Positions 1 to 38,658 of a stretch of 38,658 nucleotides of DNA are shown here, piece after piece (position 1 is the stretch's first letter; the number at the start of each line of letters is the position of its first letter). Source of the DNA: a virus. Its lineage: Duplodnaviria; Caudoviricetes. The stretch lies in IMG/VR virus record IMGVR_UViG_3300025276_000075, positions 1 through 38,658 of that record, one strand, 5' to 3'. Made by a program: the position numbers and the translations under genes. The notes under the pieces are model-generated. The model ran no database searches and had not been told where the DNA came from. It saw nothing but the letters and a program-made list of their open reading frames with translations.

Positions 1-212
1 CCCTTGCTTATGTTCTCAGCGTGACGGCTCTCAAATGCCTTGCGCTGTCCTACCGTTTGGTTGGTCTTAACGCCTTGCTGCCCGAATCGGATTGTCTTAA
101 CCGTATCGCCTTCTTTAGCTACGACGATATGGGACTTGGTAGGGTGGCTAGGAGTGCGCTTAGGTTTGTTATACCCACTGACCCCCGCTTTTTTGAGCCT
201 CGAATCTGTCAT
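1..212 (-). CDS. Small basic conserved phage protein, runs off the window edge
   Basis: Not in the ORF track. My translation from ATG 212: MTDSRLKKAGVSGYNKPKRTPSHPTKSHIVVAKEGDTVKTIRFGQQGVKTNQTVGQRKAFESRHAENISK...; ATGA overlap with the upstream stop at 209-211; resembles a small protein common in marine phages. Confidence 0.8.
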   Translation of the reverse strand, partial: MTDSRLKKAGVSGYNKPKRTPSHPTKSHIVVAKEGDTVKTIRFGQQGVKTNQTVGQRKAFESRHAENISK

Positions 213-523
213 TTTCGCTTCCTTTGCTCAACAAGCTCTCCTTGAGCGTTAATTCGACTATGATTTTTTTCTATCCAATTTTCAGCTTCACTTTGAGACG
301 GGAACAGCGGGTACTTGTTCAGACCCTCAGATCTCGCACGTTGAAGCGCAGCAGCCGTACTCAACAGTTCGCCGTCAACCATCGTCGGAATAACTCTAGT
401 GCCGTCCTCAAACCCGAAAGAACCCATCCTTACGTTGCTAGTAGAGGGTGAGCCGTCCAGATTTTTAAAAGGATGGTTCGTCGGAAATATTTTCTTATTT
501 TTAACCCCAGAAACCTTCGGCAT
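209..523 (-). CDS. Hypothetical phage protein
   Basis: AGGAG 6 nt before ATG 523 (alternative GTG 526); coupled to the next gene by ATGA. Confidence 0.75.
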   Translation of the reverse strand: MPKVSGVKNKKIFPTNHPFKNLDGSPSTSNVRMGSFGFEDGTRVIPTMVDGELLSTAAALQRARSEGLNKYPLFPSQSEAENWIEKNHSRINAQGELVEQRKRK

Positions 524-1008
524 CACATTCTCCTAATTATTTTTTTGTATATTTTTTGGAACACTTTGTCAGAAAGACCGCCCCCCCTAATAGGGAACAT
601 CCCCCCCCCAATTGATTAGGTGTAACTCCATATCAGTGTCCGTAGAAGCCTCTGTATGGCTGTATAAGCCATTCTCTATTTGCTTGGCTAAGTAGTACAG
701 CTCACCCCCGAGTCGCAGGGAGGTGACCATTGGGACGATGTAAGCGTCAAAGGTGAACTCATTCATGTCCAAGAAGTTACATGCCGCAACACGATGCATT
801 AATATTTGCTCCATTTTTGCCTCGGTACTCTCATAAGACCCGTAGGGGGTCAAAATACGGTGTTTGTTACTGAGATCACCCACATGGAACCACCCCCGCG
901 AACGACGCCACCACCAGACGACTACCCCCCCCTCCCCAACACACTGCAGCATGGATCATCGATGGTGGTGATGACGCAGTGATTGCACCTTATCTAGATG
1001 TAGCTCGG

Positions 1009-1467
1009 CTAGTGTAAGTCGTTGTCTTCAAAAGGAATTTCCCCCTGAATTTCGCCGACTTCATCGTCCTCAAGGTCTAAATCAGTCAAATCCGCAAGAA
1101 AACTGCCGCTATATTGGACGACTTCCGATTTGTCCGGCGCTTGCCAGCCCTCAGCTTTGAAAAGCTGTTCGATAGCTCTGAGCCTGTCTGAATCCTTTTC
1201 TGCGGACACGCCGAGATCTTCCAGCGCATTGATCCATCGATCCCTTCTATCTTCTGAATCCTTGCTCATATCGTCTCTAATCCTCTGTATTGCTGCCTTT
1301 ACACTAATATTTCCCAACAACCGGAATGCTTGATGATTTGCGTGAGAATACCCTGCCGACTCAGCTGATCGTGTTGCATTGCCTGATGTCACATAGTTAT
1401 CCACGAACTTTTGCTGTCGCATGTTCAAAGGCTTAACTGTTTCGGCTGTCTTGCTCTCTATGTGCAT
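1009..1467 (-). CDS. terS: Terminase small subunit (Terminase_2-type HTH)
   Basis: LNMRQQKFVDNYVTSGNATRSAESAGYS...AFRLL...VKAAI signature; acidic C-terminal tail. Confidence 0.9.
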   Translation of the reverse strand: MHIESKTAETVKPLNMRQQKFVDNYVTSGNATRSAESAGYSHANHQAFRLLGNISVKAAIQRIRDDMSKDSEDRRDRWINALEDLGVSAEKDSDRLRAIEQLFKAEGWQAPDKSEVVQYSGSFLADLTDLDLEDDEVGEIQGEIPFEDNDLH

Positions 1468-1524
1468 CTGTTACATCCCCTATAGGAGTATGTAGAACTG
1501 GGGTGGGTTTTTGTTTTTCCCGCG

Positions 1525-1797
1525 CTAGAAAAATTTACTCGCCGCTGCGATGGCTGCCGCGAAGACTACCCACGCAGCCCGCTCTGCAACCATGCCTTTA
1601 CCTGACACGCGAGCCATAGCCGTCTCTGCGTCGCGAATATTTCCTTCAAGAAGGTCGAGCCTGAGTTCGTGCCTATCTAAGCGCTTGTGACTACTGACAA
1701 GGCGCTCATCTATCCGCGCAAGAACCGCTACGGTTTCGCTCAGCTGATCTAGCTTAAGCTCTATACGATCAAATCTTTTTTCTATGTCCAAGGTCAT
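1525..1797 (-). CDS. Coiled-coil protein with C-terminal membrane helix (XhlA/holin-accessory-like)
   Basis: Heptad-rich N-terminus, then hydrophobic AAWVVFAAAIAAA. Confidence 0.65.
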   Translation of the reverse strand: MTLDIEKRFDRIELKLDQLSETVAVLARIDERLVSSHKRLDRHELRLDLLEGNIRDAETAMARVSGKGMVAERAAWVVFAAAIAAASKFF

Positions 1798-1843
1798 CCG
1801 CCAGCCAGTACCCGTGCAGGGTTCAGTCGTCTGTGTAAGTAGA

Positions 1844-1849
1844 ATTATA
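1844..1849 (-). promoter_or_regulatory. Candidate -10 box (TATAAT) of a leftward late promoter, no good -35
   Basis: attata at 1844-1849 reads TATAAT on the - strand, upstream of the 90-aa gene and terS. Confidence 0.4.
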
Positions 1850-1890
1850 CCCTAAAAAGCCGCTTAAATGATTTATTTCGTCTGGAAGTG

Positions 1891-1920
1891 TTGACACGGG
1901 GACGACTAAGGAAGTACAGT
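1891..1920 (+). promoter_or_regulatory. Sigma70-type early promoter
   Basis: TTGACA (1891-1896), N18, TACAGT (1915-1920); AT-rich upstream; heads the + strand early operon. Confidence 0.65.
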
Positions 1921-1951
1921 GCAGCCTCAAGTGGTTATTTACCACTACCCA

Positions 1952-1965
1952 AGCCTGAGGAGGCA
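1952..1965 (+). promoter_or_regulatory. SD-containing leader hairpin, copy 1 (AGCCTGAGGAGGCA)
   Basis: GCCT/AGGC stem enclosing the SD, 4 nt before ATG 1970; near-identical copies at 2276 and 3265. Confidence 0.7.
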
Positions 1966-1969
1966 CAGC

Positions 1970-2224
1970 ATGAATTTGACAATAAAAAGCAAAATCCTAA
2001 ACACGACACTAACTTTCTCCCGTCCCGGTACTGCATCTATCTACGCCGATATCAACGGACTGGAAGGCACTCGCGGTAAGCAAATCTGTCGCGGCGGCGA
2101 GTTGTCTGGAAGCACGATCTCCTACTATGGCGACGACGAAAAAGCTTTCCGCTCAGTCTGCCGTGCTTGGTACAGGGCTTATGCTGCCGATATGGTCGCC
2201 TATAAGGATCTCTTCCGCATATAA
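1970..2224 (+). CDS. Early hypothetical protein (84 aa)
   Basis: GAGGAGG SD before ATG 1970 (MNLTIK...); the track start at 1919 overlaps the promoter. Confidence 0.8.
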   Translation: MNLTIKSKILNTTLTFSRPGTASIYADINGLEGTRGKQICRGGELSGSTISYYGDDEKAFRSVCRAWYRAYAADMVAYKDLFRI

Positions 2225-2275
2225 CAGTAGTAGGAAGCGGGGTGGGGTTTGTTTTTTCCCGCCCACAAATTTTTT

Positions 2276-2289
2276 AGCCTGAGGGGGCA
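2276..2289 (+). promoter_or_regulatory. SD-containing leader hairpin, copy 2 (AGCCTGAGGGGGCA)
   Basis: One mismatch from copy 1; the stem is kept through a G-U pair; precedes the ardC ATG at 2295. Confidence 0.65.
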
Positions 2290-2294
2290 ACAAC

Positions 2295-3164
2295 ATGAAA
2301 AAAAATATCAAGGAAACAATCACGGCTCAAATGATCGAGATGATCGAAGAAGCTCAAGAAACGGGTGCAGACTTCACGATGCCCTTCAAGACTCTTGGCG
2401 GCAGACCTCACAACGCTTTAACTGGCAAAAACTATCGAGGACTTAATGCGCTTTGGCTGGGCATGCTTGGCGCTCTCACCGTTGCCACATACAAGCAATG
2501 GGCTGAACGGGGTTATCAGGTTCAGAAAGGCAGCAAGTCGATACCGATATCAGTGCCGCTGATGGGCAAAAACAAAAAGACCGGTGATTCTGAAATGTAC
2601 GGGTTTCGCGCAGCGTCAGTCTTCGCGTCGAATTGTGTACTTCACGCCGAAACAAACGAGCCGTGGATTGCGCCAGAGCTGCCCACCGTCGACCTCACTG
2701 AGCGACTCGCGGCAGTCGATGAGTATGTCAGTAACTTGCGCTTTGACATCCGTCACAGCGAGCAGGGTGGGGCGTACTACTCGCCAGCTAGTGACTTCAT
2801 AAACATGCCTCACCGTGAGCAGTTTATTGCCACCGACACTTCGACAGCGACCGAATGTTACTACAGCACGTTGCTGCATGAGTCGGCACATTGCACTGGT
2901 CACAAATCACGCCTTGATCGCTTAGAGCTTAAGAACAAAAAGGGCTATGCGTTTGAAGAGCTGGTCGCTGAGTTATCCGCTGCATTTCTCTGCAACCATC
3001 TGCAAGTGTCTAGTAGTCCAAGGGAAGACCATGCTCAGTACCTTAAATCATGGCTGGGCGCTTTAGGCAGTGATACAGATTACATATTCAAAGCTGCTAG
3101 CGAAGCGCAGAAGGTCATGGACTACATGGATGAGCAGCAACTTCCCTTAGCGATGGCGGCATAG
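2295..3164 (+). CDS. ardC: ArdC-family antirestriction protein (ssDNA-binding N-domain plus zincin-like metallopeptidase)
   Basis: N-terminal P.NALTGKNYRGLN and TYKQW...GYQVQKGSK; C-terminal AYYSPASDFINMP, YYSTLLHESAHCTGH, RLDR, YAFEELVAEL, YLKSWL. Confidence 0.93.
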   Translation: MKKNIKETITAQMIEMIEEAQETGADFTMPFKTLGGRPHNALTGKNYRGLNALWLGMLGALTVATYKQWAERGYQVQKGSKSIPISVPLMGKNKKTGDSEMYGFRAASVFASNCVLHAETNEPWIAPELPTVDLTERLAAVDEYVSNLRFDIRHSEQGGAYYSPASDFINMPHREQFIATDTSTATECYYSTLLHESAHCTGHKSRLDRLELKNKKGYAFEELVAELSAAFLCNHLQVSSSPREDHAQYLKSWLGALGSDTDYIFKAASEAQKVMDYMDEQQLPLAMAA

Positions 3165-3198
3165 AGGTGTGAGGTTTGTTTTTTCCGCCCCAAAAAAA

Positions 3199-3264
3199 TC
3201 TCACTGACGAGTTGCTGGGGTGGTTACCCAGTCGAAAGAGCCAACAGGCTCTCTGAGAAAACCA
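3199..3264 (+). ncRNA. Type I hammerhead ribozyme HH1 with loop II/3'-tail pseudoknot
   Basis: Stem I TCTCA(3199)/TGAGA(3254); core CTGACGA 3204-3210; stem II CTGGG/CCCAG; GAAA 3234-3237; stem III GAGCC/GGCTC; CUC cleavage after 3253; loop TGGTT pairs with AACCA 3260-3264. Confidence 0.85.
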
Positions 3265-3278
3265 AGCCTAAGGAGGCA
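3265..3278 (+). promoter_or_regulatory. SD-containing leader hairpin, copy 3 (AGCCTAAGGAGGCA)
   Basis: Immediately follows HH1; precedes ATG 3283. Confidence 0.7.
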
Positions 3279-3282
3279 AATT

Positions 3283-3480
3283 ATGAAGCATTCAGTAACT
3301 CTTGAGCAAGAAACACTAAAGCACGATGGACAACCTGTCCGCTTGATGTCAAGTATCGGCTTCCCGTCCATGCAGGACGCATGCGAATTCGTTGATGATA
3401 GCCGCAGAGACGGTGAGTCGGGTGACATTATCCGCAGATACACCGACCAAACATTGATTGAAAAGTGGACAGTCAGATGA
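3283..3480 (+). CDS. Early hypothetical protein (65 aa)
   Basis: AAGGAGG SD before ATG 3283 (MKHSVTLEQ...); the track start at 3220 lies inside the ribozyme. Confidence 0.75.
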   Translation: MKHSVTLEQETLKHDGQPVRLMSSIGFPSMQDACEFVDDSRRDGESGDIIRRYTDQTLIEKWTVR

Positions 3481-4103
3481 GCAGCAAAGCGGCATGTGTA
3501 AGAGCGCTTAAAAAGTTGGGCGGAAATCTTGAGCATGATGATCAGCCTGGGTGGTATACGCGATTAGTAGCACCAACGGGCTGCCATTGGGATGACGATG
3601 GCGTACATGCTCACTGCGTTTATTGGAACGCTACGCCAAGCCAGAAGCCCGCGTATTGGGATCTAGCGCTGCTAGAAATCAGCGGTCTCGGCGATGCTGA
3701 ACCGTGCGACAAGTCAACCTGCAACTCATGGTTCGATGATGTCGGCTGCGAGGTTTGGGCAGATTCCCTCCAACTGACGAGACCAGCTAGTTACTGGTCG
3801 AAACTTAACCTGTACGGAATGGCGCACTGGTTGAGTCTTGGAAAACTACTAATCAAAAAAGGAAACATGAGCAAAATGCAAACTCTTTCCATGAATAAAA
3901 AAATCGAGTCTGAGACTATAGAGCGACAGGTTGAAGAATTTCTGAGCGGCGGGGGCGTTATAAACTATCTTCGTACAGGAATTATAAAGCCCGTCGAGTC
4001 GCTTTCTCAAAACGAATTTCACTCAAAACTTAAAGCCGCTTCAGACGAGCGCAAGGCAGCTTACGGTAGACGCTACCAAGCAAAGATGGAGAAAAACAAA
4101 TGA
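3477..4103 (+). CDS. Cys/Trp-rich early protein whose frame reads through HH2 into the SutA-like gene
   Basis: ATGA overlap at 3477-3480; no stop before or inside the hammerhead; in frame with ATG 3867. Confidence 0.6.
   Translation: MSSKAACVRALKKLGGNLEHDDQPGWYTRLVAPTGCHWDDDGVHAHCVYWNATPSQKPAYWDLALLEISGLGDAEPCDKSTCNSWFDDVGCEVWADSLQLTRPASYWSKLNLYGMAHWLSLGKLLIKKGNMSKMQTLSMNKKIESETIERQVEEFLSGGGVINYLRTGIIKPVESLSQNEFHSKLKAASDERKAAYGRRYQAKMEKNK
3769..3848 (+). ncRNA. Type I hammerhead ribozyme HH2 with loop II/3'-tail pseudoknot
   Basis: Stem I TCCAA(3769)/TTGGA(3838); core CTGACGA 3774-3780; perfect stem II GACCAG/CTGGTC; GAAA 3800-3803; stem III CTTAACC/GGTTGAG; GUC cleavage after 3837; loop TAGTT pairs with AACTA 3844-3848. 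Confidence 0.92.
3867..4103 (+). CDS. SutA-like RNA-polymerase-binding-domain protein (78 aa)
   Basis: Own SD (AAGGA) before ATG 3867; IERQVEEFLSGGGVINYL matches the Pseudomonas SutA core LAKAMEEFLSRGGKVQEI as I recall it. Confidence 0.65.
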   Translation: MSKMQTLSMNKKIESETIERQVEEFLSGGGVINYLRTGIIKPVESLSQNEFHSKLKAASDERKAAYGRRYQAKMEKNK

Positions 4104-4228
4104 CCGTAAATTTTAGCAATGGCGACAAATTTTACTTTCCAAATGTGCCCACTAAAGAAACGCCCAAGGCAGTCGTTCAGCAAAAAGACTGGGTGCGTGA
4201 CTCAAAGGGCAATTGGGTCAGAGGATGA
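4100..4228 (+). CDS. Small hypothetical protein (42 aa)
   Basis: Below the track cutoff; MTVNFSNGDKFYFPNVPTKETPKAVVQQKDWVRDSKGNWVRG; GGAG SD; ATGA overlaps at both ends. Confidence 0.7.
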   Translation: MTVNFSNGDKFYFPNVPTKETPKAVVQQKDWVRDSKGNWVRG

Positions 4229-4401
4229 CTATGTACAAATGCGGTGACTGCCATTTTTGGGGCGGCTTTGATGAGATTGTCGTTGCGCGAGAGAGTGAAC
4301 ATCACCCCTTTGGTGACTCGACAGCCGAGGAGACTTTCATTTATTGGCATTGTCCTAAGTGTCACAGTGAAGATGTAACTGGGTGGCATCAAGAGGGGTG
4401 A
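4225..4401 (+). CDS. Small zinc-ribbon protein
   Basis: YKCGDC...HCPKCHSED; ATGA overlap at 4225-4228. Confidence 0.75.
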   Translation: MTMYKCGDCHFWGGFDEIVVARESEHHPFGDSTAEETFIYWHCPKCHSEDVTGWHQEG

Positions 4402-4445
4402 ATTAGTATCTATCCGCACCTTGATTTTTGCTGCGGTAACAGCCA

Positions 4446-4481
4446 CAGCCCCTGCGGGGGCTGACTTCTTGTTCGTTTTTT
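4446..4481 (+). terminator. Probable intrinsic terminator
   Basis: CAGCCCC-TGCG-GGGGCTG hairpin followed by an imperfect T-rich tract. Confidence 0.5.
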
Positions 4482-4532
4482 AGCTGCAATCGCGTGGTTG
4501 CATCTAACAAATTAACCAGAGGACGAAAAACG

Positions 4533-4841
4533 ATGTTTCAATTTCAAGAAAGATTAGAAAAGGCAGGAATCGCCGACACCCGAAGCCCCTATTTAGCTCA
4601 GGCGATCGCCAATTTGCACTCAGCTATAGCAGCATGCGACCCCGTCAACCAAAGAGTTTTTGCAGAAATTTATCCCTACGCGGTTCGAGCAGCGGTCGAG
4701 TTTGCAAGAATTGAGCAGCAAAATCAGGATCTTTGGGGGGTGAGTGATAGAGATGATTGGATAAGTTACTATGACGACTATGAGCAGCAAATGCGCGAGT
4801 GGCTGGCTGGCAATGTGGACGGCGGCAGAGAGCTGTCATAA
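4533..4841 (+). CDS. Hypothetical protein
   Basis: GAGGA SD before ATG 4533 (MFQFQERLEK...). Confidence 0.75.
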   Translation: MFQFQERLEKAGIADTRSPYLAQAIANLHSAIAACDPVNQRVFAEIYPYAVRAAVEFARIEQQNQDLWGVSDRDDWISYYDDYEQQMREWLAGNVDGGRELS

Positions 4842-4925
4842 GCTTTTAAACGCTGCACTTATATGCGCGAGTTTGTGCGCGAGTAACTGCTGAGGAAGCT
4901 AAACAGAAAGGATGATGATGAGACT

Positions 4926-5147
4926 ATGAAAGACGCAAAAAGAAAGCGTAAAGATGAGGACACGAATGCGGAGCTAGCTAAAATCATGGCAAAGCATCAA
5001 CTTGCGGTGCAAGATGTTGCCGACCTGATCGAGGTAAGCTATGAGTCGGTGATCAACTGGGGGCGAGTCTCTAGACCAGCGACTATGCCTAAAGTTGCTC
5101 TCCTAGCTCTACGTTTGAGTATCGAAGTAAAAACTTTAAGGGGATAA
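4926..5147 (+). CDS. Small XRE-like HTH DNA-binding protein
   Basis: LAVQDVADLIEVSYESVINW helix-turn-helix pattern, followed by MPKVAL. Confidence 0.7.
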   Translation: MKDAKRKRKDEDTNAELAKIMAKHQLAVQDVADLIEVSYESVINWGRVSRPATMPKVALLALRLSIEVKTLRG

Positions 5148-5523
5148 GAAAAACCCACTTAGGATGCCGGTCTGTAGTCCCTAGAATGCGAACTGGCTCC
5201 AATTTCTCACAAAGGATGCACTCAAGTATCCCTTGCTTGCTAAACCAAAATTCTCCACTACCTGTGTTAATGACCCAATAATCCGCCAAAGATACACTGA
5301 AAGCTGACGGCTTGTTATGGTAATACTCAATCACAACATTGCCGGTTTTCTGGCTCATCGGGTCGTATTTAACCTCAACAGTTTTACCTAGCTCTGGAAT
5401 CTTGATGTCAAACTCAGGGTGAAGCCCTTCAGCTCGCTTGGCGTTCGGGAAAAGAGAGCGCAAACGCCGAAGCAGATCATCCTCAACAGCTACACCTCTC
5501 TTTAGATCCTCTTTAAACCCCAT
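5089..5523 (-). CDS. PD-(D/E)XK nuclease-fold protein
   Basis: G...E, EFDIKIP, TVEVKYD, TGNVVIEYY motifs; likely start MGFKEDL at 5523. Confidence 0.7.
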   Translation of the reverse strand: MGFKEDLKRGVAVEDDLLRRLRSLFPNAKRAEGLHPEFDIKIPELGKTVEVKYDPMSQKTGNVVIEYYHNKPSAFSVSLADYWVINTGSGEFWFSKQGILECILCEKLEPVRILGTTDRHPKWVFLIPLKFLLRYSNVELGEQL

Positions 5524-5809
5524 TGCGTTTCCGATTGCGTTCACGCTTCCACAATGTCATTACACCAGTCTCAACGAGTTTTCTGGTGTGGCTGGGCGTG
5601 GCGTTGAGTGGGATGCTGTCTATTGCAGCAGCTCGCTCTTCTTTACTTGGCAGGTCCAAGATATTACTTGGCAGATAGTAAGGCAGTGTTGCCGTGGCTA
5701 AATCGTGAAACCCTTCCTCCAGATTATCTTCTATAAACTGAAGACACAGGGGGTAGTATCCTTGTTTTGCCGCTAATTTTATGAGCCTGTTAAAGTCACT
5801 CGGTCTCAT
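5513..5809 (-). CDS. Hypothetical protein
   Basis: GGAGG SD; overlaps both neighbours in the operon. Confidence 0.75.
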   Translation of the reverse strand: MRPSDFNRLIKLAAKQGYYPLCLQFIEDNLEEGFHDLATATLPYYLPSNILDLPSKEERAAAIDSIPLNATPSHTRKLVETGVMTLWKRERNRKRNGV

Positions 5810-6200
5810 TCGGCACCTCCAAGTGTTCCCTCATCAACAAAATTCCCGTTTCCCAATCCACAGTAATCGTCTCCGTAGTCTTCATTGCGTAGTCGCTCAT
5901 AATCGATAACGGGAACACCATCTTGATTGGTTGCCTGTCGAACTTATATATCAGTACGGGTATGTGCGTATCGCCAGCCGATGTCTTCGCTTGCTCCCAC
6001 CACTCAGGTTTGTACCAGTGACCACTCGCGTATCGCTTGGCTTCAATCATTAAATTATGAAACTCAATGTCGGCTTTGCCAGCAATTTGATATTGGTCGA
6101 GGTTTCGCTTCAGGTGACTAGCACACGAACCGAACTCATCTTGAAACATCTTGATAAGCTCGCGCTCGAACGCATGCCCTTTAGCTCTCCCGTTAATCAA
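5796..6200 (-). CDS. Holliday-junction-resolvase-like PD-(D/E)XK nuclease
   Basis: GRAKGHAFERE...ADI...IEAKRY...WWEQA...PVLIYK motif series. Confidence 0.8.
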   Translation of the reverse strand: MINGRAKGHAFERELIKMFQDEFGSCASHLKRNLDQYQIAGKADIEFHNLMIEAKRYASGHWYKPEWWEQAKTSAGDTHIPVLIYKFDRQPIKMVFPLSIMSDYAMKTTETITVDWETGILLMREHLEVPNETE

Positions 6201-6556
6201 CTCTCTTCCTCAATTAACCAGCCGAGATAAACCTGAGCCTTCTGAAGATCCACCAGCGGCGTACCCTTTTTCTCATAGCGCCACATGTATTTCTGAATAT
6301 TGCCTTTTAGATAACCTTTAAATGCCACATCGGACATGGACTCATGAATTGCATCGATGCACTCGACCTTGCCGGTAGTGTAGTGGGAAGGATGCTCGAC
6401 CTCTGGGGCTGTGAAGGCACCGAGATCGGAGTGAGTTGAAACAGGCAGCTTTTCTGCGTGGTCTTGAGCTAAGTTTTTGGCGTAAATTTCAGCTTCTTTA
6501 AAAGCTTTTTCAGTCAATTCGTCCGAGTCCTGCGGTATTGCGTCATTGATGCTCAT
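6197..6556 (-). CDS. DUF3310 / T7 gp1.7-like (nucleotide kinase-like) protein
   Basis: VEHPSHY...ECIDAI...GNIQKYMWRYEKKG...DLQKAQVYL. Confidence 0.88.
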   Translation of the reverse strand: MSINDAIPQDSDELTEKAFKEAEIYAKNLAQDHAEKLPVSTHSDLGAFTAPEVEHPSHYTTGKVECIDAIHESMSDVAFKGYLKGNIQKYMWRYEKKGTPLVDLQKAQVYLGWLIEEES

Positions 6557-6860
6557 CTTGCTTCTCCATTATTTTGTTGCGAGTCCACTCGAGAAGAAAT
6601 ATTTGGGTGCCGTATCTCTCTTCAAAGCGGAATTTAAAGGGGTGACGACTGGTGTAGCTGGCAATGTCTTCGCCACCGCGATGGTGCTTGTAGCAAAGGG
6701 GTATCGAATTAAGGTGCGCCCCTTTTTTAGTCTTGCCATCAATGTGATGCACCTCTGCTTCCGAAAAAACATTGAACTGACGATGGCATACGCAACAGCC
6801 AAGCTGAGTGATATCGTCCATCCATTTTTTATCAATTGCATTCGCACCGCGACCTTTCAC
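6543..6860 (-). CDS. Ref-family (recombination enhancement) HNH nuclease
   Basis: LGCCVC...AEVHHI...IPLCYKHHRG...FEERYGTQ..LL. Confidence 0.8.
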   Translation of the reverse strand: MKGRGANAIDKKWMDDITQLGCCVCHRQFNVFSEAEVHHIDGKTKKGAHLNSIPLCYKHHRGGEDIASYTSRHPFKFRFEERYGTQIFLLEWTRNKIMEKQDEHQ

Positions 6861-7195
6861 GTTCCGTAAACCCGCCTCTCTGCTCGCTCACTTGCCAGCA
6901 TCGATTGCCAAATCTTGAACTCAACTTCAGCCGCCAGCATCTCGCTCTTTGCAGCCGCCAGCATCCCCTTAGCCTTACCTCTGGCAAGTCGAACCTCGTA
7001 CACAGACAGATCCTCGTCAGACGCCCTGAGTTGGGCAGCGTTGGTCTTTGCTCCGGCATGCTCAGCTCTCATCATCACGGTCGCGATTGTTCGCTTTTCA
7101 TCTGCGTCAGCCTTTCCCAACTCGTACTCGGCTTTGCCGACATTAGCTCCTGCGGCTCGAATATTCTTTGCAAAATCTTCTTGGTCCATCGTCAA
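6857..7195 (-). CDS. Coiled-coil hypothetical protein
   Basis: AGGAGG SD; helical Ala/Glu-rich sequence; coupled to neighbours. Confidence 0.75.
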   Translation of the reverse strand: MTMDQEDFAKNIRAAGANVGKAEYELGKADADEKRTIATVMMRAEHAGAKTNAAQLRASDEDLSVYEVRLARGKAKGMLAAAKSEMLAAEVEFKIWQSMLASERAERRVYGT

Positions 7196-9027
7196 ACCTC
7201 CTTTGTGTAATTAATGTATCGGCGAGTCTTGCCGTTCTTTCTGTCGCGGTACTGGCAGCATTGGGTATCGAATTCAAACCCAACCTTGCCTTCATATTGA
7301 CCGTTGCGATTCTTTAACACTTCTAAGTACATATCCCACTGCTTTTCAAATTGCTCGTCAGGCTCTTCACCTAACATTTCAGCCTGTTCAAGCTGTTCAC
7401 TTTTGCGTTTGTTTTTCCAAACAGAAAGAAATCCGTCCGCCAAGTCTGTAATCGATCCACTACCCTTAACGTCATACTTGTTTGGTGCTGAGTACTCTGA
7501 CTCACCCTTACGGACGTGGGTGACGATGAATACAGTGACAGGGAATGACAGTTTGAAATTGACCAGCTTCTCAATGAACTTTTGCTGACCCTCGTAGTCA
7601 TCCTGACGGACCATGTTCGTTAGACTGTCCACGATGAACGTGTTGATCCCATATCTCCGATAGGCGTATTCAAAGCAGGACATCAGGTCTTCAGGCTTAG
7701 GGGTAAGCTTGTCAACGAACAACCATAGGTTTGGGCACATCCACTCTAAAAGTTTCTTTCGGTATGGTTGTGGCGGAGTAGCACTGCCCGCTGCCTGTCT
7801 GACCATGCGCCCCATGGTTGATTTGGGTGTCATTTCCATCGACGCAATTAAGACCTTCTGATCTTGCTGCACGGCGTTAAGCGCGAGCTGGTTCAACCAC
7901 ATCGACTTCCCGTGTCCATTGATTCCGCAAATCCCCCAAAGCTCGTTAGGTCGAAATTTTATATCCTCTTCGTCAAGCTTTTCCCAGCCACTACCAAAAC
8001 CCTGCGTGTCATCCTTCTGGTTATCAAAAAAGTCATCGATGTCTGCTTCAAAATCCATGACAGAATGTAAGGTCTCTGGGTCTTTCCATCGCGCTTCTTG
8101 ATACGCACACTCCAACATCCACTTAGCTTGCTCATACCCTTGCTTCTGGAGTAGCTCATTGATGTCTTTGGTCGGAAGGTTCACTCTGTAACAACGGTCA
8201 CCCAATCGCTGCATGATTTCTGCGGCGGCTAGCTCACCCTGCTCATCCATATCTGTCGCGATAAGGATCTCTTCAAATCGCGCTAAATTCTCGTATTCGT
8301 GGGCGATCCACTTCGTTTGTTTGGCGCCTTTGCCTCCACCCATTGGGACTGAGAGGGCAGGGAACCCCAGTTCGCTACAAGCAATCGCATCCCATTCGCC
8401 CTCAGTAATCCAGATCTTTCTGGCTGTATCAGGAACGTTCTGCCAGCCAAAAAGAATGGGCTTCAGGTCTTTCTGAGTCGATGGGTTGCCGTTATGGTTA
8501 ATCGGCTTGGTCTTAAGAAATGTCTGCTTGCCTTGGGCATCGAAAAACGGGAACACAACATCCTGTCCACCCCTAGCGTCGGTCTCATATATCTTGTATC
8601 TGAAACATATCTCCCCTACGTCTTTGAACCCTCGCTTCTCCATATATTCATGAAGATGCTGGTGTTCGTTCCTTGGGGGAGGCGTAGGTAAGGTGTAGTT
8701 CTTTTTTTCCGCCGGAGCGACTTTTTTTGCGGGTGAATTGTCACGAATGCTGTAGCGTCTCTTCGCCCATTCCATCGCATCGACGAGCGTCATCCCTTGC
8801 GAGTACATAATGAGATCAAGCAGGTCACCACCTTCGCCTGTGGAAAAATCCATCCACTTGCCGCTCTGAGCGCCGTTGAGATAGACCGACATGCTTCTGC
8901 CTTTCTCTCCCTGAAGCGAGCCAATCTTGTAGCATCCACTTTCAAGACGACCATCAGGGTATAACTCGCTGCAAATACCCGTGGCGTGAGGCGCCAACTG
9001 CTGAACAAGTTCTTTGATATCCATCAT
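7192..9027 (-). CDS. Bifunctional primase-helicase (TOPRIM plus SF4/DnaB-like; T7 gp4/Twinkle-type)
   Basis: ITEGEWDAIA and ATDMDEQG (TOPRIM); GINGHGKS Walker A; FIVDSL Walker B; HVRK; KGSGSITDLAD; KNR. Confidence 0.93.
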   Translation of the reverse strand: MMDIKELVQQLAPHATGICSELYPDGRLESGCYKIGSLQGEKGRSMSVYLNGAQSGKWMDFSTGEGGDLLDLIMYSQGMTLVDAMEWAKRRYSIRDNSPAKKVAPAEKKNYTLPTPPPRNEHQHLHEYMEKRGFKDVGEICFRYKIYETDARGGQDVVFPFFDAQGKQTFLKTKPINHNGNPSTQKDLKPILFGWQNVPDTARKIWITEGEWDAIACSELGFPALSVPMGGGKGAKQTKWIAHEYENLARFEEILIATDMDEQGELAAAEIMQRLGDRCYRVNLPTKDINELLQKQGYEQAKWMLECAYQEARWKDPETLHSVMDFEADIDDFFDNQKDDTQGFGSGWEKLDEEDIKFRPNELWGICGINGHGKSMWLNQLALNAVQQDQKVLIASMEMTPKSTMGRMVRQAAGSATPPQPYRKKLLEWMCPNLWLFVDKLTPKPEDLMSCFEYAYRRYGINTFIVDSLTNMVRQDDYEGQQKFIEKLVNFKLSFPVTVFIVTHVRKGESEYSAPNKYDVKGSGSITDLADGFLSVWKNKRKSEQLEQAEMLGEEPDEQFEKQWDMYLEVLKNRNGQYEGKVGFEFDTQCCQYRDRKNGKTRRYINYTKEV

Positions 9028-9761
9028 TTGACAAGCCCCAAAAGGTCATTCTTTCTGGAGTAACCTTTAAAGCTCTTCAGTGCAGCCCATTCAGGATCGC
9101 CGATTCTTTCCCAACCACGGCTTATGGCAAAATCAATGACGCCCTCAACGTCGAAGCCGTGGCGCTTCAAAATTTTAAAGTCCTCGGTCTGAGACGTAAT
9201 CATTTTTGCAGCAGGCTTTCTGCCCTTACGTTTCTCTAGTTTGTACGCCCACCATTTTTGCCATGACTTACTGGTAATACCATCAGGAGGATCGTTAAGG
9301 AGCAAAGTCCGCCAGCATATTTGTTCTTTTTCTTGTTTGTTCTTAAGGATAGTAGTTCTTTGGGTCTGATTAGCTTGATCTGGGTTAGCTTGATCTGGGT
9401 TAGCTTGATCTGGGTTTTGATGATCTAGTGGGAACACACCCTTAACATCGGTGACCAGCCAGTCCCAGCGCAGCACATGACCACTTTCGTTGCGGACAAC
9501 TTGCCTACGGATGTAACCAGCAGTTTCAAGCTCCTCGGTGATGCGAGACATCTTCACGTTGCCGACCCCGAAAACGGTGCAGAGCTGGTTATTCGTGATT
9601 TGCCAGTCATCAACGTGGCTGAGGAGATACACAAGCACCCCCAAACTCTCTGGAGAAATGCCATCGGATCGAAGCTCGCTAGCGCTGTTGCCGCCGCGAA
9701 GAATCAGGTTGGGAATTCTAGTGTAGTTGTCTTGTTTTAAATTTGCGGGACGAAAGATCAT
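9024..9761 (-). CDS. Phage replication initiator (lambda O-like, N-terminal wHTH)
   Basis: NYTRIPN...GVLVYLLS...W...ELETAGYI; internal iteron-like repeats; upstream of the helicase; likely start ATG 9761 (alternative GTG 9797). Confidence 0.8.
   Translation of the reverse strand: MIFRPANLKQDNYTRIPNLILRGGNSASELRSDGISPESLGVLVYLLSHVDDWQITNNQLCTVFGVGNVKMSRITEELETAGYIRRQVVRNESGHVLRWDWLVTDVKGVFPLDHQNPDQANPDQANPDQANQTQRTTILKNKQEKEQICWRTLLLNDPPDGITSKSWQKWWAYKLEKRKGRKPAAKMITSQTEDFKILKRHGFDVEGVIDFAISRGWERIGDPEWAALKSFKGYSRKNDLLGLVK
9370..9427. repeat. Iteron-like tandem repeats; probable replication origin
   Basis: TTAGCTTGATCTGGG x3 exact (9370-9414) plus a degenerate fourth copy; encodes NPDQA repeats; next to a T-rich stretch. 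Confidence 0.8.
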
Positions 9762-9948
9762 TGATATAACAGCTCCATGTGATTGACATTCATTCACGTA
9801 ATAATAATCTGAACGTGAATATTAATCAATTTAAATATTATGTAGCACTGATATTATAATCTAATTCGGCGGTACCCTTAACGCAACAAAGTTGACAATG
9901 TAATTTGAAAGTGCGAGAAAGCAAATCTGAAATAACAAGGGAAAATTC

Positions 9949-10359
9949 ATGGAAGACAAAAGCAAAAAAGAAAAGCGTTCTGTAATTTTTAATGAAGCGC
10001 TAGACGAGGCTAAGGTTCCTGACTGGGGACGCGCCGCCGCGATAGTTAAGGCGACAGGTTGCAGCCCTGCTTCAGCCCAAGCTTGGATAAGAGGCAGTTT
10101 GCCGAGCGATAGTGAGCGTCTCGTTGAGTTGTGCGACCTATACGGTATAGACCTATATTTGTGGGTAGATTTGAAGTCTAGGACAGAGTCAGAGACTGTC
10201 GATAAATTGCTAGAAGCTATACTTTACGTCAAAGATTTTGAAGCCAAGGCAGATATTGTTATGGCTCCATCTCAGTTCGCGCACCTCTGCGGAGCTTATC
10301 TGGACGTAGGGAAAAGAAGCAGTATCGATGAGGTGATTTCTATTTTAAAAACCAGCTAA
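9949..10359 (+). CDS. CI-like HTH repressor/regulator without a peptidase domain
   Basis: GRAAAIVKATGCSPASAQAWIRGSLP...LVELCDLYGIDLYLW; divergent from the replication operon. Confidence 0.75.
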   Translation: MEDKSKKEKRSVIFNEALDEAKVPDWGRAAAIVKATGCSPASAQAWIRGSLPSDSERLVELCDLYGIDLYLWVDLKSRTESETVDKLLEAILYVKDFEAKADIVMAPSQFAHLCGAYLDVGKRSSIDEVISILKTS

Positions 10360-10480
10360 CGAAACTTTTGCGGCAACAACCTGTCAACTGACCTGCGTTT
10401 TGACTAGCAATCAAATTTAATTTATAGTAAATTTTGTCACAGCAATATTTAATCTGAATACACACAAGGACGAGTAACCA

Positions 10481-10666
10481 GTGTCGCGACGAGCAGAAAA
10501 TAATCAGCAAAAAGAAAGAAAAAAAATAACTTGTAAAGAAATCAGGAAGATGGTCGCGGACGATCCAGCGCTCACGATGGCTTTTGGGAATGTTGAAGCA
10601 CCAAGCTGGGATCGATACGTAGAGGAAATATGCAAAAAAGCACGTATACCAAAATTAATAATCTGA
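10481..10666 (+). CDS. Small basic hypothetical protein
   Basis: AAGGA SD before GTG; fills the gap between the repressor and recombination genes. Confidence 0.5.
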   Translation: MSRRAENNQQKERKKITCKEIRKMVADDPALTMAFGNVEAPSWDRYVEEICKKARIPKLII

Positions 10667-10671
10667 AGGTG

Positions 10672-10699
10672 TTGATTTTAATCTGGTAAATGTTACCAT
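10672..10699 (+). promoter_or_regulatory. Candidate promoter of the recombination operon
   Basis: TTGATT, N16, TACCAT with TGn extended -10; 26 nt before ATG 10726. Confidence 0.45.
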
Positions 10700-10725
10700 G
10701 TCTCTTGAACTAACGGAGATATTAC

Positions 10726-11379
10726 ATGGACATGCTTACACGCGCTCACCTCTGGGCGACACTATCAAACATCGATGTAACACCCTTTTGTACTGAGACT
10801 GAAATTGTTGGGGACCAAGTCCTCACTTATCTGCCTTGGATGAAAGCCCATGAAATTATGATGGGTACATTTCCTGAGTATCATTGGGAATTCACCGAAG
10901 ACCCCACGGGTCGCGAATGCCACTATTTTGATGATGGTTCTGCCGAAGTCCGTTGTCGCATGACGATTGGCGGACAGACCAATATCACCTACCTTCCTGT
11001 TCATAGATCAGGCAAAGCAATTGCATCTCCTTCAGCTACAGACATCAATACCGCTAAACAGCGGTGTCGTGTTAAGGCTATGGGCGAATTTGGACTCGGC
11101 TACGGGATGTGGCTGTCATCTCAAATCAAAGAGATTGAAGACCAAAGTCGTTCTAAAACTGAACAAAACGCACGTTCAGAAACAAATGATGCAGATGCTG
11201 AGCGCCAAAAGGTTATTGCGATCTGGGACCATCTCAAGTTTGGGGATGCCAAAACGCTCAGTGAAGCAACAAAGCTGCATGACAAGTTTAAACGAGGTCT
11301 AACTAATAGAGGCTTAACAGACAGTACTGGCAACTGGGAATCTCTTTGTAAGGATAAAGGTTGGAGGGCTAGCAAATGA
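10726..11379 (+). CDS. Single-strand annealing protein (DUF1071/Sak, Rad52-like)
   Basis: LTYLPWMKA...V.C..TI.G......LPV...DINTAKQRCRVKAMGEFGLG; adjacent to exonuclease and SSB. Confidence 0.85.
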   Translation: MDMLTRAHLWATLSNIDVTPFCTETEIVGDQVLTYLPWMKAHEIMMGTFPEYHWEFTEDPTGRECHYFDDGSAEVRCRMTIGGQTNITYLPVHRSGKAIASPSATDINTAKQRCRVKAMGEFGLGYGMWLSSQIKEIEDQSRSKTEQNARSETNDADAERQKVIAIWDHLKFGDAKTLSEATKLHDKFKRGLTNRGLTDSTGNWESLCKDKGWRASK

Positions 11380-12404
11380 GCCTAGCGATTCAAGGATCAC
11401 CTGAGTGGCATCGGATGCGAGCGGGCAAGATCAAAGCATCTGTCTGCGCTGCGCTCGAAGGCAAGCACCCGTACATGAAGCCTGCTGACTTGGTTCGTCA
11501 AGAAGTCAGGGCTTTGGCTGGCGCTGAGTCAGAATTTAAAATGGTGCCTGCCGTTGCCCACGGGCAAATGATGGAAGACCACGCACGAATCTTCTTGGAA
11601 GGTCTACAAGACTACACTGTCGAAGAGACAGGTCTTGTTGTTCATCCTAAGTACGACTTTATCGCAGCATCGCCAGATGGACTTGTCGGTCTCGATGGTT
11701 GCGTCGAAATCAAGTGTCCGTTTCCTCAGTACACCAAGACGCCTTACTCGATCTTTGCGCCTAAACGAAGCATGTACCTGATGCAGGTCTACATGCAGAT
11801 GGAAGTGCTGGATGCAGAGTGGTGCGATTTCATTTGTTACTTAGCGAAGAACGAAACTGCTGAGCCGCAATACACGCTGGAACGAGTTCCCCGAAAAGAA
11901 GACTTCCTAACGGAGCTGCTGAGCCGCAAGTTTTTACCTCAACCGATGAAGGGAACGATCAGCCGACTTGATCTTTATCAATGCTGGTACAACTGGATTG
12001 CCGAGCAGCATCGAGATGAAGTCGCTCGCGCTGATCACGTTAAAACGATCGAAGTTAACGCGCCTGAAGTCATCAAGACGGATGAGGAGCTGAACCGACT
12101 GGGGGCAATGCAGGACAGGATTGCCGACATCAAGTCGCGGATTGGTGACGACCTACAAACCTTAGATGTGCTGGGAAAGACCAGTGAGTCGCTAAAAAAA
12201 GATATCGCTGAGCGGTACAAAGGTTCAGTCAGTAATGGCAAGACAACGGTCAAGGTGATCATGAAGACACCGTCGATCGACTACCGTCAAGCCTTTGAAT
12301 TTCTGGGCGGCGAAGATGAAGTGTTAAACCAAGATGAGTCCCTTTCTTCCTTCAGAAGAACTACGGGCGCAATGCAAGTACAAATACAACACGGAGAAAA
12401 GTAA
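11376..12404 (+). CDS. YqaJ / lambda-exonuclease family protein
   Basis: QGSPEWHRMR, HG...E..A, ASPDGLV, VEIKCP, QVYMQM, WCDF. Confidence 0.92.
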   Translation: MSLAIQGSPEWHRMRAGKIKASVCAALEGKHPYMKPADLVRQEVRALAGAESEFKMVPAVAHGQMMEDHARIFLEGLQDYTVEETGLVVHPKYDFIAASPDGLVGLDGCVEIKCPFPQYTKTPYSIFAPKRSMYLMQVYMQMEVLDAEWCDFICYLAKNETAEPQYTLERVPRKEDFLTELLSRKFLPQPMKGTISRLDLYQCWYNWIAEQHRDEVARADHVKTIEVNAPEVIKTDEELNRLGAMQDRIADIKSRIGDDLQTLDVLGKTSESLKKDIAERYKGSVSNGKTTVKVIMKTPSIDYRQAFEFLGGEDEVLNQDESLSSFRRTTGAMQVQIQHGEK

Positions 12405-12793
12405 TGAATAAGCAGCCAAGCGCGTTTGAAGCCCTAAAAGCAGGTAAGGGTCGCCTTTATCCAATGCCTAAAGAAAAAAGAATTGAAGAGTGGAACCGGC
12501 TTAAGCAATACGACTGGGCAACAAAAGCCCACGTTCCAAAGTATGACGGATTCATAAAAGTTAGTCGTGAGTTAGTTGTCTCTTTGCAAGATGCCCTTGA
12601 GGCAAATGGCGGTAGTGATTTCCGTTACAACATCAAGGTCTGCGAGCAGATGAATGATGACGGCACGGCTATCCAGCAGCTTAATGTGGACTACTGGATT
12701 CCGAAGCCCAACCCTAACGCCCAAGCGTCAGCACCTGCCGCATCAGCCGCTAAGCTTGATGATGATTTTATGGACGACGACTTACCTTTCTAA
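12404..12793 (+). CDS. ssb: Single-stranded DNA-binding protein (putative)
   Basis: Low-complexity linker and acidic DDDLPF C-terminus; position after annealase and exonuclease. Confidence 0.7.
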   Translation: MNKQPSAFEALKAGKGRLYPMPKEKRIEEWNRLKQYDWATKAHVPKYDGFIKVSRELVVSLQDALEANGGSDFRYNIKVCEQMNDDGTAIQQLNVDYWIPKPNPNAQASAPAASAAKLDDDFMDDDLPF

Positions 12794-12803
12794 GGATATA
12801 GGC

Positions 12804-13205
12804 ATGCCTTTAAGAATAACTCGATCAGTTGGAAGCGTCTTTTATGGCGGCGAAAACCTTGACGCCAACAATTTGGAAGGCTCGTTTGACCATCGAGTTT
12901 ATGTGCGCGGAGTAGTTGACTTGGCGGGCAGACATGAGGCGCATCTCAACGTCCACTCTAAGCGCTTAGGGCATCAGGAGTTTGTCCTTTCAGCTGGTGG
13001 CAAAGGTCTCCAGCTAACGGATGAGGTATATGTTGAAATGACAGGTGTTCAGCCATACTTTACTAAACCGAATCTGAAATGCTCTGAGTGCGGAAGAGCT
13101 GGGTCGCCAGCAGAAAGTGCCTACATGTTACCTCAAGCAAAATTGCTTGTAGGTGGACCAAGAAGCTATCAAATTGTGCGCGATGACGCGAGGAAGAAGA
13201 AATGA
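12804..13205 (+). CDS. csrA: Tandem (single-chain) CsrA/RsmA-like RNA-binding protein with CxxC insertion
   Basis: Start ATG 12804 after TAAGGA; LRITRSVGSVFYGG ~ CsrA LILTRRVGETLMIG; LQLTDEVYVEMTGVQ ~ LMIGDEVTVTVLGVK; QAKLLVGGPRSYQIVRDD ~ QVRIGVNAPKEVSVHREE. Confidence 0.6.
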   Translation: MPLRITRSVGSVFYGGENLDANNLEGSFDHRVYVRGVVDLAGRHEAHLNVHSKRLGHQEFVLSAGGKGLQLTDEVYVEMTGVQPYFTKPNLKCSECGRAGSPAESAYMLPQAKLLVGGPRSYQIVRDDARKKK

Positions 13206-13444
13206 GTGACCAGCCCCAGTTAATTAATATTGACAGCACCCCTTACTTGATCGACGACATCTCTGACGCTTGTAAAGCTATGCTGAGTAACGCGCAGCAG
13301 ACGACTGCGGCTATTGGGTTGATGAGTACCCTGCTGCAAGCGGCTCAAAAAGGTGCCGACCTGAACATGAAAGAAGCTGTCAAGCTTTTGCCTGAGCCTT
13401 ACGAATCAGAAGCGGCGTCGGCTGAGTCCTCCGATACTCACTAA
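13202..13444 (+). CDS. Small acidic hypothetical protein
   Basis: ATGA overlap; INIDSTPYLIDDISD followed by a helical segment. Confidence 0.75.
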   Translation: MSDQPQLINIDSTPYLIDDISDACKAMLSNAQQTTAAIGLMSTLLQAAQKGADLNMKEAVKLLPEPYESEAASAESSDTH

Positions 13445-13460
13445 CCGCGACCTCAGAAGG

Positions 13461-13533
13461 AATGGGTGCCCCTCCTCAGACCCATTAATGTACAGGCTTG
13501 GTTTACCTGCCCTTTGAAAACAAACCTTTTTTT
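13461..13533 (+). ncRNA. Candidate structured RNA: anti-SD loop hairpin, H-type pseudoknot, U-tract
   Basis: AATGGGT/ACCCATT stem with loop GCCCCTCCTCAG; CAGG/CCTG stem whose loop GGTTT pairs with AAACC 13522-13526; then T7. Confidence 0.55.
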
Positions 13534-13599
13534 AGAGACCTCATCATGGTAATGTGCCAGTGCTGTTGATCTCTTTTATTAATTTAATGGAGAAATACT

Positions 13600-14568
13600 A
13601 TGGATAGAATCGTTACGTTCCGAGAGTGTGCTGAAGATTATCTTGCTGCACCAACTGCAAAGTCGGGCAAGAGAAAGAAGCAGTACACAATTGATGTAGT
13701 GAATGAGCTTATTGCTCGGTGGGGTGACATCCACATCAAAGAGTTTGAGAAGAAGTACCTGCTGACCAAGTTTTTTGGTGAGCTGGCAAAAAGGAACAAC
13801 CGCTGGACGGGTGAGCCGGTCTCTAATGGTTGGGTCAATACCTACAGAACGTACTCTCGCGCTGTTTTGATACATGCCAGAGATGAGATGGAGATTATTG
13901 ACAGGGTGCCTCGGTTTGAGAACCTGCCAGAAGAGCAGCGGGAGTTGTACTTAACACCAGTACAGTGTCGTGAGTTGATGCGGTGGCTAGATGAGTTACG
14001 AGCCGACATGGTCGAGTTTGCATTGTGTTGCGGACAACGCAACAAGACAATCAGGCTGCTCAAATGGGCGTCGATATCTGAGGACTATACGGTGCTGCAT
14101 CTGGCGGGTAAGGATGCAAAGAACGGGCGTACCACCTCGTTCCCGCTGAACAAAGACGCTCAGCGAATACTGAAGCGTCGATGGGAGATAAAGCAGAAGC
14201 TTGAGAAGGCGTATCCGTACCTCCTCAAGAGTAAGCCGAAAGGGATTGAGTATGTGTTTGTTCAGGAGCATCGAAGTGTTCGCAGTAATGGCAAGCCGTT
14301 CTCGCAGACTTCGTTAACGAATGACACTTGGCGACGAGCTGTATCGAATGCAGGTCTACCGAAGGGAGTTGTGTTTCATACATTGAGGCATACGTTCGCG
14401 AGCTGGCACATTATGTCGGGAACAGGTGAGACGACGTTGATGGCACTTGGTGGCTGGCTTTCGTCTAAATCTATGCAGCGGTATACGCACTTGAACCATG
14501 AGCATAAATCAAAGGCGGCTAGTAAATTGGAGGGCATGGTTAAGCAGTCGGGATTGAGTCACAGATAG
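13600..14568 (+). CDS. int: Tyrosine recombinase / phage integrase
   Basis: CGQR (R), KNG (K), FHTLRHTFASW (HxxR), LGGW (H/W), RYTH (Y); GGAG SD. Confidence 0.93.
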   Translation: MDRIVTFRECAEDYLAAPTAKSGKRKKQYTIDVVNELIARWGDIHIKEFEKKYLLTKFFGELAKRNNRWTGEPVSNGWVNTYRTYSRAVLIHARDEMEIIDRVPRFENLPEEQRELYLTPVQCRELMRWLDELRADMVEFALCCGQRNKTIRLLKWASISEDYTVLHLAGKDAKNGRTTSFPLNKDAQRILKRRWEIKQKLEKAYPYLLKSKPKGIEYVFVQEHRSVRSNGKPFSQTSLTNDTWRRAVSNAGLPKGVVFHTLRHTFASWHIMSGTGETTLMALGGWLSSKSMQRYTHLNHEHKSKAASKLEGMVKQSGLSHR

Positions 14569-14601
14569 TTTCTTTCCGCAGGACTGTATATCCATACATA
14601 A

Positions 14602-14801
14602 AGGTAAGATAACGTTAGAATGTAGTCTCTGGCAAAACACGTAAGTCATTGATTTTAAAAAGGAAATAGGATTTATTTTGATCAAGATAGAAATCTTCAC
14701 AGATTACATTTGACCTTAATTATCTTACCTAAATCCAATTAAATCAATAGCTTGCAAAACGGGGTCAACAGCAAATTCCCTGCCAGAGCTTACATCTTAA
14801 C
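14602..14801. other. attP-like site
   Basis: AT-rich region after int; two inverted IHF consensus sites (14642-14654, 14742-14754); 17/21 inverted repeat (14614-14634 vs 14781-14801); perfect 11-bp inverted repeat (14602-14612 vs 14720-14730). Confidence 0.7.
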
Positions 14802-14876
14802 TTGCCAATGCAGTGTAGGAACACACTGAAATCGAAGAATATAAAAAAATTCACATCATCTTTTTGAGGCGGGAAC

Positions 14877-15191
14877 ATGGTAACTTTTCAAGAGCATTCC
14901 GATAGAGCTTGTCGTAATCGCTGTCAACTAATTGACAGTTTACTGCGGGGCGATGGAAAGATTGCAAGCTATGACATCGATGTATCGAAACTCAAGAGGT
15001 CTTATGTAGGATTTGCAAGCAAGGTTTTGGGGATCATTCGTGACGGCGGCGCCACTCGCGACGATATCAAAAGCGCTACTGAGGTCGAGTTTCAAGTGAT
15101 TGATAAAATCGTAAAGCAAATGAAGAAGGATAATGCTATTGAGGAAGTTTCTGGTAAAGACAGTCGCGGAACATTAAGGGTGCTTCCTTAA
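14877..15191 (+). CDS. Winged-HTH-like hypothetical protein
   Basis: VLGIIRDGGATRDDIKSAT...IDKIVKQMKKDNAIEEV wHTH pattern; SD GAGGCGGG. Confidence 0.6.
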   Translation: MVTFQEHSDRACRNRCQLIDSLLRGDGKIASYDIDVSKLKRSYVGFASKVLGIIRDGGATRDDIKSATEVEFQVIDKIVKQMKKDNAIEEVSGKDSRGTLRVLP

Positions 15192-15664
15192 TTTAAGGGG
15201 TTGGACACATAATCAAGCGCCTCCCATACCGAGTCTAAGTCTCGACCAATCGCCTGAATTCTCTTGTCGATGCCCTCGCTTTGAGCTGTTATTAACTCCG
15301 CTTGCTTAACTGTGGACCGCATAGTCTCGATATCTTTTTCGAGATCAATGACCTTACTTTTAATGTCAAGTAGCTCCTCTTGCTGATCCCTTATCGTCAC
15401 TAGGTTCACGCCCAATTCAGCCAACTTGCCTTGGAGCTGACTGACATTGTTAGCCTCAAGCTCCTGCTCAACTAACAACACCTTTTTTTGTAGCGGCGCA
15501 ATATCAGGGATCTTCTTTTTCTCTACCGCTTCTAACCTAGCGTACAAACTACTCGCCGTCCATACGCCACTACCAATCGTCGTTGCAAGGGAGAGAAGTA
15601 TAGCGATGTAGACACCCTTGAAAGATGTCCCGCCAATTTTTAACTCGGTGTCAGCTAGGCTCAT
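15188..15664 (-). CDS. Membrane-anchored coiled-coil protein
   Basis: N-terminal TM (VYIAILLSLATTIGSGVW) then a long heptad repeat. Confidence 0.8.
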   Translation of the reverse strand: MSLADTELKIGGTSFKGVYIAILLSLATTIGSGVWTASSLYARLEAVEKKKIPDIAPLQKKVLLVEQELEANNVSQLQGKLAELGVNLVTIRDQQEELLDIKSKVIDLEKDIETMRSTVKQAELITAQSEGIDKRIQAIGRDLDSVWEALDYVSNPLN

Positions 15665-16527
15665 GACCCGTCACAATCAATCTGGTATACGAAGCATTCG
15701 TAACCCACGCTTGTCGGACCCACTTTATAAAACTCTGAGTCTCCACCCGCAGATAAAACTTCCGCGCTAGAGACGTAATGGTCCAAGCCAAACTGACCCG
15801 TCCCATTGAGATAAACGCGGGACTGCTCAAGCATTCTCGTATTCGTCTGCCAAGTCAGAGTGACCGACTGACTTCCAGAACTATAAGCTAAGTTACTTTC
15901 TTCGACTCGCAGGTTTCTACTTGCAGCCTGATTCTCCAGAAAAGATACCGCTTCCGGACTTGCCGCAACACCAAGAAACGCACCCGCATTGTTGGCATGC
16001 GTTTCAATGTCGTCGAGGCTTTGGTTGTACGTCTCCGCATCTTGTTGATCGATAGTTAAAGTCGCGACATTATCAGAAACGAATTGCTGGACTTCAGCCT
16101 CGTCGTTTGGGGTTGCAGCCGCCGCAGATATTTCAGCTACTTTCTGTACAGCAAGCATCTCCACAACAACATCCGTGAATACATCTAGGGCTTCGTCCAT
16201 CAAACCAAGCTCGACTACCGCCTTCTTCTCAAGATACGACTTTGCGCTGCCATACGGGAGATAGCTTTGCATGCCAGCCAACGCCGAATTATATGCCTGC
16301 ACTTGAGATGAGCTTATATGAGCGGTGCCTGCCATAGATCCGTTAGAGATACCTGTACCATCACGGGCGAAGCCTTGAACCCCTCCAGAAATCATGATTC
16401 CTTTATCAATTTGATTGACGATAGCTGATGACGACGCTATCAACTGATCTAATTCACTGCCGCTTGCTCCGGAATTTATCACTAACAAGCTCAGCAGGGT
16501 CGCTGCCCTCAATTTCCTCTGCTTCAT
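15661..16527 (-). CDS. Exported hypothetical protein
   Basis: Basic then hydrophobic signal-peptide-like N-terminus; AGGAG SD; C-terminal Cys pair. Confidence 0.8.
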   Translation of the reverse strand: MKQRKLRAATLLSLLVINSGASGSELDQLIASSSAIVNQIDKGIMISGGVQGFARDGTGISNGSMAGTAHISSSQVQAYNSALAGMQSYLPYGSAKSYLEKKAVVELGLMDEALDVFTDVVVEMLAVQKVAEISAAAATPNDEAEVQQFVSDNVATLTIDQQDAETYNQSLDDIETHANNAGAFLGVAASPEAVSFLENQAASRNLRVEESNLAYSSGSQSVTLTWQTNTRMLEQSRVYLNGTGQFGLDHYVSSAEVLSAGGDSEFYKVGPTSVGYECFVYQIDCDGS

Positions 16528-17164
16528 TTTCTGCTCCTATTCCTAAAATCTGGTTGTACCACTCTTGCACTGGTGTATATGCAGGGAGCTGAGGTTTCTT
16601 TGTAAATGCTGGGCGCTTGCTCATCCGAACCTGACCGTAGTCTGGAATGTACAGCGATGGCTGCATCTTCATTAACAAAAATGCTCTGCGACCCACCACC
16701 AACCTGCCGCCTTTTACAACCGGACAGGGCGTACCTGAAACAAACATGGCTTTAAATACGTCAGAGTCGTCGCACATAACGGCGATAGCCGCGACCTTCA
16801 TTCCCAAATCACTAAGCAGCTTCGCATTTCTTCGGCGGTTACAATAATCGTCTGTCTTATACTTACCCGCTGAGTAGCCGATAACCCCCGTTTGAATACT
16901 GCTACCAATGCCCTGCAAGCATGTCTCGCTGCCGTTGGACATATAGCTAGGGGCGATGGCTGACCCAACCGGCAAGGATGAACTGGACCCTGCGCCGTTA
17001 TATGTATTGCTCTCCGATTTCTCATTGCTGTTGTTATTACTGCTCACAGTTGAGCCAACAGTGTTTGTGTTCAGAGAACCGTCTTGATTGTTGACGCTGT
17101 CCGCAGACCCCGCACCAATGGAGATTGATGTAAGGAGCAGCGCTATCGCACCTAAAACTCTCAC
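16454..17164 (-). CDS. Exported Cys-containing conserved phage protein
   Basis: Signal peptide; Ser/Asn-rich segment; SAIAPS...C, CNRRR, LGMKVAAIAVMC, GTPCP motifs. Confidence 0.8.
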   Translation of the reverse strand: MRVLGAIALLLTSISIGAGSADSVNNQDGSLNTNTVGSTVSSNNNSNEKSESNTYNGAGSSSSLPVGSAIAPSYMSNGSETCLQGIGSSIQTGVIGYSAGKYKTDDYCNRRRNAKLLSDLGMKVAAIAVMCDDSDVFKAMFVSGTPCPVVKGGRLVVGRRAFLLMKMQPSLYIPDYGQVRMSKRPAFTKKPQLPAYTPVQEWYNQILGIGAENEAEEIEGSDPAELVSDKFRSKRQ

Positions 17165-17165
17165 A

Positions 17166-20100
17166 TTAGTTCTCTTCGTTTAGCAACCGCTGTATTAAAG
17201 TCCATCTGTCTACGAACTGTTTGCTCTTCTGTTCGCCAAACAATACGTCTGACTTCACTATAGAGTTCTTGAGCGTACTGTCCGACATCGTCCAAGCTGA
17301 AGCTCCTCCGCCTACCAGCGCTCTGGCATCTTTCTTAGTAACACCATTAGACCGAAGGACTTGCATTGCCTGAGTTTTGCTGAGACCCGAGTTCATTGCA
17401 GCGTTAACTAGATTCGCCATATCTTCAAAGGTCTCGCGTCTCGCTGTAGATGCTCTACCGAATGCTTCTCGTATATCGCTATCCGATACCTCGTTAGGGT
17501 CTCTGAACACAGAGGTCAGCAGGCTAGTTGACTGACGTTTACCTTCTGAGAACTCATAAGCCTTAAAGTGCAGTGCAGTCTTGGGGTCGAAGGTAGTCTT
17601 ACGGAAACCTACAAACGCTGCCATCTCATCGCCAACATCGTAAGCCTTGCCGCCCTTAGATATCTCCCCGCCCATCGCTTTAGACATGCGGCGACCGTTC
17701 TGTATAAGACTTGGTCCCATACCTCTCTCGAAGTGCATGTAGGTAGCGACAGCTTTATTAGTGAAGGTGTCAGCCTCGTTATAGACCTGACCGCCTGACG
17801 TTTTCTCGTTTGATATAAACTCTAAGATGGTGTTGGTCGATATATCCCAGCCTAAGAATGGCTTAAGTATTTCAACACTGGCGTCGAGAATCGCATCAGC
17901 CGCTGGCTGATCACGTAGCAGGGCGTTCAGTGGGCGCTTCATCAGTGCATACGGGTCAAGGTGAGTAAGGTCTAAGTACTCTAAGCGACCTTGATCATCT
18001 CTACCTGTTACCAGTATGTTTGAGTTCTTAGCCCAAGGAGCTGCCATCAACTTGATAGCCTCTTCCTCTTCTTCCGAAACATCAAACGCTGACATAGCCA
18101 TTGCTTGAGCTGCATACACGCCCGCACTAACCATACCTATGCCTGCCATGCGCTTAAGAGCAACAGGTCTCATGTCTGGATCGGCTAGGTCTTCACGCAA
18201 GTACTTGATCATGTTCGCTTGTGTACGAACAATTTCTGCGGGAAAAGAAACAAACGTGCCAGCAAGAGGAAAGCGTCTTAGCTTTTGAGGCAGGTCACCA
18301 ATCAGTGAGTAAGTTGGGTAGGTGTCACGAATACGCTTAGCTGATTTGATCTCAGCATCTTCGCGTGACATGCCCTTGTTATCCATGAAGTTGATGACCT
18401 CATTCTCGAAGCCAACAATCTTCCAGAAGTCATCACCATACTGATAGAAGCGAGTAGCGTTATCAAAGAATGACTTGATCATTCCTGTGCCTGATACCCA
18501 CTGCTCTGCGTTAGTGTCCTTTAACAGATCTATCATCTCGCCAGCGTACGGGTTGTCGTGTACTACACCTAGCTTTTTCAGGCGCTTTAGGTACTCAACG
18601 CCGTCACCTTGACCTGTTCTGTAGCTACTGGTTACATCAATCGACTTGCCTATTTTAGACCAGTTAAAGTGCCCATTTGCCACAGTAAACAGAGATGCAG
18701 ACATCCAGTTACGAGCCATAGTAGTAGGCGCGATTACAGTCTTACCGTACTTGACCATACCGTTGATCTGGATAACCGTCTTATACAAGCCTCCTAACTG
18801 CTCCTTATCTAGGGCGTCTCTGAATGCTTGCTCTATCTCGGGGAATGTATATAAGCCGTTGAGGGGGGACATGGTTTTTGACCCGACTTCCGCAATTTTT
18901 TTCGTTGCGCCTACCGGAGCATCCGCCTGATCAAACAGGAATACACCCTTGCCGTCCTTGAGTACTTGGTTAAGGAACCTGTCGTTGTAGACAAGGCGAG
19001 ACATCTTGGTGGCAGACTTAGCGAAGTTGATTCGCGCATCCTTGTACTCACCTAAAAGCGCTCGTATCTCTGGGGCTATATCTTTTCTTTTCTTCAGGAT
19101 AGATAGGTCTTTTGCCCCTAGCTTAGACTCGGCAATAAACGACGACATATCATCGAAGGCAGTACCTTCTTTGAGGATGGTGTTGATTACCTGATCTGGG
19201 TTAGTAGTACCCTGCTCAACAAGGAAGTTTCTAGCCGCCAAAACGATTTCTTCGGGGACTTCTTTGTTCCAGTTCTTATCGTCAAAAGCTCTGTGGCTTC
19301 TGTTGGCATACTTGCCCATGTTGTTGACAACAATGCTTAACAGCTCGCTCTTGGCTAGCGCTTCATCGTTACCCTCAGACTTCAGCTTTTCTATATCTGA
19401 GTTAAGTATCTCAGCATAGTCAGCTGACATCTTGTCGATGTAGTTACGCATTGCTCCCAGAGCTTCCTTGATATCATTAGGTAGATTAGAAGCCATAACT
19501 TCTGCCGCTGGGACTTGCATTGCTTTGTCCAGCACAGCAGCCTGTGATGCGTCTATCTCACCGAAGTTGTTCTGAACCGCTTCATCAAACAATCCAACCA
19601 TCTGTCGGATGTCCATCTCTACAGCACCGAACTCGCCATCACGCTCGATCTTTGAGTCAAACGCTGTCTCAGGCAATAGACCTCTGGAGTAGAAGTTCTT
19701 CTGGAACCACTTCTTAAAACCTGAAGCTGCAAACCCTGCTGCTGCCTTAACATCTTTATCTTTGACTGCGTCGATTACTTGACTGCCGTCTGATCCAGCA
19801 CGAACCGATGCAATCAAGTCTTCTTCCGACATGATCTCTGCGGCTGTACTTGTGGGGGCAGTTACAAAGTCCTCTTCTGGAGGTCTTCGTGGAGGTGAGT
19901 TTAGCTGATCTGCAGAAACTCCGGCAGCATCGATTCCAGCTCTGCTTCCAGCGGCTTCTTGTGGTCTAGCGTCCTGTCTGGGTACGCTACCATCAGATAG
20001 TTTTCTCTGGTAACTGGTTCCTGATACTTCGTCAGGTACTGTAAAATCGGATCGCTCCCAATCAGGTCTTTGTATTCCTCCGGAATGCTCATTTATTCTA

Positions 20101-23100
20101 GTCCTTGCCTCTTCGAGGCTTAATTTACCCTTACTATACTGGTTCCAAACGCCCTCAACAAACAAGACATTCTGATCTTGGGCTTTGTATGTAGAGGTGA
20201 ATAACCCTCTAACCGCTTCCCAAGTAATAGACTGCATCTCTCTGGCAAGCACGCCTCTGTCGGCTGCTGCCTGACGATACGCTTCTTCAAATATAGAATA
20301 TGTGCCACTGTGTCCAGTGATGCTCGAACTTGAGGCGCCTTTACCAGTGCCGAAGTTATGGCTAACCTCAAGCGAATCCCCAGCTAGAGGTTTTAATAGC
20401 CCAGCCGCGACCGCGTGAGTGTCAATGGTCACAAAGCCGTCAGTGGAATCAGGGTCAAATATATTGTTGTAGAAGTTCCTGACCTTGTTTTTTGATCCCA
20501 GCGACCGCGAGACGTTATCTTGAGACGGGTCTAGCAGGACAGAAACAGCCTTGCCTATCTCGTTAAGGGAACCCCAAGCAACTTTTGACTGAGTCTTCCC
20601 GTCAGCATTGACCGCGTAGTCAAGGAATTTTCCGTCGGGAGAAACCAATCGATAAGACGGGTCGTTATAAGTCTGGTCCCAAGTCCTTATCCACATGCCC
20701 AAAACAGCTGCGGAAGCATCATCATTGATAAGCTCCTGCAAAGATCTATCACCGATAACGTCCAGCATTTTTCGGTTACTAACCCGACCCTTTCTGCTCA
20801 CTTCTTTGTGAAAATATATTTCTTCAGCCCTAGCCTTCATCTGACCGTCAAAAGATGACGATTGTTCGCTATGGAATATGTCCATTACACGCTCCGCTAG
20901 GCTCGCGTTCTGATACCAGTCCTTTTGTGGCGAAAGGTTAGCGGCTGCAGCGCTTGCTTGAGCCAATGAAATCCCATGCTTGTCAGCCATTCTCTGAACT
21001 ATTTTGTTTGCGCCCTTGTACCACTGCTTTGATGTAGCTCTCGTAACTTCGGGTACAGCGTCATAAATGCTAAGAAGGTTTTCTTTAACGTGACCAATAA
21101 GCATGCTAGCAGCGCTCTTATCCGAGAGCCTCTGCTGCTTTTTAGTAAGGTTGTTGTACTTCTTGACGAGAAGCATGTTCTTTGAAAACATGACTTCGTT
21201 ATCGACAAAGCTATCGTAGTCGTTGACTAAAACATTTGCGATTGGGTCTTCTGTGGATCGCTTCGCTGTAGGGAACCTAGTGCTTACCGGAGCAAAAAGA
21301 ACATCATCGTCAAAGCTCTCCAGATCATCCGTTGGGTCGAAGTTGTCGCCGCCGGTTTGATCATCAATCCTGTTGCCTTGATTCTCTGCTAGTTGTACAG
21401 CTCGTCCATCCCCGTCCCCAGCTTCACGTTGGGTCGGTTCTCCCAGTCCTTGACTGGCTTGTTCCGCATCAAGGCTACTTCCGCCATCTCCTCCAGATCC
21501 TTCTTGCTCCTGAACTTCAGTGCTTCCGCGCTGGGTAGGTGACCGAACGTCTCCCTGTACTTCTTGAGGTTGCCCGTTAGCTTCATTGGTCCGAATGTCA
21601 GCTTCGCCATTTTGAATAGTCTCCGTTGGTTTTGTTCTAAGCAGCTTCTTTATATGCTTATACGTTCTTGGTGCTTGTTCCTGAAGTAACTCAGGGCTAG
21701 TGTGAAAGATGGCAAACGCTTGGGCGAATGCTTCTTTCTTGATGCGATCTACTTGACCCGCTATATTCTGGGGTTCTGAATTAGCTATCCATTCAAATGC
21801 TGGTCCGAATGGGTATGCTAACTCTTGACCTAACTCTGTGCCACTTAAATAGTTTTGACCCAGCTCATAAATAACTGGTCCCATCTCGTAAGTAGCTGAA
21901 TTCATGCCCAGCCCATCTATCTCTAAAGAAAAGTTTGGCGAGTTGTTTGTGTGACCAGTGCCTACATCAAAAGCATGACCGATTTCATGAGCAAGATTAA
22001 ATCTAAGTTCGATAGCAGAATCGCTGCTATTGTCTTTGTCGGCTATAAGTTCCTTAACTCTCGCGCTATTTAACGTTATCGCTTTAGAGCTTTTCAGGTA
22101 CGACCCATCTACCTGCCTGTCCATCTGGCTATCGGTGTGCGAATAAAAGCCGCTTACATAATTCATTACACGCTTCGGGAGACCTGCACCTAGCAGATCA
22201 ACTAGAGCGTGTTTAATCTCATCAGCCTGAACACCCTCGGCTACAGTAATCGTATTACCGTTCTGCATGACAACTTCAGGAGACGCAAACAAACTGTCTA
22301 TGCGACTCTGATCAATAGGTGACCTGTTAGCGCCCTGAGAATCATTGACGTCAGAGATAGCTTGAGCCAATGGCTTCATGTTAGGGCGCGTTACATTCTC
22401 TGTATAAGGAACCGCAGGCAAGTTGTTCATAGAGCCTAAAGGAATGGTTAGGCTCTTAGTAGCAATCTCCTGAATGCCCTCTACTGCAGACTCTGGGTTA
22501 GGCATTGACTGAGCGATCTCTATAGCTTGAGATGCCGGAACACTGTCTGGGATATTGTCTTCATCAGACTGCTGTATTACCTGTTTCTGGATATTGGCAG
22601 GAAGGTCATCCAGTTCTACTATAAGCTGGTTGAAGTCAGGGGCAGGGTTCTTTTGGTTATTGATCCTAGCTACTACTTCTGGAGTCCTGATAGTTTTCTT
22701 TGCGCCGTTCTCATCCCTTACAGCTAGCGACAAAGGATTATAGTCAGCGTCTCGAATGATTCGGGTGAGGGTGTATTTTTTACCGCGCAATTCAAATTTA
22801 TTGTTGTCATCAATCTGAACGTCTTGCTCGAAGACTAGATCACCACCAGTAGGCACTACACCTAACTGTTCTGGTGATTGATACTCACCACTCTCAATGA
22901 GAACGTCGCCGTTATCTTGGGTGGCTACATAGAAGCCGTCGTCTTTCTTAAGTACTGGTCCTTTGTTGCCATTGTAGTCAACGTCCTGACCTACAAGCTC
23001 TTCCATTCTTGGGGTGATAGACTCTGGCAGATTGCCACCAAACACTGGAGGCTCTTCAACTACAGGCTCTGGCTCTTTGTCTTTAGGTATTCTTGTTGTC

Positions 23101-24482
23101 TCACCTAAATTGCCCAGCTCCATCTGGAAGATTTCTTTAACCTTCTCTCGAACGGCAGGAAGCCCATCGACTTGCGCCCTTGCTTTGACTCTAGCTTCGG
23201 CTTGCGCCGCCTCTGGGTCAGACGCTTCTCTGCGCTCTGGAAAATCGTCAACTTCATCTCTAACTTGCTCGGGAGACTTGGGGGCAATAGTTGTTCTTGC
23301 AGTTGGGAGACCTAGCGCCTTAGCTCTTGCGGCTTGAACTTTTTCTCCACCCCTGTCAGTATTTTCATACTGCGGCTGATCTTCGACAGTCTCATTTTGA
23401 TCTTGAGCCTGCTCTTCGTCTTGAGCGACCTCTGGAGAGCTTTCTGCAGGCTTGCCGTTTAAAGCATTCTCATCTAGGTTTTGCTTTAACTCTGGGTCTT
23501 TAGTGACAGCACCAGTAACGCCGCCAATAGCTCCACCACCAATGGCACCAGCTACAAACGCATTAAGGTATTGAGATCGGTTCTCTTCGTCGAATAGACG
23601 ATCAATGAAAGCTTCTTCTATGCGAGGGTCACTCTGACCTCTGACCAACTCCAAGGTAAAATTCTGTATAATCTCCTGCGACATCTCGGTAACGCCTTCG
23701 ATACCGGACACCTCGGCTGCTTGTCTAAATGCGCGACCAATGACTGATTGTTTTTTGCTTATGTTTTCAGCTATCTCTTGGGTAGCTTTACCATACAGGT
23801 TTTGCGGAAGGACACGCTTTAAGACTTTCATGGGCGCCCAAGCGTCGAACACGCCAGAAACTAGACCCGTAGCAAGCGCTGCAACGGCAGCTTCTTCACC
23901 AGTCTCATCAAAGATTCTAGTAAAGGATTCACCCGCGCCCATCGCTGTACCGAATGCGGTTGCGCCTATCATCTGACCTTTTAGCCCAGTCTTGCCTAAA
24001 GCCTCTCGACCTACAGCTGATTGTGCGTACTGCCTTGACGCTGCACCCTTCGCCATTCCTTCAGCGTTCTTTTTGATCAGAGCTTTTGCGCCTTGATGGA
24101 TAGCTACCTTCTTCGCAACAGCACCGCCAATAGCACCAACACCACCGCCACCAATAAGGCTAGGTATAATGTTGCCTACGATAAATGCGGAATAATTGGC
24201 AAGGTCTCCGATACCGTCAATGTCTTCTAGCCTTCCGACATCAGCAGCGTTCTCGTTGGCTTCATCCATCTGCTCGTTGAAGTAATCCATCCCGTCTTCA
24301 AACCACGAGTCTATGCCCAGCGCTGAACCGGCTAGTGCCTTTGCTCCACCACCAAGTGCCTGCAACTGATCTACTCCAGAGCCGAAGCCTTTGGAGAACT
24401 CATTTAATATGCCGGAATCTTCATCGGCGTAATCAAATTCTTCATCGCTCTCAAACGAGCCGCTATTGACAAATAAAGCCAT
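17166..24482 (-). CDS. Giant polyvalent internal virion / DNA-ejection protein (2438 aa) with zincin peptidase and HhH-glycosylase-like domains
   Basis: Last of the internal-protein cluster; Gly/Ala hydrophobic N-region; LAHEIGHAFD...KEAFAQAF (HExxH plus distal E, ~21975-21989); WY...LSPQKDWYQN...KVRNFYNNI...VTIDTHAV...YRQAA...MQSITW (~20110-21280). Confidence 0.85.
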   Translation of the reverse strand: MALFVNSGSFESDEEFDYADEDSGILNEFSKGFGSGVDQLQALGGGAKALAGSALGIDSWFEDGMDYFNEQMDEANENAADVGRLEDIDGIGDLANYSAFIVGNIIPSLIGGGGVGAIGGAVAKKVAIHQGAKALIKKNAEGMAKGAASRQYAQSAVGREALGKTGLKGQMIGATAFGTAMGAGESFTRIFDETGEEAAVAALATGLVSGVFDAWAPMKVLKRVLPQNLYGKATQEIAENISKKQSVIGRAFRQAAEVSGIEGVTEMSQEIIQNFTLELVRGQSDPRIEEAFIDRLFDEENRSQYLNAFVAGAIGGGAIGGVTGAVTKDPELKQNLDENALNGKPAESSPEVAQDEEQAQDQNETVEDQPQYENTDRGGEKVQAARAKALGLPTARTTIAPKSPEQVRDEVDDFPERREASDPEAAQAEARVKARAQVDGLPAVREKVKEIFQMELGNLGETTRIPKDKEPEPVVEEPPVFGGNLPESITPRMEELVGQDVDYNGNKGPVLKKDDGFYVATQDNGDVLIESGEYQSPEQLGVVPTGGDLVFEQDVQIDDNNKFELRGKKYTLTRIIRDADYNPLSLAVRDENGAKKTIRTPEVVARINNQKNPAPDFNQLIVELDDLPANIQKQVIQQSDEDNIPDSVPASQAIEIAQSMPNPESAVEGIQEIATKSLTIPLGSMNNLPAVPYTENVTRPNMKPLAQAISDVNDSQGANRSPIDQSRIDSLFASPEVVMQNGNTITVAEGVQADEIKHALVDLLGAGLPKRVMNYVSGFYSHTDSQMDRQVDGSYLKSSKAITLNSARVKELIADKDNSSDSAIELRFNLAHEIGHAFDVGTGHTNNSPNFSLEIDGLGMNSATYEMGPVIYELGQNYLSGTELGQELAYPFGPAFEWIANSEPQNIAGQVDRIKKEAFAQAFAIFHTSPELLQEQAPRTYKHIKKLLRTKPTETIQNGEADIRTNEANGQPQEVQGDVRSPTQRGSTEVQEQEGSGGDGGSSLDAEQASQGLGEPTQREAGDGDGRAVQLAENQGNRIDDQTGGDNFDPTDDLESFDDDVLFAPVSTRFPTAKRSTEDPIANVLVNDYDSFVDNEVMFSKNMLLVKKYNNLTKKQQRLSDKSAASMLIGHVKENLLSIYDAVPEVTRATSKQWYKGANKIVQRMADKHGISLAQASAAAANLSPQKDWYQNASLAERVMDIFHSEQSSSFDGQMKARAEEIYFHKEVSRKGRVSNRKMLDVIGDRSLQELINDDASAAVLGMWIRTWDQTYNDPSYRLVSPDGKFLDYAVNADGKTQSKVAWGSLNEIGKAVSVLLDPSQDNVSRSLGSKNKVRNFYNNIFDPDSTDGFVTIDTHAVAAGLLKPLAGDSLEVSHNFGTGKGASSSSITGHSGTYSIFEEAYRQAAADRGVLAREMQSITWEAVRGLFTSTYKAQDQNVLFVEGVWNQYSKGKLSLEEARTRINEHSGGIQRPDWERSDFTVPDEVSGTSYQRKLSDGSVPRQDARPQEAAGSRAGIDAAGVSADQLNSPPRRPPEEDFVTAPTSTAAEIMSEEDLIASVRAGSDGSQVIDAVKDKDVKAAAGFAASGFKKWFQKNFYSRGLLPETAFDSKIERDGEFGAVEMDIRQMVGLFDEAVQNNFGEIDASQAAVLDKAMQVPAAEVMASNLPNDIKEALGAMRNYIDKMSADYAEILNSDIEKLKSEGNDEALAKSELLSIVVNNMGKYANRSHRAFDDKNWNKEVPEEIVLAARNFLVEQGTTNPDQVINTILKEGTAFDDMSSFIAESKLGAKDLSILKKRKDIAPEIRALLGEYKDARINFAKSATKMSRLVYNDRFLNQVLKDGKGVFLFDQADAPVGATKKIAEVGSKTMSPLNGLYTFPEIEQAFRDALDKEQLGGLYKTVIQINGMVKYGKTVIAPTTMARNWMSASLFTVANGHFNWSKIGKSIDVTSSYRTGQGDGVEYLKRLKKLGVVHDNPYAGEMIDLLKDTNAEQWVSGTGMIKSFFDNATRFYQYGDDFWKIVGFENEVINFMDNKGMSREDAEIKSAKRIRDTYPTYSLIGDLPQKLRRFPLAGTFVSFPAEIVRTQANMIKYLREDLADPDMRPVALKRMAGIGMVSAGVYAAQAMAMSAFDVSEEEEEAIKLMAAPWAKNSNILVTGRDDQGRLEYLDLTHLDPYALMKRPLNALLRDQPAADAILDASVEILKPFLGWDISTNTILEFISNEKTSGGQVYNEADTFTNKAVATYMHFERGMGPSLIQNGRRMSKAMGGEISKGGKAYDVGDEMAAFVGFRKTTFDPKTALHFKAYEFSEGKRQSTSLLTSVFRDPNEVSDSDIREAFGRASTARRETFEDMANLVNAAMNSGLSKTQAMQVLRSNGVTKKDARALVGGGASAWTMSDSTLKNSIVKSDVLFGEQKSKQFVDRWTLIQRLLNEEN
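19901..20092 (-). CDS. Nested overprinted small protein B (63 aa), candidate immunity/inhibitor of the glycosylase-like domain
   Basis: +1 frame within the giant gene; AAGGA 9 nt before ATG; globular-looking sequence (DPILQYL...PVTRENYLMVAYP...AELESMLPEFLQ) while the main frame is disordered linker. Confidence 0.6.
   Translation of the reverse strand: MSIPEEYKDLIGSDPILQYLTKYQEPVTRENYLMVAYPDRTLDHKKPLEAELESMLPEFLQIS
21389..21610 (-). CDS. Nested overprinted small protein A (73 aa), candidate immunity/inhibitor of the zincin domain
   Basis: +1 frame within the giant gene; GGAG 10 nt before ATG; helical-looking sequence (LKKYRETFGHLP...DLEEMAEVALMRNKPVKDW) while the main frame is Gly/Gln/Glu-rich linker. 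Confidence 0.6.
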   Translation of the reverse strand: MAKLTFGPMKLTGNLKKYRETFGHLPSAEALKFRSKKDLEEMAEVALMRNKPVKDWENRPNVKLGTGMDELYN

Positions 24483-24505
24483 ACATCAAAATCTCGGTAG
24501 TGTTC

Positions 24506-26026
24506 TTAGATGGGAACGTTGTAGAAGTTAACGGGAATAGAGGGATGTTCAATCTTCACTATCCCTAGCACTTCGTTCTTCCATAGCTCCCACGGCTTTT
24601 TATCTTCGCGCTTCATTACTATTCTGGTCTTATTAGTGTTTTCATTCTTAACTTCAGAGAAGTACTGACCAGCTCGCAGAAGCTCTGACCTAGTAAGACT
24701 TCTACCCAGCTCATCTGCCAACTCTTTCACTTCAGGAATATTTGCGTTCATCTTGATCATCTTTTCAGCACTGCTTGTTGGCTTTATTGCATTCTTAGAC
24801 GGATCGAGAACGGAGTACTGAGCGTATCGCTCAAGTTTGTTAAAATGCTGAGGATGTCCCAGTTCTGCGTTTGTCAGCCCCCTAACAGGACTTGGTTCCC
24901 CTGCCATTGTGCCAACAGCATATTTGCCTTGGAAATTTGTAATATAGTCGTTGGTTTTAGCTTCTAAACTGCCCGTACCGTTTCGTGCGTCATACAGTCT
25001 GGTTGCACTCTGGTAGATCTCATCTTCAAACTGCCCTACATATTGAGCGTATTTGAAATACCCAGAAGCTGCTTTCATTAAGTCGTCTGTTGCAATACCC
25101 AAGGGTACTGCGGGTAACGGCTTTCCGTCTTTATCAGCAACTGGATTACCATTGTCATCTAATTCTTGACCGCTTCGACCGCTACTTAATGGCGCGTTAT
25201 ATACCGTAATTTCGCCAGCCGCATTTTGCACTGTTACGTCAACCGTTCCTGTTAACACCCCGTCAACAACCTGCCAGTCAGGAGCTACTTCTTTCCCTGT
25301 TATTTTCCAGCCTTTACCATTTAGGTTTCCCGCTTTTGGCGTGTTTTGTTCTGTAAGCTCAGTGCCAATTTGCCGCATGTTGCTAGACCGTACAAATGTA
25401 TTAATTATGGGGGTCAAGCTTTCTCGGCTTGCGTCCTCACCGTTCTGCATTGCAGTCATCGCTTCTAGGAAGGCAGCGCCGTTAGCTTTGGTATCTGGGT
25501 CCACTGCGGCAAACGGACTTAGTAGACCGCCATTTGCTTTGTCTAAAAGCTCGTCTGCACGAGCATTCCATTCAGGGGTTCTAGCCGTAGCCGACTTACC
25601 CGTAGCTATATGGTTTATAAACGCTTGCGAATTTACGGCAATATCCTCTTCTTTTCTGATATTAGATAAGCGTTCTGCTTCTGTTTCGGTCTTTTGAGTA
25701 AGAGCGGCACTTTGAGCGTCAAGCAATCCCGCCCGAGAAGTATTTTCGATCTGATTCAGATCAAGCTGCGTCTTGTTGTTTTTTGCTGCGAGAAGTTTTG
25801 CTTCGGCATCGACGCCTCTTATACGGTTTAGCTCAACCTGATTATCAGTCTGATTTTTCCTGTATAAAGCCGTAGCATCCCGATCAAGATTATATCTTTG
25901 GGTCTGCATGTCCCGATCAAGATCGCCTTGGCGCTTCTGCTCATCTAGTCTTTTATTGTTAAGCGCTCTATCCTGAACATCACCGATCAGCCCGAAGCCT
26001 GATTTGAAACCGTCTGCAAAACTCAT
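24506..26026 (-). CDS. Internal virion / ejection protein
   Basis: MSFADGFKSGFGL N-terminus plus charged coiled coil; position in the ejection cluster. Confidence 0.7.
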   Translation of the reverse strand: MSFADGFKSGFGLIGDVQDRALNNKRLDEQKRQGDLDRDMQTQRYNLDRDATALYRKNQTDNQVELNRIRGVDAEAKLLAAKNNKTQLDLNQIENTSRAGLLDAQSAALTQKTETEAERLSNIRKEEDIAVNSQAFINHIATGKSATARTPEWNARADELLDKANGGLLSPFAAVDPDTKANGAAFLEAMTAMQNGEDASRESLTPIINTFVRSSNMRQIGTELTEQNTPKAGNLNGKGWKITGKEVAPDWQVVDGVLTGTVDVTVQNAAGEITVYNAPLSSGRSGQELDDNGNPVADKDGKPLPAVPLGIATDDLMKAASGYFKYAQYVGQFEDEIYQSATRLYDARNGTGSLEAKTNDYITNFQGKYAVGTMAGEPSPVRGLTNAELGHPQHFNKLERYAQYSVLDPSKNAIKPTSSAEKMIKMNANIPEVKELADELGRSLTRSELLRAGQYFSEVKNENTNKTRIVMKREDKKPWELWKNEVLGIVKIEHPSIPVNFYNVPI

Positions 26027-26035
26027 GATAAATGC

Positions 26036-26632
26036 CTAATCAAATAACTTGTTTAAAAGAAACGCTACACCTAAGCCGATAGCTACTGGTCCCGCTAGTG
26101 TGGCTAGACTAGCCATTGTTCCTGTGCTCCCTGCGGCTAGGTTTGCGGCTGCCAAATTTCCGGTGGCAGTTGTTGCGCCGCCTGCGCCTACTGCCGCTGT
26201 GCTGCCTGTGCCTACTGCCGCTGTGCTGCCTACTGTCGTTGTGCTCGCGTTTAAAGCCGCTGCCGCATCCGCAGTTGACGCGACGTTGCTTAAGGCGCTG
26301 CTGGCTGCTTCACCTGTAAGAGTCTCGGCACCCACAGTTGCAGGAGTAAAGGAAAGCCCTCCACCCTGTAAGCTTGCAGTTCCAGACCCTTGTATTGAGC
26401 TGTTGAGCGTTCCAACAGCATCAGTAGCGGCTTTTCCAGCCTGTGCAACTTTACCCGCACCAACCATTCCGCCAACGCCTGCAGCTGTGCCATAAGTCTG
26501 AGATTCGGCGGCAGTCTTCTGCGCCTCAATACCCATTCTCTGCTGATTTTCAACAGACTCAGCTCTGGCGACCGCACTCAGACCTTTAGAGCCAATGCCT
26601 CGTAAGCCTTGACCTACCGCAATCATTGTCAT
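26036..26632 (-). CDS. Gly/Ala-rich internal virion (pilot-like) protein with C-terminal membrane helix
   Basis: Composition; C-terminal GPVAIGLGVAFLLNKLF. Confidence 0.7.
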   Translation of the reverse strand: MTMIAVGQGLRGIGSKGLSAVARAESVENQQRMGIEAQKTAAESQTYGTAAGVGGMVGAGKVAQAGKAATDAVGTLNSSIQGSGTASLQGGGLSFTPATVGAETLTGEAASSALSNVASTADAAAALNASTTTVGSTAAVGTGSTAAVGAGGATTATGNLAAANLAAGSTGTMASLATLAGPVAIGLGVAFLLNKLFD

Positions 26633-27144
26633 TTACCTGCACTCCTTGCCTTTGTGGAAATGTTTGATAGAGAACCCGAAAGGAGACTCTGCCGACGATC
26701 ACCGTCACGCAATCTTGTGTCGTTAAGACCACCGACTAAACCGCCTACAGCAGCGGTCGAGTTGGCTACATTGCTATTGCCTTGCAAGCCCATGCGACTC
26801 ATGTCGCGGTTCTGCTGACCCTGAACATTGGTCACGGCACTTCCTACATTTGAACGAGTGTTAGCCAGATCTCCTGCTAACGACTTGGTACCTGTTGCAG
26901 TGATTTGCCCAGCCATAAAGTTTTCGACAGGCGCAAAGCGCTGGTCGTAGTCTTGCGTCTGCGCCCTGATCAGGTCCGCGTAAAGCCTGTCGCCGGGGTT
27001 ACGTTTAGCCTTAACACCCGCGTATTTGTTTGGATTAATGTTGGAGTAGGCGTTGTAATCTTCGGGGCTGTAAAACCGGTTTGCTTCATAAGCAGCTTCT
27101 GGATTTAGTCGGTTGAGATAGTTCGCGAAATATACGGTGTCCAT
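26629..27144 (-). CDS. Putative internal virion protein
   Basis: Gly/Asn/Gln-rich helical sequence; coupled to both neighbours. Confidence 0.65.
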   Translation of the reverse strand: MDTVYFANYLNRLNPEAAYEANRFYSPEDYNAYSNINPNKYAGVKAKRNPGDRLYADLIRAQTQDYDQRFAPVENFMAGQITATGTKSLAGDLANTRSNVGSAVTNVQGQQNRDMSRMGLQGNSNVANSTAAVGGLVGGLNDTRLRDGDRRQSLLSGSLSNISTKARSAGK

Positions 27145-27713
27145 TAGGCTGATCCTCCCAACCCATAACCTGCTGCCATGCCTGCGCCGGTACCTGCGAT
27201 TGAGGCAAGGCTCTGCGATTTGGCAAAGTCCCTCTTAGCCGCAGAACCCGCCCTATCTAAGCTGCCTTGCATGCGGTCTATGTTTCCTGCGACGGCTTGC
27301 GTTTGTAAGCCCTGACCCATCTGGATAACATTGCCTAAGTTTTGATATCCTGAGTCCGTATACGAAAGACCAGCGTCGCTGCCAGCAAGCCCCATGCCTC
27401 TAGCCTGAGCTTCGCGAAGCGCGTTTGACTCGCCTACGGCTCTGCCAGAGTTAGGGTCTAACCCCATCTGGAACTGGGCGCCGCGCATATCGCCAAAGCC
27501 TTCCTCATAGATAGCAGAGGTTTGGTTTTGAGCTGCCGCCATGGCTTGATCAGACGCACCGTCAGCAAACATCGCCTTCGAGTCATTGATATACATATTT
27601 TCTAACGGGACAAACACATCGCCGTAACGACGCAACGCATTCGCAGCTTGTTGCGCTAACGCATTCTTACTTTCCATCTCGTTTGGACCGTCTCCACCAC
27701 CACCACCACACAT
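27144..27713 (-). CDS. Putative internal virion protein
   Basis: MCGGGGG N-terminus typical of podoviral ejection proteins following the GNAT gene; Ala/Gly/Gln-rich. Confidence 0.7.
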   Translation of the reverse strand: MCGGGGGDGPNEMESKNALAQQAANALRRYGDVFVPLENMYINDSKAMFADGASDQAMAAAQNQTSAIYEEGFGDMRGAQFQMGLDPNSGRAVGESNALREAQARGMGLAGSDAGLSYTDSGYQNLGNVIQMGQGLQTQAVAGNIDRMQGSLDRAGSAAKRDFAKSQSLASIAGTGAGMAAGYGLGGSA

Positions 27714-27716
27714 ACG

Positions 27717-28181
27717 CTAAACCTCGCTTTTTAATAAAACCCCAGCTTCATTGAAGCCGTGGCGTTCCAGTAACTTTTTATAGCCATCACCAGCTATCCC
27801 TGATGTGATCCCTACACTGACTTCGTTGGCTCCTTTTCTAATCGCCCATAATTTAAAGCCAAGAATCATCGCGCTGACTGCGCTGCCTATACCGTCTCTG
27901 CGGTCGGGCTTAAATACCATCACCAAATCTTCTGCGATCTTTTCGTCTGAGAAGAAATACTCAACGACTCGACCAATAAAAAACCCAATGACTTCGCCTT
28001 CATCTTCTGCAATCAGTATTAGGGTGCCTGACAAGGGATCTACAGCTGATTTAACTAAGCCGTAAACCTTTCCGTCCGACCATCCGCAATTCTTAAAGTT
28101 GCTGTTTTCTTGGAACCATTTGCCAAGAGTATTGATAACCGCATAGTCTTCTAGCGACGGATTACGCACGACAATTGCCAT
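27717..28181 (-). CDS. GNAT-family acetyltransferase
   Basis: LIAEDEGEVIGFF...VFKPDRRDGIG...WAIRKGANEV...LLERHGF; start ATG 28181 (alternative GTG 28187). Confidence 0.85.
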   Translation of the reverse strand: MAIVVRNPSLEDYAVINTLGKWFQENSNFKNCGWSDGKVYGLVKSAVDPLSGTLILIAEDEGEVIGFFIGRVVEYFFSDEKIAEDLVMVFKPDRRDGIGSAVSAMILGFKLWAIRKGANEVSVGITSGIAGDGYKKLLERHGFNEAGVLLKSEV

Positions 28182-28326
28182 AGACACTGCCTTTAAGTAG
28201 TTTGGTTTTTTAAGCTATATTCGTTGGTTAACGAGGAGCTGATTCGGGGTGAGATGTTCCGAAGGGTCGGAGTCCCGCATACCCTTATGATACTTTAAAA
28301 TCAAGTGAATTACTAAAAAACTGCGC

Positions 28327-28788
28327 CTATTCGGGCATCGTTGGGAACAAGCTTTCAGTTTCGTAAGAGCTGACTAAGTCTTCATTTGCATCATCGGAGA
28401 ACTGTTGAGGAATATCTCGCAAAGCCTGCCTATACACTGTCCACTCCGCCCTCTTAGAATCGGATAGTGCGCTGTCACGCATCTGCGTCCAATCGCAAGC
28501 TGATAGCTTGATATCTCTACTAACTCTTACGCCTTCCCAGAACAAGGAAGCGCTAAATATCCACGCGGATTCCGACCATTGATGATATGCAGAGGGCTGT
28601 GAATCCCGTGTCTGCCAACCATTACTCCAGACCCAAGTCGAAAGAACCGCCTGATCATCAGATGTGTGGCTTATATGCCTAGCCACGCATCCATGATAAG
28701 TCCGCCCATCGACGTACATATCATCAACAGCAGGGCTTATCGTATAAGCAACTTCACCGTTAGTTTTTACCATTGCTACTTTTATCAT
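28327..28788 (-). CDS. Tail (fibre) assembly chaperone
   Basis: VRVSRDIKLSACDWTQMRD...AEWTVYRQALRDIPQQ signature. Confidence 0.88.
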   Translation of the reverse strand: MIKVAMVKTNGEVAYTISPAVDDMYVDGRTYHGCVARHISHTSDDQAVLSTWVWSNGWQTRDSQPSAYHQWSESAWIFSASLFWEGVRVSRDIKLSACDWTQMRDSALSDSKRAEWTVYRQALRDIPQQFSDDANEDLVSSYETESLFPTMPE

Positions 28789-29483
28789 CCGAAAGTTCCT
28801 ATTAAGCTCGTTCTAAATCCGCCGCCAGCAGCAGAGCCACCTTGATTTGCTATGAACTGAAATATTTTTACCTCTGAGCGAATGGTCTTATTTGTATAAT
28901 TCCATCTTGAGGTCAATCCGTAAATAATCGAACCCTGATAACCCACGTTCGCTCTTCCAATATAGGTTTTGCCGCTCATAAGGGCGTAAACTCCAGACAT
29001 GCTGGATAATGAAAAAATGGTTCCATAATCTGTGGCTTGACCCGGTGGGTCATTGAAATCATCAAACGCTACTTGCTGGCACCTGAAATTTCCATCGTTA
29101 GCGCTAAAAGCCTGATCTCCGTTAGCCTTGTTTACTTCTAAGCCGTAGTCTGAGCTATTGTTAGCGGGCATAGCCGCTGACCTAACAGCTATTACCCAGT
29201 CAACAGCTACACTGGCAGACGTGTCAAATGGTAAACCGAAAACGAAAGAGGGCGCTCCGCCGCCGGTCCACTCCGAAAACCACACATACTTATCTCCTGA
29301 TTCAATCGATGGTTTTGCAAAAATAAGGTAATCCGCCGGAGTGTTAGCAGGGAATGCGACAGGGGAATAACTGTTCACTCCCCTTGCTGTAGCTGTCCCG
29401 CTTGCAAAGACGGCAAGATTTTCGTAAGTACCGTCTATTTGCACGAAGCCGCCAGTACTTGTGACGCTAATTCCGTAGCTCAT
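28785..29483 (-). CDS. Tail-tip associated beta-rich protein
   Basis: Two YG(I/L)xV modules (MSYGISV, DYGLEV); downstream of the J-like gene. Confidence 0.65.
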   Translation of the reverse strand: MSYGISVTSTGGFVQIDGTYENLAVFASGTATARGVNSYSPVAFPANTPADYLIFAKPSIESGDKYVWFSEWTGGGAPSFVFGLPFDTSASVAVDWVIAVRSAAMPANNSSDYGLEVNKANGDQAFSANDGNFRCQQVAFDDFNDPPGQATDYGTIFSLSSMSGVYALMSGKTYIGRANVGYQGSIIYGLTSRWNYTNKTIRSEVKIFQFIANQGGSAAGGGFRTSLIGTFG

Positions 29484-29761
29484 ATTCTAAAAACCTGAAC
29501 TTTGTATGGATGCGTTTGATAATTACTCGAATTTGTCAAACGGAACTCGCCGGAAAGTAAAGACAAAGAAACATCAAAATTTTCAGTGCCAAGTTCATTT
29601 AGCCCCCAAGTACCGTCTGTTGACATCCCCGACACAGGAACAGTAACGGCAGATCCTGCGGCGACAGCACCAGTGTAAAAGGCTACAAACCTACACTCCC
29701 TGTCAGCAGTGTCCAGCCTGATATTCCCATTTGCATCCCAAACTCTTAAGCCGTATGCCAC
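29480..29761 (-). CDS. Small tail-tip associated protein
   Basis: MAYGLRVWDANGNIRLD motif typical of genes following J-like tail tips. Confidence 0.7.
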   Translation of the reverse strand: MAYGLRVWDANGNIRLDTADRECRFVAFYTGAVAAGSAVTVPVSGMSTDGTWGLNELGTENFDVSLSLLSGEFRLTNSSNYQTHPYKVQVFRI

Positions 29762-32688
29762 TACGATAGATTCCCTAGCTTAACTCTAAGCACATTGCCT
29801 GAGTCGAAGACCCTAATAACATCCGCGTCCATTTCCATGCGCTGTCCGGTGGTTGCGCTCTTGATCTGAAACGAAGGCGACACACCAGCTATCGTCACTG
29901 TGCTGGCGTCTATAGTCCCGCTAGAAATTCTATCTGCAGAAATAGATCCAGCCGTTATTTTGTCTGCGTTGAGGCTAGAAATCTTCGCGTCATCGATAGC
30001 CGCGTCGGCAATCTTAGCGTTGACAATCGTGCCGTTCTTAATAAAGCCGTCGGTCATATAGACGCCAGCAGGAACCGCCACGCCATTAATCGTAGTTGGA
30101 GTTGCCTGAACAACAAATGGGGTTGTTGCTGCTGTATTGTTACTACCGCCTCGCATGATGGCAAAGCGGTCGGCATTTACTATGAACTCGCTAACGTTGT
30201 TGCCTGAAGATGTCGTGGTATTGGCTAAGCCGAAACCGGCGACTGCGCCATTCGTATCGATCTTAACGGTGTACTGCCCCTTCAATGTCCCGTTCACATC
30301 AGCTTGCGTAGTCATGGCTTGCCCGAGAGTTACCTGACTTGAACCGCCGTTAGGGTCGTCAACTGAAGAACTTAAAATATCCGATGTGGTGGCAAAAGCG
30401 CCATCAGCATCTGTCTTAGTGTAGTAGTTTGACGTTAAATCAGCTGTGGTAGTGTAGTTAGCACCAATCGTATTAGTGTTGTAATTCGTAATTGCTGCAG
30501 CAACCGCTCCATCTGCATTAGTCTTAGTGTAGTGGTTAGCAACTAAGTCAGCAGTGTTAGTGTAGTCAGCACCGATAGTATCAGTGTTATAAGACGTAAT
30601 TGCTGCAGAGATCGCGCCATCAGCACTAGTCTTAGTGTAATAGTTCTGAGTTAAGCTCGCCGTAGTAGTGTAGTTAGCACCAATAGTGTCTGTGTTGTAG
30701 GTGTTAATAGCAGCAGAAATAGCAGAGTCAGCATTGGTCTTGGTGTAGTGATTAGCAACTAAGCCAGCTGTGTTGGTGTAGTTTGCGCCAATCGTATCAG
30801 TGTTGTAAGTATTTATCGCGGCGGCGGTGGCGCTATCAGCAGTAGTTTTAGTGTAATGGTTAGCAACTAAGGCAGCAGTATTAGTGTAATCAGCACCAAT
30901 AGTGTCGGTATTGTAGGTGTTAATAGCAGCGGAAATTGCCGAGTCTGCAGTAGTTTTAGTGTAGTAAGCCTGCTCTAAGGCGGCAGTATTAGTGTAATCA
31001 GCACCAATAGTGTCGGTGTTGTAAGTATTTATGGCTGCAGAGATTGCCGAGTCTGCATTAGTCTTAGTGTAGTGGTTAGCAACTAAGTCAGCTGAGTTGG
31101 TGTAGTTAGCGCTAATCGTATCAGTGTTATAAGTATTGATTGCAGCAGATGTCGCGGAGTCTGCGTTAGTCTTAGTGTAATGGTTAGCAACTAAATCGGC
31201 GGTGTTTGTGTAGTTAGCACCGATAGTATCAGTGTTATAAGACGTAATTGCCGCAGCAACTGCGGAGTCTGCAGTCGTCTTAGTATAATGGTTAGCAACT
31301 AAATCAGCGGTGTTCGTGTAGTTGGCGCCGATAGTATTGGTGTTGTAAGTGTTTATTTGGGCTGCAATTGCCGAGTCTGCACTGGTTTTAGTGTAATAAT
31401 TACTCGTCAGATCCGCAGTGCTGGTGTAGTTAGCACCAATAGTATTTGTGTTGTAAGTGTTTATTTGAGCAGCAATTGCCGAGTCCGCACTGGTTTTAGT
31501 GTAATAATTACTTGTCAGATCCGCAGTACTGGTGTAGTTAGCACCAATAGTATTTGTGTTGTAAGTACTTATGGCGGCAGAAATAGCAGAGTCTGCATTT
31601 GTTTTGGTGTAGTGATTTGTCGTTAAGTCAGCCGTGTTAGTGTAATCACCGAGAGCAGTATTAACTTCAGTAGTAGATGCTAATCCCAACACCGCAGCCT
31701 GAATAGCAGAATTTGCTTGGACAAGGGAGTAGTAGTTGCTCTCAAGCGAAGCGGTCGATGTATAGTCTGCAAGGCTTGTGCTCAGAGAGCTGGTCGAAAC
31801 AGTACTGGCAAGAGTCGTCGTAATCGTGCCTACGTCTGTAGTTAACCCCGCTATGCTTGTGTTAATCCCACTGATACCTGAATTAATTCCGCTGATGTCT
31901 GAGTTAATTCCACTGACGTCTGAAGTAAGCCCCGCGATGTCCGAATTAATTGAGGAGAGGTCAGGCGTAATTGTGGATAGGTCTGCGTCAATCCCGTCAA
32001 GGACTGTATTAATCGCAGCGATGTCTGAGGTAACTGCAGTCAAGCTGGTCTGAATGCCAGCGACCTCCCCAATCGGAGTCGATAAACTACTCGCAAGTTC
32101 TGAAGAAGTAATCGCGCCAGCTAGTGTTGCAAGAATTAACGCTACGTCAGGGGCTGTTTGACCTCTGGTTCCGGCGGAGGAGTTAAATGGTCCGGCTACA
32201 CCGTTCTCATTTACAGCTCTGACCCAATAGTAAAAGTCAGCGCTTTGTCCTGTGGAGTCGCTGTATATACCTACAATCGCCCCGCCTACTTGAGCGATCA
32301 AACTGGCGCCAGCAATTGCGTCGGATGTGTGCCTAAACACTTCAACATAAGAGTGACCTACGTATGACTCTAAGTCCCATGTAAGAATGATGTTCTGAAA
32401 TGCGCCGCTAGCCGATAAGTTGGTAGGAGCGGGCGGGACATCATACACTGGGAGATTCCCCGTTGGAGCCAGACCGCTAGATCCGCCAGAGAAGGTAATC
32501 GAACCAATTGCGAGTCTTGCAATACCGCTGTCGAGTAAGTCCCTAGCAGTGATCGCCCTATCTAAAGGATCGCCATTAAATCCAGCCAGAATATCAACGC
32601 TATTCTTAAGCGTCTCGCCGAATCTGCGATCTTGTCCTGACCACTTCTGAGGGACAGGCATATTTCCTTTTTTGTTAGATTTATACAC
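29761..32688 (-). CDS. Central tail fibre / host-specificity J-like protein (FNIII, coiled coil, repeats, DUF1983-like domain)
   Basis: FNIII-like PPAPTNL...YYWVRAVN; YTVKIDTNGAVAGFGL...SEFIVNADRFAI; C-terminal LRVKLGNL. Confidence 0.85.
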   Translation of the reverse strand: MYKSNKKGNMPVPQKWSGQDRRFGETLKNSVDILAGFNGDPLDRAITARDLLDSGIARLAIGSITFSGGSSGLAPTGNLPVYDVPPAPTNLSASGAFQNIILTWDLESYVGHSYVEVFRHTSDAIAGASLIAQVGGAIVGIYSDSTGQSADFYYWVRAVNENGVAGPFNSSAGTRGQTAPDVALILATLAGAITSSELASSLSTPIGEVAGIQTSLTAVTSDIAAINTVLDGIDADLSTITPDLSSINSDIAGLTSDVSGINSDISGINSGISGINTSIAGLTTDVGTITTTLASTVSTSSLSTSLADYTSTASLESNYYSLVQANSAIQAAVLGLASTTEVNTALGDYTNTADLTTNHYTKTNADSAISAAISTYNTNTIGANYTSTADLTSNYYTKTSADSAIAAQINTYNTNTIGANYTSTADLTSNYYTKTSADSAIAAQINTYNTNTIGANYTNTADLVANHYTKTTADSAVAAAITSYNTDTIGANYTNTADLVANHYTKTNADSATSAAINTYNTDTISANYTNSADLVANHYTKTNADSAISAAINTYNTDTIGADYTNTAALEQAYYTKTTADSAISAAINTYNTDTIGADYTNTAALVANHYTKTTADSATAAAINTYNTDTIGANYTNTAGLVANHYTKTNADSAISAAINTYNTDTIGANYTTTASLTQNYYTKTSADGAISAAITSYNTDTIGADYTNTADLVANHYTKTNADGAVAAAITNYNTNTIGANYTTTADLTSNYYTKTDADGAFATTSDILSSSVDDPNGGSSQVTLGQAMTTQADVNGTLKGQYTVKIDTNGAVAGFGLANTTTSSGNNVSEFIVNADRFAIMRGGSNNTAATTPFVVQATPTTINGVAVPAGVYMTDGFIKNGTIVNAKIADAAIDDAKISSLNADKITAGSISADRISSGTIDASTVTIAGVSPSFQIKSATTGQRMEMDADVIRVFDSGNVLRVKLGNLS
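30397..31644 (-). repeat. 108-bp (36-aa) coding tandem repeat, 11 full copies plus 1 partial
   Basis: Unit consensus YTNTADLVANHYTKTNADSAISAAINTYNTDTIGAN; 108-bp period holds from 31644 to 30456. Confidence 0.92.
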
Positions 32689-34330
32689 CTATCTCCTCCG
32701 CACTTTCGTAAACACACACTTCATTAACCGGCACAGCTCCGCTCAACTCTATCTCGAACTCATTAGCCTTATACCCACTCGGCAATCTAAAGGCGTTACT
32801 GCTGGTGACAGTCTGCGTGTGTTTAAGCTGCCCATCCGCATATAGCTTAAATATCGGGTTGGGGCTGTAACTGTCGCACTCTACTTTGGCAACAGCGGGA
32901 TTGATTGGTCTGGGGTTGTAGAATTTCTTTCCCCGCCAAGTAAAATTTTCGCTAGAGCTTCCTTCGGCAAAAACTACCAGAGATCCTCCCACAACTAAGT
33001 AAAGGCTGTCTGACTCTAGGTCGTTAAAGCCAGCAGTTGCATGGAAGTCCAGTTTAACGAATGAGTTCTTTCCGCCTCTAGGGTCAAAGATGAAACCCTT
33101 GCTCTCAGCCCCGTTGTTGTAGAAGGCGACATAATGCCCCTCCCACTGAAAAGCAACTATGGAGGAGGGCGTGTATCCCTGCCACTGGTCTCTGGTAAAG
33201 GTCTGGTCTGTAACTAAATTTAAACCACTCTCAGTCGCCATAACCAAGCCGTCAGGCGATGAGTACATAACGAACTCGCCCATATCAACGACAGACCGCT
33301 TCGACACACAAGACAGTGAGCTGTCCACCTCCATCATGCTCATTGACGATGGGTCAAGACCCTGAATAATTGCTGGCTTCTCCTTAGTTAGCACTAGGAG
33401 ACCAGTGTTAAGCGGGGCGATAGCAACGATGTCAGACTTAACTGTTAGCTTGTATTCGTCAGGGTAGGCGTGAGGTTGAAATGCCTCGCTGAAAAAGACT
33501 GTCTGACCAGCGAACCCAGCAAGGATTCCGTTAGGCATTGAGACTAAACCCAGCATTGGTCCCTCGGGATGATCAGCGCTAACGTCATCAGCCGGAGCGT
33601 CAAACGTAGACGTTGGAATCTCTTCGCCAAGAACTGCATCCAAAACATTGTCGGTAAAGGTATCTGTTGCAATTGCGACATCACCAACGAATCTGTAAGT
33701 CCCTCCTGCATCTGTCCTATATACGCGCTTCTTTAGAAGGTTATAGTTGCCAGACGGGTTAGGAGGAAAGTCTAAAGTGACCGATTGATCTGTGTGAACA
33801 GTCACAACCTGAGCGGCTTCGGCGTCGCAGTTAACGCCTTCTTCTCCGTAGTAAGAAACGTACGTAAAAACGTACGATCTTGCCTGCGGAACCTCGGTAT
33901 CAACATTTGCTGAAGTTGAGGGAGACAAGGTTACCGACGTTAGATCTTCAGGCTTTGGTATGCCTAAACGGTAGTACGTACTATTACCCACTATCTGAGC
34001 AGTGGTCATCTGCGGAAACCCAGCTGAGCCACTAAACCCTGTCAAATAAATTCTTTCGTGAGGGTCTTCAGCGATAGGTGACCTAGCTATATCAAGCTCT
34101 GAGTTACTGGCTATCCATACAGATGAGCTGTGCTTATATATGCTTTTAGTTGCAGCCGATATAGACCCAGTAGCAAAGGTGATAGAGCTAGACGAATTGC
34201 TTTTCCACGGCTCTAGACGACCAGAATCAAGTCGGCAGTTAGTCGCAACCTGTGCCATGTCGTCGGGAAGTAGTCTGGCATACACTTTAGGGGCTTGCCC
34301 GCTGAATGTTTGTAACTTAAAGCCTGTCAT
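32681..34330 (-). CDS. Tail tubular/nozzle (stabilisation) protein
   Basis: FSGQAPKVYARLLP...AQVATN; beta-propeller-like FSEAFQPHAYP, CVSKRSVV, YSSPDGLV; C-terminal AFRLPSG. Confidence 0.75.
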   Translation of the reverse strand: MTGFKLQTFSGQAPKVYARLLPDDMAQVATNCRLDSGRLEPWKSNSSSSITFATGSISAATKSIYKHSSSVWIASNSELDIARSPIAEDPHERIYLTGFSGSAGFPQMTTAQIVGNSTYYRLGIPKPEDLTSVTLSPSTSANVDTEVPQARSYVFTYVSYYGEEGVNCDAEAAQVVTVHTDQSVTLDFPPNPSGNYNLLKKRVYRTDAGGTYRFVGDVAIATDTFTDNVLDAVLGEEIPTSTFDAPADDVSADHPEGPMLGLVSMPNGILAGFAGQTVFFSEAFQPHAYPDEYKLTVKSDIVAIAPLNTGLLVLTKEKPAIIQGLDPSSMSMMEVDSSLSCVSKRSVVDMGEFVMYSSPDGLVMATESGLNLVTDQTFTRDQWQGYTPSSIVAFQWEGHYVAFYNNGAESKGFIFDPRGGKNSFVKLDFHATAGFNDLESDSLYLVVGGSLVVFAEGSSSENFTWRGKKFYNPRPINPAVAKVECDSYSPNPIFKLYADGQLKHTQTVTSSNAFRLPSGYKANEFEIELSGAVPVNEVCVYESAEEIGV

Positions 34331-34692
34331 TACTTCTTTTCCCTCTTGTTCATAACGCCCTCAAAGGCACCGCCGCCAAAGTAGAAGCCGATAATGGTTA
34401 GCATGATCCAGTCAATCTTGAATGCTGTTATAAGTTCCTGAACAGGACCAATCTCCTTACCCATAAAGAACAAGGACAGCACCATTAGGTACGACAAGAC
34501 AAAGGTAAAACCAAAGATTAAAGCTAGGTATCTTTGCGCCACTTTAAATGGAGCGTAACTACTCAGTAGGTCAGTCTTTGCTTTTGTCTTTGCCTCAATC
34601 GCCTCTACGTCGGAAGTGTGCATGCCGTCTATAAGATCAAGACCTTTACTCAGGACATCTCCGCTGCCTAATAATGTCGCTAGAATTCCCAT
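34330..34692 (-). CDS. Holin (3TM/GTA-holin-like)
   Basis: Amphipathic N-terminus, two hydrophobic segments, IIGFYFGG, basic C-terminus. Confidence 0.7.
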   Translation of the reverse strand: MGILATLLGSGDVLSKGLDLIDGMHTSDVEAIEAKTKAKTDLLSSYAPFKVAQRYLALIFGFTFVLSYLMVLSLFFMGKEIGPVQELITAFKIDWIMLTIIGFYFGGGAFEGVMNKREKK

Positions 34693-34711
34693 GTATACCT
34701 CTAGTTATAAA

Positions 34712-34957
34712 TTAAGGCGCGGTGTAGCCGTTGCCCGCAGTTATTGCCAAATTACAAACTGTCATGTCTTCGTTATCCCAATCCGTAAGCGCAACCATTA
34801 GCTCAAGATGTTCCGTGTTGCGATCCACGCACGACTGTCGCTCGGGTCTGTCCTCGCCAACCATTTCGGCGCCGGAGATAACGGCGGATATCAGCTCAGC
34901 GCTGTGAGCCATTGCTATAAAATCTTGCTCGCGGTTTTCTGCTGTACGTACACTCAC
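34712..34957 (-). CDS. Small acidic hypothetical protein (tail-fibre region)
   Basis: AAGGG SD before GTG; VDRNTEHLELMV...DW..EDM. Confidence 0.7.
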   Translation of the reverse strand: MSVRTAENREQDFIAMAHSAELISAVISGAEMVGEDRPERQSCVDRNTEHLELMVALTDWDNEDMTVCNLAITAGNGYTAP

Positions 34958-34979
34958 AACTATCCCCTTAATATACTCG

Positions 34980-35519
34980 TTAGTCTAGATATCTGTATTT
35001 TACAGTTGCGATGGTAACTCCCTCCGCCACTTCAGAAACACGCGTGTTTTCTACTGTTACCTCGTAGTTATCAGATGCTCCTACCTTTGACAGATGGTAG
35101 TCATAGAGACCGCTTCCTTCATGACATTCGATCTTATAGCCCTCTAGCCCTAAAGTTTCTCGAATATACTCGGTCGTCTGAGCAATATACGCAGGGTCAA
35201 AAAGCCAGCTCTTACTACCCTCGGCATCTTGACCGTACAGGGCGTATGTCCACAGAATATACTGATCATCGTCAGAAAAGATTCGTCCCGCAGCCAAGTG
35301 AATAGGTGCGCCGTCTTTTTCCCAGTAGATAACTTTAGTATGCGGTCTATCTATAAACTCTTGAAACGTCTCGCGCAGTTTTTCCTTCTTTGCGGTGTCA
35401 TCTACTGGATTGCCCATGTAACGCCAATCAATTGTGCCTGCTTCCATGATAGGCAGGCATTGATCAACAAGAGTATCGAACCCACTAGGCAAGCTACTGC
35501 ATTCGACTATAGTCATCAC
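34980..35519 (-). CDS. Hypothetical protein
   Basis: 179-aa ORF overlapping the upstream stop; GGAGG SD. Confidence 0.75.
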   Translation of the reverse strand: MMTIVECSSLPSGFDTLVDQCLPIMEAGTIDWRYMGNPVDDTAKKEKLRETFQEFIDRPHTKVIYWEKDGAPIHLAAGRIFSDDDQYILWTYALYGQDAEGSKSWLFDPAYIAQTTEYIRETLGLEGYKIECHEGSGLYDYHLSKVGASDNYEVTVENTRVSEVAEGVTIATVKYRYLD

Positions 35520-35725
35520 GAGTTCCGACCTCCGTAGAAATTCGACATGCTAACTTGCCCACTAGAGGGGATAAAAATATTGACTTCAGAGCCTTTTCCA
35601 AAAGAAGATGAAGTAGGTACATAAGATCCTCCTTGGTAGTACTCGCTCATACTAATAGGATTACCGCCGCCGAACTCGGCTTGGACTTGCGCGAGACTAA
35701 TGGCACCTGATGTTTGCAGCGCCAT
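35516..35725 (-). CDS. Tail-fibre-associated small protein (adhesin N-terminal attachment-like domain)
   Basis: MALQTSGAISLAQVQAEFGGGNPISMSEYY...IPSSGQVSMSNFYG, a motif usually found after S74-chaperone fibres. Confidence 0.7.
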   Translation of the reverse strand: MALQTSGAISLAQVQAEFGGGNPISMSEYYQGGSYVPTSSSFGKGSEVNIFIPSSGQVSMSNFYGGRNS

Positions 35726-36000
35726 TAGTTAATAACGCCTACCGCAATCTTGTGTTGAACACCTGCGCCCACCTCACCAATACGAGCAAGCGTTGCCGCC
35801 GCATCGTAATCACCGGCATCGTCAAAGCAGACGTTGACTGTTCGCTCATGTGTTAACTCAGGGGCGTCAGAAGTAAACCTGACTTTAATGTCACGGCAGT
35901 CAGCACTTGCTGAAATAGTCTCACCCTCGTTATCGGGAGCAGGCATTTCTTCTGTGCGAGAGCCGGTATATTCTTCTAATAGTTCGTATGTAACTGTCAT
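35725..36000 (-). CDS. Tail-fibre-associated hypothetical protein
   Basis: Directly after the fibre gene; GGAG SD; coupled TAATG junction. Confidence 0.7.
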   Translation of the reverse strand: MTVTYELLEEYTGSRTEEMPAPDNEGETISASADCRDIKVRFTSDAPELTHERTVNVCFDDAGDYDAAATLARIGEVGAGVQHKIAVGVIN

Positions 36001-36003
36001 TCT

Positions 36004-38658
36004 CTAGTCTCCAATTTGCGTCTTGAGATCTTCGATCTCGGCTTTAAGTTCTTTAATAGACTCAATCAACAAACCCACCATGTTTCCGTAGGCTACGGTC
36101 AACTTCCCGTCATCCATCTCTGATACTGCTTCAGGAAGAACCTTAAGTACCTCTTGTGCAATAACTCCTGTCTGACGCGTCTCTGGCATAACACCCGTTT
36201 CGGGATCAGGAACAAAGTCTGTTCTGTCGAAGGTGTAGCCGCTTAGCTGGCAAACCTTATCAAGAGCCTTGGGAATTACTTCAATGTTTGTCTTAACTCT
36301 AATGTCAGAGTAAGCAGTAATATTGCCAACAGCCGTGTAGTTACCCGCGAAATCCCAAGTATGTTTAATACCTACAGCAGACCAGCCACCTAGCTCCATC
36401 TTGTTTGCCGTTGACAGTCCAAAATTAACGGCGTAGGCGCCAGCTCGGTGAAAGCTCACTACTGCGGGTTTGGATGTGTCACCTCTAACCGAAAAAGATC
36501 CGCCATCATTTGCAGCGGCAACGGTTGTCGTGGTACATACCCTGCCTGCAAGTAGCCCCGTCATTGTCCCGCCGCCTCTGCCCAAGAAGGCTGAAGCTTG
36601 TAACCCGTCTAACAGGTCTGCATCTAAGCCTGAGCCGCTGCCATCGTTGTTGGTATGCCAGTATTTATTCCAGCCTCCAGCAGTGTTGTTTGAAATGACT
36701 TGAGTGTAAAGGGTTCCGCTCCCACTACTCGTCATTTTCATAGCCATTGTATTGCTGTAGTAGCTGTAAGGATCTCCGTGACCCATGCGGATACTGTTGT
36801 ACCAGTCACCTGACGGGGCAAGTTTTGTATCAGTAATTCCGCTTGCTTGCTGGTACTCCAAAGCGTTGTCAGGACCGTTAGTAGCAAACGTCACTGAGGT
36901 TTGATAAGGATTACTGGTGGCAATGGAGGTTGTACCCGAACCAGTAACGGCACCACTTAAAGTAATAGTTTGATTAGGTGCAGGGTTACCCGCACTATAG
37001 TAGTAAGACCCATGCTGTCCGTCTAACAGATCAGCATCTAAACCAGAACCTGAGCCGTCGTTGCCGCTATCCCATACGGTTCGCAAACTACCCCAGCTAC
37101 TGCCTATCCCTGATCTAAATAATAAGTTTTTGTCTCCACTATTATTACTTGAGTCGGACATTATCTGCCAAGCTCTGTAAGCACCACTCCAGCCCTTAAC
37201 AGTTATAACGCCATCCCAAGTACTCGATGAGCCTGCTATCTCGTCAGTAAAGCTGTAAGAAAGTCTTTTTCCGACAAAGTTGGCAGGGGTTACATCGCCG
37301 CTGTTTCGTGTATCTAATACTTGTGATTCGTATGCATGATGACCATCGAGCAGATCAGCATCTAAACCAGAGCCTGTGCCGTCAACGGTCTTAACTGCAG
37401 TCAGTATCTGAGAAGCAGTTTGGTCAGCAGTCGCGCCGTCTTCAACGTTTAAAGCATTTCTTAGCTGAGCAGGAGTCGATGGTCGCACAAAGTTATTACT
37501 TGCAGTATCGACCTGAGTCATAATAAAACCAATACTATTATTGGTTACGTCATACTCTGATCTAAATAGTCTTGCGTTAATATCACCACTGGTGTTGCGC
37601 TCAGCGACTGTGCTAGGCGTACTAGCTGAGGTCAATGCATGCCCGTCAAGTGTCCCAGCGTTTATGCCAGCAGAACCATTTACGTCTACAGTCTTAATAG
37701 CTGCTAAAAGTTCCGCTGCTGTTTGGTCGTTGGTGTAGCCGTTAGGGTTACTGGCAGGGTAGTAGTAAGAACCGTTGTTTCCATCGAGTAAATCAGCATC
37801 TAAGCCAGAGCCTGAGCCGTCGCTCGCCGCAGTCCATACTTTATTCCAGCTATTTTCAGTTCCAGCCTGGGTTCTTCGGACATAAAAGCCATCGGCAGAC
37901 CAGAAGCTATGTGCTAGCTGGAAAGAATATTCGCCTGAATCCCCCCACGAGTTAGCCCGTGCAGTAATCCAGTTATACCACTCTGCTGTCGGAGCGTTAG
38001 TCGCCTCAGAGTAAAAGTGAAATCCAGATACGTTGTTGTGAAACGTAGAGGTACTACTAGACTTATAGATGCCATCTCCGCTAACAAAACTCGTAGCGGC
38101 TATTCCATCTAACGTCCCAGCGTTTAAGCCAGCAGAACCATTTACATCTACAGTCTTAATAGCTGCTAAAAGTTCCGCCGCTGTTTGGTCGTTGGTGTAG
38201 CCGTTAGGGTTACTGGCAGGGTAGTAGTAAGAACCATGCTGACCGTCTAACAGATCAGCATCCAAACCTGAGCCTGAACCATCGTTGATGCTACCCCAAA
38301 CCTCTCTCCAAGAACCATTGGTTGAAGATGGATTATTTCGCCAGTACATATTACCGTTAGAAGAAAACGCTAACTGGGCGTTGTAGTTGCCATTGTGCTG
38401 TCCAACTGTAATAACGCCGTTTGCATTGTTATATACTGGTGGCGCGTTAGAAGAAGCGCCATTAAAGCCTCTGTATTCAAGCTGCCCAACAGATACGCTA
38501 TTGGCAACAGTATTTAGATTTTCTTGGCTTGGACCAGCGCCGCCAGCTTTAATCTTTGGTGGTAAATTAGCTGAACTGTAATAGTAAGAACCATGTTGTC
38601 CATCGAGTAAATCAGCATCTAGACCTGAGCCTGAACTGTCGTTGCCAGCGTTCCATAC
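36004..38658 (-). CDS. Tail fibre protein with C-terminal peptidase S74 intramolecular chaperone; 5' end outside the window
   Basis: Frame stays open from 38658 (VWNAGNDSSGSGLDADLLDG...); six GSGLDADLLDG joints; YSDIRVKTNI...GVIAQEV...VAYGNMVGLLIESIKEL. Confidence 0.92.
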   Translation of the reverse strand, partial: VWNAGNDSSGSGLDADLLDGQHGSYYYSSANLPPKIKAGGAGPSQENLNTVANSVSVGQLEYRGFNGASSNAPPVYNNANGVITVGQHNGNYNAQLAFSSNGNMYWRNNPSSTNGSWREVWGSINDGSGSGLDADLLDGQHGSYYYPASNPNGYTNDQTAAELLAAIKTVDVNGSAGLNAGTLDGIAATSFVSGDGIYKSSSTSTFHNNVSGFHFYSEATNAPTAEWYNWITARANSWGDSGEYSFQLAHSFWSADGFYVRRTQAGTENSWNKVWTAASDGSGSGLDADLLDGNNGSYYYPASNPNGYTNDQTAAELLAAIKTVDVNGSAGINAGTLDGHALTSASTPSTVAERNTSGDINARLFRSEYDVTNNSIGFIMTQVDTASNNFVRPSTPAQLRNALNVEDGATADQTASQILTAVKTVDGTGSGLDADLLDGHHAYESQVLDTRNSGDVTPANFVGKRLSYSFTDEIAGSSSTWDGVITVKGWSGAYRAWQIMSDSSNNSGDKNLLFRSGIGSSWGSLRTVWDSGNDGSGSGLDADLLDGQHGSYYYSAGNPAPNQTITLSGAVTGSGTTSIATSNPYQTSVTFATNGPDNALEYQQASGITDTKLAPSGDWYNSIRMGHGDPYSYYSNTMAMKMTSSGSGTLYTQVISNNTAGGWNKYWHTNNDGSGSGLDADLLDGLQASAFLGRGGGTMTGLLAGRVCTTTTVAAANDGGSFSVRGDTSKPAVVSFHRAGAYAVNFGLSTANKMELGGWSAVGIKHTWDFAGNYTAVGNITAYSDIRVKTNIEVIPKALDKVCQLSGYTFDRTDFVPDPETGVMPETRQTGVIAQEVLKVLPEAVSEMDDGKLTVAYGNMVGLLIESIKELKAEIEDLKTQIGD
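37652..38235. repeat. 122-bp direct duplication in the tail fibre gene (37652-37773 and 38114-38235)
   Basis: By-eye alignment gives 3 mismatches in 122 bp; offset 462 bp. Confidence 0.85.

Follow-up and report, generated by a model that had tools for sequence, protein, structure and literature searches.

Same-strand, out-of-frame genes that lie within a larger gene and carry their own start are exemplified by lambda Rz/Rz1 and by comS in srfAB; in the former case the nested product, Rz1, binds the protein encoded by the enclosing gene. These are single fixed pairs, whereas the locus described here represents a repeated, swappable cassette of domain plus partner, with at least six partner families. 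Among phage-borne toxins, the MuF polymorphic toxins of temperate phages have a small ORF after the variable enzyme domain in 89.4% of 191 toxin genes, which passages of the study concerned read as immunity (PMC5576092); the word 'glycosylase' is absent from the main text of that paper. Polyvalent proteins with a zincin-like MPTase are portrayed, in the main text devoted to them, as giant multi-domain proteins with an HEXXH motif and a downstream Glu, variable enzyme content and a proposed delivery at infection (PMC5512222); neither 'overlap' nor 'glycosylase' occurs in that main text, and its passages on 'immunity' mention no nested partner genes. An experimental precedent for an inhibitor role is offered by the Bacteroides prophage ADP-ribosyltransferase Bxa, a polymorphic enzyme that, according to the abstract, is neutralised by a binding immunity protein, Bsi and BAH being named with it; the enzyme is a different one, however, and the abstract refers neither to nesting nor to a giant ejection protein (PMC11699363). 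Finally, acquired interbacterial defence (AID) arrays bring together orphan immunity genes of several families, retained in the absence of the matching toxins, and protect against type VI secretion toxins (10.1101/471110). The literature searched yielded no description of nested partner genes like those reported below.

The window analysed was the whole 38,658-nt stretch of a caudoviricete virus record (IMGVR_UViG_3300025276_000075). Its largest feature for our purposes is a carrier gene of 2438 aa on the minus strand (17166..24482), encoding a polyvalent virion protein that is likely ejected into the host. Residues 1713-2421 matched PHROG 22602 (virion structural protein; E 2e-65), and the C-terminal part, where a conserved scaffold spans aa about 1560-2438 (17166..19802, minus strand), had a homologue in gp123 of Cellulophaga phi18:3 (27% over some 710 aa), which is annotated as structural by MS/MS. 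Genes of 198 and 506 aa lie upstream on the same strand (24506..26632) and form with the carrier a small/medium/giant triad like gp120/gp121/gp123 of phi18:3, a likeness of size and order only. Tail-fibre and internal-virion genes precede the carrier, portal and terminase are not adjacent, and an integrase is present at 13600..14568 (PHROG E 9e-40). RNA data consisted of two runs from one sample and provided just six short contigs. A Pfam scan of the entire carrier at E up to 1 retrieved DUF7178 and ATLF and nothing else, and therefore no MuF domain (PF04233 or PF06152). Two unrelated enzyme-like domains, a zincin and DUF7178, coexist in one protein, as is characteristic of polyvalent proteins (Iyer 2017), with which the carrier also shares its giant, multi-domain build, the HEXXH with a later Glu and the variable enzyme content. 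While the variable domain of a MuF toxin is C-terminal, the enzymes of this carrier are internal, two per protein, and although a small ORF (<150 aa) directly follows each domain, it is overprinted in the +1 frame within the open carrier frame.

These two nested genes are A (73 aa; 21389..21610, minus strand), basic, with three or four helices and likely a zincin inhibitor, and B (63 aa; 19901..20092, minus strand), acidic and predicted to bind across the active-site cleft of DUF7178. An SD-like GGAG (21621..21624, minus strand) stands 10 nt 5' of the A start and an AAGGA (20102..20106, minus strand) 9 nt 5' of that of B, whose ATG is immediately preceded by a +1-frame TAA stop. The coordinates, strand, lengths and +1 frame that the sequence-only reading had given for both genes were exact, and the GGAG-N10-ATG and AAGGA-N9-ATG signals it had reported are present in the sequence. 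A and B are the sole ATG- or GTG-started, SD-bearing alternate-frame ORFs of at least 35 aa within the carrier gene. That the carrier turns into linker over both spans also held true, since its hydrophobic fraction falls to 0.11 over A (1st percentile of 70-aa windows) and 0.17 over B (7th), versus 0.29 overall. A third low-complexity linker (aa about 300-450) contains no SD-bearing nested ORF, so that low complexity by itself is no proof. The proposal that each small gene starts right at a domain end needed amendment: B does sit at the end of DUF7178, but it begins about 11 codons before the domain stops, and an invariant carrier Trp (aa 1475) falls within it. A 60-codon open +1 frame has a chance of about 9%, and the carrier gene has other stop-free +1 stretches, of 87 and 75 codons; as such lengths are not rare alone, the proof rests on relatives. 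Net charges are opposite within each pair (B -4.4 and DUF7178 +2.5; A +4.0 and zincin -8 to -17). Neither A nor B matched any Pfam or PHROG family, and when B and the zincin were compared by tblastn with 50,697 annotated phage records, no match emerged. Modelled alone, A was weak (pLDDT 64), and a fold search with this model reached a best Z of 2.7.

The zincin-like metallopeptidase domain (aa 742-956; 21615..22259, minus strand) matched Pfam ATLF at E 2e-4, below the cut-off of that family. Its HEIGH motif occupies aa 832-836 (starting at 21989), with E917 as candidate third ligand; H832, E833, H836 and the downstream E917 were invariant in 4/4 aligned sequences, a pattern that would fit the polyvalent MPTases. 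Of 20 zincin loci (5 of which had contributed profile sequences), 18 had A nested in +1 behind the domain, the two without it being the weakest matches, and conversely an HExxH lay upstream of A in 16/16 A loci examined. An SD-like 4-mer preceded 38 of the 44 A starts examined. The cultured phage vB_Pun_Y3 has no SD-bearing nested ORF behind its HExxH domain, its carrier showing one putative candidate that overlaps a linker, and the carriers of phi18:3 and HTVC027P have no A, no B and no SD-bearing nested ORF whatever. Samples of 401 and 301 genomes from one order (overlapping sets, with no positive control) yielded no A, and among 401 sampled genomes of one class B was found in the seed genome only.

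DUF7178 (aa 1065-1475; 20058..21290, minus strand; Pfam PF23802, E 9e-26) is predicted to adopt an HhH-GPD N-glycosylase/lyase fold. K1333 (20484-20486, minus strand) and D1354 (20421-20423, minus strand) were invariant in 52/52 sequences and intact in 33/33 more distant loci, and we take this Lys and downstream Asp to be the HhH-GPD catalytic pair. The domain model (pLDDT 89.7) resembled 3n0u (Z 7.9, rmsd 3.9, 183 aligned), 7u07 (Z 7.9, rmsd 4.8, 224 aligned) and 1xqp (Z 6.6, rmsd 4.9, 198 aligned); the four best matches and most of those at Z >=5 were HhH-GPD members, with the best Z of 7.9 lying within the range of unrelated helical models. These top matches, OGG2/AGOG (3n0u, 1xqp) and the queuine salvage enzyme QNG1 (7u07), have in common with DUF7178 the 21-residue Lys-Asp spacing, but they differ from it by identities of just 8-12%, large insertions and its location within a virion protein. 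Foldseek placed Pa-AGOG first (prob 0.82, E 0.19), and a DUF7178 profile search of PDB sequences returned 0 matches. On this middling fold match, DUF7178 is predicted to be a glycosylase-like domain.

Among relatives, homologues of the small genes follow their own domain type only, a point that the sequence-only reading had raised as a check. In the 80 top-ranking of 530 viral loci with DUF7178 (redundant, with 65 distinct B among 77, and 4/80 having contributed profile sequences), B stood at the DUF7178 end in 79, in 78 of them in the +1 frame; one locus (L064) carries an interrupted +1 copy followed farther on by a whole one, and another (L045) meets the contig end. When B itself was the query, 11/11 loci had it behind DUF7178. 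SD-like sites were located 5' of the B start in 62 of 77 loci, against 58 of 968 other +1 ATGs (6% background), and an in-frame stop at most 2 codons 5' of the start, as also seen in the window, in 13/77. In 17/77 loci DUF7178 is terminal and the carrier stops 22-52 nt past the B start, a toxin-immunity-like overlap and a layout that, with a phage structural protein, a variable enzyme domain and a small ORF, recalls the MuF toxins. In 3 genome loci B stands downstream as a gene of its own, and in P0063 the DUF7178 tail is fused in frame with it. A quick midpoint-rooted tree interleaved terminal and nested states and did not give the direction from one to the other. A more distant set of 33 DUF7178 loci came from 30 genome loci and 3 phage records. 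In 11 of these, including that of the cultured phage CRP-738, there was no detectable B while K and D were intact, and 4 others had weak matches only; the partner is thus not obligatory, or not always recognisable. Rhodobacteraceae phage LS06-2018-MD07 gave a nested B-like match at E 7e-5. Some DUF7178 relatives are encoded near portal or terminase genes, CRP-738 gp40 lying two genes behind the portal.

The DUF7178 slot is polymorphic: it holds either that domain or one of four other glycosylase-like variants, and each of the five has its own nested family behind it. Families C to F were found behind their own domain variant in 13/13 (C), 25/27 (D), 11/11 (E) and 9/10 (F) cases, the 3 exceptions being orphans. 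Only the F variant matched Pfam DUF7178. The LDRIQ variant aligned with PDB 3fhf across the same motif (E 1.1), and comparison of its profile with that of DUF7178 gave no match (E 0.55), so that, for the C, D and E domain variants, it is the common slot and motif spacing that argue for kinship.

Even in relatives that share no more than about 30% identity the +1 frames stay open, and they are better conserved than the carrier frame across the same bases. In close pairs, the differences at nested codon positions 1/2/3 were 0.031/0.031/0.118 for B and 0.037/0.020/0.081 for A, while in the domain body the wobble followed the carrier frame (0.029/0.013/0.148), and hence the wobble position moves to the nested frame over the A and B spans. 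For 82 non-independent pairs, pN/pS over A was 0.35 when read in the A frame and 1.66 when read in that of the carrier. Ten or so other families of nested +1 ORFs were dropped, as the carrier frame was the more conserved there.

Structural modelling provided a possible mode of action. The B-DUF7178 complex scored 0.89, against 0.00 for the best of 3 controls, on a scale whose threshold was reached by 116/157 solved complexes and 2/215 mismatched pairs; the runs shared at least 95% of contacts, with a partner pLDDT of at least 86. The predicted interface includes domain residues K269 and D290/T291, so B is predicted to bind its own upstream domain across the active-site cleft, over the putative catalytic Lys and Asp. 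The conserved place behind enzyme-like domains, together with this predicted plugging of the active site, makes the small proteins likely built-in inhibitors, and A likely acts on the zincin as B is predicted to act on DUF7178.

In 15 of 60 metagenome A loci, A was present without an intact zincin frame. These orphans, located on metagenome contigs by homology to A and amounting to about 8 groups, had carrier-frame stops within the A span in 8/15 cases and A-frame stops in 0/15, and their pN/pS was 0.08-0.44 in 9 of 11 comparisons. They were often near IS or integrase genes and three times beside other partner families: A and D in L207, tandem A and D with a nearby integrase in L229, and A and F with a nearby AlpA in L230; L204 and L209 contain two A copies each with adjoining IS21/IS66 genes. 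L216 has metabolic neighbours and a tRNA, and L194, L195, L200 and L201 may be decayed prophages. Families are therefore pooled without toxins near mobile-element genes, as in AID arrays, from which the orphans differ in deriving from phage virion genes and in still carrying a dead carrier frame; protection might be envisaged by analogy. Intact copies without the enzyme suggest that other genomes may capture these likely inhibitors for protection.

What these loci display directly is nested frames preceded by SD-like sites, a nested frame under selection, a strict match between domain and partner, and orphan copies, and these features bear differently on the possible explanations. We consider it probable that A and B are cognate inhibitors of the injected zincin and DUF7178, respectively. 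Cognate chaperones, packaging adaptors or activating subunits would equally account for strict pairing and a predicted complex, as any tight partner would, and for the in-frame fusion in P0063; we regard such roles as unlikely, because in the model the interface lies over the putative catalytic Lys and Asp, 11/33 loci manage without B, and helpers would not explain why orphans stay intact where the domain is lacking or why several families are assembled together. That ribosomes enter the +1 frames by frameshifting, so that truncated carriers fused to the partner result, or that these frames simply arise from the composition of the linker, would agree with a frame that is almost always +1, with the P0063 fusion and with the frequency of chance open frames of this length, but seems extremely improbable given the excess of SD-like sites over background, the in-frame stops just before B, the free-standing copies and orphans, and the selection acting on the nested frame.

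Two further explanations concern the target and the beneficiary of inhibition. Phages do make inhibitors of host glycosylases, Ugi being an example, and B is acidic and widespread (its relatives form 608 clusters at 50% identity), so the small proteins could be anti-defence factors against host glycosylases and zinc proteases of the same folds that merely travel with the domains. This appears very unlikely, since each domain variant is swapped together with its own unrelated partner family and the model favours binding to the adjoining phage domain. Alternatively, the inhibitors might serve mainly kin immunity, a prophage or resident phage protecting its cell from the enzymes of sibling virions, as proposed for MuF toxins. 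The integrase in the window, the five-variant slot and orphans pooled as in immunity arrays speak for it; against it, A and B are deep inside a late structural gene, and promoter-like sites were at chance level (13 observed versus 10.5 expected), the scan finding none on the coding strand in the 2 kb that precede either gene. We give this a possible but doubtful standing as the main function, and it is compatible with the cognate-inhibitor explanation.

The effector-plus-inhibitor arrangement put forward from the sequence is thus supported by the open +1 frames, the nested-frame conservation, the domain-specific pairing and the B complex model. Under it, ribosomes would initiate at internal sites of one late mRNA, so that the inhibitor would be present wherever the carrier is made; in the producer cell, B would shield replicating phage DNA from the base-excising enzyme and A would restrain the protease. 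As the carrier unfolds through the tail, the inhibitor would be left behind or stripped, and the enzymes would become active in the next host. Against this scheme stand the DUF7178 and zincin loci that lack a nested partner and the middling fold match. An enzyme that excises bases would also have to leave the phage DNA entering the cell untouched, and nothing here accounts for that. With the inhibitor overprinted on the linker, a toxin-immunity cassette could sit mid-protein and swap as one unit with the carrier frame unbroken, and genomes capturing the inhibitor alone would blunt the injected enzymes. More tentatively, podovirus-like phages could inject modular enzymes, including base-excising toxins, each with an out-of-frame inhibitor in the same gene, while bacteria and phage satellites pool stolen inhibitors as anti-phage islands, driving cassette swapping.

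These results suggest a rule for reading giant phage virion proteins: where a conserved +1 gene follows a domain, the domain is likely to be a harmful enzyme and the small gene is likely to encode its inhibitor, so that domains otherwise unclonable would become testable. They also indicate that the effectors delivered by phages include a glycosylase-like class, at least five variants strong, and that gene callers miss at least six families of small proteins in genomes where the carrier frame is uninterrupted. Cells retaining phage inhibitor genes may represent a route of defence, and the locus suggests how a toxin-immunity pair could enter mid-protein without breaking the protein.

The gene holding both nested ORFs encodes a polyvalent virion protein of 2438 aa (the carrier; 17166..24482, minus strand), which we infer would be ejected into the host. 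ORF A (21389..21610, 73 aa) lies in the +1 frame over carrier residues 958-1031, behind a zincin-like domain (HEIGH at residue 832, E917), and ORF B (19901..20092, 63 aa), likewise +1, covers residues 1464-1527 and slightly overlaps the end of a DUF7178 domain (PF23802, E 9e-26). The Shine-Dalgarno-like (SD-like) sites quoted for both in the sequence-only reading are present, and A and B are the sole SD-bearing ATG/GTG ORFs of at least 35 aa in the carrier's two other frames. That reading had also tied the nested genes to linker-like carrier sequence; this holds for both spans, but a third low-complexity linker (23120..23590, minus strand, carrier residues ~300-450) is open in the +1 frame over stretches of 48 and 68 codons, with no SD-ATG ORF and no selection signal found in that frame. 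The C-terminal scaffold of the carrier matches phi18:3 gp123, annotated as structural by MS/MS and preceded by structural genes of 227 and 499 aa, comparable to the 198/506/2438 triad in the window. The window, a virus record of 38,658 bases, also carries primase-helicase, integrase and tail-fibre genes; a DnaB-primase fusion lies at 7192..9027, a RecE-like exonuclease at 11376..12404 and a tyrosine integrase at 13600..14568 (plus strand), the last of which means that the phage may be temperate.

A and B are almost certainly real genes of a dual-coding cassette. Twenty close relatives of B were found in the protein collection, and at 50% identity B forms 608 clusters and A 57. Homologues follow the same domain type, as had been anticipated: among the best 80 of 530 confirmed viral DUF7178 loci, B stood at the domain end in 79, the 80th being cut by the contig end, and a whole-locus six-frame scan (80 loci, 12,687 segments) found B elsewhere only as one extra copy, at locus L064. 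A was nested in 18 of the 20 zincin loci, the two misses being the weakest partial matches, and HExxH preceded it in all 16 A loci examined (of 20; four near-duplicates were left out). An SD-like 4-mer stands before 62 of the 77 B starts, compared to 58 of 968 other +1 ATGs; for A the count is 38 of 44 starts. Across both nested spans variability peaks at the third position of the nested codon, while wobble in the domain body belongs to the carrier frame. The proposed frame-specific comparison also favoured the nested frame, amino-acid identity exceeding that of the carrier in all four divergence bins for A and B alike, in alignments guided by the nested protein (a bias confined to the distant bins) and among redundant loci whose sequence pairs are non-independent.

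DUF7178 gave a confident structure model (pLDDT 89.7), whose best fold matches, at middling Z, were the HhH-GPD enzymes Thermotoga OGG, queuine-salvage QNG1, AGOG and endonuclease III; a sequence search against the PDB returned no match. K1333 and D1354 (carrier numbering) are invariant, a pair that we take to be the one of bifunctional glycosylase/lyases. DNA bases are the likeliest substrate, and because of the QNG1 match the modelled fold would also allow a nucleotide or RNA. Co-modelling of B with DUF7178 by ESMFold2 scored 0.89 (three runs: 0.89, 0.89 and 0.90), the best of three controls scoring 0.00. Solved complexes attained the mark in 116 of 157 cases and mismatched pairs in 2 of 215, figures that hold only approximately for the alignments used here. 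Contact agreement between runs was at least 95% and partner pLDDT at least 86. The modelled interface includes the conserved AYP motif of B and the invariant SPQK residues 121-122, 239-247, K269 and D290/T291 of DUF7178 (domain numbering), and we know of no similar solved complex. The models thus predict, with high confidence, that B binds DUF7178. For A and the zincin, a putative complex is suggested by their pairing and opposite charge. The features of the zincin agree with those of the MPTase domain in polyvalent proteins, which has been proposed to process its own protein or to cut host proteins (PMC5512222).

Four alternative glycosylase-like domains occupy the place of DUF7178 in homologous carriers. 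They have a comparable Lys...Asp motif, and each is followed by its own nested +1 family: C (L015:4416-4604), D (L016:8607-8747), E (L014:2627-2797) and F (L109:7207-7386). Pairing with the own variant was found in 13/13 (C), 25/27 (D), 11/11 (E) and 9/10 (F) cases across 242 loci, duplicates included. Confidence in these families is lower than in A and B, since 3-6 of the counted loci supplied the profile of each and nested-frame conservation only slightly exceeds that of the carrier frame for F (0.71 vs 0.68) and E (0.71 vs 0.67). Some C and D proteins (L139:2884-3144, L143:7035-7313, L144:6425-6688, L229) have in common an additional ~40-aa unit at the C-terminus (FVVP...YP.AS.E.LA..LKY), which may represent a fused seventh partner family; at these loci the carrier bears a further domain.

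The carrier stops 22-52 nt after the B start in 17 of 77 classed viral loci, just beyond B in 36 (one at a contig end) and continues past it in 24, and B is a separate gene in three genome loci; the cassette therefore occurs both at the carrier's end, as a conventional pair, and buried within the carrier. Terminal and nested states were interleaved on an unrooted 56-row quick tree, on which strong branches force 2-3 changes. B also occurs fused N-terminally to a zeta-toxin domain (P0142), joined in frame to a DUF7178 tail (P0063) or repeated in tandem (P0033, P0056).

We consider it probable that A and B inhibit their domains. Excluding the window's own record, 60 of 61 metagenome A loci remained, with A nested behind HExxH in 45 and orphaned in 15. 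In these orphans, metagenome contigs forming ~8 groups, the A frame is whole and the zincin absent or stop-broken, with carrier-frame stops within the A span in eight. Their neighbours include IstB, IS66 transposase, integrase, AlpA, HNH/DUF3427, PQQ dehydrogenase, enoyl-CoA hydratase and tRNA genes, and some contigs may be satellites or decayed prophage. A-frame pN/pS against the nearest nested relative was 0.08-0.44 in 9 of 11 comparisons (one further pair was identical and one saturated at 0.73), the divergence being partly older than capture. Partners of different enzymes are combined at L207 (425-972, A and D), L229 (2950-3906 and 5101-5370, minus strand, tandem A and D) and L230 (A and F), and L204 and L209 each hold two A copies. 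Retention without the enzyme, pooled with other enzymes' partners, is as expected of an inhibitor and not of a chaperone; that such genes were captured as a defence is a more tentative proposal, to which we give somewhat less than even weight. These partner genes lie near integrase, AlpA or IS genes, and L229 also encodes a 314-aa protein starting with two A-like units.

Against inhibition, a base-excising enzyme would also have to spare the entering phage DNA. Moreover, across 33 more distant DUF7178 loci, all retaining the Lys and Asp, B was clearly present in 18 and weakly matched in 4; the other 11 lacked it, among them Roseobacter phage CRP-738 gp40 (L178:5873-8380), which has both residues intact. 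Two of the 11 B-less loci have another SD-bearing +1 ORF at the place of B; at the DUF7178 end of L151 and L169, such ORFs span 50-60 aa, have no relation to B and are possibly replacement partners. Like MuF genes, CRP-738 gp40 is placed two genes behind the portal. The ParB-like giant protein of a cultured phage, Pseudoalteromonas phage vB_Pun_Y3, has a candidate SD-bearing nested ORF of 45 aa (L244, ~2300-2440, +1) over a linker-like stretch (residues ~768-813, partial).

No paper found names DUF7178, which the polyvalent-protein FTP files may list under another name, and no account of partner genes nested within proteins of this kind turned up in the literature searched, a collection with few subscription papers. 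The cassette works like MuF toxin-immunity pairs (PMC5576092) and sits in a polyvalent protein (PMC5512222); the carrier, however, is not a MuF member, having no MuF domain and internal enzyme domains.
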